Shown one piece after another: positions 1-64,000 of a stretch of DNA of 64,000 bases. The stretch lies in the NCBI GenBank assembly GCA_963692865.2, contig OY843592.1:448001-512000 (forward strand), read 5' to 3'. Below the pieces are notes generated by a model. The model worked only from the letters and a program-made list of their open reading frames with translations. It did no database searches and was not told where the DNA came from. Numbering within the stretch: the stretch's first letter is position 1; the number at the start of each line of letters is the position of its first letter. The translations under genes were made by a program, and so were the position numbers. Source of the stretch: a bacterium. Lineage in GTDB: Bacteria; UBA8248.

Positions 1-993
1 CTCGCGGAATACCGAAGGCTCCAGCGGCTCTCCCCCCGCGATGCAGGCGCGCAGGCTGGCCAGGCCGTACCCCTCCGCGATGTCGAGCATCTGCCTGTAG
101 CCCGAGGGCGTGCTGAAGCACACCGTGCCCTTGTATCTGTCGATGGCTTCGAGCAAATCGCGCGGCGTTCCCCGCTCCAGCAGAACCGAGGACGCCCCGA
201 AGCGCAGGGCGTCGGTGATGAAGGCGCAAAACCCGTACAGGAAGGCGATCTGCGGACTGCCGCAAACGACGTCTTCGGGCCCCAGGCCGAAAAGGTGTTT
301 GGGGAACGTGTCCGCCACGGCGAGCAGGTCGCGGTGAAAATGCACCGTGCCCTTGGGCGTGCCCGTAGACCCCGAGGTGAAGCCGATGAGGGCCACGTCG
401 TCCGCCGCCGTATCCGCGTTCCGGAACTCGGGCGAAACTTCGGCCATCAGGGCTTCGAGGCCGTCAGGCCCGTCGCCGCCGAACAGGACGACGTGCTTAA
501 GCGTCTCTGAAGCCTTCGCCGCGGCCAGCAAATCCGCGCTCAGCTTCTCGTCGCAAACCGCGAAGCCGACCCTGGCTTTCTCCAGCACGTAGGCCAGTTC
601 GCGCTCGCGCATCACGGGCATGGTCGGAATCACGACGCCGCCCGCCTTCAGGACCGCCAGGCACGCGGCCACGAGGGTGGGGTGGTTCGATGCGCGCAGG
701 AGCACGCGGTTTCCGGGAACGAGGCCGAAGCGCTCCGTCATCACCGAGGCGATGCGGTTCGCGTTCTCGAGCAGCGCGCCGTAGCTCCAAAGCGTCTCGC
801 CGTAATATATCGCGGGCCGCGCAGCCTGCGCGCCCACGGCCATCTCGTCTATCAACCCGGCGCCCGCGTTGATCCGCGCGGGATAGGCGGCAAGCTCCGG
901 CAGCACGCCGTAGTCCATCTCCGGCCACAGGGATTCAGGCGGCAGGTTGTCCCGCGCGAAGGTGTCCGTGTGTCCGCTCGCCTCAGCCGGCAT
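1..993 (-). CDS. Aromatic acid-CoA ligase (2-aminobenzoate/benzoate-CoA ligase family), truncated by the window edge
   Basis: Not in the ORF track (open at the edge). Manual translation from ATG 993: MPAEASGHTDTFARDNLPPESLWPEMDY...; AMP-binding loop FTSGSTGTPKGTVHFHRD at about 335-385; start overlaps the stop of the LLM gene. Confidence 0.85.
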   Translation of the reverse strand, partial: MPAEASGHTDTFARDNLPPESLWPEMDYGVLPELAAYPARINAGAGLIDEMAVGAQAARPAIYYGETLWSYGALLENANRIASVMTERFGLVPGNRVLLRASNHPTLVAACLAVLKAGGVVIPTMPVMRERELAYVLEKARVGFAVCDEKLSADLLAAAKASETLKHVVLFGGDGPDGLEALMAEVSPEFRNADTAADDVALIGFTSGSTGTPKGTVHFHRDLLAVADTFPKHLFGLGPEDVVCGSPQIAFLYGFCAFITDALRFGASSVLLERGTPRDLLEAIDRYKGTVCFSTPSGYRQMLDIAEGYGLASLRACIAGGEPLEPSVFRE

Positions 994-1948
994 GTCGCCT
1001 CGCCTCGGGCAGGAGTTCTCGGGCCAGCCGCGCCATGTGCTCCGCCTCCTCGTTCGCGGGCGCGGCCGTCTTGAAGATGAAGTGCCGGACGCCCGCCTCG
1101 CGGTACGCGGCGATTCGCTCGGCGCATCGCGCGACCGGGCCGTGGAGCAGGTATCTCTTCGCCGCATCGCGCATATCCATCCCATACCTCACGGAGAGGT
1201 TTTCCGCACCTTGTTGGAGAGCTTCATCCTCTTTATCACCCAGGTTCACGAACAGGTGAAGCGCGGGCGTCCAGGGCCGTTTCGGATCGTCCAGCGAGCG
1301 TCCCGCCTCATCCGCACAGCGGCGGACGCGCTCCACCGCCTTCCCGTAGCGCGAGGGTGAATAGAGATAAGGCGCGTAGCCGTCCGCCAGGAGAGCGGCG
1401 CGCCTTTGCGCGGCCTCGCTCCTGCCGCCCACCCAGATCGGCGGGCCGCCCGGGCTCAAGGGCGCCGGGCTCTGCCGCGCATCCGTGAAGCGGAAGAACC
1501 GCCCCTCGTGACTCACCGCCTCCCCCGACCACAGCTTGCGCAACACCTCGATGGCTTCGTCCGTGCGCGCGCCGCGCTCGGCGCCGGGAACACCGCAGAC
1601 CTCGAACTCGCGCGCCTCCTCGCCCCCCACGCCCACGCCGAAGACGAAGCGTCCGCCGCCGCTCAGGTAATCCACCGTGGCCGCCGCCTTCGCCGCGACG
1701 GCGGGCCGCCGCAAGGGCAGGAGATAGACGAGGCTGCCCAGGGTGATGCGTTCGGTCCTGGCCGCAGCGGCGGCGAGAGCGGCGAGGCTCTCCAGGTAAT
1801 TGCCGCGGAAGGCGACGTGGTCGTCCAGCCAGAAGGAGTCGAAGCCCGCCTGCTCCACCTTCTCGATGAAACCCAGGAAATCCGTGTGGGAGGGAGGATC
1901 GCCCGGCTGCATCCCGTAGCCGTATCCGTATTTCACCGCCTCGCTCAT
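983..1948 (-). CDS. LLM-class (luciferase-like) flavin/F420-dependent oxidoreductase
   Basis: GFDSFWLDDH, TVDYLSGGGRFVFGVGVG and PPIWVGG motifs. Confidence 0.9.
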   Translation of the reverse strand: MSEAVKYGYGYGMQPGDPPSHTDFLGFIEKVEQAGFDSFWLDDHVAFRGNYLESLAALAAAAARTERITLGSLVYLLPLRRPAVAAKAAATVDYLSGGGRFVFGVGVGGEEAREFEVCGVPGAERGARTDEAIEVLRKLWSGEAVSHEGRFFRFTDARQSPAPLSPGGPPIWVGGRSEAAQRRAALLADGYAPYLYSPSRYGKAVERVRRCADEAGRSLDDPKRPWTPALHLFVNLGDKEDEALQQGAENLSVRYGMDMRDAAKRYLLHGPVARCAERIAAYREAGVRHFIFKTAAPANEEAEHMARLARELLPEARRHAG

Positions 1949-1967
1949 GGGAATCCTTGAGATAAAA

Positions 1968-3992
1968 TCAGACCGAAGCGCTTAAGCGCAGGTGTCCGTA
2001 GACGTCCCGTCTCGCCGTCCAGCCGGGAGGGACGAGGGTGTTCGAGCCGTATTCCTCGATTACCGCAGGCCCGCTGATTTCCGCGTCCACCGGCAGGGAA
2101 TCGCGCCGGTAGACGGGGCAATCGGGAACGTCTTCCTCGAAAACGACGCTTCTTCTCTCCACGAGCGCGTCGTCCAGCCCGCCGCCGGGGTTTTCCGCCT
2201 TCACCCACCCCAGCTTGTCCACCATCCCCGACGCCCGCACCCGCAGGTTCACGATTTCGAGCGGGTCGCCCGGATGGCAATGCCCGTAGCGCGCCTCGTA
2301 GCGGGCGTGGAACTCGCCGCCTAAGGCATCCAGCCAGCCTTTCGATTCAGGAACCGGAATCGTGAGCTCGAACGCCTGCCCCACGTAGCGAACGTCCGCG
2401 TAGCGGAGCGTCTCGATTTCATTCAAGCCTGCCCCGCGCAACTGCGCAGCGCAGGGAGTCTTCAAATCCTCGAAAATGCGCTCCAACGCGCTTTCCCGCG
2501 CGTTCTCCAGAGCGGCGAAGCACGTCCCGACGTTCTCCTGCACGGCGTCCGCCATGAGGAGGCCCACGGCGGAGAAATTCCCCGGAAAGCGCGGCACGAC
2601 GACGCTCGACATGGAGAGTTCCCCCGCTATGAGGGCGGCGTGCAGCGGACCCGCGCCCCCGTAGGCGAGCAGGGTGTGTTCCCTGGGGTCGAAGCCGCGC
2701 TCAATGGAAATCTCGCGGATCGAACTCACCATCTTCATGACGGCCAGGTCGATCACCCCGCGCGCCATCGAAACCGCGTCGGGAAGCCCCAACTCCCCGG
2801 CAAGCGACGCGAGGGCGCGCTCCGCCTTTTCGGGGTGGAGTGCGAGTCCCCCGGCCAGGGGTGCGCGCGGGCCGATGCGCGAGAGGGCGACGTTCGCGTC
2901 CGTCACCGTCGGCTCCTCGCCCCCGAACCCGTAGCACGCCGGCCCCGGACGCGCGCCCGCGCTCCTGGGGCCCACGTGGAGCGCGCCGTCCTCATCGCGC
3001 CAGGCGATGCTCCCCCCGCCCGCGCCGACGGCGTTGATCTGAAGCTGCGAGGTCTTGAGCGGATACGCGCCGATGACGTTCTCCGTGCTGACGACGGGCA
3101 TACGATCGCGGATGAGGCACACGTCCGTGCTGGTGCCGCCCATGTCGTAGGTGATGAGATGATCGATCCCCAGCGACTCGGCGAGAGACAGCCCGCCCAC
3201 CACGCCGCCCGCAGGGCCCGAGAGTATCGTGCGCACCGGAAACCGCGCCGCCCGCTCCGCGTCGAGCATTCCGCCGTTCGAAGCCATGATGAACAGGGGC
3301 GCGCGGCAGTCCCGCTCGCGAAGCGCTTCTTCCAGACGGCCCACGTAGTTTTTGATCCTGGGGCCGAGGTAGGCGTTCAGCGCCGCCGTGGAGAAACGCT
3401 CGAACTCTCGGTATTCGGGCACAACCTCATGAGAGAGCGTGAGATAGACCCCCGGCAGCATTTCCTCCAGATACTCCGCCGTGCGCCTTTCGTTCTCCCC
3501 GTTGGCGTAGGCGTGGAGATAGCAGACGGCGAGGGCTTCCGCGCCCAGGCGCTTCAGGCGTTCGGCCTGCTCCTCGACGTCGGCTCCCTCCACCCGCTTC
3601 TCGATGCGCCCGTCGGCCAGGGCGCGCTCCTCGATTTCGAGCCGCATCTCGCGGGGGACGACGGGCTTTGGCCGGACGAACTTCGGGTCGAACAGGCTCC
3701 GGGGCACGAGGCGCTGCGTCCTGCCGATCTCCAGAACATCGCGGAAGCCGCGCGTCGTCAAAATCGCGGCGCGCGCGCCCGCGCCTTCCAGTATCGCATT
3801 GGTGCCGACGGTGGTTCCGTGCGTGATCCGCCCGATGGCGGCGAGGTCGAGACCCTCCATCGCCTCGAGAAAAACGGCGTCCTCTCTCCCGCGAAGCGTG
3901 GGAATCTTGGAAACCTCTATCCGCTCCTCGTCCTCATCGTAGAAAACGAGGTCGGTGAAGGTTCCTCCGGTGTCTATACCGACAAGACTCAA
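1968..3992 (-). CDS. Hydantoinase/oxoprolinase, ATP-binding A subunit
   Basis: GIDTGGTFTD, HGTTVGTNA, SGPAGG, DMGGTSTD, GPRSAGARPGPACYG; TTG start. Confidence 0.93.
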   Translation of the reverse strand: MSLVGIDTGGTFTDLVFYDEDEERIEVSKIPTLRGREDAVFLEAMEGLDLAAIGRITHGTTVGTNAILEGAGARAAILTTRGFRDVLEIGRTQRLVPRSLFDPKFVRPKPVVPREMRLEIEERALADGRIEKRVEGADVEEQAERLKRLGAEALAVCYLHAYANGENERRTAEYLEEMLPGVYLTLSHEVVPEYREFERFSTAALNAYLGPRIKNYVGRLEEALRERDCRAPLFIMASNGGMLDAERAARFPVRTILSGPAGGVVGGLSLAESLGIDHLITYDMGGTSTDVCLIRDRMPVVSTENVIGAYPLKTSQLQINAVGAGGGSIAWRDEDGALHVGPRSAGARPGPACYGFGGEEPTVTDANVALSRIGPRAPLAGGLALHPEKAERALASLAGELGLPDAVSMARGVIDLAVMKMVSSIREISIERGFDPREHTLLAYGGAGPLHAALIAGELSMSSVVVPRFPGNFSAVGLLMADAVQENVGTCFAALENARESALERIFEDLKTPCAAQLRGAGLNEIETLRYADVRYVGQAFELTIPVPESKGWLDALGGEFHARYEARYGHCHPGDPLEIVNLRVRASGMVDKLGWVKAENPGGGLDDALVERRSVVFEEDVPDCPVYRRDSLPVDAEISGPAVIEEYGSNTLVPPGWTARRDVYGHLRLSASV

Positions 3993-4263
3993 TGCGCAGG
4001 CCGTCCCTGAAAATCATGCAAATAAACCGTACTCATGGTTGTTCATTCAGAAGGTTCCATGGCGATGATACATGGGTCTTTGAATCAACCAAAGGTTCTT
4101 TTGAGAATCACGCGCGATTCGATTCGCATTTCCCGGCGGCATATGATGCTCCAACCCGCCCGGATCAAGTTGAGGAATGAACTCTAAAACGATATGATTT
4201 CATTCGCGAGCGTTCCAGAGGACCCGATACTTCAACCCGAGTCCTTGAGGAGAGCGTGGGAAA

Positions 4264-4761
4264 ATGACGGAATTTCAAGCAGCGACATTGGCGTTAATGG
4301 AACTGAATATCTGGGTTGTCGCTATCGTCGGAGGCTTGCAATGCCTCCTGATAGGCAGCGGTATCGCCGCCATGCTGTGGGGGAACAGAGTCCGCTCGAA
4401 ACAGCAGGACGAGAATTCCGCGGCACTTAGAGAACTCATCGAGGAAGGCAGAGAATCTAGAGCGGCTTTCCGGGATAGCTTGAATGAACTTATCGAGGAA
4501 GGCAGAAAAGAACGCAGAGAATCCGGCGAAGCATGGAGAAAATTCATCGAGGAAGGCAGGGAACAGCGTAGAGAATCCAGCGAAGCCCTGAGTGCGCTCA
4601 TCGAGGAAGGCAGAGAATCCAGAGCGGCTTTCCGGGATAGCTTGAATGAACTTATCGAGGAAGGCAGAGAACGAGGCAGGGAGTCAAGAGAAGCGCTACG
4701 GGAAACCGTGGCGCAAAGCAGGGCGTCGACGGAAGCCTTGCAGGTCCTGCTCCAAAAATAA
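4264..4761 (+). CDS. Hypothetical membrane-anchored helical protein with 18-aa tandem repeats
   Basis: N-terminal hydrophobic segment; IEEGR recurs at exactly 54-bp spacing (4438, 4492, 4546, 4600, 4654). Confidence 0.7.
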   Translation: MTEFQAATLALMELNIWVVAIVGGLQCLLIGSGIAAMLWGNRVRSKQQDENSAALRELIEEGRESRAAFRDSLNELIEEGRKERRESGEAWRKFIEEGREQRRESSEALSALIEEGRESRAAFRDSLNELIEEGRERGRESREALRETVAQSRASTEALQVLLQK

Positions 4762-4809
4762 AAACATCCTCATCAACTTGAATGCCATTCCCGAAATCAC
4801 CTTAACCGC

Positions 4810-6831
4810 TCACACGCTCACGGGAGAGAGGAACACGGCGTCGCCCTCCTCCGCGTCGAGTACGGCGACGCCGTCCGCGGCGAGGCCCGCCGCGTTCTCG
4901 GGAAACGCGTCGTCCGCCTCCACCCAAGCGCGAAGCGGCACCCCCCACTTCCCGCGCAATTCGACCAGATCCCCCTCCTGAAGACCCCGCCCGGCGAGCG
5001 TCGCCGGGTTCATATGGCACCTGCGACGGGAATCCTCCCGCGCGTCTTCATCTGCGAGAACGAGGGTGAGCGCGCGCCTCGCGGCCCGGGCGGCCTGCCT
5101 GCGCGCGCGCGTTTCCTCCTCATCCACGGCGCCGTCGCGCACGATGACGGCGTAATCCTCTCTCGCTCCATCTTCCGTCACGTAGCCCGCGCGCACGTCG
5201 GCGAGAACCGACTCGGCTTCCCGTTGAAACGGGTCGCCGAAACCACCGCCGCCCGATGTCTCCATGACGAAAACATCCCCTCTCTCAAGAGGAAAACCCG
5301 CCGCCTTGCCGGGCGTCCCGGAAGGCGCAAGCGTTTCGCCGCCCCGCGCGACACCGAAGCGGTTGGGTTTTCCCGGCCCGCCGCCGAGCACGCCGAAGGG
5401 CGGAATCACGTTCTTGTCCGAAGAAATCGAGAGCAGCGCGCTCTCCGCCAGCACCTCCACCTCGCGGCGAAGGCCGAGTCCACCCCTGCGAAAGCCCGCT
5501 CCGCCCGAATCGGCACGCAGGGAGAGTCCCCTGATCTTGAGCGGCTGACCCTGTTCGATGACCTCGACCGATTGGATCGAGGCGAAATCCCCTTCCGTGA
5601 AGTTCCGCGTCGCGCTGTTGCCGTCGCTTTCTGCAAAGCCGCCCGTGCCGCCCGCCGGAAACTCGTAGAAGAGAAACGGCGCCCCGCTTCGCGCGTCCCG
5701 CCCGCCGATGTAGACGTGGTTCGACGTGCCCTTGAGGTCGCCCGTAACGACGTCGGACGCGAATCGCGCCGCAGCGCCGATGAGGGCGGAGACCACGGCG
5801 TGGCTCACCTCCATGGATCCTGCGCAACTCGCGGGGTATCGCGCCGACAGCAGGGAGCCGGGCTCGACCTCGATGGTGAGCGGACGGAAGGCCCCGTGGT
5901 TGATCGCGCCTTTGGGATCGAGAAACGCCTTGATGACGCTGAATGCGGCCGATGGGGCCATGGCGGGGCCGACGTTGTAGGCCCCTTTGGTCTGCGGGTC
6001 GGTTCCGTGAAAATCGACGAGCAGTTCATCGCCGGTTTTCTCGACCCTCACCCGGATGCGAATAGGATTAAGCGAATGCCCGTCGTGATCCATGAAATGC
6101 TCGTAGATGGATTCCCCGTCCGGCAGGGCGGCGATTCTGCGGCGCATGGAAGCCTCGGCGCGATCGAGCAGGCGATTCTTCGCGGCGAGGATGACGACCC
6201 ATCCGTATTTAACCGCAAGTTCTTCCAGTCTTTTGTGGGCGGTGTGGCAGGTGGCGAGCATGGCGAAGAAATCCCCGCGCCGCTCCTCGGGAACCCGCAT
6301 GTTGTGCAGGAGAAGGTCGAGAAGCCCCTTGTTGAGCCTCCCCCGCTCGATGATCCTCAGTATGGGGATGCGCACCCCGTCGTGCAAAATCTCGGTGTTC
6401 TTGCCGGAAATGCTCCCCGGCGTCGTGCCGCCCACGTCGCCCCAGTGGGCGCGGACGACGGGGTAGACCGCCATATTCGCGCCATGGAACAGGGGCGAGA
6501 TGATCGCCACGTCGTTCAGGTGCGTTCCGCCTGTATAGGGGTCGTTGTGAATGAATACGTCGCCCGGGTGGATGTCTCCCCCGAAGCGCTCCAGCATCTG
6601 CCCGACTTCCATCGGCACCGGGAAGATATGGACGGGGTTGTCCTCCGCCATGGCGACGAGCTGACCCTCGCCGTCCACGAGCACGCAGGAGAAATCGTGC
6701 CCCTCATAGATGATGGAGGAATACGCCGTGCGCACCATGTTCGCGCGCATCTCGCGGACGACGGCGACGAAGGACTCGTTGATGACTTCAAGCGTTATGG
6801 GGTCGATATCCCCGACACGTTCCCGGCTCAT
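4810..6831 (-). CDS. Hydantoinase B/oxoprolinase subunit with C-terminal extension
   Basis: DPITLEV, NDPYTGGTHLND, AHWGDVGG, DSGGAGFRRGGLG, GGGGFGDP. Confidence 0.93.
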   Translation of the reverse strand: MSRERVGDIDPITLEVINESFVAVVREMRANMVRTAYSSIIYEGHDFSCVLVDGEGQLVAMAEDNPVHIFPVPMEVGQMLERFGGDIHPGDVFIHNDPYTGGTHLNDVAIISPLFHGANMAVYPVVRAHWGDVGGTTPGSISGKNTEILHDGVRIPILRIIERGRLNKGLLDLLLHNMRVPEERRGDFFAMLATCHTAHKRLEELAVKYGWVVILAAKNRLLDRAEASMRRRIAALPDGESIYEHFMDHDGHSLNPIRIRVRVEKTGDELLVDFHGTDPQTKGAYNVGPAMAPSAAFSVIKAFLDPKGAINHGAFRPLTIEVEPGSLLSARYPASCAGSMEVSHAVVSALIGAAARFASDVVTGDLKGTSNHVYIGGRDARSGAPFLFYEFPAGGTGGFAESDGNSATRNFTEGDFASIQSVEVIEQGQPLKIRGLSLRADSGGAGFRRGGLGLRREVEVLAESALLSISSDKNVIPPFGVLGGGPGKPNRFGVARGGETLAPSGTPGKAAGFPLERGDVFVMETSGGGGFGDPFQREAESVLADVRAGYVTEDGAREDYAVIVRDGAVDEEETRARRQAARAARRALTLVLADEDAREDSRRRCHMNPATLAGRGLQEGDLVELRGKWGVPLRAWVEADDAFPENAAGLAADGVAVLDAEEGDAVFLSPVSV

Positions 6832-7035
6832 GGGTTTCCCGTTCAGTAAATCGTGGACGATGGCCGCATCTTAGCCCGAACGGGGCGGTTTGTTCACCCG
6901 GCTCGAGGGTATGCGTTTCGACCTCGAACCGGGAGATGGATTTATCCTGTATTTTTCTCCCGAAACGACTATACTGCCCCATCCTCAGCAAGATGAACGT
7001 GCGCAGCGTTGGTGCGCCATGAAAAGGAGCCCCGG

Positions 7036-7692
7036 ATGGATTCCGACGCAGTATTTTTTGCAGACGTCGATACGGCGACGCTCGGCGACGCCGCAACGGC
7101 CCTGGGTCTGAACCTCATCATGGAAGGCCCTCGGCCCAACGCGCCCGAGACGTATCCTCGATTCGCAGGACCTGCCGCCACCATGGTGTTCGCGCCGGTG
7201 CGGGAACCGGGAGCCAAGGCTCTCTTCAGTCTCTATGACGCTGTGGAAGAAGTACCCGAAGGCTCGGTGGTCGTCGTCGACGCCGCCGGCTCTCCCCTGG
7301 CCGTTTGGGGGGGAGGAGCGAGCAGCGTCTGCAAACGGCGCGGCGCGCTCGGCTGCGTAATCGACGGGGCGACCCGCGATCTCGAAGCATTGCGCGATCT
7401 CGATTTTCCCGTGTTCAGCAAATCGGTATGGAGCCTGGCCTTTCCCAAGCGCCTGGAAGTCGCGGCGAAAGACGTGGCCGTCACCTGCTGCGGAGTGCGC
7501 GTGGCGCCGGGGGACATCGTCGTTGCGGATATCGACGGCGTGGCCGTCGTTCCGCAAAGCTCTCTGAAAAAGGTGAAACGACAGGTCACCCGGATTCGCT
7601 ACATAGAAAATGAGGTCAAGGGCCGCATCGCCGGGGGCGAATCGATGCGCGACCTCTTTCCCCGCCTCGCGCAGAAGTTCGACACCGATTGA
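7036..7692 (+). CDS. RraA/HMG aldolase family protein
   Basis: AGPAAT, AVWGG, VIDGATRD, VAPGDIVVADIDGVAVVP; RBS AAGGAG before ATG 7036. Confidence 0.88.
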   Translation: MDSDAVFFADVDTATLGDAATALGLNLIMEGPRPNAPETYPRFAGPAATMVFAPVREPGAKALFSLYDAVEEVPEGSVVVVDAAGSPLAVWGGGASSVCKRRGALGCVIDGATRDLEALRDLDFPVFSKSVWSLAFPKRLEVAAKDVAVTCCGVRVAPGDIVVADIDGVAVVPQSSLKKVKRQVTRIRYIENEVKGRIAGGESMRDLFPRLAQKFDTD

Positions 7693-7722
7693 CATGCAAC
7701 TGACGCTTTACGGGAGACGACC

Positions 7723-8823
7723 ATGACGCATGAGGTATCAGCCGTCGTCGAGACGCCCGGAACAATAAATTTGCGGGAGTTTCCCTTGCCCGAGATAGGG
7801 GATGAGGAAGGCCTGCTCCATGTCGATATGGTGGGCGTCTGCTCCTCGGATTACAAATACTTTAACGGCAAGGTCGCCCACAGGTGGAGCTACCCCATCA
7901 TCATGGGCCACGAGATGGTGGGCCGTCTCGCCAAGGCCGGCAAGAACGTCCAGAAGCGCCTCGGCGTCAAGGAGGGCGACCGCCTCGTGGTGGAGGCGCA
8001 GGTGGGCTGCAACCAGTGCTGGTACTGCCACACCGGCAACCGCCGCCTGTGCAAGGACGCGATGGTCTACGGCAGCGTGCGCTCCTGTGCGGAGCCGCCC
8101 CATCTTTGGGGCGCGTATGGGCAATACGTATACCTGCCGCCTGGCGCGGGAATCCACAAGGCGCCCGACGGCCTCACGGATGAGTCCGCCGTGCTCATCA
8201 CCGCCGTGCTCGCGAACGGGGTGCGGTGGGCGCGCGATCTGGGCGGCATTTCGGTCGGCGACACCGTTGTGGTGCAAGGCCCCGGTCCCCAGGGTCTCTG
8301 CGCGTGCGCCGTGGCGAAGCACACCGGAGCCGGGCAGGTAATAGTCACCGGCCTCGCGCGCGACGCGAAACGCCTGGAGGCGGCGAAGCGCTTCGGCGCG
8401 GATTACGCCATCGACGTCGATGCCTCAGACCCCGCGAAGGAAGTCCGCGAGCTCACGGGCGGTCGCATGGCGGACGTGGTGGTTGATGTGACGGGCAGCC
8501 CCGCCGCCGCGAGCCTCGCACCCAAGCTCGTCCGCAGGCTGGGCACGGTGGTGCTGGCCGGACTCACCGGCGGCCAGAAAGGCTCTTTGGAACTCGACCC
8601 CTTGGTGTGGGGCGAAATACGAATACAGGGCGCATACAGCCACACGAGCGACGCCGTGCGGGGCGCGCTCGATTTCGCGGCGAACTCGCCGTATCCTTTC
8701 GAGGAGATGGTGACCCACCGCTTCCCGCTCGCCGAGGCAGAGCGCGCCGTGCGCATCACGGGCGGGGAGTTTCCCGAAGAAGAACAGGTGAAAACCGTGC
8801 TCCAGCCGTGGCGGGACCTCTAA
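7723..8823 (+). CDS. Zinc-dependent alcohol dehydrogenase (MDR family)
   Basis: GVCSSD, GHE, structural Zn CNQCWYC...C, GPGPQG. Confidence 0.92.
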   Translation: MTHEVSAVVETPGTINLREFPLPEIGDEEGLLHVDMVGVCSSDYKYFNGKVAHRWSYPIIMGHEMVGRLAKAGKNVQKRLGVKEGDRLVVEAQVGCNQCWYCHTGNRRLCKDAMVYGSVRSCAEPPHLWGAYGQYVYLPPGAGIHKAPDGLTDESAVLITAVLANGVRWARDLGGISVGDTVVVQGPGPQGLCACAVAKHTGAGQVIVTGLARDAKRLEAAKRFGADYAIDVDASDPAKEVRELTGGRMADVVVDVTGSPAAASLAPKLVRRLGTVVLAGLTGGQKGSLELDPLVWGEIRIQGAYSHTSDAVRGALDFAANSPYPFEEMVTHRFPLAEAERAVRITGGEFPEEEQVKTVLQPWRDL

Positions 8824-8938
8824 CCGGCGCCGAAAACGCCCGGTTGACCCCGCGTCCATGCTTCTGTACAAAGTTTCTATACTGAAAAAGGGAAATCCCG
8901 GGCATCGGACACTCGCTTCCCCATGAGGGGGTAATTCC

Positions 8939-9607
8939 GTGTCGGAGTGGATATTCTTACCTTTCGTGGTGATATTCAAAGTCATTGCCTGGATTTTCAC
9001 CACCCTGATCCAGCCGCCGCTCATGCTCATCAGCATCCCTCTTTTTCACTACGTCGTTCCCGTCATCCTCATCATCTGCTTCGTCACATACCTCGTGCGT
9101 CAGGTAAAGAACGAGGGCGGGGTGTACCTGTTTCGCAATCTGGAGGAAATTCTCGCGTTTCCCTTCCTCGCGGCCATCGGATATCTCGTCTTCATGCAGG
9201 TGTATTTCCGATACGTCCTGAACGACCCCATCGTATGGGCCGAGGAGATCACGCTGCTGTGCTTCCACTGGGCCATTTTTATCGGCGCCGCGCTCGCATA
9301 CAAGCACGGCGAGAAGCTGGCCATGGAAACATTCATCGGTCACTTTCCAGAGAATTTACAGAGAAGAATTTACACCATCACCGAACTCCTCATCTTCTTG
9401 ACACTTCTGCTGCTCCTGTACCAGGGGATTCAGGTGGCGATTCTGGAATGGACCTATCCTTCCTCGGCGCTCGAATTCCCGCAGACCTATCAAAGTGCGT
9501 CTTTTCCCGTGGGCATGACCCTGATGGTCATCCATTCGGGGCGGCTGCTATGGGGCCTGGTAACGGGAAAAGCGGAACTGGGGCATCGGAGTTCGCCCGC
9601 GGTGTAA
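8939..9607 (+). CDS. dctQ: TRAP transporter small permease (DctQ) with extra N-terminal hydrophobic segment
   Basis: QVYFRYVLNDPIVWAEEI motif; directly upstream of dctM. Confidence 0.85.
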   Translation: MSEWIFLPFVVIFKVIAWIFTTLIQPPLMLISIPLFHYVVPVILIICFVTYLVRQVKNEGGVYLFRNLEEILAFPFLAAIGYLVFMQVYFRYVLNDPIVWAEEITLLCFHWAIFIGAALAYKHGEKLAMETFIGHFPENLQRRIYTITELLIFLTLLLLLYQGIQVAILEWTYPSSALEFPQTYQSASFPVGMTLMVIHSGRLLWGLVTGKAELGHRSSPAV

Positions 9608-9623
9608 TCGCGAAGGAGTCGGC

Positions 9624-10910
9624 ATGAACGCCTTGATACTCGTCTTGCTGTTCTTCTTCTTCCTCGCCTTCAGCACGCCGATAGCCTTTGCCCTGGTATT
9701 CACCTGCCTGTTCTACCTGACGTTCCTTTCTGAAATGCCCGTCACCTTCCTGGCGAGCATCATGATCGGCTCTTTGGAGCATTACTCGCTCATCGCCATT
9801 CCGCTGTTCATCTTCGCTGCCCAGCTCATGAACATATCGAGGGTAACAGACAGGATTTTCGACTTCGCCAAAGTGCTGGTGGGCCATTTAACCGGAAGCC
9901 TGGGGCACGCGAACATCGTCGCCAGCATCATCTTCGCGGGCATGTCCGGCTCCGCACTCGCCGACGCGGCCGGCCTGGGCCGCGTGGAAATCGAGGGGAT
10001 GACCAAGGAGGGTTACGACAAGCCCTTCTCCGCGGCCGTGACGGCCGCGAGTTCGTGCATCGGGCCCATCATCCCGCCCAGCATCATCATGGTCATCTAC
10101 GCGAGCATCGCCGAGGAATCGGCGGGGCGGGTCTTTCTGGGCGGTGTGATTCCCGGATTCTTCATGGGCGGGGCGATGATGGTGATCGTTTATTTCATCT
10201 CCCGCAAACGGGGATACAAGAAATATCCGCGCGCCTCCCTCATCGAGATTTGGAGGAGCTTCCGCTCCGCCTTCCTGGCGCTCTTGACGCCGGCGATTAT
10301 CCTGGGCGGCATCGGCTCGGGCGCCACGACGCCCACCGAGGCGGCCGTGCTGGCCGTGGCGTGGTCGCTATTTCTCGGGATGGTGGTCTACAAGGAGGTG
10401 CGGCCATCCGATCTGCCCCGCATCCTCTCCACGGTGATCATATATACGGCGGTGGTGCTGTTCATTTTTTCCGCCGCTTCGGTCTTCACGCGCCTCATCA
10501 CCATCGAGCGCATCCCCTTCATCTTCGCCCATTTCCTCATGACCGCTTTGCAGGAGAAATGGCTCATCCTATTCGTCCTCAACATATTCCTGCTCATCGG
10601 CGGCATGGTAATGGAACCCACACCATTGCTGCTCATCGTGACGCCGGTCATGCTGCCCATCGCGCAGGCGCTGGACATCGACCTCGTGCATCTGGGCGTG
10701 TTCATGGTGCTGAACCTCGTCATCGGGAACCTCACCCCGCCGTTCGCGCTCGCGCTATACGTGGTTTCCGACATCACGAAAGTGCCCTTCTGGACCATCG
10801 TGCGGGCCACTGCGCCTTTTTATATCCCGCTCATCGTTACCCTGTTCGCCATCGTCTATTACTCGCCGCTCGTCATGTGGCTGCCGAACCTGCTGCTGCC
10901 GGTCGAATAA
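9624..10910 (+). CDS. dctM: TRAP transporter large permease (DctM)
   Basis: LIAIPLF, GMSGSALAD, IIPPSI, TPTEAA, LTPP. Confidence 0.95.
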   Translation: MNALILVLLFFFFLAFSTPIAFALVFTCLFYLTFLSEMPVTFLASIMIGSLEHYSLIAIPLFIFAAQLMNISRVTDRIFDFAKVLVGHLTGSLGHANIVASIIFAGMSGSALADAAGLGRVEIEGMTKEGYDKPFSAAVTAASSCIGPIIPPSIIMVIYASIAEESAGRVFLGGVIPGFFMGGAMMVIVYFISRKRGYKKYPRASLIEIWRSFRSAFLALLTPAIILGGIGSGATTPTEAAVLAVAWSLFLGMVVYKEVRPSDLPRILSTVIIYTAVVLFIFSAASVFTRLITIERIPFIFAHFLMTALQEKWLILFVLNIFLLIGGMVMEPTPLLLIVTPVMLPIAQALDIDLVHLGVFMVLNLVIGNLTPPFALALYVVSDITKVPFWTIVRATAPFYIPLIVTLFAIVYYSPLVMWLPNLLLPVE

Positions 10911-10918
10911 CGCGATAC

Positions 10919-10960
10919 AAAAAACACCGCCGGCTCACCATATCCGGCGGTGTTTTGTTT
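10919..10960. terminator. Bidirectional intrinsic terminator between convergent dctM and dctP
   Basis: AAAACACCGCCGG...CCGGCGGTGTTTT inverted repeat with A and T tracts. Confidence 0.8.
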
Positions 10961-11008
10961 CTTCCTGCGCCGTGAGGCTTACCCGGCACACATCGAGAAA
11001 CTACTTCA

Positions 11009-11998
11009 TTAGAACTTCGCCCGCGTCGCTTTGACCTTTGCGAAGAAGTCCTTGCCCCACCCCTTCGTGCCGATGGTCTCCGCAGCCGAGGCGGTCTTCT
11101 TGGCGAATTCATCCACGTTGATGTTGTAGATATTCACGCCTTTTTTCTTGAACTTGTCCAGGTAGGCGTTCTCGAGGTCGGTGTAGATCTTCTGCGCGTG
11201 GGCGATTCCCTTGGCCAGCGCGTCGTCGAACCACTTGCGCTGCTGTTTGTTCAGACCCTTGTGCCACTTGTCGTTCACCATGAAGTACGACGTCGAGGAA
11301 AGATGCGAGGTGAGCGTCAGGTGCTTGCCCACTTCGTAGAACTTGTTGGTGTAGAGCGTCTCCAGGGTGTTCTCCATGGCGTCGACCGTACCCAGCAGCA
11401 TGGCGTTGTACACGTCCGCCCAGGACATCGGCGTGGGCTTCGAGCCCAATCCCCGGAAGGCCAGAACCCAGGGAGGAGCTTGGGGAACGCGGATTTTAAG
11501 CCCCTTGAAATCGGCGAGCGTCTTGAGCGGCTTCTTGCGCGATAGCACGTGCCGCGCGCCCCGGTTGATGACGCTGACCATGATGGTGCCGCGCTTTTTC
11601 AGAAAATCCTTGCGCCAGCGCTCGAACAACGGCCCGTTGGCGACGGTGCGCACGTGCTTGGTGCTCTTCCAGAAGTAGGGGAGGTTCAGGCTGTCATACG
11701 CCGGAAACTGCGTGAGCCCCTGGAAGGTCGCCTGAATCGCGCCCAACTGCACCGACTGCAGCTGGGTCTTGCCGTCGCCGACCTGGCCTTTCAGGAACAC
11801 CTGCACCTCCATGGCGCCCTTGCTCATTTTGTCGAGCATCTTTCCGAATTCGATGGCCCCGTAGTGGGTGGGGTTTTTGTTGCTGTACATGTGGCCGACC
11901 TTGATGACGACCTTCTTGGCTCCCAGGGCGGGCGCCGCTCCCTGGGCGAGGAGAAACGCTGCGGCAACGAAAACGACGGGAATGAGTCTTCTGGCCAT
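11009..11998 (-). CDS. dctP: TRAP transporter substrate-binding protein (DctP)
   Basis: Signal peptide, DFKGLKIRVP, PTPMSWADVYNAMLLGTVDAMEN; GGAGG RBS. Confidence 0.92.
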   Translation of the reverse strand: MARRLIPVVFVAAAFLLAQGAAPALGAKKVVIKVGHMYSNKNPTHYGAIEFGKMLDKMSKGAMEVQVFLKGQVGDGKTQLQSVQLGAIQATFQGLTQFPAYDSLNLPYFWKSTKHVRTVANGPLFERWRKDFLKKRGTIMVSVINRGARHVLSRKKPLKTLADFKGLKIRVPQAPPWVLAFRGLGSKPTPMSWADVYNAMLLGTVDAMENTLETLYTNKFYEVGKHLTLTSHLSSTSYFMVNDKWHKGLNKQQRKWFDDALAKGIAHAQKIYTDLENAYLDKFKKKGVNIYNINVDEFAKKTASAAETIGTKGWGKDFFAKVKATRAKF

Positions 11999-12193
11999 TG
12001 GCACTATCCTCCCTGAACAGGAATGGAAGATATCCCCCTTGCGGGGATACCGAAGAGCGCTACGCGTAGAAGCGTGCAAGACCAGTATGAAAAAATTTCG
12101 AATGGATGCGAAAATTCTACCCTTCTTTTCCCCTGCTTACAAGAAGGTATAATTCTTCATTACGGTGAAAAGCTGTCCCGGAGGAGAAAGCCC

Positions 12194-12871
12194 GTGAATG
12201 AAGAATGGAGCGAGCTTAAGGCAGCCCTCGAAAACTACCCGGACCTCGTCTGCGCGGAAGTGGACGGGCTGACGCACGAGCAGATGTGCTACGCGAACGA
12301 GGAGCCGCCTTGGGCGCGCTGGTCGATGGATCTACAAATCCGCCACATCGCCCTCATGACCCCGGTCTGGCTCTATCTCAGGGCGGGCGAGATGCTCGGC
12401 CGGGAGGGTTATTCGTTTCCCGATACCGCAAGTCTCATCGCCCAACTCATCGACTCAGGAATCCGCCACGTCCCGCCCGAAGCGGCAGGCGACCGCGCCG
12501 CCGTGGTCGAGTTCATGCGGCCCTGGGCCGGGCTTTGTTGCGAGATCATCGACAAAGAAAGCGACGAGAGGCTGCGCTCCTTATCGTTCACCTACTACAC
12601 GGACCCTGAAGCCTCCCGCCCGGGAGACCCCCACAAACCCGTCGAGTACCACAGAATGTCCATCCGCCTTCATCCTTCCGGCTTTACTGAAGACGCGGAG
12701 CGCCCCGGTCTTTTTCATCTGGAAATCGGCGCGGTCCTGCGCCACATCTACTGGAACGTGCTCGCGCATCTGCGAACCGTCCAGAGGCTGAAACTAAGAC
12801 AAGGCTTACCCTTGAAGGCGGAGTTGCCGCGCGAGGGCTACCTCACGCTGCCTGAGTTCTACGACCCCTGA
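12194..12871 (+). CDS. DinB/YfiT-like four-helix protein (putative)
   Basis: GLTHEQM...WSMDLQIRH and C-terminal RHIYWNVLAH pattern; GAGGAG RBS before GTG 12194. Confidence 0.55.
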   Translation: MNEEWSELKAALENYPDLVCAEVDGLTHEQMCYANEEPPWARWSMDLQIRHIALMTPVWLYLRAGEMLGREGYSFPDTASLIAQLIDSGIRHVPPEAAGDRAAVVEFMRPWAGLCCEIIDKESDERLRSLSFTYYTDPEASRPGDPHKPVEYHRMSIRLHPSGFTEDAERPGLFHLEIGAVLRHIYWNVLAHLRTVQRLKLRQGLPLKAELPREGYLTLPEFYDP

Positions 12872-13017
12872 TCGGACTTTCCACCGCACCTTGACGCGCA
12901 TCTCCAAGGCTTTGGGGTATAATGCGCCTTCGGGGGTCGTATACCCTCGGAACGCCGCCGCTTTCTTTTCAAAGGATGGTTAAATTGATGCGAAATCAAA
13001 ATCAAGCGCCCTTCTAC

Positions 13018-13476
13018 ATGCGCAAACGACGTTTATTCGCCGCCATCTGGATCGCCGCCTTTTGCCTTGCTCTTCCTTCTTCGGCTGCGGCCATCGCGCC
13101 CGTTTATTCCACTTATCTGGGAGGGGCCATCCGGGGATATGATCCGGTGGCCTATTTCACGGAGAAAAAACCCGTCCAGGGGAAAAGCGCCTTTTCGCAC
13201 AAGTGGAAAGGCGCCACCTGGTATTTCGCCAGCGGGAAAAACCGAGATTTGTTCCGCGCGGCTCCTGAAAAATACGCCCCCCGATACGGCGGCTATTGCG
13301 CATACGCGGTGAGCCAGGGCTACACCGCGAGCATCGTCCCCGAAGCGTGGAAGATCGTGGACGGCAAGCTCTACCTGAACTACAGCAAGAGCGTTCAGCG
13401 GACCTGGGAGCAGGACATCCCCGGCTACATCGCATCGGCGGACAAGAACTGGCCCAGGATCCTCAAGGGGAAATAG
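13018..13476 (+). CDS. Exported YHS-domain protein (Cys form of the YHS seleno/Cys family)
   Basis: Signal peptide, AIRGYDPVAYF, PEKYAPRYGGYCAYAV, WKIVDGKLYLN; start could be 12988. Confidence 0.88.
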   Translation: MRKRRLFAAIWIAAFCLALPSSAAAIAPVYSTYLGGAIRGYDPVAYFTEKKPVQGKSAFSHKWKGATWYFASGKNRDLFRAAPEKYAPRYGGYCAYAVSQGYTASIVPEAWKIVDGKLYLNYSKSVQRTWEQDIPGYIASADKNWPRILKGK

Positions 13477-13831
13477 CTCCCCGACGGGGCCGGGAGCCGG
13501 CGCAGGCTCCACCGGAGGGGTTAATTCACCCGCGAAAACGGATCATCTCGAACAGGCGGCGGCTCCCTAGTGCCCCAGGTCGCTCGGCTCTTTTCCCTCG
13601 ACCGCATCGAAAGCCCGCTTCGACGCCGTGAGCGAACTCGCCCGCGCCATCAACCGCAAGGAACTGGAAATGAACCCCTCGAACTACGAACTCCTGAAAT
13701 CGAGGCTGGGAATCGCAGGGTGAACGAAAAAACCGTCTCGACCGCTCTTGAAGACAAGCACGAAAGAGAGAATGCGAAACCGATCCGTACCGCACGGAGC
13801 CTGCGATGCCGCCGCGCGGCGATGAAGGGGA

Positions 13832-14515
13832 CTACGCGAGTTCGCGTCTCGGGTTTCTGCCTTCGACCATGAAGAGGACGGCTTCGGCGATGTTCGTCGC
13901 GTGATCGGCGATTCTCTCGAAGTATTTCGAAATGAACGTCAGGCGGGTCGCGCGGCTGATGTTGCGCGGGTTGTCCAGCATGTATGTCAGCAGTTCGCGG
14001 AACAACTCCTCGTTCATGTCGTCCACCTCGTCGTCGCTCGCCATGACCTTGCGCGCGAGCACCACGTCTTCCTTGATGAAGCTGTCGAGGCTCTCGCGCA
14101 GCATCTGGCTCGAAGCGCCGGCCATGCGCGGCAACTCGATATAGGGCTTCAGCGGAGGCTCCTCGTTCAGCTCCAGCGCCCGTTCGCACACGTTGACGGC
14201 CAGATCGCCCACCCGTTCGAGGTCGGAGGCGATTTTCACGCCTGTCGTGATGAAGCGCAGATCCACCGAAGTCGGTTGCCGGAGCGCCATCACCTGTAGG
14301 CAAAGCTCGTTTACGTCGACTTCGAGTTGGTTGACCTCCTGATCGCTTTCGATGACTGTCTGGGCGATATCGGAGTCACGCCGGGTGAGGCTTTCGATGC
14401 TTTTCGCCATCATCGCTTCCACCTTTGCGCCCAACTCCAGGATCAGGCGGCGTAGTTCCTGGAGTTCGTTTTCGAATTCCGAACTCGTGTGCGCTTTTCC
14501 GCTCGTTAGTGCCAT
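13832..14515 (-). CDS. phoU: Phosphate signalling protein PhoU
   Basis: QPTSVDLR, DLERVGD, ERIADHATNIAE. Confidence 0.95.
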   Translation of the reverse strand: MALTSGKAHTSSEFENELQELRRLILELGAKVEAMMAKSIESLTRRDSDIAQTVIESDQEVNQLEVDVNELCLQVMALRQPTSVDLRFITTGVKIASDLERVGDLAVNVCERALELNEEPPLKPYIELPRMAGASSQMLRESLDSFIKEDVVLARKVMASDDEVDDMNEELFRELLTYMLDNPRNISRATRLTFISKYFERIADHATNIAEAVLFMVEGRNPRRELA

Positions 14516-14533
14516 GCCAAATGTCCTCCTGCG

Positions 14534-15364
14534 TTAGCCGAATCGACCGGTGATGTAATCGGAGGTTCGGACGTGCATGGGGTTCATGAAAATCTTCTTC
14601 GTTTCCCCGTATTCGATCAATCGGCCCAGAAACATGAAAGCCGTGTTATCCGAGACGCGGGCGGCCTGCTGCATGTTGTGCGTCACGATGACGATGGAGA
14701 AATGCTCCTTGAGCTGTGCTATCAGATCCTCGATCCGGGCCGTGGCAATCGGGTCGAGCGCCGAGCAGGGCTCGTCCATCAGAATGATCTCCGGCTCCGA
14801 GGCGATCGCCCGGGCGATACACAGGCGCTGCTGCTGACCGCCCGAGAGGCTGAGCGCGTTGTCCTGGAGGCGATCGGAGACCTCGTCCCAGAGCGCGGCG
14901 TCGCGAAGGGTGCGCTCGCAGGTCTCCTCCAGGAGATTTCTGTCGCGGATTCCGTCCACCCGCAGGGGGTAGACCACGTTTTCGAATATGGACATCGGGA
15001 AGGGATTGGGCTTTTGGAACACCATGCCGAGGCGCTTGCGCAACTCGATGACCTCCACGCGCGGATCGTGGATGTCGGTTCCCTCAATCGCAATGGTCCC
15101 ATTGCGGCGAATGCCGTCGATCAGGTCGTTCATGCGGTTGAACGAACGGAGGAGCGTGGATTTCCCGCATCCCGAAGGGCCGATGAGGGCGGTGACGAGC
15201 TCTTTCTGTATTTTCAGGGTGTTGTTGAACAGGGCCTGCTTTTCGCCATACCAGAGGCTGAAGTTTTCGATGTCGATTACACCGCCGAATTCACTTTCGA
15301 CGGGGTGGTATGCCGTCGCTTCGAATTCGGCTTCCTGCTCGATCACTGCCGCGTTGGACACCAT
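14534..15364 (-). CDS. pstB: Phosphate ABC transporter ATPase
   Basis: [37 protein letters not shown]. Confidence 0.97.
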
Positions 15365-15379
15365 TTTAATACGTCTCCA

Positions 15380-17194
15380 CTAAAATTGGCCTTCCACGAA
15401 CTTCCGTCGAAGGCGGTTTCGAACCATGATGGCGAAAGCGTTCATCAGTGCGATGATCGTAATCAGAAGAAGCGTCGTGACGAAAACCATCGGTTTTCCG
15501 GCCTCTGAGTTCCGCGACTGGAATCCCACGTCGTAGATGTGGAAGCCCAGGTGCATGAAGCTTCTCTCCGGGTGCAGGAACGGGAAGAAGGTGTCGAAGG
15601 GAAGCTCTGGCGCGAGCTTCACCACGCCCACGAGCATGAGCGGCGCCACTTCGCCCGCGCCGCGCGCCATCGCCAGGATGAGGCCCGTCATGATGCCCGG
15701 CATGGCCTGGGGCATGACGATATTGCGAATCGTCTGCCATTTCGAGGCGCCGCAGGCGAGAGAACCCTCCCGCATGGAGCGGGGAACGGCGGCGAGCGCC
15801 TCCTCGGTCGCCACGATCACCACCGGAACCGTGAGGAGCGCGAGCGTCAGGGACGCCCACAGTAGGCCGCCCGTGCCGAACGTCGGGTTGGGGAGTCTTT
15901 CGGGATAGAACAACTGGTCGATCCTCACCCCGATGGTGTAGGCGAAGAACCCGAGGCCGAATACGCCGTAGACGATGGAGGGCACGCCCGCGAGGTTGTT
16001 CACGCAGATGCGCACGATGGAGACCAGAGTCCCCTGCTTGGCGTATTCACGCAGATAAAGCGCCGTGACCACACCGAACGGGGCGACGAAGACGACCATG
16101 AGCAGCGTCATCATGACGGTGCCGAAAATCGCAGGCAAGACGCCGCCCTCGGTGTTCGCCTCGCGCGGGTCGTCGGTCAGGAACTCGCCCCACCGCGAGA
16201 AGTAGACGCCTATCTTGCCGAAGAACGAGAGGTTGTTCGCCGGGTAGATGCGGACAATTTCGGAAAGCCGCAGGTTCTTCTCACGGTCTCCGATCTCGCT
16301 GAGGGTGATCTTGTATTTCTCATCCTCTTTGTTGATAGCGGCGATTCTTTTCTTGAGCGCCGCGAATCCGGCCCGCCTCTCCTTCGTGCGGCGCTCGAAC
16401 TCCACCTTCTCGGCGCGATACTCGGCGCTCTTTTTACCGTAGTCCAGTTCGGTGCGCCGCAAGGCGAGCCTGTCTTCTTCGATGTAGTAGTTGATGGCGC
16501 CGATCTCGTCGACCTCGATCTCGCGGACCGCCTCCCTGCGCGCGACCGCCTTGTCGTGAGCCGCGTACAACTCGTCGAGAGATACCTTTTCGCCCGGTAT
16601 CCGGCGGCCATCGAGCGTCAAGGTTTTGATGAAGCCGATGAACGGCCCCCATTCCCTGCGCTCGACGAAGAATATGCCTGGCGGCGTCTCGGTCTTCGTG
16701 ACCTGATGCTCGACGGCCCACTTGAAGTCCTCGTTGTAGACGTCGAAATTTCCGATTCGGTAGAGCGTGCGATGCGCGAATCCATCCGCCTCCTGGATGG
16801 TGCGCCGGGACTCCGGATCAAGTCCTTTCATCTGCTCGGGGGAAGGGCGGAAACTCTCGGAGCGGAACGGCTCACCCGCGATGCGCTGGCCGTTTTTGAG
16901 CGTAACCACTTTCACCGGGCCGGGATAGAACGTCACGATGCCGTTCCAAAGTACGAGCGCGAGGAAACCGATGATCATCAATACGCCCAGAGCGAGCGCC
17001 CCGCCCATGACCCAGACGAAAGGCTCGCCCCTGGCCTTGAAGTCAATCGATGCGCGAAGACCCGTACGGCCGGGCGGGCCCGTCCCTGTCTCGGCGGTCT
17101 GCGCCGCTTCTTTGTGGTTGCCGGAGCCGCTTTCGGGGGCCGGTATTTCCGTTTCTTTCTTCTCGTCTTGCTGTTTCGGATCCTTCGCCTTCAT
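15380..17194 (-). CDS. pstA: Phosphate ABC transporter permease PstA (long form)
   Basis: REANTEGGVLPAIFGT, NNLAGVPSIVYG, ARGAGEVAPL. Confidence 0.95.
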   Translation of the reverse strand: MKAKDPKQQDEKKETEIPAPESGSGNHKEAAQTAETGTGPPGRTGLRASIDFKARGEPFVWVMGGALALGVLMIIGFLALVLWNGIVTFYPGPVKVVTLKNGQRIAGEPFRSESFRPSPEQMKGLDPESRRTIQEADGFAHRTLYRIGNFDVYNEDFKWAVEHQVTKTETPPGIFFVERREWGPFIGFIKTLTLDGRRIPGEKVSLDELYAAHDKAVARREAVREIEVDEIGAINYYIEEDRLALRRTELDYGKKSAEYRAEKVEFERRTKERRAGFAALKKRIAAINKEDEKYKITLSEIGDREKNLRLSEIVRIYPANNLSFFGKIGVYFSRWGEFLTDDPREANTEGGVLPAIFGTVMMTLLMVVFVAPFGVVTALYLREYAKQGTLVSIVRICVNNLAGVPSIVYGVFGLGFFAYTIGVRIDQLFYPERLPNPTFGTGGLLWASLTLALLTVPVVIVATEEALAAVPRSMREGSLACGASKWQTIRNIVMPQAMPGIMTGLILAMARGAGEVAPLMLVGVVKLAPELPFDTFFPFLHPERSFMHLGFHIYDVGFQSRNSEAGKPMVFVTTLLLITIIALMNAFAIMVRNRLRRKFVEGQF

Positions 17195-17201
17195 CGTGTC
17201 C

Positions 17202-19835
17202 TCACAACTGCGCGGCGCGCTTGCGGAAGCGCAGGCGAACCAACTCGGCGACCGTATTCACGATGAACGTCATCCCGAAAAGAACAAGGGCCGCCAGGAA
17301 GAGCACCCGGTAGAGCGTCCCGTCCTTGACGGCTTCCGGAAGCTCCACGGCGATGTTCGCCGAAAGCGCCCTGAGGCCCGAGAAAATGTTCCAGTCCAGA
17401 ACAGGGGTGTTACCCGCCGCCATGACGACGATCATGGTTTCGCCCACCGCGCGGCCCATACCGATCATCACGGCGGCGAATATTCCACTGGCGGCGGTGG
17501 GCATGATGACCCAAAGGGCCGTTTGCCAGGGTGTTGCGCCGCAGGCGAGACTCGCCGCCCTCAAGTGGCTCGGCACGGAGTTGAGCGCGTCTTCGGCGAT
17601 GGTGTAAATGAGCGGGATGACGGCGAAGCCCATTGCGAAGCCCACGACGAGTGAGTTGCGCTGGACGTATGTGTCGATGACCCCGCCGCGCGCATCGAGG
17701 CCGAGCGCGTTGAGCGCCAAAGCCGTCACCCAGCTGAGCAGCCCGGCGGCGACCAGCATGCCGCCCCAGCGGAGAAGCTCGAAGAGCGCGCCCTGTGAAT
17801 GAGGCATCTGCCTGAGAGTTAGTCTCCACGTATATCCGAAAAACCGCTCCGTCGCGAAAGCGATGACGATAAAGGACACGGGATAGAAAAGGATGAACAG
17901 CATCGGCGTCGCTATCCCGATGTTTCCGTTCGCCCAGGCCTTGAAGTCGCCGCCGAACAAAAGCCTCTCGAACGCCGGCCCGATGATATAGCCGAGCAGC
18001 GCGCCCAGGATGATCACGAAGAACACAATGCCGAGCTTGGGAAATCCCGCAAGGGGCAGTGAGACCCGGGGCGGCATGACCTGCCACAGATAAGCCCCCA
18101 GCAGAAGAAGTAGCGGGATCAGCATAAATGAGAGCAAAACGGCGGCTATCCATGTTTCTACAATGGGCGCCAGTATCAGGGCGGCCACGAAGCCGAGAAC
18201 GACCGAGGGCAGCGAGGCCATCATCTCCATCGCGGGCTTCACGACGGAGCGGACTTCCGGGCCGATGAACTCGGATGTGAAAATAGCGCCCAGCACCGCG
18301 ATGGGTATCGCGAAGATCAGGGAATAGACCGTTCCCTTGATGGTCCCGAATATCAGGGGGATGAGGGAAATCTTCTCCTCGAACGCGTCGTCTCCCGAGG
18401 AGGATTGCCACGTGTACTCGGGTTTGGGATAGCTTTCGTACCAGACCTTGCCGAACAGCGTCTGGAAGGTCGTCTCGGGGTGTTCGGCCGAGAATTTCCA
18501 GAAATTCACCACTCCCTTCCCGTCCGCGGCGACGATGGCGTCATCGCGCGGGGAAAGGCGTATGAAGCGCGCGGAACCCGTCATGTCCTTCATATTGAAG
18601 CGCAACAGCGTCGATTCGCTCGTCGCATGACGAAGCCAGATGTCTCCCCCCGCATCCATCGTGGCGAACATCCGGCTCCGCTGTGAGGTGGAAAAGCCCG
18701 AAACCGCGGCGGCGTGTTTCTGCAAGTCATGCCCGCGCACCATCACCAGCCCGTCTTTGGTGGCGGCGCCCGGCCTGCGCGCCTGGAAAAAGATGCTCAA
18801 CGTCCCCTTGGAGCCTCCCACGACGATCGATTCCTCGCCGATGAGGGCCTTGAACACCGTCAGTTTTTCATCCACCGGCAGCAGGTCGTGCTTCTCCACC
18901 AGGGAGATGGCCTCGAAGTCCCTGGTGTCGTAGCGAAGCATGAAGCCTTTCTCGACGCCGATGTACACCTTGTCGGCCTTTTCCGTGAGGAGTATGTCGA
19001 CGATGCGCGTACCGGGCGGCAAATCGGGCAGAACCACGCTCTCTACGGACGAGGTGGTCTGCCCCGTCAGGAGATTCACCCTGGTCTGCGTGAGGCTCAG
19101 CCGCGCCACGCCTTTTTCGTCCACCGTGGCGAAGGAGATGCTCGGGCGTTCGGGGGTTCCTCCTACCTTGTAGTCGAGCTTCACGATGGGCGTCCCTTCG
19201 GGCGCTACCTGCTGCGGCTCCTTGAGTTCGGCCTCCACCCAGATTTTGCGCACCTGGTCACCGGGAATTTTCGAGAAAACGACCTTCCCGTCGGTCAAGT
19301 CGCGCTCGTCGATCTTCGTGAGTCCCCCGGGCGCCCTTTCGGCGGGCAGCACCTGCGTGCGGAAGACGATCTTGCCGAACCGCACCGTCCCGTCGGGGAA
19401 GCCGAAGGCGACGTTTCCGCCCTTGAGCGTGCGTCCGAAGGCGCTCGCCTTCGCGCCCGCGAAGTCGAGCTTCAAGGGCGCGAGCGATTTACCGGTCGAA
19501 GCGTGGACCGGCGTCAACACGCCGTCTTCCGAAACCAGTACGGCGATGGTGTTGTAGTCATCCACCTCGACGCTGAGGAGAGAACTCCTGGGCGCGGCGA
19601 CCCGGAAGACGCCCGAGCCGGTAATCGTTTCTCCGGCGAACAGCGGCAAGGCCACCGCGACGAGAAACGCCATGATTCCGAGAACGGCCAGAATCACGAA
19701 AAGCCCGCCGATGGTGATCACGTTGGTGGCGATCTTGTCGATGATGCGGACGGATTGCCTGGCGCTCAGGTCGCGCGTCCGGCCCGGCCTGTTCGGTTCG
19801 TTATTCTTTTCGTCTGAAACCCGGCTTTCGCTCAT
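17202..19835 (-). CDS. pstC: Phosphate ABC transporter permease PstC (long form with large periplasmic beta-rich domain)
   Basis: WQSSSG, ASLPSVVLG, GRAVGETMIV, LPEA; position in the pst operon. Confidence 0.92.
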   Translation of the reverse strand: MSESRVSDEKNNEPNRPGRTRDLSARQSVRIIDKIATNVITIGGLFVILAVLGIMAFLVAVALPLFAGETITGSGVFRVAAPRSSLLSVEVDDYNTIAVLVSEDGVLTPVHASTGKSLAPLKLDFAGAKASAFGRTLKGGNVAFGFPDGTVRFGKIVFRTQVLPAERAPGGLTKIDERDLTDGKVVFSKIPGDQVRKIWVEAELKEPQQVAPEGTPIVKLDYKVGGTPERPSISFATVDEKGVARLSLTQTRVNLLTGQTTSSVESVVLPDLPPGTRIVDILLTEKADKVYIGVEKGFMLRYDTRDFEAISLVEKHDLLPVDEKLTVFKALIGEESIVVGGSKGTLSIFFQARRPGAATKDGLVMVRGHDLQKHAAAVSGFSTSQRSRMFATMDAGGDIWLRHATSESTLLRFNMKDMTGSARFIRLSPRDDAIVAADGKGVVNFWKFSAEHPETTFQTLFGKVWYESYPKPEYTWQSSSGDDAFEEKISLIPLIFGTIKGTVYSLIFAIPIAVLGAIFTSEFIGPEVRSVVKPAMEMMASLPSVVLGFVAALILAPIVETWIAAVLLSFMLIPLLLLLGAYLWQVMPPRVSLPLAGFPKLGIVFFVIILGALLGYIIGPAFERLLFGGDFKAWANGNIGIATPMLFILFYPVSFIVIAFATERFFGYTWRLTLRQMPHSQGALFELLRWGGMLVAAGLLSWVTALALNALGLDARGGVIDTYVQRNSLVVGFAMGFAVIPLIYTIAEDALNSVPSHLRAASLACGATPWQTALWVIMPTAASGIFAAVMIGMGRAVGETMIVVMAAGNTPVLDWNIFSGLRALSANIAVELPEAVKDGTLYRVLFLAALVLFGMTFIVNTVAELVRLRFRKRAAQL

Positions 19836-19913
19836 ATCTCTCGTCTTCAAAAAGGAAAGCGGGGGGACGGCGAACCCGCTCCGCCGTCCCCGCCGCTGCG
19901 CTGCACCGGAAAA

Positions 19914-20915
19914 CTAGTTGCTGCCCAACGCGAGGCCGAGAGCGCCGAGGTCCTGCTTGGCGATGACCGCGTTCACGGGGAAAAACCCGGCCTTGATGAC
20001 GGCCTTCTGACCTTCCTTCGAGAAGATGTACTTGACGAACTGGGCCCTCAGGGGGTCGAGCGCCTGGTTCGGGTTCTTGTTGACGTAGATGTAGAGGAAA
20101 CGCGCGATCGGGTAGTTGCCCGAATAGGCGTTCTTCGCTTCGGGGCCGTAGCATTTCTGGCCTGTCTTATTGGACACCGGAAGCGCGATGACGTCCGCAG
20201 TCTTATATCCGATGCCCGAGTAGCCGAGGGCGAACTTGTCGGAAGCCACGCCCTGCACCACCGCCGAGGAACCGGGCTGCTCTTTGACGGAGTCCTTGTA
20301 GTCACCCTTGTAGAGGGCCACTTTCTTGAAATATCCATAGGTGCCCGAAGCCGAGTTGCGGCCATACACGGAAATCGGCTTGCTCGCCCACATGCCTTTT
20401 AGACCAACCTGGCCCCACGTGGCCAAGTCGGACTTCATGCCGCCCTTGCGGGTTTTCGAAAAAATGGCGTCGACCTGCGGGAGGCTCAGGCACTTGAGGG
20501 GATTGTCCTTGTTCGTGAAGACGGCCAGGGCGTCCACGGCGACGCGGATGCGGCCGGGCTTGTAGCCGAACTTCTTCTCGAATGCGTCCATTTCTTTCGA
20601 CTTCATGGCGCGCGACATCGGGCCGAAGTTCGAGGTGCCGGCGATGAGCGCCGGAGGAGCCGTGGAGGAGCCTTTGCCCTCGATCTCGATCTTCACGTCC
20701 GGGTAGGAGCGCCTGAAGCCTTCGGCCCAGAGCGTCATGAGGTTGTTCAGCGTATCCGAGCCGACGGACTTCACGTTGCCGGAAACGCCGCTGGTCGCCT
20801 TGTAGGAGGGCAATTTCTCGTCCACCATCAGGGCCGCGCCGGCGGGCTGCGCTGCGAGCGCGAGGCCAAAAGCAGCGACAACGGCCAAGCCGCAAATCTC
20901 GGAAAACCTGCTCAT
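19914..20915 (-). CDS. pstS: Phosphate-binding protein PstS
   Basis: SVGSDTL, EGKGSSTAPPAL, GRNSASGTYGYF, YSGIGY. Confidence 0.95.
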   Translation of the reverse strand: MSRFSEICGLAVVAAFGLALAAQPAGAALMVDEKLPSYKATSGVSGNVKSVGSDTLNNLMTLWAEGFRRSYPDVKIEIEGKGSSTAPPALIAGTSNFGPMSRAMKSKEMDAFEKKFGYKPGRIRVAVDALAVFTNKDNPLKCLSLPQVDAIFSKTRKGGMKSDLATWGQVGLKGMWASKPISVYGRNSASGTYGYFKKVALYKGDYKDSVKEQPGSSAVVQGVASDKFALGYSGIGYKTADVIALPVSNKTGQKCYGPEAKNAYSGNYPIARFLYIYVNKNPNQALDPLRAQFVKYIFSKEGQKAVIKAGFFPVNAVIAKQDLGALGLALGSN

Positions 20916-20968
20916 TCTTGCTTCCTTTTTGGGGCGGTTTGAAACTACAGGAAAAGTTGAAGGACTTT

Positions 20969-20997
20969 GTTATATTCCGGTGACAAAACGGTGAACA
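20969..20997 (-). promoter_or_regulatory. Pho box array, proximal to pstS
   Basis: Minus strand TGTTCAC-n4-TTGTCAC-n4-ATATAAC; three half-sites at 11-bp period. Confidence 0.7.
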
Positions 20998-21198
20998 TAC
21001 CGAGACACGGCCGTTCTCCACCTGATGTCGGGCGAATCTTTACCTTCTCCGCATTCTCCATGGACTGCCTGCATCTGCGCCCGGCGCATCTCGTCGCCTT
21101 TTCAGGAGGCTGCGCTTCGGTAACCGTGAGTGGAAACACCCCATCCCGCGACCGCTCTCCGAACGAGGTGGAATATAGGAAAAAAAGGAGCCGGAAAT

Positions 21199-21227
21199 GT
21201 TACAAAAGGATGACAATCACATGACTT
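21199..21227 (-). promoter_or_regulatory. Pho box array, distal
   Basis: Minus strand AAGTCAT-n4-TTGTCAT-n4-TTGTAAC; 11-bp period matching CTGTCAT repeats. Confidence 0.75.
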
Positions 21228-21338
21228 TTTGGACAATTCCAGGCGTCAAAATATCGTCTTTCCATGACCCGTTGAAAAGACGTAAGGCGCAGAATCGCTC
21301 CCGATGCATCGGACATGAACAAAGAAACCCGACAAGAG

Positions 21339-21733
21339 GGGGTTGTTGAAAAAGCCTCCCCTGATGAGGGAGAGAGAACAAAGCCCCCTGACAAGGGGGG
21401 TAAATGCGATGCCACCTGCAATCCCTCCCGCATGGGTCGAGGCCATCCACACAGCCGTCATTCCGGCGAATGCCGGAATCCAGAACAGGGGAGAGAGAAG
21501 ATGCGGTGGTGTTTCATTTCCATTGCCTGAATATCGGATTCGACAGCAAATACCGGAAGGCAAAAACCCTGGATTCCGGCATGCGCCGGAATGACGATCA
21601 AAGCCGAACCGCCTCTTGTAGTGACAGCCCCTCCTCGGGGCTGTCCCACAGGTCGCGACCTTTCCCTACAGGCGCCTCTTCCCGGTTGGTTCTATGCGCC
21701 AAATCATGAAATCAGGATTTTTCCGACAACCCC
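21339..21733. repeat. MITE-like composite: GGGGTTGTTGAAAAA end, internal GTCATTCCGGC..GCCGGAATCC inverted pair (21456-21596), degenerate right end
   Basis: The same modules recur elsewhere in the window. Confidence 0.65.
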
Positions 21734-21753
21734 AGGAAGGGGTGTTTGACCCC

Positions 21754-23529
21754 TCAGGGCGTGGGAACGGTGAAGCGGAAGGTGGAGCCCCGGCCGGGCG
21801 CGCTCTCGACCCAGACGTCTCCGCCCATTTCCTGAACGAGGTGCTTGACGATGGAAAGCCCCAGGCCCGTGCCCCCGTTCTCCCGGGACCGGGCCGAATC
21901 CACCCGGTAGAAGCGCTCGAATATCCGGGGAATGTGCTCGGGGGGGATTCCCTCCCCCCTGTCGGCCACCGAAACCTCGACGAAGCCGTCTTCGCGCAAA
22001 CGCCCCGAAACGGTGATCTCGCTTCCCTCGGAACTGTGGTTCACCCCGTTTTCGGCCAGATTGATGAGAATTCTCTCCAGCGCCGCCGGGTCCGCCCGGA
22101 CGTGGTCGGCTTCTTCGGGAATTTCCATATCCAGGCGAACACCCCTTTTTTCGACGGCCGGCGCCAGCGTGTGCGCGACCGAGTCCATCGCGTTTCGCAT
22201 GGAAACCTCTTCTGGCCGGACATGCTCTTGCTTGGATTCTATCCTGCCCAACTCGAGAAGGTCCTCCACCAGCGCCGAGAGGCGCCGCGCGTGCCGGTTG
22301 ATGGTCGAGGCGAACCGGCGCGTCGCCTCGGGGTCGGAGCCAGTCGTCACCTCAAGGGTCTGGGAGGCCCACTGTATGGCCGTCAGGGGCGTGCGCAACT
22401 CGTGGGAGACGTTGGCGGTGAACTCCCGCCGCATTCCCGCGAGCCGCTTGACCTCGGAGACGTCGTGAAACACCAGAACGAGGTTCGACTCCCCCTCCGC
22501 CCTCGCGCGCTCGGCGTGCAGGGTCAGCGTACGCGCGGGGAGTACCTCCACCTCGCGCTCCAATCGTGCGGCCGGGCGCGTCAGCATATCACGCACCGCT
22601 TCCTGCACCTCGGTGGAGCGCACGGCTTCCAAAGGAATCGGCGCGCCGTCCTCGAATTCGGGCAGAGAGGGAAAGAACTCCCGGAACGCGGAGTTCACGA
22701 GAAGGATGTCTCCCGCAGCGTTCGTGACCATGACGCCCTCGGCCATTCCCTCGAGAATCGCCTCGAGCCTGTCGCGCTCGTTGCGCAACTCGTCGAGATG
22801 GGCCTCCACTTCCGAAGCGAGCACGTCCATCGTTCTGGCGAGTTCGCCCAACTCGTCCTGACGCCTCGAAGCGATGCGGTGGCTGAAATCGCCGCGGGAA
22901 ATCTTCGCGACCGCCTCATAGATTTCATCGAACCCCCGGCGCACGATCACGCCCGCCCCGAAGCTGACCGCGATAGCGAGCAAGAACGCCAAGGCGCAGG
23001 TCACGAGGAGAAGGCCCCGCATCTTGCCGATCGTCTGCTCGATTTCCCTCAAGCTCATGGCCAGGCGAATCACGCCGCCCGAAAACGGGCCGGCGTCAAT
23101 CGGCAGGGCCAGATAGAGCAGGGCTCCGTCCCCCCTCGAACTCTCCCGAACGCTCGAGCCGATCCCCTTTTCTCTCGCCGCGACGACCTCGGGCCGCTCG
23201 GCCCGGCTACCCAGGTCCGCGGCTGCGCCCGGAGCGACGCCCGAATCCGCGAGCAAGCGCCCCGAGGCGGATATGACCGTCACGCGCACGCCGAGCGCGC
23301 GGCCGATTTCATCGGCGAGTTCATCCATTCGATGACTTCGCCGGCTCTCCGAGACCGAGGAAACCAACTGGCGGCGCGCGAGGCGCGCGTTGCGGGCCAG
23401 GTTCTCCTCCGCCTGTTCCATCAACTGGGCGGAGAGACCGAAATGGAGATAGATCATCCCCGCCGTGAACACCACGGTGATGACCACCAGATAGCTCGCC
23501 GTAAGCTTCTTGTAGAACGACCTTCGCAT
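21754..23529 (-). CDS. phoR: Phosphate regulon sensor histidine kinase
   Basis: HAMP-PAS-HisKA (FTANVSHELRTPLT)-HATPase (RIFERFYRVD, GGTGLGLSIVKH); next to pst genes. Confidence 0.9.
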   Translation of the reverse strand: MRRSFYKKLTASYLVVITVVFTAGMIYLHFGLSAQLMEQAEENLARNARLARRQLVSSVSESRRSHRMDELADEIGRALGVRVTVISASGRLLADSGVAPGAAADLGSRAERPEVVAAREKGIGSSVRESSRGDGALLYLALPIDAGPFSGGVIRLAMSLREIEQTIGKMRGLLLVTCALAFLLAIAVSFGAGVIVRRGFDEIYEAVAKISRGDFSHRIASRRQDELGELARTMDVLASEVEAHLDELRNERDRLEAILEGMAEGVMVTNAAGDILLVNSAFREFFPSLPEFEDGAPIPLEAVRSTEVQEAVRDMLTRPAARLEREVEVLPARTLTLHAERARAEGESNLVLVFHDVSEVKRLAGMRREFTANVSHELRTPLTAIQWASQTLEVTTGSDPEATRRFASTINRHARRLSALVEDLLELGRIESKQEHVRPEEVSMRNAMDSVAHTLAPAVEKRGVRLDMEIPEEADHVRADPAALERILINLAENGVNHSSEGSEITVSGRLREDGFVEVSVADRGEGIPPEHIPRIFERFYRVDSARSRENGGTGLGLSIVKHLVQEMGGDVWVESAPGRGSTFRFTVPTP

Positions 23530-23559
23530 ATGCGGGTTTCCCCCGGGCGTCGGGGAGAA

Positions 23560-24252
23560 TCACTCTTCGGGCATTTTCCGGAACCGGTACCCCACGCCCC
23601 GAAGCGTCTGGATCATCTCCCCCGCCGGGCCGAGCTTCTCCCGGAGGCGGCGGATGTACGTGTCCACGGTGCGGGGGGTGACGAATTTGTCTTCTCCCCA
23701 GATAATGTCGAGCAACTCGTCACGATTCCGGGCATGCCCCGGGTGAGCCGCCAAATGGTGCAGAAGGCGGAATTCCGTCGCCGTCAAGGATAGCTGGCGC
23801 CCATCCACCGCCGCTTCGTGCTGCTCGGGGTCGATGGCGAGCGGCCCGCGCCGGAGCGCCTTGTTCCCGACCGGCGTTGTGCTCGAACGCGCGAGCACCG
23901 CTCTCACCCGCAGGACCGTCTCCCGGATGTTGAAGGGTTTCGTCACGTAGTCGTCCGCGCCCAACTCGAAACCGACGATGCGATCCACCTCCTCGCCCTT
24001 GGCGGTCAGCATGATGACGGGCAGCCGGCTCAAATTGGAATCGCGGCGTATGTAGCGGCAAATCTCGAGGCCGGAAACATCGGGAAGCATCAGATCGAGA
24101 ACGACCAGTTGGACCGGCTCGCTCCTGAGCGCGCGAAGGGCTTCCTCTCCGTTGGCCGCGCCCACGACCTCGAATCCTTCCAACTCGAGGTTGTAGGTGA
24201 GGAGTTCTCGAATATCGGTCTCGTCTTCGATGATGAGAACCTTTTGCGCCAA
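23560..24252 (-). CDS. phoB: OmpR-family response regulator PhoB/PhoP
   Basis: LDLMLP, GADDYVTKPF, RTVDTYIRRLREKLG, TLRGVGY; TTG start. Confidence 0.88.
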   Translation of the reverse strand: MAQKVLIIEDETDIRELLTYNLELEGFEVVGAANGEEALRALRSEPVQLVVLDLMLPDVSGLEICRYIRRDSNLSRLPVIMLTAKGEEVDRIVGFELGADDYVTKPFNIRETVLRVRAVLARSSTTPVGNKALRRGPLAIDPEQHEAAVDGRQLSLTATEFRLLHHLAAHPGHARNRDELLDIIWGEDKFVTPRTVDTYIRRLREKLGPAGEMIQTLRGVGYRFRKMPEE

Positions 24253-24504
24253 TGCCGTCCCTGCCGTTATTCCGGGCGTCCGCTCCGTTTGAACGACGCC
24301 TCCGCCGAGAATTCATCTCCAGGCAAATGTAGCATACGAGCAAACAGGAATCATCGCGCGCTCCGCCGCCCGGCTTTGAGAGTCAGGGTTGAAAAAAATA
24401 ATAAACCCGCGCATAATTTACGCATAGAGCAAAACTTCTGCCGCATCGTCTAATTTGTTCGGGATGATGTACGTTATCCATTCGATTTGAAGGGGATAAT
24501 CGCG

Positions 24505-25578
24505 GTGGCTTCCATTTCGCTTCAAAACCTGGTCAAAAAATTCGGTGAAACCGTCACAGCGGTCGCGGGCGTCGACCTCGATGTGAGCGACGGCGAGTTC
24601 ATGGTGGTGGTCGGGCCTTCGGGCTGCGGAAAAACGACCACGCTCAACATGATCTCCGGTTTCGAGGAACCCACGAGCGGCACGATGACGATCGGCGACC
24701 GCGTGGTGAACCACCTCGAACCCGGCGACCGCGGCCTGGGAATGGTGTTCCAGGACCTCGCCCTGTTCCCCCACATGACCGTCTTCGAGAACATCGCTTT
24801 CGGTTTGCGGGTGGACAAGACGCCCAACGCGGATGTCAAGGAGCGGGTCTCGAAAGTCGCCAAGACCATGAAGATATCCCACCTCCTCACCAAGAAACCC
24901 GCCCAGTGCTCGGGCGGCGAGGCGCAGCGGGTGGCTCTCGCGCGAACGATTATCACGGAACCGCAAGTCCTGCTCATGGACGAGCCGCTCTCCAGCCTGG
25001 ACGCCAAGCTGCGCATCGAGATGCGCACCGAACTCAAGCGCCTCCACGAGGAGCTCAAATCCACCTTCGTCTACGTCACCCACGATCAGGCGGAAGCCAT
25101 GACGATGGCGGATCGAATCATGGTCATGGACCGCGGATACGTTCAGCAGATCGACACCCCTCTCGGCATATACAGAAAACCGACGAACCAGTTCGTCGGC
25201 ACGTTCTTCGGCCAGCCGACGATGAACATCATTCCGGGGCGCGTCGAGAACGGAAGTTCGCCCAGGTTCGTCTCCGAGCACTTCGAGATGAGTTTCGCGC
25301 CGGACTCCGTGCCCGGCTCCGCCATAGGGAAAGAGATCAACCTCGGGGTGCGCTCCGAGAACGTGGCCATAGGAGAGGAAGAAGCGTCGGGCGAGGTGAG
25401 GCTAATCGAACCGCTGGGAGACGAAACGCTGGTGTTCTTCTCCTGCGGCAATGAGGAATTTTTGGTGGCCAAAGTCGACGCCGAGCGCGAGTTCAGCTCC
25501 GGCGATAATATCCGATTCGGTTTTCAACCGGGCGGCATGCATTTTTTCGACGCGGAAAGCGGGGTGCGGCTGGAATAA
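24505..25578 (+). CDS. CUT1-family ABC transporter ATPase (MalK-like)
   Basis: GPSGCGKTT, YVTHDQAEAMTMADRI, C-terminal TOBE-like domain. Confidence 0.93.
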   Translation: MASISLQNLVKKFGETVTAVAGVDLDVSDGEFMVVVGPSGCGKTTTLNMISGFEEPTSGTMTIGDRVVNHLEPGDRGLGMVFQDLALFPHMTVFENIAFGLRVDKTPNADVKERVSKVAKTMKISHLLTKKPAQCSGGEAQRVALARTIITEPQVLLMDEPLSSLDAKLRIEMRTELKRLHEELKSTFVYVTHDQAEAMTMADRIMVMDRGYVQQIDTPLGIYRKPTNQFVGTFFGQPTMNIIPGRVENGSSPRFVSEHFEMSFAPDSVPGSAIGKEINLGVRSENVAIGEEEASGEVRLIEPLGDETLVFFSCGNEEFLVAKVDAEREFSSGDNIRFGFQPGGMHFFDAESGVRLE

Positions 25579-25752
25579 TGCCCGCGACGCGACAGGAGGC
25601 GCGAAAAACAAGAACCTCGAAGATACGGCATCATATGGAAGCTGCAATGTTGATGGAGATGGAAACAGCTTGATCTCGGAGTTTTATGTTCGACCTCGGC
25701 GATTCGGAAACAAGGCATCGCCTTTCCAAACACGCAGGGAGGAGGAATCGAG

Positions 25753-27228
25753 ATGAAGAGAATGTTTCTCGCAACACTGATTCTGATTGGCTTTACGGTT
25801 TTCGTGGCGTCAACGGCCATCGCCGCCAAGGTGCACCCCGGCAAGACGGTCGAGGAGCGCGCCATCAACGGAGCGAAAGCGTACATCAAGAAGCATAATC
25901 TGAAGAACCCGAAACAGACCATGCTTCTGATCTCGCTCTTCAAAAACTCCCAGCCGAAATACCTGAGGCAATGGAAGAAGCTCACCGGCGTCGAGATGGG
26001 CTCTATCCAGTACGGCTACACCGACATCCCCGCCAAAATCATGGCCGAAGCCGTGGCGAAAACGGGGCAGTACGACGTGATCAACCACTTCCCCTACGTC
26101 ATTCCCGACGCGGTGGGCGCGGGCACGCTCCAGCCGCTCGACGCCTACATGGCGAAGGGGAAACCCGATTTCACGGGCATCGATTCAGGATTGCTGGCGC
26201 AGCAAAGTTACAAGGGGAAAACCTACTGGTTCATCCTCGACGGCGACCACATCGCGCTTTTCCTGCGCTCGGACATCATGAAGGCGGCCGCGAAGGAGTA
26301 CAAGGCCAAGTTCGGCAAGGCGCCGGGGTGTCCCGACACGATGGCCGAGTGGGAGCAGATGGCCAAGTTCTTCCACACGAAAAAGGGCCAGACCCGCTGG
26401 GGCATGAAGTTCGACCAGCCGCTCTACGGCGCGCAGGCCTACCGGAGCATCAACTTCTCCTACAGGCATTTCCCGGCTTATATGGGCGGACTGCTCTTCG
26501 ACAAGAACATGAACCCCACCATCAACTCGCCGAACGGCATCCGGGCGATCAAGGAATTCACCTCCATCGTCAAATACATGCCGCCGGACGTGCAGGGCTG
26601 GGGAACGCCGCAACTCTATCCTCACTGGGGTAGCGGACGGGCCTTCTCGTTCATGTCCTTCCCCTCGGCGATGGGCTACGCCAACCGCAACCCGAAGAGC
26701 AAGATCAGCGGTAAGCAGTTGGCTTGCCCCGTTCCCGCCGTGAAAGGCGCGGGCGGCAAGATGGTGCGCCGCGCTCCGCAGGCGGCCGGCACCGGCTACA
26801 TGGTGAACGCGCACAGCAAACACCCCGAGCTCGCCTACTACTTCATCCAGTGGTTCACGGGCCCGACCCAGGGCGACATCGCCATCGCCGACCCCGCCGG
26901 CTTCTGGGACCCGATGCGCATGTCGAACCTGACGAACAAGGCCGTGCTCGCCAAGCACACCGAGCCCTTCGTCAAGATGACGATGAAGAACGCGAAAAAC
27001 GCCATCTCGCTGCTCATGATCGAGGGCAACTACGAGTACTTCAACGTGCTCGACAAGAACATGGCGCAGGTCATGCAGGGCAACATCTCCGCCGCGCAGG
27101 CGGCGAAGAACGTCGAGAAAGGCTGGAACAACATCACCGACGACATCGGTCGGAAAGAACAGATCGCGGCTTGGAGAGCGAGCGTCGCCAGCGGCGCGTA
27201 CATCGACAAGTTCGCGCCGACCAACTAA
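25753..27228 (+). CDS. ABC transporter extracellular solute-binding protein (family 1)
   Basis: Signal peptide, GGAGG RBS, located within the ABC operon. Confidence 0.88.
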   Translation: MKRMFLATLILIGFTVFVASTAIAAKVHPGKTVEERAINGAKAYIKKHNLKNPKQTMLLISLFKNSQPKYLRQWKKLTGVEMGSIQYGYTDIPAKIMAEAVAKTGQYDVINHFPYVIPDAVGAGTLQPLDAYMAKGKPDFTGIDSGLLAQQSYKGKTYWFILDGDHIALFLRSDIMKAAAKEYKAKFGKAPGCPDTMAEWEQMAKFFHTKKGQTRWGMKFDQPLYGAQAYRSINFSYRHFPAYMGGLLFDKNMNPTINSPNGIRAIKEFTSIVKYMPPDVQGWGTPQLYPHWGSGRAFSFMSFPSAMGYANRNPKSKISGKQLACPVPAVKGAGGKMVRRAPQAAGTGYMVNAHSKHPELAYYFIQWFTGPTQGDIAIADPAGFWDPMRMSNLTNKAVLAKHTEPFVKMTMKNAKNAISLLMIEGNYEYFNVLDKNMAQVMQGNISAAQAAKNVEKGWNNITDDIGRKEQIAAWRASVASGAYIDKFAPTN

Positions 27229-27320
27229 TCACCGCGCCTAAAGAGCGCCCGCTCCGGCGTCGAAACCGGGGCGGGCGCACAGCGCGATACGCTTTAATTA
27301 AGAGTTAAGACGAAGACACG

Positions 27321-28274
27321 ATGGCCCAAGCATCGACGACAAAAGAACGCAAGAGTCTCTCCGCCTGGTTGTCGCAGGAGAAGGTTTTCCGCCTGATTCC
27401 GTTCATCATGGTGGAGGCGACCTTCCTCCTGCTCCTCGCCGTTCCGTTTATTCTCACCATCTACATCAGCCTTCTCAAATGGCGCGCCAACCGTCCGTTC
27501 GAGCAGGCCTATTTTCACGGCTTGTTGAACTACGTCCGCGTCCTCACCACCGAAGATTTCTGGTGGGCGCTCGGGCGGACTTTCTACTTCGCGGGAACGG
27601 CGGTCTTACTCGAGCTGCTCTTCGGTTTTCTTCTCGCCATGCTGGCCTATAAGCAATTCCGGGGGAGGCGTATCTACATCACCATTTTCCTGGTCCCCAT
27701 GATGGTGGTGCCGGTCGTGGGGGGCTACAACTTTTCGATGATCTACATCGACTCGGGGCCCCTCAACCAGATTCTGTCTCCGATCACCGAAGCCATGGGC
27801 GTAAACCCGCGCATCCGCTGGCTCTCGCACCCCATCGCCGCGCAGTGGGCGATCATCCTCGCCGACGTATGGCAGTGGACGTCGCTCACGTTCCTGATAT
27901 TTCTCTCGGGCTTCGCCGCGCTTCCGCAGCAACTCACCAACGCCGCGCGCGTTCTGGGAGCGAGCAGGTGGCAGATATTCTGGAAAGTCCACTTCCCGCT
28001 GCTTAAGCCCGCGATCATGATCGCCGTCATCATTCGTTCGATGGAGGCGCTCAAGCTGTTCGATCTGTCCGTGCTGCTCACCTTCGGCGGGCCGGGCACT
28101 TCGACTGAAACCATCGCTTTCTTCCTCTGGCGGCAGGTGTGGCAGTTCAACAAGTACAGCTTCGGCGCGGCCGCCTCGATTCTGTTGCTCTTCATGTTCG
28201 GAACACTCATCTTCTACGGCATTTATCTGCTCGTGCGGGAACGGTCCATCGTCGAAGAGGAGCGAATGAGATGA
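27321..28274 (+). CDS. ABC transporter permease (MalF-like)
   Basis: ADVWQWT, EAA loop AARVLGASRWQIF, GGPGTSTET. Confidence 0.92.
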   Translation: MAQASTTKERKSLSAWLSQEKVFRLIPFIMVEATFLLLLAVPFILTIYISLLKWRANRPFEQAYFHGLLNYVRVLTTEDFWWALGRTFYFAGTAVLLELLFGFLLAMLAYKQFRGRRIYITIFLVPMMVVPVVGGYNFSMIYIDSGPLNQILSPITEAMGVNPRIRWLSHPIAAQWAIILADVWQWTSLTFLIFLSGFAALPQQLTNAARVLGASRWQIFWKVHFPLLKPAIMIAVIIRSMEALKLFDLSVLLTFGGPGTSTETIAFFLWRQVWQFNKYSFGAAASILLLFMFGTLIFYGIYLLVRERSIVEEERMR

Positions 28275-29239
28275 CGAACGACGCGAGTAAGCGCGTGGAA
28301 ATGTCCTTCGCCAAGCGCTACAACCTCTTCTTCTGGTTCCGCCACGCCGCGCTAATCGGCTGGGCGAGCATGATCATGTTCCCGATCTTCTGGATGATAT
28401 CGACTTCCTTCAAGGATTCGGGCGATTGGGTGGCCTGGCCGCCGAACTGGTTCCCGTCCTTCGTCGGCGGGGGATACGAACCCACCCTGCACAACTACCG
28501 GCAGATTTTCAGCATAGTCGGGCACGGCGAAGGCCTCAGCCGCGAATACGCCGAACAGGCTTTCACGATCTGGGGAGCGGTGCGCGATTCGATGGTCGTA
28601 TCCTCCATCAGCGCGCTGATCGCGCTCCTGCTGGGCACGTTTCTGGCCTACTCGATTTCGCGCTTCAACGTGGGCGGAAAGTATTTCCGCTACATGATCC
28701 TGACCATCCGCATGGTCCCGCCCATCATCATCGCGATTCCCGTCGTGATGTATTACGCCATCCTGATTCCGTTCGCGACCCAGACGGTTCTCAACTATCG
28801 GTTCAGCCTGATCGACTCCTACACCGGCTTGTGCCTCCTCTACATAGCGACCACGCTGCCCTTCGTCATCTGGATGATGCTGAACTTCATCGAGGAGATT
28901 CCCAAGACCATCGAACACGCCGCGCAAATCATGGGCGCGGGGCGCATCTACACGCTGCGCCGCGTCGTGATGCCCCTGGTCGCTCCGGGCATGGTGGTGA
29001 CATTTCTCTTCATCTTCATCCTGAACTGGAGCGAGTTCCTGCTCGCGTTGACGCTGACCCAGCCGAGAGTCATCACGCTGCCCATCCTGCTCAACAAGTT
29101 CCAGAGCGCGATGGAGGGCAGGCTCTACGGGCCGCAGGCCGCGATCGGGACGGTCATCACCATCCCCGTGGTCATCCTCGGCGTCATGATCCAGAAACAC
29201 CTCATCACGGGCTTCAGCTTCGGCACCATCCGCAAGTAG
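28271..29239 (+). CDS. ABC transporter permease (MalG-like), copy 1
   Basis: IPKTIEHAAQIMGA, LNWSEFL; ATGA overlap with the previous gene. Confidence 0.92.
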   Translation: MTNDASKRVEMSFAKRYNLFFWFRHAALIGWASMIMFPIFWMISTSFKDSGDWVAWPPNWFPSFVGGGYEPTLHNYRQIFSIVGHGEGLSREYAEQAFTIWGAVRDSMVVSSISALIALLLGTFLAYSISRFNVGGKYFRYMILTIRMVPPIIIAIPVVMYYAILIPFATQTVLNYRFSLIDSYTGLCLLYIATTLPFVIWMMLNFIEEIPKTIEHAAQIMGAGRIYTLRRVVMPLVAPGMVVTFLFIFILNWSEFLLALTLTQPRVITLPILLNKFQSAMEGRLYGPQAAIGTVITIPVVILGVMIQKHLITGFSFGTIRK

Positions 29240-29330
29240 CGCCTCGCGCAGATGCGGGGGATTCAGAAAACTTTTTTTGACGCTGAATCTGAGCGCGGGA
29301 GCGGTCCATCGCCCGAGAGGAGGGAACGAG

Positions 29331-30299
29331 ATGGCGAACGAGGCCGGCAGGCGCGCGGAGATGTCCTTCGCCAAGCGCTACAACCTCTTCTTCTGGTTCC
29401 GCCACGCCGCGCTTCTGCTCTGGGCGAGCATGATCATGTTCCCGATATTCTGGATGATATCGACTTCCTTCAAGGATTCGGGCGACTGGCTGGCCTGGCC
29501 GCCGAACTGGTTCCCGAGCTTCATCGGCGGGGGATACGAACCCACCCTGGACAACTACCGGCTGATTTTCAGCATGTTCGGACAAGGCGATCGCGTCGAC
29601 CGCGATGTTCTCGAGCATGTCTTCACGATCTGGGGGGCGGTGCGCGATTCGATGGTCGTCTCCTCCACCAGCGCGCTGCTCGCGCTCCTGCTGGGCACGT
29701 TCCTGGCCTACTCGATATCGCGCTTCAACGTGGGCGGAAAGTATTTCCGCTACATGATCCTGACCATCCGCATGGTCCCGCCCATCATCATCGCGATTCC
29801 CGTCGTGATGTACTACGCCATCCTGATTCCGTTCGCGACCCAGACGGTTCTCGGCTACCGGATCAGCCTGATCGACTCCTACACCGGCCTGTGCCTTCTC
29901 TACATAGCGACCACGCTGCCGTTCGTCATCTGGATGATGCTGAACTTCATCGAGGAGATCCCCAAGACCATCGAACACGCCGCGTATATCACGGGCGCGG
30001 GGCGCATCTACACGCTTAGGCGCGTGGTGATGCCCCTGGTCGCGCCCGGCATGGTGGTGACTTTTCTCTTCATCTTCATCCTGAACTGGAGCGAGTTCCT
30101 GCTCGCGCTGACGCTCACCCAGCCGAAGGTCGTCACGCTGCCCATCCTGCTCAACAAGTTCCAGAGCGCGTCGGAGGGCAGGCTCTACGGACCGCAGGCG
30201 GCGATTGGGACGGTCATTACCATCCCTGTGGTTATCCTCGGCGTCCTGATCCAGAAGCACCTCGTCACGGGATTCAGCTTCGGCACCGTCCGCAAGTAG
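29331..30299 (+). CDS. ABC transporter permease (MalG-like), copy 2 (tandem duplicate)
   Basis: Same length as copy 1 (969 bp) and largely identical sequence; GAGGAGG RBS. Confidence 0.92.
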   Translation: MANEAGRRAEMSFAKRYNLFFWFRHAALLLWASMIMFPIFWMISTSFKDSGDWLAWPPNWFPSFIGGGYEPTLDNYRLIFSMFGQGDRVDRDVLEHVFTIWGAVRDSMVVSSTSALLALLLGTFLAYSISRFNVGGKYFRYMILTIRMVPPIIIAIPVVMYYAILIPFATQTVLGYRISLIDSYTGLCLLYIATTLPFVIWMMLNFIEEIPKTIEHAAYITGAGRIYTLRRVVMPLVAPGMVVTFLFIFILNWSEFLLALTLTQPKVVTLPILLNKFQSASEGRLYGPQAAIGTVITIPVVILGVLIQKHLVTGFSFGTVRK

Positions 30300-30578
30300 C
30301 GCCTCGCGCAGATGCGGGGAATTGCGGGCTGATGCAGGCTCGAGGCCTCTTTTGAAAAGAAAAGACTGCGGTTTCATACGGGGACATACCCGCACGTTCG
30401 CCCGGCGGCCGCGAACCACAGGAGCTCCCACCCGGTTTTCGCCGAGGGGGTTCGTGATTTCCCGAATACGGGCGGACTTTGCGGGTAACACGATTCGGGG
30501 CCGCCCCGGTTGCGCGGGGCGCATCCACGTCGAATCCATCCCTCTGCGCCGTTTCGACGCCGCCGGGCGCGCATCCTC

Positions 30579-30871
30579 CCTCACCACGAGTAGCCGCCGA
30601 AGGCGGCGTATCGAAGGGCGAGGGGAGTCGAACGCTTGGCGCCGGGGCGAGAGGGCATCCTTCGATACGGCGCTTACGCGCCTACTCAGGATGAGGAAGG
30701 CGGGGGACGGCGGAGCCTGTCCTGAGCCTGTCGAAGGGCCGCTACTCAGGATGAGGTGAGTCGAGAGGCCGCGGCACAGGGTGAGGCGGCCATCGGCTCG
30801 GGATGAGGGAGTTTTCGCCGAGCAAGGCGCAAAGGGGTAAATCCCCTCTTGAAGGGCTTTTTCAACGACCC
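30579..30871. repeat. Palindromic repeat cluster (CTCACC..GAGTAGCCGCCGAAGGCGGCGTATCGAAGG family) plus TTTTTCAAC end
   Basis: Near-identical modules at 39113-39223 and 52128-52330. Confidence 0.8.
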
Positions 30872-30957
30872 GATTCCGTCAACGGCTTGACATTTCCCGG
30901 CGCATTTATTACCTGTCTTTATCATTCTATTCGTTATTCTTATTACTGAGGACTTGT

Positions 30958-31983
30958 ATGAGACTCTTCACGCCGATTGCGCTCCTCTTGCTTTTACTGA
31001 CGGCGGGGTGCCTGGGCGGCGGCGGTTCCGCTCTGCCTCCGGTCCCGATACCCACGCTCACGCCCACGCCCCAACCGTTTCGTACGAAAACAAGCTTCGT
31101 CGACAACGTCCTCAGCGTCGACGTGCGCTACCACGACGGCCGCACCCGCACCCTCGACAGCGCCCGGCACCAGGACGGGTCGTGGGGGCTTTTTCTCCCC
31201 CCGCCCTTGCAGCCCGGCCATTCCAGCCGCGAATGGCTGCTCACGGAAAACCACTACGACGGCAAGATTCTGCTCTACGCCCTCGTCTCGTGGAACGACG
31301 CCGACCCTGCCGACTACCTCGCGGCCGGATGGTGGCTCGTCTATCCGCCCGGCGCGCCGTATACCGCCGGCAAATACGCCACGCGCGGCGTCTTTATCGA
31401 TGGCCCGGAACTCGACCCCGCCAACCCGCCGAACCTCCCCTTGACCGGCACGGCCACCTACGTCGGCGGCGCCGGCGGCCCGTACACGTACGAGTACGGC
31501 CGCGACTGGGGCGAGGAGTTGGCCGGTTCTTCCGATACCACTGAATTCACGGGGATTATCGCGTTGACCGCCGACTTCGGCAAAAGAAGCATCACCGGAT
31601 GCCTGGGGTGTGTCGAGCCGATCGAGACCGCGCCCGGTCAACACCTCTATCCGCTCTTGACCTGGCGGACTCCCGATCCCGCGGCGTCGCCGGCCGACTA
31701 CGACCTGCGCTTTTCCGCATCCTTTGACGCCGCCGGCGCATTCGAGAGCAGCGATATCACCGTCACGCATCCCGAACGCACAATCACGAACGCCGCCGGG
31801 ACGTGGCGCGGCCAGTTCTCGAACGCGCCGGACGCCGACGGCAACCCCCGCCGCGTGGTCGGATCGAGCGATGTCCACTTCGCCGAAGAAGACGGCTCGG
31901 TCGGACGGTTTACGGGCATCTTCGATGCGCTTACACCCGCCACGATCGAGCCCGATAACGGCAAAGGGGGCAACGCGAACTAG
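30958..31983 (+). CDS. Surface lipoprotein, possibly transferrin-binding-protein-like beta barrel
   Basis: Lipobox LTAGC, Gly/Pro-Thr linker, LPLTGTATYVG and ALTADFG motifs typical of TbpB-like barrels. Confidence 0.65.
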   Translation: MRLFTPIALLLLLLTAGCLGGGGSALPPVPIPTLTPTPQPFRTKTSFVDNVLSVDVRYHDGRTRTLDSARHQDGSWGLFLPPPLQPGHSSREWLLTENHYDGKILLYALVSWNDADPADYLAAGWWLVYPPGAPYTAGKYATRGVFIDGPELDPANPPNLPLTGTATYVGGAGGPYTYEYGRDWGEELAGSSDTTEFTGIIALTADFGKRSITGCLGCVEPIETAPGQHLYPLLTWRTPDPAASPADYDLRFSASFDAAGAFESSDITVTHPERTITNAAGTWRGQFSNAPDADGNPRRVVGSSDVHFAEEDGSVGRFTGIFDALTPATIEPDNGKGGNAN

Positions 31984-32091
31984 AACACGCTCCTGCAGAC
32001 AAAACACTCCTCTTTGCCGCCTGAATTTCTCCCGCGCGCCATCCACGCACACATCCTTTTTTCGAACTGTTCCGTCAATTCCTCCCGCATC

Positions 32092-32300
32092 CGGATTGTT
32101 GAAAAACCCCGTGGAGCGATTTTGTTTGCGTACGCTTTTTGAAGTTCACTCCCCCCTTGAGGGGGAGTCATAGAGGCCGAGTCCTCTGGACGAAGGCCGA
32201 TATGGTGGGGGGATGGTTTCAACAAAGTCAAAAGCTCCCCCCACCGATTCGGTTTCGGGTTTTCACCCTCACCTCATCGACTCCCCCTCAAGGGGGAGTG
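32092..32300 (+). repeat. MITE-like element: GGATTGTTGAAAAA end plus CTCCCCCTTGAGGGGGAG inverted pair
   Basis: Homologous, inverted copy at 57920-58158. Confidence 0.75.
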
Positions 32301-32395
32301 GTTCCCCTCTATCTCGTTTGTCGGCAACGCTGTTCAAGGGCGAAATTCGCAACTGCAAAGGCGGGGGGAATGCGGGTCGGCGCCGCGCCCGGCCA

Positions 32396-33397
32396 TCAGC
32401 CTTCCGGCGGTTCGTGGCCGAGATGCCGGTTCGCCGCCGTGAGAGTTTCGATCGCCCCGCGGGCGATCCGCTCGACGAGCTCGCCCGCGCCCGGGCGGTC
32501 GGCGATCAGGTCCAGCCCCTCGCCGGCGAAGGTGACCGCCATCTCCGTGTCCCCCTCGCGCTGGGCCGCGAAGAAGCGCTCGCGCATCGAGGGGTTCCGG
32601 GCGCGGAGTTCCTCGTCGCGGCCATGCCAGGCGTCGGCGAAGGCGTTGCGGATGGCGCGCCCGGTGTAGGGTTCCGGCCAGGCGATGCCCCGGGCCGTGT
32701 CGAAGGCCTTGGTGCGCAGCGTGTGGTCGCCGCCGGTTCGCTCGATCAGCGCTTTCTGTTTCGGATGGCCGAGCGCCTCCCGCGTGGCCGCAAAACGGGT
32801 GCCGATCAGAACGGCCTCCGCGCCCAGCATCAGGGCGGCGGCCAAGCCGCGCCCGTCCCCGATGCCGCCTGCGGCGGCGACCGGAATCGGCGCCACCGCG
32901 TCTGCGACCGCCGGGACGAGCGGCAGCGTGGAGCGCTCCGCCCCGTGGCCCCCGGCCTCCGTGCCCTGGGCGACGATGATTTGGGCGCCCATCGCCGCCG
33001 CCTCCCGGGCGTCTTTCAGCGTCTGGACCTGGCAGATAAGCGCCGCGCCCGCTTCCCGTATCTTCGCGGCGTAAGGTTCGATATCGCCGAAGGAGAGCAT
33101 GACGGCCCTCGGACGGCATTCGAGCGCTGCGTCGAGCGCGCCGGGCCGCTTATCCAGCGCCCAGGTGATGAAGCCGATCCCGACCGGGTGTTCGCCCGCC
33201 TTGTCGAACTCCGCCCGAATCCACGCATCCGATCCGTAGCCGAAGGCGGGGTCGGCGTAGCCTGCGCCGATGAGGCCCAGCCCGCCGGCGGCGGAGACTT
33301 CGCGGGCCAGCGCGCCGCCCGCCACGCCGCCCATCGGGGCGAGCAGGATCGGGTGGTCGATGTTCAGGAGACGGGTGATCGCGGTGGAGAGTTTCAT
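32396..33397 (-). CDS. Nitronate monooxygenase family flavoprotein
   Basis: PILLAPMGG, AQGTEAGGHG, AAGGIGDGRG, GTRFAAT. Confidence 0.92.
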   Translation of the reverse strand: MKLSTAITRLLNIDHPILLAPMGGVAGGALAREVSAAGGLGLIGAGYADPAFGYGSDAWIRAEFDKAGEHPVGIGFITWALDKRPGALDAALECRPRAVMLSFGDIEPYAAKIREAGAALICQVQTLKDAREAAAMGAQIIVAQGTEAGGHGAERSTLPLVPAVADAVAPIPVAAAGGIGDGRGLAAALMLGAEAVLIGTRFAATREALGHPKQKALIERTGGDHTLRTKAFDTARGIAWPEPYTGRAIRNAFADAWHGRDEELRARNPSMRERFFAAQREGDTEMAVTFAGEGLDLIADRPGAGELVERIARGAIETLTAANRHLGHEPPEG

Positions 33398-33404
33398 GCC
33401 CGAG

Positions 33405-33433
33405 AGCATGGCGGCGAAGCCCGGGGTTGTCAA
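33405..33433 (-). promoter_or_regulatory. sigma70 promoter, probably leaderless, of the nitronate monooxygenase gene
   Basis: TTGACA-17-CATGCT, then 7 nt, then ATG. Confidence 0.6.
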
Positions 33434-33585
33434 ACGCAGCGCCCGGCCTGAAGAGCGCCTCCCGCCCCGGTTCACGCTCCTCCGGGCGCATGTCATAATG
33501 ACGAACAACCCGTTCCGGTGGGCGCGAAGGGCGTCACCATCGTGGTGAAGCGCGCGCGCCGGCCGATGGCTGAAAGGAGTCCGAG

Positions 33586-34530
33586 ATGAGCGCTTCTGCG
33601 AAGAATGGTTGGAAACCTCTGGACTGGGCGGATTTTCCGGAGGGCTTCACTCCCTTCTTCCTCGACCCGACGGGGGTGCGGCTCGATGCGAAGGAACTCT
33701 CCCCGGGGGTGTATGCGCTTCTTTCCTCCGTCCCCAACGTGGACAACGCCGGTTTCGTCGTGGGCGACAGGGACGTCCTCGTCGTCGACGCCCACATCAA
33801 CCCGGCCATGGCGCGCCAGATTCAGGAGCGGGTGCGCGAGGTGACCGACAAGCCCATGTGCTACCTCGTCAACTCCAACTACCACGGAGACCACACCTTC
33901 GGGAACTGCGCGTTCCCGGCGGAGACGCTGATCATCCAGCACCGCATGACGGCGGCGCTCGTCCCCTATCACGAGGAAGAGAGGCGCTTCATGCTGCCCT
34001 GCGTGGGGAACGACCCGAAGATTCTGGAGGAGGTGGAACTGCGCCACGCCGACGTCGTCTTCGACGACTTCCTGCAAATCGACCTGGGGGGGAAGGTGGT
34101 GGAGCTGCGCTATTTCGGCCCGGCGAACACCCCCGGCGACACCATCACCTACGTCCCGGAGGCGAAGGTCGCCTGGACGGGCAACATGACGGGCGGGAAC
34201 CTCATCGTCCCCCTGGAGAGCGACGCGCCGACCTACATGAACTCGATCGCGCGCCTCGCCCAGGCGCTCGAGGTCGAAACGCTCGTTCCCGCCCACAACC
34301 CCATGTCGGGGCCGGAACTCCTGGGCGGGTACATGCAGTACCTGAGCGACGTGACCCAGGCCGTGCGGGGGGCGCACAGCGCCGGATGGACGCTCGCCGA
34401 GGCGATGGAGCGAATCACGCTCGACCTCGACAGGCCCTACGCCCCGCCCGCGGATCACCCGCGGTTCGACTTCTTCGGGGATCTTCACAGCTACGCCGTG
34501 ATGAAAACCTACCAGTCCCTCGCGGGGTGA
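33586..34530 (+). CDS. Metallo-beta-lactamase-fold hydrolase (cyclase-like) with atypical metal ligands
   Basis: NAGFVVG, NSNYHGDHTFGN, ANTPGD, WTGN, VPAH. Confidence 0.85.
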   Translation: MSASAKNGWKPLDWADFPEGFTPFFLDPTGVRLDAKELSPGVYALLSSVPNVDNAGFVVGDRDVLVVDAHINPAMARQIQERVREVTDKPMCYLVNSNYHGDHTFGNCAFPAETLIIQHRMTAALVPYHEEERRFMLPCVGNDPKILEEVELRHADVVFDDFLQIDLGGKVVELRYFGPANTPGDTITYVPEAKVAWTGNMTGGNLIVPLESDAPTYMNSIARLAQALEVETLVPAHNPMSGPELLGGYMQYLSDVTQAVRGAHSAGWTLAEAMERITLDLDRPYAPPADHPRFDFFGDLHSYAVMKTYQSLAG

Positions 34531-34680
34531 CGAGGCCGGAGCATGTTCGCGCAACGCCGGCCGCGTTCCAGGGATATTGAAAAATCCTTGATTCCGTGAT
34601 TTGGTGCATGGAACCAACCGGGGAAGAGAGGCCTTAAGGACAGGACGCGACCTATCCTTGCGTGGCGATGCGGTTTTTTC

Positions 34681-34822
34681 GTCATTCCGGCGAAAGCCGG
34701 AATCCATTTGTTTTGCCTTTGTTTTTTCTTTTCTGACTGGTTCCAAACAATGACGGGGATATGAAAAGCCGGAGTATTGTTATTCCGCTTGAAAATGGAT
34801 TCCGGCTTTCGCCGGAATGACG
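34681..34822. repeat. GTCATTCCGGCGAAAGCCGGAATCCA inverted pair
   Basis: Perfect inverted arms; the left arm plus tail is identical at 39459-39503. Confidence 0.85.
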
Positions 34823-34957
34823 GCGGTGGCCAATTTCGAGCGAGGAGGGGGTTAACAACCCCATCGCGGGAGCGTTTGCGGAACCCGGATCATGGATTTT
34901 GACATAGTAAACGGCTACGAAAAATACGGGCGTTCACCAAGCCTGCCCTTATGAAAA

Positions 34958-35049
34958 TGGCGGAGAGGGAGGGATTCGAACCCCCGGTGCAGTCGCCTGC
35001 ACAACAGATTTCGAGTCTGCCGCCTTAAACCGGACTCGGCCACCTCTCC
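34958..35049 (-). tRNA. tRNA-Ser(CGA)
   Basis: GGAGAGGTGGCCGAGT...GCAGA-CT-CGA-AA-TCTGT, long variable arm, GGTTCGAATCC, encoded CCA. Confidence 0.95.
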
Positions 35050-35064
35050 GTAAGAATCGTCTCT

Positions 35065-35565
35065 TCAGCGCGCGGCCTGTCTCGCCTCGCGGGCGATGCG
35101 GCGCCGCTCCTCGAAAAAGGCGCGCAGCATCGCGGCGCTCTCCTCGGCCAATACGCCCGAGGTTATCGGCACGCGGTGGTTCACGCGCGGGTCCGAGGGA
35201 ATGTCGAACAAAGAGCCGCATGCCCCGCCCTTGGGGTCTGTGGCGCCGAATACGAGCCGCGCGATCCGCGAGTTGACGACCGCGCCCGCGCACATCGGGC
35301 ACGGCTCGAGCGTAACGTAGAGGGTCGCACCGTCGAGCCGCCAGATGCCGTCGGTCTCGGCGGCCTCTCTCAGCGCCAGCACTTCCGCGTGCGCGGTGGG
35401 GTCGCAGGCGGCCTCGCGCCTGTTGAATCCCCGGCCCAGCACCCGGCCCTCGCGCACCACCAGCGCGCCCACGGGCACGTCGCCCGCTTCTTCGGCCATC
35501 CTGGCCAACGCAAGCGCCTCCGCCATCCAGCGCTCGTCTTCTCTCATCTGATCGGTTGAATACAC
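35065..35565 (-). CDS. tadA: tRNA adenosine(34) deaminase
   Basis: VPVGA, DPTAHAE, LYVTLEPCPMCAGA. Confidence 0.95.
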   Translation of the reverse strand: MYSTDQMREDERWMAEALALARMAEEAGDVPVGALVVREGRVLGRGFNRREAACDPTAHAEVLALREAAETDGIWRLDGATLYVTLEPCPMCAGAVVNSRIARLVFGATDPKGGACGSLFDIPSDPRVNHRVPITSGVLAEESAAMLRAFFEERRRIAREARQAAR

Positions 35566-35729
35566 TTCTCTTTCTCCATCCGGTTTTTCTCGCGGCCCCT
35601 AAAAGACCACGAATCGAAACCGCTGGCAAGCGGGGGAGCGTTTCCCGCGCATGGGGCGCGGCTCTTGCCCGATGCGGAAAAACCTGAGAATCTTGGAGCC
35701 TTACTCTCACTACATTGAAGGATGCCCCT

Positions 35730-36485
35730 ATGCTTTGGGAAGAACTCAGTTGGCCGCAGCACAAGGAAATGGCCCAAAACGGGGCCGTGGTCGTCATCCC
35801 CTTCGCCTCGATGGAACAGCACGGGCCGCACAGCCCCGTCGTTGTGGACACCCTGCTTTGTGAAAGCGTCTGCCGTAAGGCGGTGGAAGGCCTGGACAAC
35901 GTGCTGCTGACCCGCACGGTATGGACGGGCACGTCGCACCACCATTTCGAGTACCCGGGAACCATTTCGCTCAGGCTCGAAACCTACGTCGCCCTCATAA
36001 AGGACATCATCCGCTCCGTCGCCCATCACGGCTACAAGAAGGTATTCGTCGTGAACGGCCACGGCGGCAACGTGCAGCCCCTCCAGGCCACGCTGAACGA
36101 CATCGGCTACGACATCGAGCTCACCGTCTGGATGATCACCTACTTCCATCTGGGAAACGAAATCTCGGCGGAGATCAGAAAATCACCCGTCGGCGGCATG
36201 GCCCACAGCGGGGAGTTCGAAACCGCCATGATGCTCCACCTGCGCCCCGACCTGGTGAACATGGACGAGGCGGTGGATCAAATCAACGCGAACCCGCACC
36301 CCCTGGCGACGAAGGACATGCACCACCGCGGTATGCTCTTCCGCCCCGTGGACTTCAACCGGCACCGCGCCCCCTCGGGCGTAGCGGGAAGCCCAAGCGC
36401 GGCGACGGCGGAAAACGGGGCGCAATACTTCGAAGCCGTATCCGCGCGCCTGCGCGGGCTGATTGAAGAACTGGCTGCGCTTTAG
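35730..36485 (+). CDS. Creatininase family amidohydrolase
   Basis: EQHGPH...D, YPGTISL, NGHGGN, HSGEFET. Confidence 0.92.
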   Translation: MLWEELSWPQHKEMAQNGAVVVIPFASMEQHGPHSPVVVDTLLCESVCRKAVEGLDNVLLTRTVWTGTSHHHFEYPGTISLRLETYVALIKDIIRSVAHHGYKKVFVVNGHGGNVQPLQATLNDIGYDIELTVWMITYFHLGNEISAEIRKSPVGGMAHSGEFETAMMLHLRPDLVNMDEAVDQINANPHPLATKDMHHRGMLFRPVDFNRHRAPSGVAGSPSAATAENGAQYFEAVSARLRGLIEELAAL

Positions 36486-36487
36486 GC

Positions 36488-37369
36488 ATGGTCCGGATCG
36501 CAGGCGAGTCCTCCCGCACGGCGAGATATCTGAACCTGAGCCGCGCGGGGGCGGACGATCCCGTCATCATCTGCTATGAGGCCACAGGAGACGGCACGCC
36601 GGTCCTCTGCGTGCCGGGTCTTGGCGATACGGCCTGGGTCTGGCGCAAGATCGTCCCCACCCTCGCGAGCATGCACCGGGTCATCACTATGGAGCCGAGA
36701 GGGCACGGGCGCTCCTCGAGTCCTTCGGGGAAATACACGCTCGCCGAGATGGCGGGCGACGTAGGCGATGTCGCCGCGCGCCTGGGACTGAACCGGCCCG
36801 TCCTCATCGGGCACGGCCTGGGCGCGAGAGCGGCGCTTCTACTCGCCATCGAGCGGCCCCGCCTGCCCGGCGCGCTCGTTCTCATCTCGACGGGCGCCGC
36901 GCCCGCCGCCAAGCGCGTGCGCAGAGGGGTGGCCGAGCGCATCCACCTGGCCGAAGCGGGAGAGGTGCAGGAGGCCTACCGGAACAGGAAAAGCGAGGGC
37001 AGGGAACCCAGAGGCATGACCCCCAGGGAGCGCGCCGAGCACCACCGCCTTTTCCTTCGGGGCGACGCTTCGGGATACGCCTCGGCAGGATACGCGGAGC
37101 TTCTCGCGCCCGACCTCACTGAGCGTCTCGGCGAAGTCGCCTGCGCAGCACTTGCGCTCACGGGCGAGGAAGACCCCGAATACCACGAGGACGCGCAGAC
37201 CCTCTCGGCGGGGATTCGAGATTGTGAGTCTTTTCTCATCGAGGGGGCGGGCCGCTACGCGCAACTGGACAGGCCCGAGGCGGTGCTCGCCCTCATCCAT
37301 GATTTTTTCAGAAAACACCACCTTTCAGTCGCCAAATCAATGGAGGCAACCCATGAGCCGATTGATTGA
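36488..37369 (+). CDS. Alpha/beta-hydrolase-fold protein lacking the canonical Ser and His
   Basis: PRGHGRS and TGEED present, but the elbow reads GHGLG and the His position reads GAGRY. Confidence 0.8.
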   Translation: MVRIAGESSRTARYLNLSRAGADDPVIICYEATGDGTPVLCVPGLGDTAWVWRKIVPTLASMHRVITMEPRGHGRSSSPSGKYTLAEMAGDVGDVAARLGLNRPVLIGHGLGARAALLLAIERPRLPGALVLISTGAAPAAKRVRRGVAERIHLAEAGEVQEAYRNRKSEGREPRGMTPRERAEHHRLFLRGDASGYASAGYAELLAPDLTERLGEVACAALALTGEEDPEYHEDAQTLSAGIRDCESFLIEGAGRYAQLDRPEAVLALIHDFFRKHHLSVAKSMEATHEPID

Positions 37370-38033
37370 TCTTACAGCCCCCCTGGGACATCCCGACCTT
37401 TGCGAGGTGCCGACGTTTCCCCCGGTGGAATACTGGCAGTTTCACGAACATCCCACGCACGGCCGGCAGAACAGCGCGGTCCGGATGGCGATCCACCAGG
37501 GAACGCACCTGGACGCGCCCAGCCATTTCTTTCCCGACGGCGCCAACATCGACGAGATGCCGCTCGAAACCTTCTGCGGCCGCGCCGTGAAGATCGACTT
37601 GAGGGATACCGCGCAGGAGGCGGGCCCCATCACCCGGGAGATGATCGAGGCAAGCCCCGGCTTCGAGCCCGGGCGCCTGGAGGGCGCCATCGCCGTCACG
37701 TGGACGGGCTGGGCGAAGGAGAAGCTCTTCACGCCCGATTACTTCGCCACCAACCCTTACCTGGATACGGAGGCGTGCAACTTCCTGTGCGATTGCGGCA
37801 TGAAGGCCCTTTGCATGGACCACGGGATCGACCCGGGCATGACGGCCGACTTCGTCGCCCACCACGGGGACTCCCCCGGCCACCGGGCGGTGCTGGGGCG
37901 GGGCGTTCCGCTCATCGAGCACGTCATCAACCTGGAAACCTTCGAGGAGACGGAATTCGAGATGTTCGCATTTCCCGTGAAACTCTACAGAATCGAGGGC
38001 GCGCCCGCGCGGGTGGTCGCGCGGCTCGCTTGA
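37353..38033 (+). CDS. Cyclase (kynurenine formamidase-like) family protein
   Basis: HQGTHLDAPSHF, GAPARVVA. Confidence 0.92.
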   Translation: MSRLIDLTAPLGHPDLCEVPTFPPVEYWQFHEHPTHGRQNSAVRMAIHQGTHLDAPSHFFPDGANIDEMPLETFCGRAVKIDLRDTAQEAGPITREMIEASPGFEPGRLEGAIAVTWTGWAKEKLFTPDYFATNPYLDTEACNFLCDCGMKALCMDHGIDPGMTADFVAHHGDSPGHRAVLGRGVPLIEHVINLETFEETEFEMFAFPVKLYRIEGAPARVVARLA

Positions 38034-38051
38034 ATTAAAAGGAGCGCAACA

Positions 38052-38444
38052 TTGCCGTTTTACCGAATATCCGAGATGGAAACGAAGCACATCGACATGG
38101 GCAAGGCGCAGACACAGAGCGTCGCCGGGGAACTCATGAAGGCGGGGATGATCACCTACCCCGCAGACGGCGGCCCGCCGCCGCACTATCACCCCAACGA
38201 GGAGCAGTTCCTTCTGGTGATGGAGGGAAAGGCGAACGTGATTCTGGGCGATGAGACCCGCGTCGTCGGCCCCGGCGACCTGGTGCACATCCGCCGCAAC
38301 GAGCGCCACGGCCTCCGCATCACCGAGGGACCTTTCGCCTTTTTCACCGTAAAAAGCCCCGCCGGCGACGGCGATCTGTATCAGGACTACAACAAGGCCG
38401 AAGACGCCGACGAGGCGCGGGAGAAACTGGAATCCACATTATAG
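38052..38444 (+). CDS. Cupin domain protein, copy 1
   Basis: PHYHPNEEQ...RHG; TTG start with AAGGAG RBS. Confidence 0.88.
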   Translation: MPFYRISEMETKHIDMGKAQTQSVAGELMKAGMITYPADGGPPPHYHPNEEQFLLVMEGKANVILGDETRVVGPGDLVHIRRNERHGLRITEGPFAFFTVKSPAGDGDLYQDYNKAEDADEAREKLESTL

Positions 38445-38473
38445 GACCACTTCCAAGACCAAGGAGATTTTGC

Positions 38474-38860
38474 ATGCCGTTTTACAGAATGGAAGACCTC
38501 CCCCAGGGCTCCTCGAAAGTAGGCCCCGCCGTGAGCCACGCGACGGCGGGCGAACTGATGAAGGTGGGCTGGGTGATTTATCCCCAGGGAGACGGACCGC
38601 CGCCGCACTTTCATCCCAACGAGGAGCAGTACATCCTGATGCTCGAAGGGAAGATGAACATGATCTGTGGCGAGGAGGTGCGCGAGATCGGCCCCGGCGA
38701 GCTGGTGCACATCCCGAGAAACACGCGCCACGGCATCCACATTACAGAAGGCCCCGCGAAGTTCTTCGCCGTCAAGAGCCCGGCGGGCGACGGCACGCTG
38801 GATCAGGACTACAACAAGGCGGCAGATGCGGACGAGGTGACCGAGCGACTCAAGAACTAG
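38474..38860 (+). CDS. Cupin domain protein, copy 2 (paralog)
   Basis: PHFHPNEEQ...RHG; colinear with copy 1. Confidence 0.88.
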   Translation: MPFYRMEDLPQGSSKVGPAVSHATAGELMKVGWVIYPQGDGPPPHFHPNEEQYILMLEGKMNMICGEEVREIGPGELVHIPRNTRHGIHITEGPAKFFAVKSPAGDGTLDQDYNKAADADEVTERLKN

Positions 38861-38874
38861 CAGGCTGAACGAGA

Positions 38875-38905
38875 AAAGCCGGTGGACCATTCCACTGGCT
38901 TTTTG
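38875..38905 (+). terminator. Intrinsic terminator after the cupin pair
   Basis: AAAAGCCGGTGGA-ccat-TCCACTGGCTTTTT. Confidence 0.75.
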
Positions 38906-38971
38906 GGGGAATGATACACATGACTCGAAAGAGAGGTTCCGTGCTCTGGATTTGAAAGGGAACGATGTAAT

Positions 38972-39503
38972 CATTCCCCCCTTGAGGGGGTTGAAAAAGT
39001 CCGATGCGGCGCAATCCCCCTCCCCGTCCTGCGCAGCCTGCCGCTCCGCCTCACCCTGAGAAGCGGCCCCCTCGACTTCGCTCGGGGCAAGCTCCGCTGT
39101 CCCCCCATCTTCCTCACCCCGAGTAGCCGCCGAAGGCGGCGTATCGAAGGGCGAATTTCGCGCCCGCCAGCGAGATGCCCTCCCATCCTTCGATACGGCG
39201 CATACGCGCCTACTCAGGATGAGGGTTCGGGGCGCTGGGATGAGGGCGTCAAGCGTTCTGCGAAGCCCGATACCGCGCGGTGGGTCAATCCCGACGGCGA
39301 CCCCTGCACATCCCCATCGAATGGCGACCGTAGGGGCGGACCTGCGTGTCCGCCCTGTTTTACCGTTGCGTTGTCGTTACGAGATGGATACCCGAAGGCG
39401 GGCGGACACGCAGGTCCGCCCCTACGGGAAACATTCCTTTGGAGAGACCGCAACGCCCGTCATTCCGGCGAAAGCCGGAATCCATTTGTTTTGCCTTTGT
39501 TTT
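38972..39503. repeat. Mosaic of several palindromic repeat families, including a GTAG-type REP doublet at 39329-39426
   Basis: CGTAGGGGCGGACCTGCGTGTCCGCCC...GGGCGGACACGCAGGTCCGCCCCTACG plus the other recurring modules. Confidence 0.8.
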
Positions 39504-40031
39504 TTATTGCTGCGCCTGGGCGTCCTGCATCCGTTTCTTCCTGAACTGCACGGCCTGGATGACGTCCTGCCAGACGAGACGCCCCAGAGGCCCCGAACTG
39601 TAGAGCGATATGTTCACCTTGCCGTCCGGTGAAAGCAGAAAGTTGGTGGCGTGGAGGAAGGGCCTCGGTTTCTCGCCCGCCTCGGGTGAGTAGAAAGCGC
39701 CCGTCGCCTCCGAGATGCGAGCGGGGTCCAGGCTGTGTCCAACCGGAAAATTCACCTTGCCGGCTTCGATGGATTGCAACGCTTCCTCTTCGGGGTCGGT
39801 GGACGCCGCCACCACCTTGATGCCCTCTGCTTCCAGTCTTTCTCCCGCCCGGGAGAATCCCGCCATCTGGGCGAGTCAGTAGGGTCACCAATGGCTGCGG
39901 TAGAAGAGGACGACGCCCCACGAACCCAGCAAGTCATTGGGCAAAGAGATTTTTCCGCCGCCCACCTTGGGAATCTCGAGACTCGGGAAATCATCCCCGG
40001 TGTCCAGGAAGAACCGGTTCACTTTCGGCAT
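39504..40031 (-). CDS. Peroxiredoxin-like (AhpC/TSA, thioredoxin fold) selenoprotein with UxxU motif, 175 aa
   Basis: ATG 40031, MPKVNRFFLDTGDDFPSL...VVLFYRSHW-TGA-P-Y-TGA-LAQMAGF, in frame with the 39504..39866 ORF; TGAs at 39887-39885 and 39878-39876; hairpins follow. Confidence 0.85.
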
Positions 40032-40135
40032 GATGGACTCCACTTTGTCGTGATGATGAATGCGGCTGTTTCATGTGCCTGGGATGTTACCTCTCCTGAA
40101 AGACCATGAAAACCGGCCCGCCGGACTCGCGCGCG

Positions 40136-40174
40136 AAAAAACACCCCCTCGAAGCCGAAACCCGAGGGGGTGTC
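40136..40174 (-). terminator. Intrinsic terminator after the UxxC gene
   Basis: Minus strand ACACCCCCTCG...CGAGGGGGTGT-TTTTT. Confidence 0.75.
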
Positions 40175-40187
40175 CAAAAGACGCGCG

Positions 40188-40688
40188 CTAGTTCTGGGAA
40201 GCCATCATCTTCTTCTGGAACTGAACCAGACCCACCACGTCCTGCCACACGAGGCGGCCGATGGGGCCGGTGCTGTAGACGGCAACGGCCACCGTTCCAT
40301 CGGGCTTCAGGACGTAGCCCGTGCTGTGGATGATCTGGCGTTTTTCCTCATAGAAACAACCCGTGAGCTCGGAAATATGCTTGTTGTCCAGGCCATAGCC
40401 CACGGGGAAGTTGATCCCGCATTCCTCAATCGTTCCCTTCGCGTTCTCCTCCGTGTCCACGGAGGCTGCAACAACCCTGACGCCTTCTTCCTTGAGCTTC
40501 GCCGCCCTGTCGAAGGCCGTAAGCTGCTGCTTGCAGTACGGTCACCAGTGTCCGCGGTAGAGCAGAACCACCCCCCAATCGCCCGCAAGGTCGCCGGGCA
40601 GGGAGATTTTTCCTCCCCCCACCTGGTCCACCTCGAGGCTCGGGAAGGGGTCGCCCGAGTCGATCATCTTGTCCGTCATTCGTGGCAT
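40188..40688 (-). CDS. Peroxiredoxin-like (AhpC/TSA) selenoprotein with UxxC motif, 166 aa
   Basis: ATG 40688 with CAGGAGG RBS; ...VVLLYRGHW-TGA(40544-40542)-PYCKQQL... joins two ORF-track fragments in frame. Confidence 0.88.
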
Positions 40689-40846
40689 CAATGCGCCCTC
40701 CTGAAAATGAATGAAGTGAAAAAGCCTGAGACTCCAAGTTCTGAAACGCGACCATTTATACTCCTCAGGCGGAGACATTTCAAACCGAAGCGGGCCTCTC
40801 CCGAAACGTCGCGGCGATGAAGCACGCGTTTTTCACCCCGGCGGTC

Positions 40847-40875
40847 TTGACACCGCGATGGCCCCTTTTTAGCAT
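40847..40875 (+). promoter_or_regulatory. sigma70 promoter
   Basis: TTGACA-17-TAGCAT upstream of the 40922 ORF. Confidence 0.6.
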
Positions 40876-40921
40876 AGGCCCACTTTTTCAAAAGGCTCTC
40901 GATGAGCACAGGAGACCCTCA

Positions 40922-41200
40922 ATGAGCAATGCGACTTCTTGTGAATGCAAGACCATAAAACTGCAGGGCGAATACGAAAAGGCGGCCGGCGCATGCAACC
41001 ACGAGATTCACCTGTCCGATGAGGACACGGAGCGCTATCTGCCCCGCGATGAATCCCAGGAAAACATGATCATCTCGAAAGAATGCCGGATTCCCCCCCT
41101 CACCAGCGTCATCCGCTACGGCGAGGGTTATTACGTCCTCAAAAAAGGCCGGGTCATGCGGGAGGGCTTCAGCCGGACGCTCCCCGAGTACAAGCAGTAA
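40922..41200 (+). CDS. Small Cys-containing hypothetical protein, 92 aa
   Basis: AGGAG RBS, upstream promoter, CEC...CNH...C. Confidence 0.65.
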   Translation: MSNATSCECKTIKLQGEYEKAAGACNHEIHLSDEDTERYLPRDESQENMIISKECRIPPLTSVIRYGEGYYVLKKGRVMREGFSRTLPEYKQ

Positions 41201-41264
41201 ACCTGCGGGCGGACTTCGCCGCCTTCCAAAAGCGAATCACACTCGATCCTCAAGGAGATGAACC

Positions 41265-41627
41265 ATGCGCGCCCAAAAATACAGTTGGGACGAAATGCCC
41301 GAGGAGGTCTTGAACGATACCTTATCGCGAAAGATGGTGGTGGGCGAAAAAGAGATGCTTTGCTGGCTCCAGCTCAAACCCGGGTGCGTGGTGCCCCTGC
41401 ACAGCCACGAGCACGAGCAGATCTCCCACGTCATCAAGGGAAGACTTCGGTTCTTCATTGACGATGAAACCGTGGAAATCGGGCCGGGTGAAACGCTCCT
41501 CATCCCACCACACGTCCCCCACTCCGTGGAAGTCGTGGGCGATGAGACGGCGATAGACTACGACATCTTCAGCCCCATCCGCGAAGACTGGGTCGACGGG
41601 ACCGATGATTACCTGAGAGACGAATAA
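41265..41627 (+). CDS. Cupin domain protein
   Basis: PLHSHEHEQ, PHVPH, DIFSPIREDW. Confidence 0.9.
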   Translation: MRAQKYSWDEMPEEVLNDTLSRKMVVGEKEMLCWLQLKPGCVVPLHSHEHEQISHVIKGRLRFFIDDETVEIGPGETLLIPPHVPHSVEVVGDETAIDYDIFSPIREDWVDGTDDYLRDE

Positions 41628-41767
41628 CCGGAATTCACCCGCCGTAGGCTGGCCTGCCGCCGCGAGAGCGTATCGGTGCGGCCTCCCTGCGCGCCGTTTG
41701 GTGCGTTCCGCGACTTGCCAAACAATACGAACCCAGAAAAAATTCCGAAACTCATGATTTCCCTTCA

Positions 41768-41937
41768 TCCCCAGATATTGTATCCACAACCCATCCACAT
41801 ACTATATATGGATTCCCTCTAACCAGTTGCTTTATTTGAGGTAATCCGGTTTCCCCCATCTGGATAAACTGTGGGTAAAATCCCCTTTTTAACCCAATAT
41901 CTTGTGTGGCGAGAAAAAAATATACTACATTTTGTAT
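41768..41937. promoter_or_regulatory. Array of NrdR-like boxes (41768-83, 41799-814, 41892-907, 41922-37), DnaA-like boxes (41780-88, 41791-99, 41859-67, 41870-78) and IHF-like site (41820-32)
   Basis: Cores CCAGATATTG, CTATATATGG, CAATATCTTG, CTACATTTTG fit CwAtATaTwG and form pairs 31 and 30 bp apart; 9-mers are 1-2 mismatches from TTATCCACA. Confidence 0.7.
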
Positions 41938-41945
41938 TAAATTTC

Positions 41946-41974
41946 TTGACAGATGGAAAAATTCGGCTTACCTT
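41946..41974 (+). promoter_or_regulatory. sigma70 promoter
   Basis: TTGACA-17-TACCTT. Confidence 0.7.
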
Positions 41975-41980
41975 GTCAGG

Positions 41981-42276
41981 CAAGGGTAGCAGATAAAGTC
42001 ACTTCAGCAAGAGTTCAGGTAGGCGCGTCCGCCCCACATCTTTACAGAAAAGTAATTTTCGCAGGAAGGTCGTCGACGTTTGTCGTGATGTTGGGCGGAA
42101 AAGTGATCCTTCCGGGCATCGCCTGCCCTTTCCTTCCAGATGATGCCCTAATCCCACCTAGGGGCCCCCACGGGGCCCCATAAATATGAAATACCGGCCT
42201 ACGGGCACCGACGCCGGATGCCGCTCAAGCACCGTTCAGAACAAAACAGCCCCCCTCGCCGGGAGGGGGGCTTTCT
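41981..42276 (+). ncRNA. Candidate structured non-coding RNA, unassigned family
   Basis: Promoter upstream, terminator downstream, several nested stems (42028-40/42087-99, 42047-60, 42074-85, 42114-25/42137-48, 42161-79), no credible ORF. Confidence 0.5.
42248..42276. terminator. Bidirectional intrinsic terminator (hflC and the candidate ncRNA)
   Basis: AGCCCCCCTC-gccgg-GAGGGGGGCT flanked by A-rich and T-rich tracts. Confidence 0.8.
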
Positions 42277-42291
42277 ATATCAGAGACGATA

Positions 42292-43245
42292 TTACTCGGA
42301 TTTTTTCTCTGCCGTTTCCTTGAGTCTGCTCTCGGCTTTGACTTGCTCCACACCCTTGTTCTCGGAGCTTTGCAGGAAGCGGAGGAAATCACTGCTTGCG
42401 GGCAGCACCAGGGTCGTCTTGTCCTTGAGCGAGCCCTCATACACTTCGAGGCTCTTCAGGAAAGCGTAGAATTCCTCATCCTGCCCGAACGCCTGGGCAT
42501 TGATGTCAATGCTCTTGGCGTCTCCCTCGCCCTTGATGGTCTGTTCTTTCTCGTAAGCCTCCGCGAGGAGCACGTCTCGCTCACGATTGGTCTCCGCCCG
42601 TATCTTTTGGGCCTGCTCTTTTCCTTCCGAGCGGTACTGGCGGGCGATTCTCTGCCGCTCGGCCTGCATGCGCCCGTAAATGGCCTTCAGGTTCTCGGTG
42701 GGCAAATCGGCGCGCTTCAAGCGCACGTCCACGATCTGAATGCCGTAGGCGCGCGCTTTCTTGTCACTTTCTTTCGTGACCTTGGCCATCAGTTGCGCGC
42801 GTTCTTTCGCCACGATGTCGATCAGGTCCTTGCGGCCGAGTTCCAGGCGCAATTCACTGTAGATGATGTCGTCGAGCCGGGCCTGCGCCCCCGTTTCGTT
42901 GCGGACGGTGCGCAGGAACTGCAGCGGATCGACGATGCGCCAGCGCGAGAAGTTATCCACCACGAGGGATTTCTTGTCCTGCGTGATGATCTCCGTGGGG
43001 TTGGAGTCGTACTCCAGCAGGCGTCGGTCGAAAAACGAGAGTTGCTCCACGAACGGCAGCCGATAGTGAAGGCCCGCATTCCGCAAGACTCGCACGGGCT
43101 TGCCAAACCGGGTGACGACCACCTGTCTGTCTTCGCGAATCGTGAACAGCAGCGAATTGAGGCCAAAGACGATTATCAGGATCAAGACGAACAGGGCGAT
43201 CGTCTTTTTGGGCAATTTTCTGGTTTCTGCTCCCTCGGCGCTCAT
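42292..43245 (-). CDS. hflC: FtsH modulator HflC
   Basis: SPFH domain, ITQDKKSLVVD, RMQAERQRIA, FYAFLKSLE. Confidence 0.95.
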   Translation of the reverse strand: MSAEGAETRKLPKKTIALFVLILIIVFGLNSLLFTIREDRQVVVTRFGKPVRVLRNAGLHYRLPFVEQLSFFDRRLLEYDSNPTEIITQDKKSLVVDNFSRWRIVDPLQFLRTVRNETGAQARLDDIIYSELRLELGRKDLIDIVAKERAQLMAKVTKESDKKARAYGIQIVDVRLKRADLPTENLKAIYGRMQAERQRIARQYRSEGKEQAQKIRAETNRERDVLLAEAYEKEQTIKGEGDAKSIDINAQAFGQDEEFYAFLKSLEVYEGSLKDKTTLVLPASSDFLRFLQSSENKGVEQVKAESRLKETAEKKSE

Positions 43246-44288
43246 CGTTTCGTCACCCCTTCAATTCCATTCCCCCGCAGCGGGAGTATGGGCAGAACGC
43301 CCGATTTGCCCTGATCCAGGATCACCTTGTCCACAGTCGGCATCACCTCTTTCATCATTTCGAGGTAGAGCCTCTCGCGCGTGATCGCCGGCGCTTTTCT
43401 GTATTCCTTGAGCGTCGCCAGGAAGCGATTCGCATCACCACGGGCGTGGCGGATCTTGGTCTCCCGGTAGGCTTCCGATTTCCTGATGATGGCGGCCACC
43501 TTGCCCCGCGTCTCGGGTATCACCTGGTTCTGATAGCCCTGGGCCTCGTTCACGAGGCGGTTTCTGTCCTCACGGGCGCTGGCCACGTCCTTGAAGGCGT
43601 GAATGACTTCCTTGGGCGGCGTCACGTCCTGTAGCTGCACAGCCACCACTCGCAAGCCGGTTTCGTAGCGATCCAGTATCTTCTGAAGCTCCACGAGCGT
43701 CTCCTGCTGAATCGCGCCCTTGCCGGTGGTGAGCGCCTCGTCGATGGGCTTGCTGCCCACCACCTGGCGGATGGCGGCCTCCGCCGCGTGCACCACCGTT
43801 TCTCTGGGGTTGCGCACCTTGAAGAGATACTTGTCCGCCTCCACGATGAGGTACTGGACGATCATGTCGACGTCCACCATGTTCTCGTCCCCGGTCAGCA
43901 TCCTCGATTCATGGGGCTTGTCCGAATATCGGGCGGGAGGCCCGGGGTCGATGGTGCGGAAACCGATCTCCACGCGCTTCACTTCCGTGACTTTCGGCGT
44001 ATAGGCGGTCTCCATCGGGAAGGGCATATGGTAGTTCAGGCCCGAGGACACCACCCGGTCGATGCGTCCGAAGCGCAGCACGATTCCCTGCTCGTCCGGC
44101 CCCACGCTGAAAATACCCGAAGCCAGCCAGAGCAGGGCCGCCACCACGAATATGGCAACGGAGGGAAGTTTGAAATTCGGCAGACGGAACTGCGGCAGCT
44201 TGATCTGCGGCGGGATGCCGCCACCGCCGCCGCCTCCTGATCCACCCCCCTGTCTTCTCGATTTGAACTCATCCCAATCCATCGGCAT
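43242..44288 (-). CDS. hflK: FtsH modulator HflK
   Basis: MLTGDENMVDV, AFKDVASARED, ITRERLYLE; AGGAG RBS before ATG 44288. Confidence 0.95.
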   Translation of the reverse strand: MPMDWDEFKSRRQGGGSGGGGGGGIPPQIKLPQFRLPNFKLPSVAIFVVAALLWLASGIFSVGPDEQGIVLRFGRIDRVVSSGLNYHMPFPMETAYTPKVTEVKRVEIGFRTIDPGPPARYSDKPHESRMLTGDENMVDVDMIVQYLIVEADKYLFKVRNPRETVVHAAEAAIRQVVGSKPIDEALTTGKGAIQQETLVELQKILDRYETGLRVVAVQLQDVTPPKEVIHAFKDVASAREDRNRLVNEAQGYQNQVIPETRGKVAAIIRKSEAYRETKIRHARGDANRFLATLKEYRKAPAITRERLYLEMMKEVMPTVDKVILDQGKSGVLPILPLRGNGIEGVTKR

Positions 44289-44394
44289 GAGCGTCTCTCC
44301 TATTGGCGACGTATGATTTTTGTCGAGACGGAGCGCAAAATATCGCCTCATCAAGCGCCCATCCGCTTCACCCTATGCGCGTTATGGTTTGAAG

Positions 44395-45357
44395 TCAACC
44401 AACCCGAATCCGTTTTCGTCGCACTTGGGCCTCGTTTTTCGCGATTCGCCGGCGCGAAGGCAAACCACCCTGCGCGCCGCGTCTCGTCACCGAACAAGAC
44501 CCGGCGGCGACGGCGAAGCGAACCGCATCCTCGAAACCCGCGCCCTCCGCCAGTTTCGCCGCCAGCGCGCCGCAAAACGCATCTCCCGCGCCCGTGGTAT
44601 CCACTACCTCTATTTCGGCGGAGGGCCTGAACCAGAAAGCCCCTTCCCCGTCCAGTAGAAAAGCTCCCTTTGCGCCCGCCGTGATGACGATCTGCGACGG
44701 TCCCAGACCCTGCAGGTCGCGGGCGGCGCGCAGGAATTCCGCGTCGATTTCGGGTGTTCTCTCGAGTTTCGCCAAATACGCCGCTTCAGTTTCGTTGGGC
44801 GCGAGCACGTCGGTCAGGCGAAGCAACTCATCGGACAATTCCCCCGCCGCCGGAGCCGGGTTCAGGAGGTTGCAGGCACCGCGCTTTCTTCCTTTCCGAA
44901 ACGCGGTCATGATAGACGGAACCGGAACCTCGAGTTGCGCCAGAACGACGTCGCCGAAATCGAGAAGCCCGGACTTTGTTCTCATTCGACCGGGGGTGAG
45001 AAGCGCGTTCGCGCCGGGGGCAACGGCGATTTGGTTCTCGCCCTTCTCGTCCACCACGATGAGCGCCGTCCCCGTGCTCGCTTTGGAGCGCAGTATCCCG
45101 TCGGGCGATATCCCGCTCTCCGCAAGGTGCCGGGCGTAGCCGTCCCCGCCCGCGTCGTCTCCCAACATGGTGACGAAGCGCACCTCCGCCCCGGCGCGGA
45201 CGGCCGCCAAGGCCTGGTTCGCCCCTTTACCGCCCCAATACTCGCGCCGCTCGTCCCCCAGGACGGTCTCGCCAGCGGAGGGGAGTTTGTCCACGCGAAC
45301 GACGATGTCGATGTTCGAGCTTCCCACCACCAGGACGGCGCCTTTCCTACTCTTCAT
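44395..45357 (-). CDS. rbsK: Ribokinase
   Basis: GSSNID, GGKGANQA, GENQI, PNETEA, DTTGAGDAF. Confidence 0.92.
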   Translation of the reverse strand: MKSRKGAVLVVGSSNIDIVVRVDKLPSAGETVLGDERREYWGGKGANQALAAVRAGAEVRFVTMLGDDAGGDGYARHLAESGISPDGILRSKASTGTALIVVDEKGENQIAVAPGANALLTPGRMRTKSGLLDFGDVVLAQLEVPVPSIMTAFRKGRKRGACNLLNPAPAAGELSDELLRLTDVLAPNETEAAYLAKLERTPEIDAEFLRAARDLQGLGPSQIVITAGAKGAFLLDGEGAFWFRPSAEIEVVDTTGAGDAFCGALAAKLAEGAGFEDAVRFAVAAGSCSVTRRGAQGGLPSRRRIAKNEAQVRRKRIRVG

Positions 45358-46363
45358 CGGCGTCCCACCCGCGGTATCTGCGCAGATGCGAGATGAAAAA
45401 CGACAGAAAACCCTTTACGTCCAGATCCAGGGCCACATCGACGGGGTTCTTGACCCGCGCCGTCTTGTTCTCCCTCAGATCCACCACCGTCATTCCGCGC
45501 GCGATGCCCTTGCTTGCGTCCACGTCCACGCGGCAGGGGACGGTCTCCACCAAATCCGGCTTCATCGCGACGGCGAGCGCCAGAGGATCGTGCAGGGTGA
45601 TGTCGTCCGCCCCCCTTCGTTTCTTGGAGAACTTCGCATAGACCCGGGCGAGGTCCCTGAGCGCCGCGCGAAACGCTCCGCCGCCCTCGAATTCATCGAC
45701 GCGAAGGAGCGCGCGCCTCGTCACGTCCAGACCCACCATGGTGATGGGCAGGCCCGACGAGAACACCTCCTTCGCTGCCAGCGGATCGCAATAGATGTTG
45801 AACTCGGCCGCAGGCGTCACGTTCCCGGGCATCCGGGCGGCTCCTCCCATGACCACAATCCGCCTCACTCGGGAGAAGACCCCTGGCGCGCGCCGGAGCG
45901 CCAGGGCCAGATTCGTCAGCGGCCCCAGCGTGATGATCGTCAACGCCGTACCCCTCTCCTCGGCCCGCTCGACAAGCACCTCCCAGGCCGGTTTCGAATT
46001 CCCCCTGCTCATCCGTGGCAAGCGCCTTTTGTTCCTGAACATCGCTCCCAAGCCTTCGGGGCCGTGAATCGCGCGCGATTCGCTCCGGTTCAGGCGGCTT
46101 CCGTCCAGGGCCAGCGCGGCGCCCGGAAAGACGCGAACTTCCGGGACGGGAAACTCGAGATGATCGTGGAAGAATGAGACGAGTCTTCTCGCGTTCCGGT
46201 AAGCCAGACGCACGGAAACGTTGCCGTGCACGGTCGTCACGGCGTCGTACCTGAAAAAGGGGCATGCGAAGCCCATCGCCAGGGCGAGCGCGTCGTCCAC
46301 GCCCGGGTCGCAATCCACCAGGGCGTATCGAACAACCGATCCGCCTTTATTTCCCGCCGCCAC
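45347..46363 (-). CDS. Nucleoside hydrolase (IUNH family)
   Basis: DCDPGVDDA, LGPLTNLA, AEFNIYCDP, LHDP; GTG start inferred from RBS. Confidence 0.92.
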   Translation of the reverse strand: MAAGNKGGSVVRYALVDCDPGVDDALALAMGFACPFFRYDAVTTVHGNVSVRLAYRNARRLVSFFHDHLEFPVPEVRVFPGAALALDGSRLNRSESRAIHGPEGLGAMFRNKRRLPRMSRGNSKPAWEVLVERAEERGTALTIITLGPLTNLALALRRAPGVFSRVRRIVVMGGAARMPGNVTPAAEFNIYCDPLAAKEVFSSGLPITMVGLDVTRRALLRVDEFEGGGAFRAALRDLARVYAKFSKKRRGADDITLHDPLALAVAMKPDLVETVPCRVDVDASKGIARGMTVVDLRENKTARVKNPVDVALDLDVKGFLSFFISHLRRYRGWDADEE

Positions 46364-46776
46364 ACCCAACCCCTTTCTCGTTCGAGAAATACGTGTCATG
46401 TCGTATGGACATCCGGCTTTTCCATACAAACAATACCCCATATCGAGCGGTGCAATCCATTTCGCCTCCTCGATATCCGGTCTTTCGAGGCGAAACGAAG
46501 GAGCGTGGGTTCGTAACGATAAAAAGATCAACGAGTTAAGACCAATTTCTCATTTTGTTTTATAATTTTCATTATTTTCCCTTGCCTTATGAAATAAAAT
46601 AACTCATTAAATTTCAATATCTTAAGTTGATTTCACCATGTCCGAAATTGACAAAGCGCCTTTTTTCATATACTTATGTCTGCTTATAGAATTTGAGTTG
46701 CGCAAAATCACCCGAAACCATACGGGGGCGCAAATCTTTTCATCCTCACTACGAGAGGCTTTCCCACAACTTCGAA

Positions 46777-48876
46777 ATGGCCAAATCCGCATCGCCTTCC
46801 ACGTCGAGAAAACGAATTATCGCCGCGATTGACATCGGTGGCACGTTCACCGACATCGCGATTTACAATCCATCGAACGGAAAAACCTCGGTGGGCAAGT
46901 ATCTCACGACGCCGAACGACCCTTCCATCGGCGCGCTCGCAGGCCTTCGGACGCTGCTTGATGAGGAAAGTCTGCGGTTCCGCGACCTCGGGCAGGCGAT
47001 TCACGCAACCACCCTCGCCACCAACGCGATCATCGAGAAAAAAGGAGCGGCCACGGGCCTTCTCGCCACGAAGGGATTCGCCGACATCCTCCTGATGGGC
47101 CGCGAATCCAGATACGACATCTACGACATCGTGCCTGAATTTCCGGATCCCCTGGTCCCCGGGCCCTTTCGCCGCGAATTGACCGAGCGGATTTCCGCGG
47201 CCGGGGAAATTCTCCAGCCCCTGAGCACCCAGGAGGTGAAGGTAACGATTCAGGAACTCGTGGAAAAGGGGGCGGAATCCATAGCGGTGTGCCTTTTGCA
47301 CTCCTACTCCAATCCGGCCCACGAAAGCGAAGTCGGCGAAGCGATAGCCCAATCGTTTCCCGAAGTGAGTTTCAGCCTCTCCTCTCAGGTTTGCCCGGAA
47401 ATCAGGGAATACGAGAGAACGTCCACCACGGTGGCCAACGCCTACATTCAGCCGATCGTCTCGAAATATCTCGAAGACCTGGAAGTCAACCTCGAAAACG
47501 TCTCGCTCTATATCATGCTGTCGAACGGCGGCATCGCCACGGCGCAATCCGCCGGACGCAGCCCCATACGCATGTTCGAGTCGGGACCCGCGGCGGGAGC
47601 GCTCTCCTCGGCCTATTTCGGGAAACTCGGCGGATTCGAGAATCTTCTCGCCTTCGACATGGGCGGCACCACCGCCAAATCCTGCATCATCGAAAACGGC
47701 GAACCTCACCTCTCCGTTCAGTTCGAGATTGCGCGCGTCAAGCGCTTTACCAAGGGCAGTGGAATGCCCATCCAGGTGCCGTGCATCGATCTCATCGAAG
47801 TCGGCGCCGGAGGAGGCAGCATTGCGCGAATCGACGATTTGGGATTGCTCAAGGTCGGCCCCGAGAGTCAGGGGGCGTCCCCCGGGCCCGCCTGCTACGG
47901 ACTGGGCGGAGAAGAACCCACGGTGACCGACGCCAACCTGCTTCTCGGCTACATCAATCCCGATTATTTCCTGGGCGGCGAGATGCCCGTTTTCCCCGAG
48001 GCGGCATCCGAAGCCATACGCGCCAAAATCGCCGACCCGATGAAGATCGAAGAAATCCAGGCGGCCTGGGGCATTCACGAGCTGGTGAACGAAACCATGG
48101 CCGCAGCCGCTCGCATCAAGCTCTCCGAGCGCGGGAAAGACCCTCGCAACTTCACCCTCATGGCCACGGGCGGCGCGGGCCCCGTTCATGCCTTCCGGCT
48201 TGCGCGCAAGGTGGGACTCAAGCGCATCGTCTGCCCGCCCGGCGCGGGCCTGGCTTCCAGTTTGGGGCTCCATACCGTGCCCTTCAAGGTGGACACCGTG
48301 GACAGCCAGGTGATGGCGCTCGAAGACGTGAACCTCTCCAGGCTGAACGAGACGCTCAATCGGCGCGAAAAGCGGCTTCGCCAGGTCCTCACCGAAGCAG
48401 GGGTGAGGGAGCGCGAAATCCGGATTCAGCGCATGGCGGACATCAGCTTCGAGGGCCAAGGCTTTCCGCTCACCATCCCCATCCCGACCGGAAAACTGAC
48501 GCGAAACCATTTTGGAGAGATCAGCGAAACCTATCGCGAACACTACGCCTCGGCTCATGGGCGCGCCATCGACGAAGTGCCGCTGCAGATATTCAGTTGG
48601 CGAATCTTCGGCATGGGGCCGGAACCCAACGTGAGCTTCGATTTCTCGAACCTGCCCGAAAAAGACGTGAAAAACGCCTTGAAGGGCAACCGGCGCATCT
48701 ACATGCCGGAGAACAAGGGCTTTCGGAAAGTAAACATCTTCGACCGCTATCTGTTGAAGCCGGGTCAGAAGTTCAAGGGGCCGGCGTTGATAGAAGAGAG
48801 AATGACGACGACCGTCATCGGGCCGCGCTCGAACTTCCAGGTCGATAAATTCCAGAACCTGATCATCGAACTCTAG
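46777..48876 (+). CDS. Hydantoinase/oxoprolinase A subunit, second pair
   Basis: IDIGGTFTD, HATTLATNA, ESGPAAG, DMGGTTAK, PGPACYG. Confidence 0.93.
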   Translation: MAKSASPSTSRKRIIAAIDIGGTFTDIAIYNPSNGKTSVGKYLTTPNDPSIGALAGLRTLLDEESLRFRDLGQAIHATTLATNAIIEKKGAATGLLATKGFADILLMGRESRYDIYDIVPEFPDPLVPGPFRRELTERISAAGEILQPLSTQEVKVTIQELVEKGAESIAVCLLHSYSNPAHESEVGEAIAQSFPEVSFSLSSQVCPEIREYERTSTTVANAYIQPIVSKYLEDLEVNLENVSLYIMLSNGGIATAQSAGRSPIRMFESGPAAGALSSAYFGKLGGFENLLAFDMGGTTAKSCIIENGEPHLSVQFEIARVKRFTKGSGMPIQVPCIDLIEVGAGGGSIARIDDLGLLKVGPESQGASPGPACYGLGGEEPTVTDANLLLGYINPDYFLGGEMPVFPEAASEAIRAKIADPMKIEEIQAAWGIHELVNETMAAAARIKLSERGKDPRNFTLMATGGAGPVHAFRLARKVGLKRIVCPPGAGLASSLGLHTVPFKVDTVDSQVMALEDVNLSRLNETLNRREKRLRQVLTEAGVREREIRIQRMADISFEGQGFPLTIPIPTGKLTRNHFGEISETYREHYASAHGRAIDEVPLQIFSWRIFGMGPEPNVSFDFSNLPEKDVKNALKGNRRIYMPENKGFRKVNIFDRYLLKPGQKFKGPALIEERMTTTVIGPRSNFQVDKFQNLIIEL

Positions 48877-48888
48877 GAGAGCCTCGAC

Positions 48889-50550
48889 ATGGCCCGCAAG
48901 GGTATTGATTCGATTACCTTGGAAGTCCTCTGGAACCGCTTCATCGCCATCGCCGAGGAGGCGGCCACCGAGATCGTCCGCACCGCCTTTTCCACCACGA
49001 TACGCGAATCGAGAAACTTCGCCGTCATCATATTGAACCCGGGCGGTCAGTCCATCGCCCAGGCCAGGTCCACCATGCCCAGCTTCGTGGGCGCCCTGCC
49101 GATTACGGCCAAAAAACTTCTGCAGATATTCCCGCAGGAATCCCTCAAGCCCGACGACCTCATCCTCACGAACGACCCGTGGATGGGAACCGGCCATCTT
49201 CAGGATCTCACCTCTCTCACGCCGGTATTCTACAAGTCGAAGCTGGTCGCCCTCATCGGCATCACCACCCAGGTAACGGACATGGGGGGGAAACTGAGGT
49301 CCCCCGAGGTGCGCGAGATTTACGAAGAAGGCCTCCAGCTTCCGCCCTGCAAGTACATGTCGGCGGGCCAGATCAACGAGGACATTCTGCGCATCATCAG
49401 AAAAAACGTGCGCGTGCCGAATCAGGTGGAGGGAGACCTGATCTCCCACATGTCCGCCGGAAGGCTCGCCGCCAAGCGCATCGGCGAGATGCTCGAAGAA
49501 TACAAGCTCGCCGACCTCGAAGCGCCGGCCACCACGATCTTCCAGCGTTCCGAAAACGCCATGCGCGAGGCCATCAAGAAGGTGGAAGACGGAGAATACC
49601 GCTTTCAGGTGTCCACCGACGGATATGACGAGCCGCTCGTCATCCGCGTGGAGGTGAAGGTTCGCGGCAGCAGCATTCTGGTGGATTACACGGGTTCGTC
49701 CCCGCAGGTCGACCGCGGCCTGAACGCCGTTTTGAGCTACGTCTATTCCTATTCCGCCTATTCGCTCAAATGCCTGTTCTGTCCGCAGATTCCCAACAAC
49801 GAGGGCAACTTCCGGCCCGTGACGGTATCGGCCCCCGAAGGCAGCATACTGAATCCGCGCTACCCGGCGCCCGTGAACGGACGCTCCATGGTGGGACATT
49901 TCATCCCCTCGGCCATTTTCGGCGCGCTGTGCAAGGCGGTTCCCAATCTCGTGCAGGCGGCCAGCGGCAGCCCCACCTGGGCCATCAACGCGGCGGGCAT
50001 CACCAAGGAAAACAGGCGCTTCGCCGGCAACTTCTTCCTGCACGGGGGGCAGGGCGCGACGGACAGGCACGACGGGCGCGTATGCCTCGATTTCCCCTCG
50101 AACACGTCGAACACGCCCATCGAAATCCTCGAGCACCTCGTGCCCTTGCTGGTGGAGAGGAAAGCGTCCATCCGGGACAGCGGCGGCGCGGGCAAATACG
50201 CCGGCGGCAACGGCCAGCAGGTCATCGTGAAATCGCTCTCCGACGGACCGATCCTCCTCACGTTCATGAGCGAGCGGACCCGGCACCCCGCCTACGGGTT
50301 GTTCGGCGGCAAAAACGGGCGCGTCGGCAAGGTGACCCTGAACGGACGCCCCATCAATCCCAAGCGCCAATGGGTGATGAACCAAAGCGACAGGCTGGTG
50401 CTGGAAGTGCCGAGCGGGGGCGGTTACGGCGACCCGAAGGACCGCTCCTTCTACGCCATCGAGTACGACCTGCAGGAGGGGCTGCTTTCCGTTCAGAAAG
50501 CCAGAAGCGAATACAATTACGACGGTGACTTCACCGCCGTCGACATGTAG
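48889..50550 (+). CDS. Hydantoinase B/oxoprolinase subunit, second pair
   Basis: ITLEVLWNR, NDPWMGTGHLQD, DSGGAGKYAGG, GGGYGDP. Confidence 0.93.
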   Translation: MARKGIDSITLEVLWNRFIAIAEEAATEIVRTAFSTTIRESRNFAVIILNPGGQSIAQARSTMPSFVGALPITAKKLLQIFPQESLKPDDLILTNDPWMGTGHLQDLTSLTPVFYKSKLVALIGITTQVTDMGGKLRSPEVREIYEEGLQLPPCKYMSAGQINEDILRIIRKNVRVPNQVEGDLISHMSAGRLAAKRIGEMLEEYKLADLEAPATTIFQRSENAMREAIKKVEDGEYRFQVSTDGYDEPLVIRVEVKVRGSSILVDYTGSSPQVDRGLNAVLSYVYSYSAYSLKCLFCPQIPNNEGNFRPVTVSAPEGSILNPRYPAPVNGRSMVGHFIPSAIFGALCKAVPNLVQAASGSPTWAINAAGITKENRRFAGNFFLHGGQGATDRHDGRVCLDFPSNTSNTPIEILEHLVPLLVERKASIRDSGGAGKYAGGNGQQVIVKSLSDGPILLTFMSERTRHPAYGLFGGKNGRVGKVTLNGRPINPKRQWVMNQSDRLVLEVPSGGGYGDPKDRSFYAIEYDLQEGLLSVQKARSEYNYDGDFTAVDM

Positions 50551-50558
50551 CCCGCCCG

Positions 50559-51563
50559 ATGCGCTCGAAAAAACCCTGGGCCGCCGTCACCTCCACATCC
50601 GATTTCCCCGTCGCCATGGCGCCCGTGAAAAGGGCGATGGCCGGCGTCGCGCCCGTCCGCGCCGTGGCGCTGCCCTTCAGACCCCTGGACGAAGCGGAAG
50701 AGGCCGCCTTCGCCGGGAAACTCAAAGGCGCGGAAGGGGTTCTGCTGCGCCCGGGCTACATCACCGCCTCCCTGCTCGATCGGTTGCCGGACCTGCGCGT
50801 GGTGGCCGTGCACGGCGCGGGCGTGGACCAGGTCGACGTGGCGGCCTGCACGGAGCGCGGCGTGCTCGTCACCAACGCGCCGGGGGCCAACGCGAACGCC
50901 GTGGCCGAGCTCACTCTCGGCCTGATGCTCTCCCTGGCCAGGCGCATCCCCCAGGCGGCGGCCATGGTGGGCCGGGAGCGGGCATGGGGCGAGGCGCGCC
51001 ACACGGGGGTGGAGCTCAAGGGCGGGACGCTGGGGCTCGTCGGGGTCGGACAGGTGGGGAGCCGGCTCGCGAAAACGGCGCTTGCGATGGGCATGAAGGT
51101 CCTCGCCTACGACCCGGGCCTCAAGAGCGGAGAGATAAGGGCGCGGGGCGCGAGACCGGCGCGGCTCGACACCCTCCTGGGCCGGGCCGATTTCGTCTCC
51201 CTCCACGCGCCGCTCACGCCCGAGACCCATCACCTGATCGACCGGCGGGCGCTCTCGAAAATGAAGAAGGGCGCGTTTCTCGTGAACGCCGCGCGAGGCC
51301 CGCTGGTGGACGAGGCGGCGCTGGCGCGCGCGCTCACGAGCGGACGAATCGGCGGGGCGGCCCTGGACGTGCTCGAAGGGGAGCCGCCCGACCCCGAAAG
51401 CGCCATCTTCGACGCGCCCAACCTCGTTCTCACGCCGCACATGGCGGGCTCCACCCGGGAGTGTCTCGAAGCCATCGCCGCGTGGGCGGGGGAGGACATC
51501 GCCCGCGTCCTGAGCGGCGGGAAACCGAAGCATCCGGTGAACGATCCCCGGAAAACCGGCTGA
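50559..51563 (+). CDS. D-isomer-specific 2-hydroxyacid dehydrogenase (SerA-like)
   Basis: GAGVDQVD, GVGQVG, VNAARG, LDVLEGEP, TPHMAG. Confidence 0.92.
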   Translation: MRSKKPWAAVTSTSDFPVAMAPVKRAMAGVAPVRAVALPFRPLDEAEEAAFAGKLKGAEGVLLRPGYITASLLDRLPDLRVVAVHGAGVDQVDVAACTERGVLVTNAPGANANAVAELTLGLMLSLARRIPQAAAMVGRERAWGEARHTGVELKGGTLGLVGVGQVGSRLAKTALAMGMKVLAYDPGLKSGEIRARGARPARLDTLLGRADFVSLHAPLTPETHHLIDRRALSKMKKGAFLVNAARGPLVDEAALARALTSGRIGGAALDVLEGEPPDPESAIFDAPNLVLTPHMAGSTRECLEAIAAWAGEDIARVLSGGKPKHPVNDPRKTG

Positions 51564-51894
51564 CCCTCCGTTCGACTCGTTTCGGCTGAAAAACCGAATA
51601 AGTCCTTAAATATCAAATATATAAATTTTCAGTTATTTATCGAAAAACATCGTGAATTTATACATATTTATCTTATTTTACAGAAATTCCAAAGGACTTC
51701 TCACCGGCGGATCCCGCGCCGGAAACCTCGTCCGGCGCCCTCATATCCTCACCGCTTCGCTTCATCTTCGCTCCCCGTCTCCCTCTCGACGCGCCCCGAA
51801 AACGCCCCCGCCCGCAAACCCCGCCAGGCGACCGTGGAGGCGGGCCCGGGGCGGGGAGAATAGCGCGAATCCCCCACGTCCGCCATACGCGCAA

Positions 51895-52357
51895 ATGCGG
51901 GGTCAATCCCGACCGGGGAGGGGCTGTTGAAAAACCCTGTTTCACGTGCGGGCGGACCTGTGTGTCCGCCCATCCCCTCGGGAGCGGCCCGCATGCCGTG
52001 AACCGGAAGGGTCGTATGTGGGGCTGTTGAAAAAGCCCCGCCAAGGGCAGCGAACGCTTCCTCCCCGGTCGCGTCGAACCCTCATTCCTCAATCGCGTTC
52101 GACCCCAAAGACCGCCAACGCCTCTTTCCTCACCCTGAGTAGCCGCCGAAGGCGGCGTATCGAAGGGGCCTGTCCTGAGCCTGTCGAAAGGCGATGGGAG
52201 TCGAACGCCTCGCGCCGGGCGAGAGGGCGCATCCTTCGATACGGCGCTTACGCGCCTACTCAGGATGAGGCAGGTGGGGGGACGGCGGAGCCTGCCCTGA
52301 GCCTGTCGAAGGGCCGCTACCCAGGATGAGGCGGAGAGGGGTTTTTCAACAGCCCCG
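51895..52357. repeat. Nested MITE-like mosaic with GGGCTGTTGAAAAA ends (51920, 52021) and a TTTTTCAACAGCCCC end (about 52342-52357)
   Basis: Terminal inverted repeats enclose the same palindromic modules as 30579-30756. Confidence 0.78.
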
Positions 52358-52569
52358 AGGAGGAAAGGATTGCGCGCGCCCGCGCCGACACCGGGCATGG
52401 CCGTGAACGCGGGGAGGAGCAAGCGGGGGGTGAAACGCAATCCCCGCCCCCCCTTGTCGGGAGCTCCTCCCGCCTCATCGTGAGGGAGCATCCTCCTGCC
52501 CCTCGTCAAGGGACGCAAGAGGGGTCGTTTTCAGTGCGAGGGGAAAGCGTCCGCGCGGAACCGGCTTCC

Positions 52570-55104
52570 TCAAGACCCGAAGGCGTATCTGGCGTTCAGG
52601 AACAACGTGCGCCCTTGGGCGGAGACGAAAGTCAGATCCGGCTCGTCATCGGCGATGGAAGGCCCGTGGTCGGCGATGTTCAGCACCCCGCCGATGAGTT
52701 CCATCCCCCGGAAACCGAACGCATCTCGCCAGCGCAGCGTGAGGTCGTGGCTCATCCACGCCCCGTACCGGGCGGTTTCGTCCTCATTCCAATACTCCGA
52801 AAGCCCGTAAACGCTCCAGTTGACCGTCACGCGGCCCCGGCTCACCCGGAACGACCCGTGAAGGCGGTCGCGCGGAAAGGCGTTGGGAGACTTCTCGCCG
52901 GCCACCCGGATTTCGTCCTCGGTGACGCGCGTCCAGCGAAGGGCGAAGGCCAGGTCCGCCGCGTCGGTCTCCAGATCGACGCGCGCCTTGAGGTCGATGC
53001 CTTTCATGTCGCTTTCCCCGGCGTTATCCCACGATCCCTCGATCCGCCGGATCAGGTTCCCGTCGCGCACCACCCGAACGCCCACGGGCAACTGCCCTTT
53101 CTCTTCGAGGTCGAGGATGGTCTGCGCCTCCAGCTCCGCCGGCTGATGGGAAATGCTTATCCGGAACCAGTCCAGACTCAGCGAAAAAGACCCCAGGTTC
53201 GCTGCCGCGCCGATGCTCAGGCTTTTCGCGTCGTCCGGTTCGAGATCGGGATTTCCGCTCGATCTGTGCTCCACCTGCGTCCTGTCGCAATCGGCGAGGT
53301 CGCCGGTGTGCGTACTCACGTCGCACACGTATGGATAGCTGACCGATTGCCCGCGCAGGTTGAGGACGCTCAGGGCGGGCGGCGCGCCGCTCGTTCCCCA
53401 GGACGCGCGGAGAGCGAGGTTCTTGTTCAGCCGGTACCTGCTCGCGGCCTGACCGGAGAACGCCGCGCCGACGTCGTCGTGATCGTCATGCCGCCCGGCG
53501 AGGGTGAGATCCCAATTCTCGCTCAAGGGCAGAGAGACTTCCGAGAACGCCGAGAAGGTGGTCCGATCGCCTTGCGACGAACTTCCGCCGGAGCCGAGCA
53601 CGTCGGTCGACGGGTAGGAGTCGCCGCCCGCGTCCCGATAGTCGTGGATGTTCTTCCAGTCCTGAGACGCGATTTCCGCGCCCGCCGCCCAGAGGACGTC
53701 GCCGGCCGGCAGCGGGAACGCCTTGCCGTTGAACGAGGCCCGCGCCGCCGTGTACTCGGCGACCTGTTCCTGAACGAGTTTGAGGCTGGTCTGCCGAATC
53801 GCCGCCAGATGTCCGGGATCGGTCGAAAACGGGTTTTCGAGGTCGTAGCGCCCATCGGCAATCGCTTTCGCAATCGCGCTCCCGCTCACGAAGGTGCTCC
53901 CGTCCACGGTCAGATCGCGCAGATGGTAGCGGACGTGCGCGTCGTAGCCGACCTCGCCCAACTCGCCCCGGACGCCGAGCGTGAGGTCGCGCTCCTCGAC
54001 CTCCGTCACCCATTTGCGGTCGCCGTGGGCGACGAACCGGTGAGCCACGGTTATCTCCTCGGGAAGAGCGTCGATATCGGGGTCCCGAAGCAACTTGTCT
54101 CTGAGCGATTGCGGGGGAGAGAAGGAGAAACTGCCGACCGAGGGAGCGTAAAGGAGCGTGCTTTCGCTTTGAGCGGCCCTGGCGTCGAGATAGACGTCGG
54201 CGTTCCCGCCGAGCGGGTGCTCCGCGCTCAAGAACAGACCCTCGCGCTCGAGACGCTCCCCCCAATCGAGATGCCATTTGGTGGCCGTATAGTCGAAGCC
54301 GCAGCCCACGCCGGGGTGGCCTCGGGGGTTGGTGAGCCCGACCACGTAGCCGCTTCCCTCGCAGGCGCCGAGAGGCCGGGCGAGGGTGGTCCCGCCCGGA
54401 GGCGTGATGAAGGCGGTGTTGCCGCCCACCGACACATCCCGCGCGTCGGCGAAAGAACCGCCCGGCGTCCATGAAGCCCGGGAGTAGTCCCTGTCGGCGT
54501 CCCGTATCTCCTCCCGCCGGACGACGTCGACGCCGACCACGGCGCGCCCCTGTCCGAGCGCGCCTCCCCAAACGAAGCTCCCGTGCTCTGAATCGCCGCC
54601 CGCCTGCTCCGGCCGGGCCGCGCCGGCCCGGACCTCGACGCCCTTGAAACCGCTCCTGAGCACGATGTTAATCGCGCCCCCCACCGCGTGCCCGCCGTGC
54701 AGCGCGGCGGCGTCGCCGCTCAGTATCTCGATTCGCTCTATCGCGGAGAGTGGGAACGCTTCGTAGTCAAAATCCGAATAGGATACGCGGCGTCCGTTGA
54801 CGAGGATCACCCGCCGGCCGCTCCCCGCAACGGATGATCGGTACAGGCCGAAGCTGTTGAACACTGCGCGGCTCTGCAGCAGGTCGCGCACGTTCTGGGC
54901 GCCCGAGAGTTCGATGTCTTGCCGCGTGATCACGTGGACGGGGCGCGGGGATTCCGACGCGGACCGGGGAACGTGGCCCGCCGCCGAGGCGCGCTCGCCC
55001 GCGCTCTTCTCCTGGGCGGCTGTATCCACCGCCCCCGCCGGGAAGATCGCGAGAAAAAACGCCATAAGGGCGGCGTAACCTGTCCGTTTGGGGATCGTGC
55101 GCAT
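52570..55104 (-). CDS. TonB-dependent receptor
   Basis: Signal peptide, plug (VITRQDIELSG, ILVNGRR, IERIEIL, GGAINIVL), GNPDLEPD, C-terminal GRTLFLNARYAF; GAGGAGG RBS before ATG 55104. Confidence 0.9.
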   Translation of the reverse strand: MRTIPKRTGYAALMAFFLAIFPAGAVDTAAQEKSAGERASAAGHVPRSASESPRPVHVITRQDIELSGAQNVRDLLQSRAVFNSFGLYRSSVAGSGRRVILVNGRRVSYSDFDYEAFPLSAIERIEILSGDAAALHGGHAVGGAINIVLRSGFKGVEVRAGAARPEQAGGDSEHGSFVWGGALGQGRAVVGVDVVRREEIRDADRDYSRASWTPGGSFADARDVSVGGNTAFITPPGGTTLARPLGACEGSGYVVGLTNPRGHPGVGCGFDYTATKWHLDWGERLEREGLFLSAEHPLGGNADVYLDARAAQSESTLLYAPSVGSFSFSPPQSLRDKLLRDPDIDALPEEITVAHRFVAHGDRKWVTEVEERDLTLGVRGELGEVGYDAHVRYHLRDLTVDGSTFVSGSAIAKAIADGRYDLENPFSTDPGHLAAIRQTSLKLVQEQVAEYTAARASFNGKAFPLPAGDVLWAAGAEIASQDWKNIHDYRDAGGDSYPSTDVLGSGGSSSQGDRTTFSAFSEVSLPLSENWDLTLAGRHDDHDDVGAAFSGQAASRYRLNKNLALRASWGTSGAPPALSVLNLRGQSVSYPYVCDVSTHTGDLADCDRTQVEHRSSGNPDLEPDDAKSLSIGAAANLGSFSLSLDWFRISISHQPAELEAQTILDLEEKGQLPVGVRVVRDGNLIRRIEGSWDNAGESDMKGIDLKARVDLETDAADLAFALRWTRVTEDEIRVAGEKSPNAFPRDRLHGSFRVSRGRVTVNWSVYGLSEYWNEDETARYGAWMSHDLTLRWRDAFGFRGMELIGGVLNIADHGPSIADDEPDLTFVSAQGRTLFLNARYAFGS

Positions 55105-55205
55105 GGGGGCCTCCTCGTGTGTTTTTCCGGGCCGTGTGATTGTCAAACCAATAGTAGGAGCAACGCGCGGGGTTCTCAAGTTTTTTTCGCGAACCGCGGC
55201 GAAAA

Positions 55206-55397
55206 GGGGTTGTTGAAAAACCTGTCCCTCTCGGATCAACCACGTTTTACCCGTAGGTCGGACATATATGTCCGACATATCATGCGACCCGTATTGTGAA
55301 GGCGAAAAAGCCGGGCCGCATGATATGCGGCCCCTACAATAGAAACGACAATGACGGCGGTGGTCAATCCGAGCGAGGAGGGGTTTTTCAACAGCCC
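55206..55397. repeat. MITE-like element with GGGGTTGTTGAAAAA / TTTTTCAACAGCCCC ends and an internal GTAG-type palindrome pair
   Basis: Terminal inverted repeats; GTAGGTCGGACATATATGTCCGAC and GGGCCGCATGATATGCGGCCCCTAC inside. Confidence 0.75.
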
Positions 55398-55523
55398 CGA
55401 AAGGGTAAGGTTTTCGACCGGGAAACGATATGTCCGCCCGCAGGCGGCGAAACGAACGGAGGTGAAGGACAAAAACAGGAGAGGGCGCGCAAGTCCTTCC
55501 CGGCGGAGTGGCGAACCGGCGAT

Positions 55524-56078
55524 TCACTCCGAGAAATAGCGCTCCATCCACTGCTCCACGTCGAAACTCCACGTCTGGGCGTCTATTTCGCGGAAAATGC
55601 TCTGAAACACCGGCTTCGAATCTCCGGGCTTCATCACCCGAAAGCCCCAGCGCACGGCGTGATCCGCATCCCCCGCGTCGTCCCCCTCGTCCGCCTCGCC
55701 GCCCCATGAGCCGCTCACGAGCACGAACCTGATGAACCGCCTCGACAGGAAGGAGCGCAGGTCGACCACGTCGTATTCTATCCGAACGACGTAGTCGGGC
55801 TTCTCAAGTGGCGCGCCCCTATCGTTCAGCCGGACGCAGCGGAACCGGGGGGTGAACGACAATCCCCTGCAGGCGGCTTCGCGCACCTCGGCGTCCTCGG
55901 GGGTGAGGGGCGAGATGACGTGATCATCGGTGGGAACCAGCCTGGCCTGAACGGCCACCATATATTTTTCTTTCGCCTGGATGCGGGCGATCCGCTGATA
56001 CGGGGAATCGGCGAGCTCAATTCCCGCGCACCCGCTCAAAAAAACCAGCATGACGAGGCAACAGGCAAGACGCTTCAT
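55524..56078 (-). CDS. Hypothetical lipoprotein
   Basis: MKRLACCLVMLVFLSGC lipobox; start overlaps the stop of the upstream gene. Confidence 0.7.
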   Translation of the reverse strand: MKRLACCLVMLVFLSGCAGIELADSPYQRIARIQAKEKYMVAVQARLVPTDDHVISPLTPEDAEVREAACRGLSFTPRFRCVRLNDRGAPLEKPDYVVRIEYDVVDLRSFLSRRFIRFVLVSGSWGGEADEGDDAGDADHAVRWGFRVMKPGDSKPVFQSIFREIDAQTWSFDVEQWMERYFSE

Positions 56079-56524
56079 CTCTCTCGTCCTTTGGACGGCG
56101 GCGGGTGGACATCCTTTTTCTGCGGCGCGTCGGCGGCGTACTCTATCTTCGGCCACAAATCCCACGCGCGGGCGATCACGCGCGCCTCGCCCTGATCCAG
56201 CAGGCTCACGCGCACCCCGCGCGACTGGTTCACGAGTTTCTTGTAGAGAATCGGCACGTCGAGGTCGCCCACGGCCTCATCCACCTCGCGGAAGCGCTCG
56301 AGGCCCTTCTTGAGGTTGGCGAGCGCGCCCTTGTGGTGGCGCTGCTGGAGCTTCACGTAGCCCGCGGCGATCTGGATGAGACCCTGGTAGAACTTCTTGG
56401 GCACCGGCTCGGCGTTCATCCAGATGCCCTCCCACGCCTCGTGCGCGCACCAGTATTCCCCCTGGTTGAACAGGAAAACGCCCGCGTCGCTGCGCGCCTC
56501 CCAGGGAATGGGGAACATTTTCAT
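56075..56524 (-). CDS. DUF309 family protein
   Basis: LFNQGEYWCAHEAWE and YQGLIQIAA motifs; GGAGG RBS. Confidence 0.85.
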   Translation of the reverse strand: MKMFPIPWEARSDAGVFLFNQGEYWCAHEAWEGIWMNAEPVPKKFYQGLIQIAAGYVKLQQRHHKGALANLKKGLERFREVDEAVGDLDVPILYKKLVNQSRGVRVSLLDQGEARVIARAWDLWPKIEYAADAPQKKDVHPPPSKGRER

Positions 56525-56809
56525 CCTCCGTGAAAAGCCTCTCGTCGCCGAACACCAAGAAAGCAACTCTTGATGCAGGCGACGCGCCCGCCGCCCAGGG
56601 CGACGCCCTTTCCCGTAGAATAACGCTCTTCGCGCGAGGGTGCTACCGGAAAATGACCCGTGTTTGCCGCGTCGCAAGAGCAATTTGCGACAATTCGATT
56701 GGTGAGGGAAATTGCGCAGGTTGCCGTAGGGGCGGACCTAAGTGTCCGCCCAAAAGTTCGTGAACAACCCACAAGAAAAAATGGGGATTGAAACGCCTAT
56801 TGGTTAAAC

Positions 56810-57676
56810 CTACAGAGCGGAGAAAAATTCCTCATCCGGCGTGATTTCCGTCTTCACGCCAAGTTCTAATTTTTTCAACAACTCACAAAGTTCAAGACCA
56901 TCGATAAGGTCAATGGCCGGGGCGCCGTCTCTCACCGCTTCTCGCTCCGCTTCCTTGGTGAATCTTCCGGTGGTCATAAACAACCCTTTATCCGCGCGGC
57001 CAACCATCGCACCCCTGAAATCTCGAATCGCGCCTGCGCCAACTGAGTCTGTATACCTCTTGCATTGAAATCGGACATGAAACGAAAGGAGATTGACGCG
57101 CAAAACTCCTGCGCCATCTATGCCGCCATCGCCAGATTTTCCCGTTACCTCTACTTTCGTGAAACCGGACTCACGAAGGATGCGCTGGCAGAGACGCTCG
57201 AAGGCGTCGGGTTCAATACGGCGAACAATATCGAGTAGCTTTTCTTGCCAATCCGTTTCAGGCAAATCAACATTCTCAGTGTCGTTATTCTCTATACACG
57301 CCGAATTCGTAGACGTATCAACACTCTTCGCCTTCTGCGCTTGGTAATTGTTCCACCACTCGCGGTTGAGACTACGTACTTGATTATCATCCTGAATTTG
57401 CCTGCCTCGTTCAGTGATCGTCCAAACACCCTTGGATGTATTATCGACCGCGCCGATCTTCTTAAGTGCAGTACGCGCCCATGCAGAGCGAAATTCAAAT
57501 TCTGATTGAGTACCACCTTCTTTGTGTGGAACCTCCAAAATCTGATCAGATAACCCTAAGTCGGACGTGATTTGTTCCAAGAGTTCCTGAATAGAAGCGG
57601 AACCTCCTTTCGCTTCTAAAGCTTTCAGTGTAGGCCAAAGCAAATCGTCGGATTTTATAGTCCATTGTTTCGCCAT
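56810..57676 (-). CDS. mrr: Mrr-family (type IV) restriction endonuclease
   Basis: N-terminal winged helix (WARTALKKIG..KGVWTIT), FERLC, GDGGIDG, QCKRY, IRDFRGA, IDLIDG; lower GC than flanks. Confidence 0.92.
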   Translation of the reverse strand: MAKQWTIKSDDLLWPTLKALEAKGGSASIQELLEQITSDLGLSDQILEVPHKEGGTQSEFEFRSAWARTALKKIGAVDNTSKGVWTITERGRQIQDDNQVRSLNREWWNNYQAQKAKSVDTSTNSACIENNDTENVDLPETDWQEKLLDIVRRIEPDAFERLCQRILRESGFTKVEVTGKSGDGGIDGAGVLRVNLLSFHVRFQCKRYTDSVGAGAIRDFRGAMVGRADKGLFMTTGRFTKEAEREAVRDGAPAIDLIDGLELCELLKKLELGVKTEITPDEEFFSAL

Positions 57677-57762
57677 ACGTTATCCCTTTTCCCGTCTATT
57701 CGTGTTTCCTCTATGGCTTCTAAATTGTAATCCGAAAGGGCACAAACGTCATTTATTCTGCC

Positions 57763-58158
57763 TGGTTTCCGGCATCCGCCGGAATGACGGACGAAATCAT
57801 TCCAAACCTGTAAGAGGAGGTCAATCTCTACGCATGAGAGAGGAATGGATATGTAAGAGAATCGAGCGGACACATCGGTCCGCCCCTATAAGTCAATTTC
57901 TTCAGTATCGTGCGCGAATCACTCCCCCCTTGAGGGTTGGGCTTCCCGAGGGGAAAGCCCAACGATGAAGCCGAGCGGTTTGTGCGAAGGCTGAATCGGT
58001 GGGGGTAAAACGTGTTTTTTCGCCATTCCGAATTATACCCCCCACCGAATCGCTTTCGGGCTTGCGCCCTTGGCTCTTCGACTCCCCCTCAAGGGGGGAG
58101 TGAAATTCAAAAGCGTTCGTGAAACCTACAATCGCTTCCGGAGGTTTTTCAACAGCCT
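57763..58158. repeat. Repeat mosaic upstream of mrr (CCGG..CCGGAATGAC arm, REP arm, inverted copy of the 32092-32300 element)
   Basis: Direct sequence similarity to the other copies. Confidence 0.75.
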
Positions 58159-58269
58159 CTTGAGGGTAGAGTGAGCGGAACCATCAGCTTCAAGAGCAAC
58201 TCTCCCGGCGCAGACACAAAAACCACGCCGTCGGGCCAAACATCGCCCATCAGATTGCGCACAGCTTCC

Positions 58270-58881
58270 TCAAGGCCCCCAGGCGAGAAAAACCGGGATG
58301 AGCGACGCCAAGAGCAGAAGCGCCATCACTGCGTTGAAAATCCTGAGCCATTTCCTGGCGGTCAATATCCGTCCGATTCCGACGCCGAACAACGTCCAGA
58401 TGGAAATGCTTGGTATGCAGACGATTAGAAATATCGAGGCGATCAGAGCGATTTCAAAGTAAAAATATCCGCTCGCGCTCGTATACGCGGTGATCGCGCC
58501 CACCGCCATGACCCAGGCCTTGGGGTTCACCCACTGGAAACCGGCGGCCTGGAGAAAGGTGAATGGGCTACCGGACTTTTCCCTCGATCCGCCCACTCCA
58601 TCGGCGGTCGCGATTTTCCACGCCATCCAGAGGATGTAGGCGCAACCGAGAGATTTGAGGACGATGTGGACTCCGGGCAACGCATGGAATAATCCGCCCA
58701 GGCCGAGCCCCACGGCGATCACCATGACCGGAAATCCGAGGCTGATTCCCAGTATGTGCCCGAGCGTTCGGCGATACCCGAAGTTCGTCCCCGAAGCCAT
58801 CACCATGATGGTGTTGGGACCGGGCGTGATGGTGGTGGAAACCGCAAACGAGAGCACGGGCGCGATGAGTTCCATCATCAT
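58270..58881 (-). CDS. LysE family translocator
   Basis: ITPGPNT, FQWVNPKAW. Confidence 0.92.
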   Translation of the reverse strand: MMMELIAPVLSFAVSTTITPGPNTIMVMASGTNFGYRRTLGHILGISLGFPVMVIAVGLGLGGLFHALPGVHIVLKSLGCAYILWMAWKIATADGVGGSREKSGSPFTFLQAAGFQWVNPKAWVMAVGAITAYTSASGYFYFEIALIASIFLIVCIPSISIWTLFGVGIGRILTARKWLRIFNAVMALLLLASLIPVFLAWGP

Positions 58882-58907
58882 GAGAAAACGACACTCCCTG
58901 CACAGAC

Positions 58908-58944
58908 AAAAAAACCCGCCGGCGCGCTTGCCGGCGGGGTTTTC
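58908..58944 (-). terminator. rRNA operon terminator
   Basis: CCCGCCGGC...GCCGGCGGG hairpin followed by a T-run on the minus strand. Confidence 0.8.
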
Positions 58945-58952
58945 GGTTCATA

Positions 58953-59068
58953 TTCCGGCGACGACCCACTCTCCCACGGAAAGGACCGCAGTACCATAGG
59001 CGCTGGCGGGCTTAACTGCCGTGTTCGGGATGGGAACGGGTGTGGCCCCGCCGCTATAGCCACCGGAA
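58953..59068 (-). rRNA. rrf: 5S rRNA
   Basis: CCCGTTCCCATCCCGAACACGGCAGTTAAG...GATGGTACTGC-like and GGGAGAGT motifs. Confidence 0.95.
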
Positions 59069-59151
59069 ATTCCTGAAATTCCCGACAATCAAATCACGCG
59101 ATTGGCGACATCAAGCTCCCGGCCGAGAACCGATGAGAGAAATCTCGAATC

Positions 59152-62141
<2,990 letters not shown>

Positions 62142-62295
62142 GAATCTTGAGATTTCAGATCCTCAGCCAATACTGAGAGCCTTCAATGATTATGCCAATT
62201 CACGCGATTCGATTGTCAAAGAGCAAAAGGCGGAAGAAACTCCCGCCCGGATTGCTGAAGAATTCAAATTCATCGTCCACAGCCGCCGGTTCAGA

Positions 62296-62371
62296 TGGTG
62301 GAGATGAGCGGGCTCGAACCGCCGACCTCCTGGTTGCAAACCAGGCGCTCTCCCGACTGAGCTACATCCCC
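62296..62371 (-). tRNA. tRNA-Ala(TGC)
   Basis: GGGGATGTAGCTCAG...CCTGG-TT-TGC-AA-CCAGG...CCA in the ITS. Confidence 0.96.
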
Positions 62372-62496
62372 ATCTCAGATTCCGCTTCAGGGAACGGCCC
62401 GCGACGATGAGCCTGCTCGGCTCCGCTCAACGGTCCATCCACGCCATCGCTCCCAGGCGTTTCATGTCATGCGCCTCGTCCCCGACCATCCCGATA

Positions 62497-62573
62497 TGGT
62501 GGGCCTACCTGGATTTGAACCAGGGACCTCGCGCTTATCAGGCGCGCGCTCTGACCAACTGAGCTATAGGCCC
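62497..62573 (-). tRNA. tRNA-Ile(GAT)
   Basis: GGGCCTATAGCTCAG...CT-GAT-AA...CCA in the ITS. Confidence 0.96.
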
Positions 62574-62888
62574 GCGACCTCGCCCGCGCGATCTTGAATC
62601 CAACTACCGCGTCGGGACTCACCCAGGCATTCGGCCCAAATTCAAATGCAATCGAATCCGGGACAATTCGCATACCCGCTGTGGCGTTATTCTCAAGAAC
62701 AGGATATGGACGGCCCGAGACGGGCCATCGACCTTGAAGCGCCGATTCGTTCTGCAACCATCCTGCCATACGCCAAGGGCGCAAGGCGGCGTCGCACGAT
62801 CTTCAGGCAAGTGAGCGGCTTGTTCTCACCGGACGGCGAAAACGCCCTCTCTCCCCTCCCGTGCTTTTTGAAAACGAATCTTTCAGCA

Positions 62889-64000
<1,112 letters not shown>

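Follow-up and report, generated by a model that had tools for sequence, protein, structure and literature searches.

To our knowledge, SelL, a eukaryotic protein, is the only case in which a natural diselenide redox centre has been demonstrated by biochemistry. SelL is a selenoprotein with selenocysteine (Sec, U) in a UxxU box and a diselenide (Shchedrina et al. 2007, as cited in PMC4989117). The same source describes, for Lokiarchaeota, a UxxU protein named PrxL.1 beside the one-Sec protein PrxL.2, and names SelL as the only other diselenide case in the portions of its text available to us. UxxU reads of a family called 'Prx-like 2' were reported from the Global Ocean Sampling metagenome (PMC2398784), and an entry 'Prx-like thiol:disulfide oxidoreductase, PF00578, UxxC/UxxU' is tabulated in PMC9312934 and PMC13188914, with '1~2' Sec given in a 2026 review. 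A first-pass annotation of the locus studied here had called UxxU motifs rare but known, which agrees with the listing of UxxU for the Prx-like family in these reviews. UXXU motifs also occur in Group 4 [NiFeSe] hydrogenases, for which a single selenocysteine insertion sequence (SECIS) element was proposed to serve both UGA codons (PMC13582414). The literature on UxxU selenoproteins cited here, in the portions available to us, does not describe any bacterial UxxU protein as characterised. A 2026 database paper places a genome of the GTDB phylum UBA8248, related to the one analysed here, in the top ten bacteria by selenoprotein genes (54).

Here, we analyse a peroxiredoxin-like gene (gene A) and its tandem paralog (gene B) in a window of 64,000 nucleotides, i.e., the whole stretch of bacterial DNA under study. 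Comparative sequence analysis indicates that gene A is a real, mis-annotated bacterial gene for a peroxiredoxin-like protein with two predicted selenocysteines. The locus is a compact and well-conserved bacterial example of a UxxU box and comes with close natural controls, namely the tandem UxxC paralog and orthologs of 91-94% identity that have Cys at the second site. With these controls at hand, both the chemistry (redox potential and kinetics of diselenide versus selenenylsulfide) and the decoding are directly testable.

Gene structure and genomic context

The only in-frame stops of gene A ahead of its TAA are two TGA codons, codons 49 and 52, spaced 9 nt apart in the local peptide FYRSHW-U-P-Y-U-LAQ (Table 1). 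The first-pass annotation had placed them exactly on both positions of a CxxC motif, within a frame otherwise intact over 175 residues; translation bears out the frame, and alignment to the Cys pair of ResA bears out the positions. No Cys is encoded outside the redox box. Both UGAs have C as the next nucleotide, and UGA2 is always followed by CUC or CUG (Leu). The Shine-Dalgarno-like GGAG ahead of the upstream ATG favours initiation upstream of the TGAs over initiation at Met56. Read on the plus strand, the same interval gave no sensible protein.

Table 1. Positions of genes, codons, and RNA elements at the locus (window coordinates)
Feature	Position	Strand	Description
Gene A, peroxiredoxin-like selenoprotein CDS	39504..40031	minus	175 codons; ATG 40031..40029, TAA 39506..39504
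Shine-Dalgarno-like GGAG	40038..40041	minus	6 nt before the ATG of gene A
UGA1, codon 49, first redox-box position	39885..39887	minus	Sec predicted
UGA2, codon 52, second redox-box position	39876..39878	minus	second Sec predicted
Hairpin H1	39859..39875	minus	CUCGCC-CAGAU-GGCGGG; starts right after UGA2; fold, alifold
Hairpin H2, candidate SECIS	39840..39857	minus	UUCUCCC-GGGC-GGGAGAA; one nt past H1; fold, alifold
Terminator-like hairpin and U-run between genes B and A	40139..40175	minus	direct fold
Gene B, tandem paralog, U49-P-Y-C52	40188..40688	minus	166 codons; TGA at 40544..40542; AGGAGG before ATG

Gene B lies about 160 nt upstream of gene A on the same strand. The two proteins are colinear and 57% identical; in gene B, codon 49 is TGA and codon 52 is TGC, just as had been noticed from the sequence of the neighbouring paralog at first pass. 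The hairpin between the two genes has a folding energy of -40.4 kcal/mol (z = -7.07), and none of 200 shuffled sequences folds as well. Its terminator-like character suggests that gene A has its own transcript. A simple promoter and terminator scan gave nothing useful for gene A and missed this intergenic hairpin. RNA-library contigs of relatives span the TGA of gene B; the contigs of two metatranscriptome runs cover only paralog B of relatives and, in addition, a conserved piece of gene A of about 35 nt with both ends loose, a pattern that is no sign of gene A being silent.

Recurrence of the TGA pair in relatives

When 41 genomes, among them that of the window, were searched at the protein level with read-through of stops, every one of the 22 other congeneric genomes gave the tandem pair, though G015 shows the B type only. 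Eight of the 20 intact congeneric A-type genes carry TGA/TGA at codons 49 and 52 (the window's own genome, G001, G007, G009, G010, G014, G019, and G022) and 12 carry TGA/TGC. Codon 49 is TGA in 20/20 A orthologs and in 20/20 paralogs, and gene B is of the UPYC type (TGA/TGC) in 20/20 congeneric genomes. Damaged copies of A are present in G008, with an in-frame deletion of residues 95-136, and in G017, with a frameshift in an assembly that is 79% complete; both are UPYC forms, not UPYU.

A wider scan was based on one genome per prokaryotic species, with 80 of 534 relatives kept. The boxes of these 80 comprise 56 CxxC, 18 UxxC, and 6 UxxU, and none is CxxU. While four of the six UxxU loci belong to congeneric genomes already counted, two are more distant (L074 with 78% identity and L075 with 70%), each with an adjacent UPYC paralog. 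Scanning metagenomes with a degenerate 18-nt pattern for H-W-U-P-[YF]-U returned at least 119 matches; a single one of the 80 examined was a family member, on the metagenome contig L228, and the other 79 were chance matches, which makes the pattern scan uninformative on the abundance of the gene. L228 carries TGA/TGA and is the eleventh distinct UxxU ortholog, after the eight congeneric ones and the two in more distant genomes. The box reads TGA/TGC or TGA/TGT in the other orthologs of gene A and CxxC in distant relatives, so the ortholog comparison yields the series of box types that the first-pass annotation had envisaged. A chance pair of TGA codons is ruled out because TGA/TGA recurs at identical codons across orthologs.

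The closest relatives, G003 and G005, have TGC at codon 52, as would be expected if the second TGA were a sequencing or assembly error of TGC, an objection already raised at first pass. However, the same TGA is found in 10 other independent assemblies. Moreover, nearly the whole locus, box included, is covered by contigs of two public DNA runs, among which the source sample may be present, and neither TGA (including positions 39876-39878) is affected among the differences listed. We regard such an error as next to impossible.

Most of the public runs with sequence in common with the locus are labelled as sponge metagenomes, and the shared portions are small. The relatives of the genome are uncultured and labelled Nitrospinota/Nitrospinaceae.

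Selection on both sides of the TGA codons and annotation of the gene

All 20 compared A orthologs are full length, with 172-177 aa. Pairwise dN/dS values between UxxU genes are 0.01-0.12 after codon 52, at dS of 0.62-1.26; pairwise values before codon 49 are 0.05-0.27, and those of the whole gene 0.04-0.17. Low dN/dS on both sides shows that both halves are protein-coding in one frame, which excludes a pseudogene or a product beginning at Met56. The decay downstream of the second TGA that would mark a pseudogene, a concern of the first-pass annotation, is not seen in these orthologs, and purifying selection acts on both sides.

These values bear directly on the proposal that UGA2 is a true stop, so that gene A would be a pseudogene, decaying or split, or the real product would be the C-terminal piece that starts at Met56, in line with current annotation. 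The proposal draws on public protein sets, which hold only C-terminal pieces of 119-122 aa, and on the two damaged congeneric orthologs with the deletion and the frameshift. Both of these are UPYC forms, however, and not UPYU, and all 20 compared orthologs are intact. Purifying selection is also evident upstream of the TGAs, where a Shine-Dalgarno sequence precedes the ATG, and both halves are colinear with full-length CxxC homologs, while a fragment starting at Met56 would be without the redox box and without the first three strands of the fold. Termination at UGA2 is therefore very improbable.

The nearest proteins in a collection of 5.8 billion sequences are fragments of 119-122 aa that cover 64-69% of gene A. 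Full-length database matches begin at about 55% identity, and those named in their source are called peroxiredoxin or redoxin. With fragments as its only nearest database proteins, gene A is hidden from standard annotation, which splits it as had been presumed from the sequence. No NCBIfam model reaches its cut-off for the gene A protein. Gene A is a concrete case of annotation failure, with no model at cut-off and only C-terminal fragments in public protein sets.

Selenocysteine machinery and conserved RNA hairpins

The assembly (4.15 Mb in 8 contigs, 97.4% complete) encodes SelA (505 bits) and SelB (392 bits) in adjacent genes and SelD (335 bits) in a gene that itself has one in-frame TGA. 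ARAGORN found a canonical tRNA-Sec with UCA anticodon and G73, of which contigs C1 and C4 carry two identical copies, as well as a single ordinary tRNA-Cys of 75 nt. The genes selA, selB, selC, and selD, on which the initial reading of the locus depended, are all present. TGA is the commonest ordinary stop of the genome: among 3920 open frames with 300 codons or more, 2081 end in it, as do 3/8 Pfam-supported genes near the locus. Such frequent use as an ordinary stop means that TGA was not reassigned genome-wide.

Two hairpins follow the UGAs within the coding sequence (Table 1). The loop of H1 starts 15 nt after UGA1. The loop of H2, with G in its first two positions, starts 25 nt downstream of UGA2, or 34 nt downstream of UGA1. 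Bacterial SECIS elements are spaced 16-37 nt from their UGA, and the H2 loop lies near the upper end of this range for UGA1. Conservation was assessed in an alignment of 23 A-type sequences, 17 of them distinct. Three of the six pairs of H1 change on both sides and 93.1% of its cells pair; all seven stem pairs of H2 are invariant, without covariation. Standard pairs make up 96.8% of the hairpin pair cells, as compared to 49-76% with partners slid, and the observed covariation score was not attained in any of 500 shuffles, a control that ignores relatedness. In L228, one C>U change in H2 keeps a U.G pair. Third codon positions vary at 133 of 166 sites across the 20 congeneric A genes, and at one of eight in the windows that start at codons 55-57, over H1 and H2, which is the lowest value in gene A.

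H2 is identical in UxxU and UxxC orthologs, and a hairpin also occurs in the place of H1 in UxxC homologs that are less closely related. Because H2 is equally invariant where codon 52 encodes Cys, it is not specific to UGA2. An Rfam scan of positions 39300-40900 at E<=10 gave neither a SECIS-type match nor any other that was credible, only weak miRNA/sRNA noise far below gathering scores. We propose H2 as the main SECIS candidate, which would serve both UGAs, while H1 may help at UGA1; SelB and tRNA-Sec would decode both UGAs, steered by these conserved hairpins just downstream. The decoding problem posed by gene A is how a bacterial SelB and a SECIS would serve two UGAs at a distance of nine nucleotides.

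Outside the window, the genome carries another conserved UxxU gene. It encodes an AhpD-like protein (TIGR01926, 89.4 bits, cut-off 81.8) with the motif U78-Y-G-U81-x3-H. Of 19 congeneric genomes searched, own genome included, 15 retain both TGAs of this gene, and its paralogs and more distant relatives have C-x-x-U. In the table of a 2026 review, supplements aside, CxxU with one Sec is the sole form given for the AhpD-like families. The presence of this gene means that closely spaced UGA pairs are not unique to the gene A locus. A 'URPC' motif about 1.8 kb away in two relatives, with a counterpart in the window, was dismissed as a probable antisense-frame artefact, as it runs antisense to a Pfam-supported cyclase gene.

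History and decoding of the second putative selenocysteine codon

The tree comprised 24 A-type genes and 6 B-type outgroup genes, with the box columns left out. UxxU occurs on every deep branch of the A clade (L075, L074, L228, G019, G009, G007/G001, and G010). The box types require six state changes on this tree, three of which are forced by well-supported branches alone; an earlier tree of 20 A-type genes required four. Cys stands at codon 52 in 13/24 A-type genes and is evidently acceptable there, so that a second Sec is not essential. The simplest history starts with tandem duplication of a UxxC gene, followed by an early gain of the second Sec in A and repeated exchange with Cys. Exchange between Sec and Cys at codon 52 is easy because it takes a single A<->C step, and would be viable in both directions because the putative SECIS stands in place.

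The same tolerance for Cys can be read differently. UGA2, or both UGAs, could be translated, in full or in part, as Cys or some other residue, either by a Cys tRNA resembling tRNA-Sec (tRNA-ReC, selC*) or by near-cognate read-through, and the protein would then be a selenenylsulfide enzyme like the UxxC forms instead of a diselenide enzyme. UGA followed by C is a weak termination context, and both UGAs of gene A have C next. Genes for tRNA-ReC-like RNAs are found more often in genomes with UXXU hydrogenases, where one or both UGAs may be read as Cys (PMC13582414, in the portions of the text available to us). In the present assembly, however, neither ARAGORN nor a search with RF01852 found a tRNA-ReC, and there is one kind of tRNA-Sec and one ordinary tRNA-Cys. 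Of the 21 RF01852 matches at E<=1, all except the two tRNA-Sec copies are below the gathering score; the remaining 19 comprise 17 ordinary tRNAs, the 3' end of one tmRNA, and one weak match in a coding region. At 97.4% completeness of the genome, a missed tRNA-ReC gene is possible but unlikely. Furthermore, TGA was kept at codon 52 across dS>1 with the viable TGC only a single step away, and this speaks for a TGA that encodes something Cys does not supply. On balance, we consider decoding as Cys or another residue unlikely, and read both UGAs as Sec in the following.

It is tempting to go one step further and propose that gene A is a dedicated diselenide paralog that arose by tandem duplication of a UxxC gene, with Sec at both the nucleophile position of thioredoxins and the peroxidatic position of peroxiredoxins, in which a single invariant SECIS decodes both UGAs, in a lineage competent for tandem UGAs to judge from the AhpD-like UxxU gene, and that its second Sec was swapped with Cys at least three times between close species. 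We put this forward tentatively, as a combination that may well not hold in every part. If true, diselenide and selenenylsulfide enzymes of near-isogenic background would form a series provided by nature, in a symbiont lineage that is uncultured and selenoprotein-rich.

Fold, family membership, and proposed chemistry

Both proteins match the Pfam family AhpC-TSA (PF00578; 5.5e-19 for gene A and 3e-19 for gene B), and Redoxin also matches both. The PF00578 match of gene A covers residues 12-139 with 68.8 bits (cut-off 26). An AF2 model built with a 39-sequence alignment has a pLDDT of 93.6 and a pTM of 0.90, and its best Foldseek matches in the PDB, including 3hjp (Bcp4), 5ovq (AhpC2), 6q5v, and 7kuu, are all peroxiredoxins (TM 0.72-0.79, 17-23% identity). 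In HMMER alignments to solved chains, U49 falls on the first Cys of the ResA CxxC and on the Thr of the peroxiredoxin TxxC, U52 on the second Cys of the ResA motif and on the peroxidatic Cys of peroxiredoxins, and R151 on the Arg of the GR pair in peroxiredoxin chains, which we take to be the catalytic Arg of peroxiredoxins. The residues invariant in the family include R45, C/U49, C/U52, Q55, S77, F95-P96, G150, and R151.

Narrower assignments failed. Gene A does not fit the typical peroxiredoxins (Prx1/AhpC, Prx6, BCP/PrxQ; PxxxTxxC): it has Sec49 at the Thr position, Arg45 at the Pro position, and Sec52 at the peroxidatic position, and the equivalog models are far below cut-off, the best peroxiredoxin model of NCBIfam scoring 30.9 bits (cut-off 211). 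Membership in the PrxU (TxxU) type was rejected because of the UxxU motif and a score of 18.4 bits with NF040737 (cut-off 270). The N-terminus of gene A, MPKVNRFFLDTGDDFP, is without a hydrophobic segment, for which reason the protein is taken as cytoplasmic; lacking an anchor or signal segment and with 22.5 bits for the ResA model (cut-off 170), it was also rejected as an extracytoplasmic oxidoreductase of the TlpA/ResA type.

We consider it likely that gene A encodes a cytoplasmic, 175-residue thiol/selenol oxidoreductase of the peroxiredoxin fold, in which both UGAs are translated as Sec via SelB and tRNA-Sec under the direction of the downstream hairpins. Sec49 would act as the attacking nucleophile, as in thioredoxins, because all selenoprotein forms of the family have Sec at position 49, and none has it solely at 52. 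Sec52 would resolve the intermediate to form an intramolecular diselenide, which a thiol reductase system would then re-reduce. Possible substrates are a peroxide, or a protein or low-molecular-weight disulfide. We infer this order of steps, the diselenide, and the nature of the reductant from the motif and its relatives; the low redox potential envisaged at first pass is likewise a prediction.

The roles of the two residues might also be reversed, as in a peroxidase of the peroxiredoxin type, with Sec52 attacking the peroxide and Sec49 resolving. The alignment of U52 with the peroxidatic Cys and of R151 with the Arg of the GR pair of solved peroxiredoxins fits this scheme, as does a fold for which all matches are peroxiredoxins, and Sec peroxiredoxins of the TxxU type exist according to a review table in the portions of the source available to us. 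However, the 80 of 534 relatives comprise 18 UxxC and 6 UxxU but no CxxU boxes, and the fact that Sec never stands at 52 alone points to 49 as the site selected for high reactivity. In addition, gene A lacks the Thr of the peroxiredoxin triad, the alignment shows no conserved Pro at the first position of PxxxTxxC, and the equivalog models for peroxiredoxins score far below their cut-offs (e.g., 30.9 versus 211 bits). Attack by Sec52 appears less likely but is a serious alternative, and attack by Sec49 remains our preferred reading.

Comparison with known systems

Of the described systems, as far as their published descriptions were available to us, the PF00578 UxxC/UxxU family is the one to which gene A is likened by domain, motif, and sel genes, the family itself being known from descriptions. 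Gene A shares with it the AhpC-TSA domain, Sec in a CxxC-type box, the occurrence of UxxC forms next to UxxU forms, a large number of Cys homologs, and a function that is inferred only. It differs from the family as described in that, within a sponge-associated lineage that carries the label Nitrospinota, UxxU marks one of two tandem paralogs and trades places with UxxC from one close species to another. The restriction of UxxU to one paralog, the recurrent swaps with Cys between close species, and the layout with two hairpins do not appear in the available texts of the cited papers, supplements aside.

SelL resembles gene A in its peroxiredoxin-like thioredoxin fold, its UxxU box with UGAs two codons apart, its single SECIS, and its proposed diselenide, according to the available descriptions, but it is eukaryotic and has its SECIS in the 3'-UTR. 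The NCBIfam model for SelL-related redox proteins (NF040769) matches only residues 33-105 of gene A with 26.6 bits, so far below its cut-off of 120 that gene A is not a member of the SelL family. PrxL.1 of Lokiarchaeota is likewise similar by description only: both Cys of the box are replaced by Sec, a one-Sec paralog is present, and there is no Cys outside the box, whereas PrxL.1 is archaeal and has an archaeal/eukaryote-like SECIS located elsewhere (PMC4989117, available portions). 'Prx-like 2' of the Global Ocean Sampling data offers a parallel in its bacterial-type UxxU variants within a mostly UxxC peroxiredoxin-like family; according to its description, that family has only weak similarity to pfam04592 and no homologs in sequenced genomes (PMC2398784, available portions). 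Gene A, in contrast, is a clear PF00578 member with many genomic homologs. The UXXU hydrogenases are the parallel in decoding, being bacterial, with UGAs two codons apart and a SECIS-like hairpin common to their one-Sec relatives. They differ in that their Sec pair serves as metal ligands in an unrelated protein and tRNA-ReC is frequent (PMC13582414, available portions). In sum, the UxxU peroxiredoxin-like kind is already known, and the lineage is known as rich in selenoproteins, in the portions of the literature available to us; gene A is a well-supported further member.

Genetic context of the selenoprotein pair

Gene A, which encodes the peroxiredoxin-like protein with the U49-P-Y-U52 box, and its tandem copy, paralog B (U-P-Y-C box), are probably transcribed separately, as a very stable terminator-like hairpin followed by a U-run (−40.4 kcal/mol, z = −7.07) lies directly 3' of the paralog B stop codon. 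Another hairpin immediately follows the gene A stop codon. In the public runs compared, this second hairpin is a very high-copy element: summed contig depth reached ~338,000 and ~113,000 at this site, as compared to ~34 and ~30 in the flanks, and the loose ends there were many and varied. The hairpin is probably a dispersed REP-like repeat. The gene-free stretch of ~640 nt downstream of gene A contains a 37-nt inverted repeat. The pair is flanked by three small cupin-domain genes, with genes for a creatininase, an alpha/beta-hydrolase, and a cyclase farther upstream and two SPFH/Band-7 genes downstream; no functional link of any of these neighbours to the redox genes was evident.

Two orthologs of gene A within the genus are damaged, and both are of the TGA/TGC (UPYC) type. 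The ortholog in congeneric genome G008 (locus L049) has lost residues 95–136 with the reading frame kept, and the one in G017 (locus L050) is frameshifted past approximately residue 117. The G017 assembly is 79% complete, and the frameshift could be an assembly error.

Features in the window and in the genome it derives from (G000; contigs C1 and C4)
Feature	Location	Strand	Remarks
Terminator-like hairpin and U-run	window 40139-40175	-	3' of paralog B
Hairpin ATTCCGGC-GAAA-GCCGGAAT	window 39452-39505		past gene A stop
Inverted repeat, 37 nt	window 39319-39355 and 39400-39436		arms 89% complementary, 44 nt between arms
Inverted repeat, 20 nt	window 39131-39150 and 39187-39206
Cupin-domain genes	window 38052-38444, 38474-38860, 41265-41627	+
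selD homolog	C1:65915-66877 (locus L011)	-	one in-frame TGA
tRNA-Sec, two copies	C1:1207500-1207596 and C4:29715-29811		identical
tRNA-Arg(tcg)	C1:2288934-2289017		84 nt; ARAGORN
tRNA-Gly(ccc)	C1:3462744-3462830		87 nt; ARAGORN
AhpD-like/CMD gene	C1:249195-249791 (locus L141:296-892)	+	two TGAs; TIGR01926 match

Selenocysteine machinery and other tRNA genes

Judged from its in-frame TGA codon, the SelD homolog is probably itself a selenoprotein. The two tRNA-Sec genes are identical and lie on different contigs, and contamination of the assembly is estimated at 6.69%; taken together, these observations point to a segment that is duplicated or redundant in the assembly, not to two separate loci. 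The tRNA-Arg and tRNA-Gly genes called in this genome are oddly long.

A second gene with two in-frame TGA codons

Outside the window, the same genome encodes an AhpD-like protein (TIGR01926, 89.4 bits vs. a cut-off of 81.8) with the motif U78-Y-G-U81-AMNH. Both TGA codons are kept in 15 of the 19 congeneric genomes searched, including its own, and paralogs and class-level relatives carry C-x-x-U. As AhpD-like families are listed solely as CxxU proteins with one selenocysteine in the table of a 2026 review, the AhpD-like UxxU form may represent an uncatalogued variant.

Follow-up and report, generated by a model that had tools for sequence, protein, structure and literature searches.

A predicted, genus-restricted small RNA behind NrdR and DnaA boxes beside hflC in Nitrospinota

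The locus and its upstream boxes

The window (the whole 64,000-nucleotide stretch of DNA that was analysed) comes from a member of the Nitrospinota, a lineage of nitrite oxidisers in which, to our knowledge, RNA regulators are almost unknown. The hosts are marine and sponge-associated Nitrospinota, and the genus is mostly uncultured. Within the window, an intergenic region (41628-42291) lies between two converging genes, a cupin gene (41265-41627, plus strand) and the Band_7 gene hflC (42292-43245, minus strand). Such convergent flanks had been described in a first-pass annotation of this DNA, which proposed an orphan structured RNA between them, and the features it named are present in the sequence at or near where it had placed them. 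It had also seen no credible ORF in the region, and this was borne out, as a conserved ORF is absent on both strands.

A sigma-70-type promoter, TTGACA-17-TACCTT (41946..41974, plus strand; -35 at 41946-41951, -10 at 41969-41974), points into the region with an expected start at ~41981. The site was not listed by a consensus promoter scanner, and TACCTT matches TATAAT at only 3/6 positions; most relatives have TACATT as the -10 hexamer instead. The TTGACA and TACATT-like hexamers are kept in 17/19 aligned sequences and are degenerate in four species that have no RNA core. At the other end lies a bidirectional intrinsic terminator common to hflC (42248..42280; stem 42248-72), which was detected on both strands and has a stronger T-run on the hflC side. 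Across 16 sequences, two pairs of the terminator stem were changed on both sides (AU/GC, GC/CG). The promoter and the terminator end reported at first pass can both be read in the sequence. Together they delimit a predicted non-coding RNA of ~300 nt (41981..42280, plus strand; inferred start), which would reach ~340 nt if a possible second promoter, TTGTGT (41902-07)-18-TACATT (41926-31), embedded in one of the NrdR operators described below, were used.

Two tandem NrdR operators are predicted upstream of the promoter. According to one account, the NrdR box has 16 bp with conserved C4, A6, A8, T9, T11, and G13 (PMC13584703). Pair 1 (41768..41814, no strand assigned) is made up of TCCCCAGATATTGTAT (41768-83) and ATACTATATATGGATT (41799-814) with a 15-bp spacer; both boxes score 6/6 at C4, A6, A8, T9, T11, and G13, and the pair is kept in 19/19 aligned relatives. 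Pair 2 (41892..41937, no strand assigned) is made up of ACCCAATATCTTGTGT (41892-907) and ATACTACATTTTGTAT (41922-37), which score 6/6 and 6/6 at the published conserved positions. Its 14-bp spacer is one below the usual linker of 15-16 bp, into which pair 1 falls; one NrdR is described as binding well to box spacers of 14-18 bp (PMC12051234). Both pairs are located upstream of the TTGACA -35 and not over it. Tandem sites scoring 12/12 occur only four times in the 3.94-Mb contig, and two of these are at the locus. The six-position test is literature-based and replaced a PWM tandem-box scan that had been trained partly on the locus's own boxes; the latter was circular for these boxes because they were in its training. 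The genome encodes nrdR (TIGR00244 match, 186 bits).

Three DnaA-like boxes are interspersed with these operators, each matching the DnaA-box consensus TTATCCACA at 8/9 positions. Specifically, GTATCCACA (41780..41788, plus strand) overlaps the end of NrdR box 1, and TCTGGATAA and TGTGGGTAA lie 2 bp apart in reverse orientation (41859..41878, minus strand), forming a couple that is nearly invariant in the locus alignment. With three boxes (<=1 mismatch to the consensus) within 400 nt, the locus is among the four densest clusters on contig C1. An origin of replication (oriC) was rejected, with the GC-skew minimum at 0.70 Mb (0.7-0.8 Mb with coarser sampling) vs the locus at 0.49 Mb on contig C1. 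A minus-strand rRNA operon nearby is co-directional with the fork coming from the GC-skew minimum.

The upstream region closely parallels that of the ribonucleotide reductase (RNR) gene, the single one detected in the genome, 2.9 Mb from the locus. The RNR promoter has two NrdR pairs, 2 DnaA boxes (2-3 near the promoter in relatives), and TTGACA-18-TACATT, an architecture kept in 12/12 relatives inspected. Its NrdR boxes score 6/5 per pair vs 6/6 in all four locus boxes, and locus box 4 is near-identical to the RNR box that overlaps the RNR -10 (13/14 bases common). The "NrdR/DnaA-type promoter" of the first-pass annotation is therefore well founded, given four boxes at 6/6, nrdR in the genome, and an RNR promoter with the same box architecture. 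Like NrdR-repressed RNR promoters (nrdAB, nrdJ, nrdDG, nrdHIEF), the locus has tandem 16-bp boxes ~15 bp apart at a sigma-70 promoter and, like the genome's own RNR gene, it has DnaA boxes interleaved with NrdR boxes. It differs from NrdR-repressed RNR promoters in that its product is a predicted non-coding RNA with no gene downstream, and in one 14-bp spacer. Specifically, an NrdR operator would be expected at an RNR operon promoter, whereas here ~300 nt of non-coding DNA and then hflC lie downstream. No RNR gene was found downstream at the 22 same-genus loci with flanks examined, and hflC converges in all of them, which excludes a stranded 5' UTR belonging to any existing gene. A riboswitch or 5' leader would have a same-strand gene downstream; at the 22 loci, the terminator is followed by the convergent hflC.

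The predicted RNA and its conservation

Searching 41600-42320 with Rfam 15 covariance models returned no family at the gathering threshold and only sub-threshold noise at the terminator hairpin at E<=10, and the loci of eight relatives were likewise without a match. The orphan status proposed for the RNA, together with the Rfam check suggested for it, is thus upheld. The RNA resembles 6S RNA (RF00013) in its long helices and in being non-coding and a few hundred nt long; this candidate was rejected, as the 6S gene of the genome is at C1:1422028-1422210 (87.5 bits) and the locus does not match the model. Among the papers listed by literature searches, no title or abstract pointed to an NrdR-controlled small RNA or to small RNAs of Nitrospina.

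The minimum free energy (MFE) fold of the plus strand is more stable than expected (z = -2.59; 2/200 shuffles as good), and that of the minus strand is only slightly less so (z = -2.41). The predicted RNA begins with a near-invariant 5' segment, AAGGGUAGCA (41982..41991, plus strand; locus alignment), where either of two pairings could form, GGGUAG with CUAUCC (in this genome UAAUCC, 42148-53) or AAGGG with the loop CCCUU. The 5' helix given by RNAalifold (columns 6-11/176-181) is 96.9% paired and without variation. It is followed by a variable domain, P1 (42028..42099, plus strand), with a stem (42028-40/42087-99) around a GAAAA-GUAA-UUUUC hairpin (42047-60) and a second small hairpin. In P1, 88.6% of cells are paired, and only 2/11 pairs are changed on both sides, each in one sequence; its GNRA loop varies only between GUAA and GCAA (13/16 sequences). 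In L014/L015/L017 this domain has been rearranged; L016 has lost most of it, and G019 has none of it.

Downstream of P1 is a near-invariant core of 88 nt (42100..42187, plus strand), comprising two hairpins and CU segments. The CU segment AUCCUUCC (42106-13) precedes hairpin P2 (GGGCAUC/GAUGCCC, 42114-20/42142-48), whose CU-rich loop is CCCUUUCCUUCC (42126-37; DNA CCCTTTCCTTCC), and a further CU segment, UAAUCCCACC (42149-58), leads to the GC hairpin P3 (GGGGCCCC-CAC-GGGGCCCC, 42161-79), all on the plus strand. P3 has one occurrence in the genome, and it was rejected as a repeated extragenic palindrome for this reason. The core is separated from the terminator by a poorly conserved linker (42188..42247, plus strand; column identity 0.56-0.72).

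All the stems drawn by eye at first pass are present in the sequence, but only some of them are in the MFE fold: it includes 42028-40/42087-99, GGGCATC/GATGCCC, and P3, and lacks GAAAA-GTAA-TTTTC and CGAC-gttt-GTCG. The two long-range pairings proposed with them did not hold up among relatives. A closing helix, GTAGGC/GCCTAC, is specific to this genome (43.8% of cells paired in 16 sequences), with GCCTAC (42197-202) not kept among relatives and located in the poorly conserved linker, and the pseudoknot partner GGAAGG (42064-69) reads GGCAAG in 11/16 relatives. With regard to covariation, the check that had been suggested yielded minimal signal: P2, P3, and the 5' helix are invariant, and a few P1 and terminator pairs change on both sides. 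The weakness of this signal comes from the lack of variation in the core.

The element is single-copy and syntenic (blastn) in 22/22 genomes of the genus, all of which retain the NrdR/DnaA boxes. The 88-nt core is nearly invariant in 18/22 same-genus genomes, whereas none of 19 genomes from eight sister genera had it. A model of the core (R1) matched once per genome, scoring 99-115 bits in 17 genomes of the genus, 72.5 in G019, and 24.2 in G010, where the locus has large internal deletions. Column identity in the core is 0.91-0.93 vs mostly 41-62% per column in the neighbouring spacer. In four species (G001, G007, G009, and G015) the boxes are kept but both the RNA core and the TTGACA promoter have gone; the boxes are thus better conserved than the RNA. 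In divergent species, CU-rich stretches are kept and the hairpins are not. On the sequence comparisons available, the predicted element belongs to one genus and does not form a new RNA class of wide distribution.

The corresponding site of a second genus (g5) holds an NrdR pair and a TTGACA promoter, along with ~170 nt of structured non-coding sequence unrelated to that of the present genus; homology between the RNAs of the two genera had no support (nhmmer E = 3.7). Scanning metagenomes with HflC recovered 56 loci, only 2 of the type of the present genus and 4 of the type of the second, with no new sequence variants.

The persistence of the boxes in 22/22 genomes, including the four genomes without the RNA core and the TTGACA promoter, can suggest that the cluster of NrdR and DnaA sites is itself the selected element, acting at the DNA level as a protein-titration or reservoir locus with the transcript as a by-product. 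We consider this unlikely. It would make the locus similar to datA/DARS of E. coli, which are DnaA-box clusters, in being an intergenic, non-origin DnaA-box cluster conserved as DNA, and it would fit both the density of DnaA boxes and the closer match of the NrdR boxes to consensus than at RNR itself. Unlike in datA/DARS, the DnaA boxes here come together with NrdR operators, a promoter and an RNA body that are both conserved, and a terminator. A titration role also leaves unexplained ~200 nt of downstream conservation with a near-invariant core, the conserved -35/-10 hexamers, the GNRA-restricted loop variation, and the recurrence of a promoter followed by structured RNA in a second genus.

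A candidate trans-acting RNA and its rivals

At the level of sequence, the element has the features by which an sRNA is recognised, namely its own promoter, an intrinsic terminator, and no ORF. Our best explanation, in which we place about even confidence, is that it is a lineage-specific, independently transcribed plus-strand sRNA of ~300 nt that would belong to the same control circuit as RNR, be controlled by NrdR and DnaA, and act in trans in an anti-Shine-Dalgarno-like manner. In this we infer the transcription, the binding of NrdR and DnaA, the action in trans, and the identity of the targets. The two tandem NrdR operators and three DnaA boxes are immediately upstream of, and probably overlap, the promoter(s). 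The RNA would be under repression by NrdR carrying dATP and ATP, and a shortage of dNTPs or a high demand for replication would bring about its synthesis alongside that of RNR. The invariant part would expose its pyrimidine tracts (the two CU segments and the P2 loop), which resemble the 16S rRNA 3' tail, and these may base-pair, with no need for Hfq, to the purine-rich Shine-Dalgarno regions of mRNA targets, which would then be translated less.

Several observations bear on this mode of action. The CU-rich core segments are invariant and predicted to be unpaired, and the plus strand has more CU motifs than its complement in 19/22 loci and as many in 3 (L015, L019, L020). The 3' tail of the organism's 16S rRNA is GGAUCACCUCCUUUCU. 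Neither Hfq nor CsrA (PF02599) had a Pfam match in the 97%-complete genome. A k-mer target scan gave hundreds of Shine-Dalgarno-like sites and was non-specific, and RNAduplex on ~3,300 crude start regions gave no specific target signal; in this crude prediction, the translation-start region of RNR came out at the 9th percentile.

Similar designs are known elsewhere. RoxS/RsaE of Firmicutes are C-rich-seed, Hfq-independent trans-acting sRNAs, to which the element is similar in its stand-alone promoter and terminator, its several predicted unpaired C/U-rich motifs in loops and linkers, which would suit pairing to Shine-Dalgarno regions, and in that no Hfq was detected here. It differs from them in lacking any sequence or Rfam relationship, in being ~3x longer, in belonging to another phylum, and in its putative NrdR/DnaA control vs redox or NO regulators. 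CcnA of Caulobacter crescentus is a cell-cycle-controlled sRNA with a C-rich loop, driven by CtrA and located at the origin. It shares with our predicted sRNA the C-rich loop and, if the control proposed here is right, a transcription tied to the replication/cell-cycle machinery; unlike CcnA, the locus carries NrdR and DnaA boxes and is ~0.2-0.3 Mb from the GC-skew minimum.

It is also conceivable, if improbable, that the structured RNA sequesters or scaffolds a protein (e.g., one that binds pyrimidine tracts or hairpins) with no mRNA pairing. A protein-binding RNA would be compatible with an invariance that takes in hairpins P2 and P3 entirely and not just plausible seeds, with a P3 palindrome that occurs once in the genome, with a multi-branched fold whose stability exceeds that of shuffled sequences, and with the lack of an Hfq match. 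Against this, divergent species retain the CU-rich stretches only and not the hairpins, and there is no candidate partner. The classic partner of such sponges, CsrA, had no match in the genome, and the GGA motifs are on the minus strand, which has no conserved promoter; a CsrA sponge of the CsrB/RsmZ type on that strand was therefore rejected.

The constant position beside hflC raises the question of an effect in cis, in which a convergent transcript towards hflC would modulate hflKC at low dNTPs through transcriptional interference or 3'-end overlap, and which we judge to be quite unlikely. The element always abuts the hflC 3' end, in two genera with dissimilar RNA bodies, and in the present genus one bidirectional terminator is common to both transcripts. 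However, a strong 10-bp GC hairpin parts the two units, the invariant internal sequence is left unexplained, and the common position may be mere inherited synteny.

Very little speaks for a relic, i.e., the promoter and leader of a lost second RNR operon kept in part by inertia, beyond the resemblance to the RNR gene noted above (a mirrored promoter architecture and the bases shared by box 4 and the RNR -10 box). A duplication of the RNR leader was rejected, since 440/500 shuffles score as well as the RNA against the RNR 5' UTR and the promoter likeness comes down to one NrdR box. A relic is also hard to reconcile with 22 species that conserve the locus, its own terminator, and a near-invariant core beside decayed spacer, and with an RNR gene downstream at 0/22 loci.

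Finally, a small protein is scarcely credible and was rejected for either strand: a minus-strand MPGR... ORF, preceded at 6 nt by a strong Shine-Dalgarno-like sequence (GGAAGGAAAGGG), runs for 36-46 aa in 11/16 sequences, but the minus strand has no evident promoter, 5/16 sequences interrupt or shorten the frame (including a 2-nt insertion in two close relatives), an indel pattern that argues against coding, and variable columns fall at codon positions 1/2/3 as 15/12/11 with no third-position bias, while the longest plus-strand ORF changes its start and frame among 19 sequences and the 76-aa plus-strand ORF (41953-42183) has no Pfam match.

Meaning for NrdR regulation

Returning to the trans-acting sRNA, a broader generalisation is tentative and, in our view, rather doubtful: that NrdR and DnaA command an anti-Shine-Dalgarno-like regulatory RNA that would broadcast dNTP and replication status to translation, and that such RNA bodies turn over fast while their place and promoter are kept. 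The fast turnover is suggested by two genera in which the same operator stands at the 3' end of hflC but the RNA bodies that follow it are unrelated. The reach of the finding is narrow, as it is a computational prediction for one genus with an analogous element in a second.

NrdR has been called an RNR-specific repressor (PMC9110341). If our explanation is true, the NrdR regulon, as portrayed there, would extend from RNR genes to post-transcriptional control. It would also make the coupling of dNTP supply and replication status to the rest of cell physiology accessible to study, and the case would illustrate an sRNA whose body is remodelled or exchanged at a position and under an operator that both endure.

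NrdR and DnaA boxes between the cupin and hflC genes

The spacer at window 41628-42291 separates a cupin-domain gene (41265-41627, plus strand; Cupin_2, E = 8e-17) from a Band_7/SPFH gene, here named hflC (42292-43245, minus strand), behind which stands a second, hflK-like Band_7 gene (43242-44354). Since the flanking genes are convergent, no coding sequence lies downstream of the promoter proposed in the first-pass annotation. This promoter was present as sequence (TTGACA at 41946-51, a 17-nt spacer, TACCTT at 41969-74); it is absent from the list of a consensus promoter scanner because TACCTT agrees with TATAAT at only three positions, and the -10 is TACATT in most relatives. An intrinsic terminator hairpin at 42248-72 was scored on both strands.

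In published work, the NrdR box is a 16-bp partial palindrome with highly conserved C4, A6, A8, T9, T11 and G13 (PMC13584703), two boxes usually lie 15-16 bp apart (PMC13584703; PMC12051234), and one NrdR bound well to 14-18-bp spacers (PMC12051234). The window's spacer carries two tandem pairs, pair 1 at 41768-83 and 41799-814 (15-bp spacer) and pair 2 at 41892-907 and 41922-37 (14-bp spacer), with 6/6 conserved positions in each box. When only the six published positions were scored across the 3.94-Mb main contig (C1; maximum 12 per pair), 27 tandem sites reached at least 11/12 and only four reached 12/12, two of them at this locus. Outside the window, a 12/12 site at C1:1439308-1439354 (L113) precedes a 73-aa ORF that has a Shine-Dalgarno sequence; next come a cold-shock-like ORF and an EF-G-family paralogue (GTP_EFTU, EFG_III). 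Another, in an AT-rich stretch at C1:1863089-1863135 (L114), immediately precedes genes for a DNA methylase (N6_N4_Mtase) and an MTaX1/HNH endonuclease, and an 11/12 site at C1:1389519 lies between HAD hydrolase and PNP oxidase genes.

Three DnaA-like 9-mers, each with at most one mismatch to TTATCCACA, which we take to be the DnaA-box consensus, are placed between and beside the NrdR pairs, and the locus is among the four densest clusters of such boxes on the contig. The genome encodes NrdR and one detectable ribonucleotide reductase (RNR) gene, whose promoter is similarly built: DnaA boxes and a tandem NrdR pair accompany TTGACA-18-TACATT, and a second pair begins over the -10. This layout was kept in 12/12 relatives inspected, and the RNR -10 box has 13/14 bases in common with the window's fourth NrdR box. 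From our reading of the sequence, a second promoter may be embedded in pair 2 (TTGTGT 41902-07, 18 nt, TACATT 41926-31), and the RNA would then start ~40 nt earlier.

The locus is not oriC, given that cumulative GC skew of C1 places the origin near 0.7-0.8 Mb (terminus near 2.5 Mb) and the locus lies at 0.49 Mb. The window also contains a tRNA at 34961-35049 and, on the minus strand at 58953-64000, an rRNA operon (5S, 23S, two tRNAs and a 16S cut by the window end) that is co-directional with the replication fork from the inferred origin.

Conservation within the genus and a second, analogous element

Using blastn, the spacer was detected in 22/22 same-genus genomes and was absent from 14 genomes of other genera in the family (Nitrospinota/Nitrospinaceae; genomes mostly metagenome-assembled), with one spurious 30-nt match outside the family. 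The element is single-copy in its own genome, and the cupin-spacer-hflC order was seen at every locus whose contig includes both flanks. The first-pass annotation had named a downstream RNR gene in relatives as incompatible with its reading, and none of the loci has one. A covariance model (R1) of the 88-nt core (42100-42187) gave one match each in 18/22 genus members, plus the window's own genome; 19 genomes from eight other genera gave no match. In a separate observation, identical 40-nt contexts are common to C1 and the small contigs C4-C8 (e.g., C1:1177975, C1:1921031 on the minus strand, C4:430, and other C1/C4-C8 pairs), which suggests repeated elements or redundant contigs (assembly contamination estimate 6.7%).

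Column identity, from a 19-sequence alignment with 17 rows scored (loci L019 and L020 set aside), was mostly 41-62% over the ~140 nt after the cupin stop (one 20-column bin, 0.71), 83-96% in the box region, 74-92% in the promoter and 5' RNA, 91-93% in the core and 56-72% in the linker before the terminator. Four genomes of the genus (G001, G007, G009, G015) retain the DnaA boxes together with both NrdR pairs, but ahead of the terminator they carry a short, different sequence (~70-200 nt), and a clear TTGACA promoter is lacking; the possible embedded pair-2 promoter is the only promoter-like arrangement remaining in the four species without TTGACA. Conservation is thus stricter for the operator array than for the RNA body, so that a DNA-level function remains in play. 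These short versions retain pyrimidine motifs, e.g., CUCCCUC, AUCCCUCC, CCUUCCCUUC and CUUUCCUUC. CU motifs counted from the last box to the terminator were more numerous on the plus strand in 19/22 loci and equally frequent on both strands in three, a weak statistic considering the small motif set and related sequences.

In two sister genera (g2 and g9), a ~220-aa lipoprotein-like gene stands between cupin and hflC (L046:2340-3130, L048:650-1530), and there are no boxes at that position; in the window's genus this gene has been lost or has given way to the box-plus-RNA element. A second, low-GC genus (g5) has an analogous element between the lipoprotein-like gene and the hflC 3' end (e.g., L049:1180-1530 in G026; also L073, L074, L124 and L126-L128). 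Its NrdR pair is canonical (6/6 and 5/6, spacer 15-16) and is followed after 6 nt by a TTGACA-17-TATAAA-like promoter and a conserved noncoding core of ~170 nt, with a predicted closing helix of ~12 pairs (16 nt per side, one mismatch and G-U wobbles allowed), three predicted hairpins and a U-rich tail. This element has no Rfam match, and its sequence is not detectably similar to that of the window's RNA (nhmmer E = 3.7). The six-position test found tandem boxes downstream of hflC in 6/6 loci of the window's genus (g1) and 3/3 of g5, and in none of 21 loci from twelve other genera, some of which are truncated where the contig ends. In a set of 56 metagenomic hflC loci, the two g1-type and four g5-type loci were the only ones with tandem boxes.

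Fold and coding potential of the predicted RNA

The proposed orphan status held, as Rfam 15 gave no match in the region at gathering thresholds and, at E<=10, only sub-threshold noise from the terminator hairpin. The 6S RNA gene sits elsewhere in the genome (87.5 bits). With regard to coding, a 76-aa plus-strand ORF had no Pfam match, and the longest plus-strand ORF varies in start and frame among 19 aligned sequences. A minus-strand pseudo-ORF (MPGRITFPP..., window 42042-42119) sits 6 nt behind GGAAGGAAAGGG, a sequence complementary to the pyrimidine (CU-rich) loop. In 11/16 sequences its frame stays open over 36-46 aa; a small protein was rejected on the grounds of truncation or frameshift in the other five and of variable columns spread 15/12/11 over codon positions 1/2/3, which is no coding signature.

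The plus strand folds at -112.9 kcal/mol, compared with -98.3 +/- 5.6 for shuffles (z = -2.59; 2/200 as good). The complementary strand is nearly as foldable (z = -2.41), and folding energy alone therefore cannot choose the strand. All stems named in the first-pass annotation were present, although its GAAAA-GTAA-TTTTC and CGAC-gttt-GTCG hairpins were missing from the minimum free energy fold. Its closing helix GTAGGC/GCCTAC failed (43.8% paired), as did the GGAAGG pseudoknot partner, which is GGCAAG in 11/16 relatives. Across 16 sequences, a five-helix model was 96.4% paired, versus 46-55% with partners slid. Repeated compensatory change was seen in the terminator only, and two pairs of the variable domain P1 (42028-42099; 88.6% paired) are changed on both sides, each in a single sequence. 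Neither the core hairpins P2 and P3 nor the 5'/3' helix GGGUAG/CUAUCC shows any variation, which makes them uninformative for covariation. Softer signs at the RNA level may be read from the sequences: the small-hairpin tetraloop is only GUAA or GCAA, both GNRA, in 13/16 sequences, and P1, while the core stays, takes another fold in three species, has mostly been deleted in one and is missing from G019. Overall, structure evidence for the RNA is limited.

A proposed dNTP-responsive small RNA

The observation as such was borne out, with promoter, named stems and terminator all present; of the NrdR/DnaA-linked orphan RNA, the DNA side is strongly supported and the RNA side by conservation only. 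Neither an NrdR-controlled sRNA nor a study of sRNAs in Nitrospina came up in the listed titles, abstracts and passages of the literature searched.

The invariant stretches predicted to be unpaired, AUCCUUCC, loop CCCUUUCCUUCC and UAAUCCCACC, resemble the organism's 16S 3' tail GGAUCACCUCCUUUCU and would pair with purine-rich ribosome-binding sites. sRNAs with C-rich seeds that act independently of Hfq exist, and the predicted RNA would be like them in that a search of the 97%-complete genome turned up neither an Hfq (PF17209) nor a CsrA (PF02599) domain; hflK/hflC are present. Target scans were non-specific: many genes have GGAAGGAAA-type sites, and the start region of RNR reached just the 9th percentile among ~3,300 crudely defined ones, so the targets of the RNA are pure inference.

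We propose that the locus makes a trans-acting sRNA under NrdR and DnaA control. In published work, NrdR loaded with dATP plus ATP is described as binding DNA and otherwise releasing it. At scarce dNTPs, NrdR would leave the DNA and the RNA would be expected to rise together with RNR. The element is not a widespread new structured-RNA class but a predicted lineage-specific sRNA with an unusual regulator.
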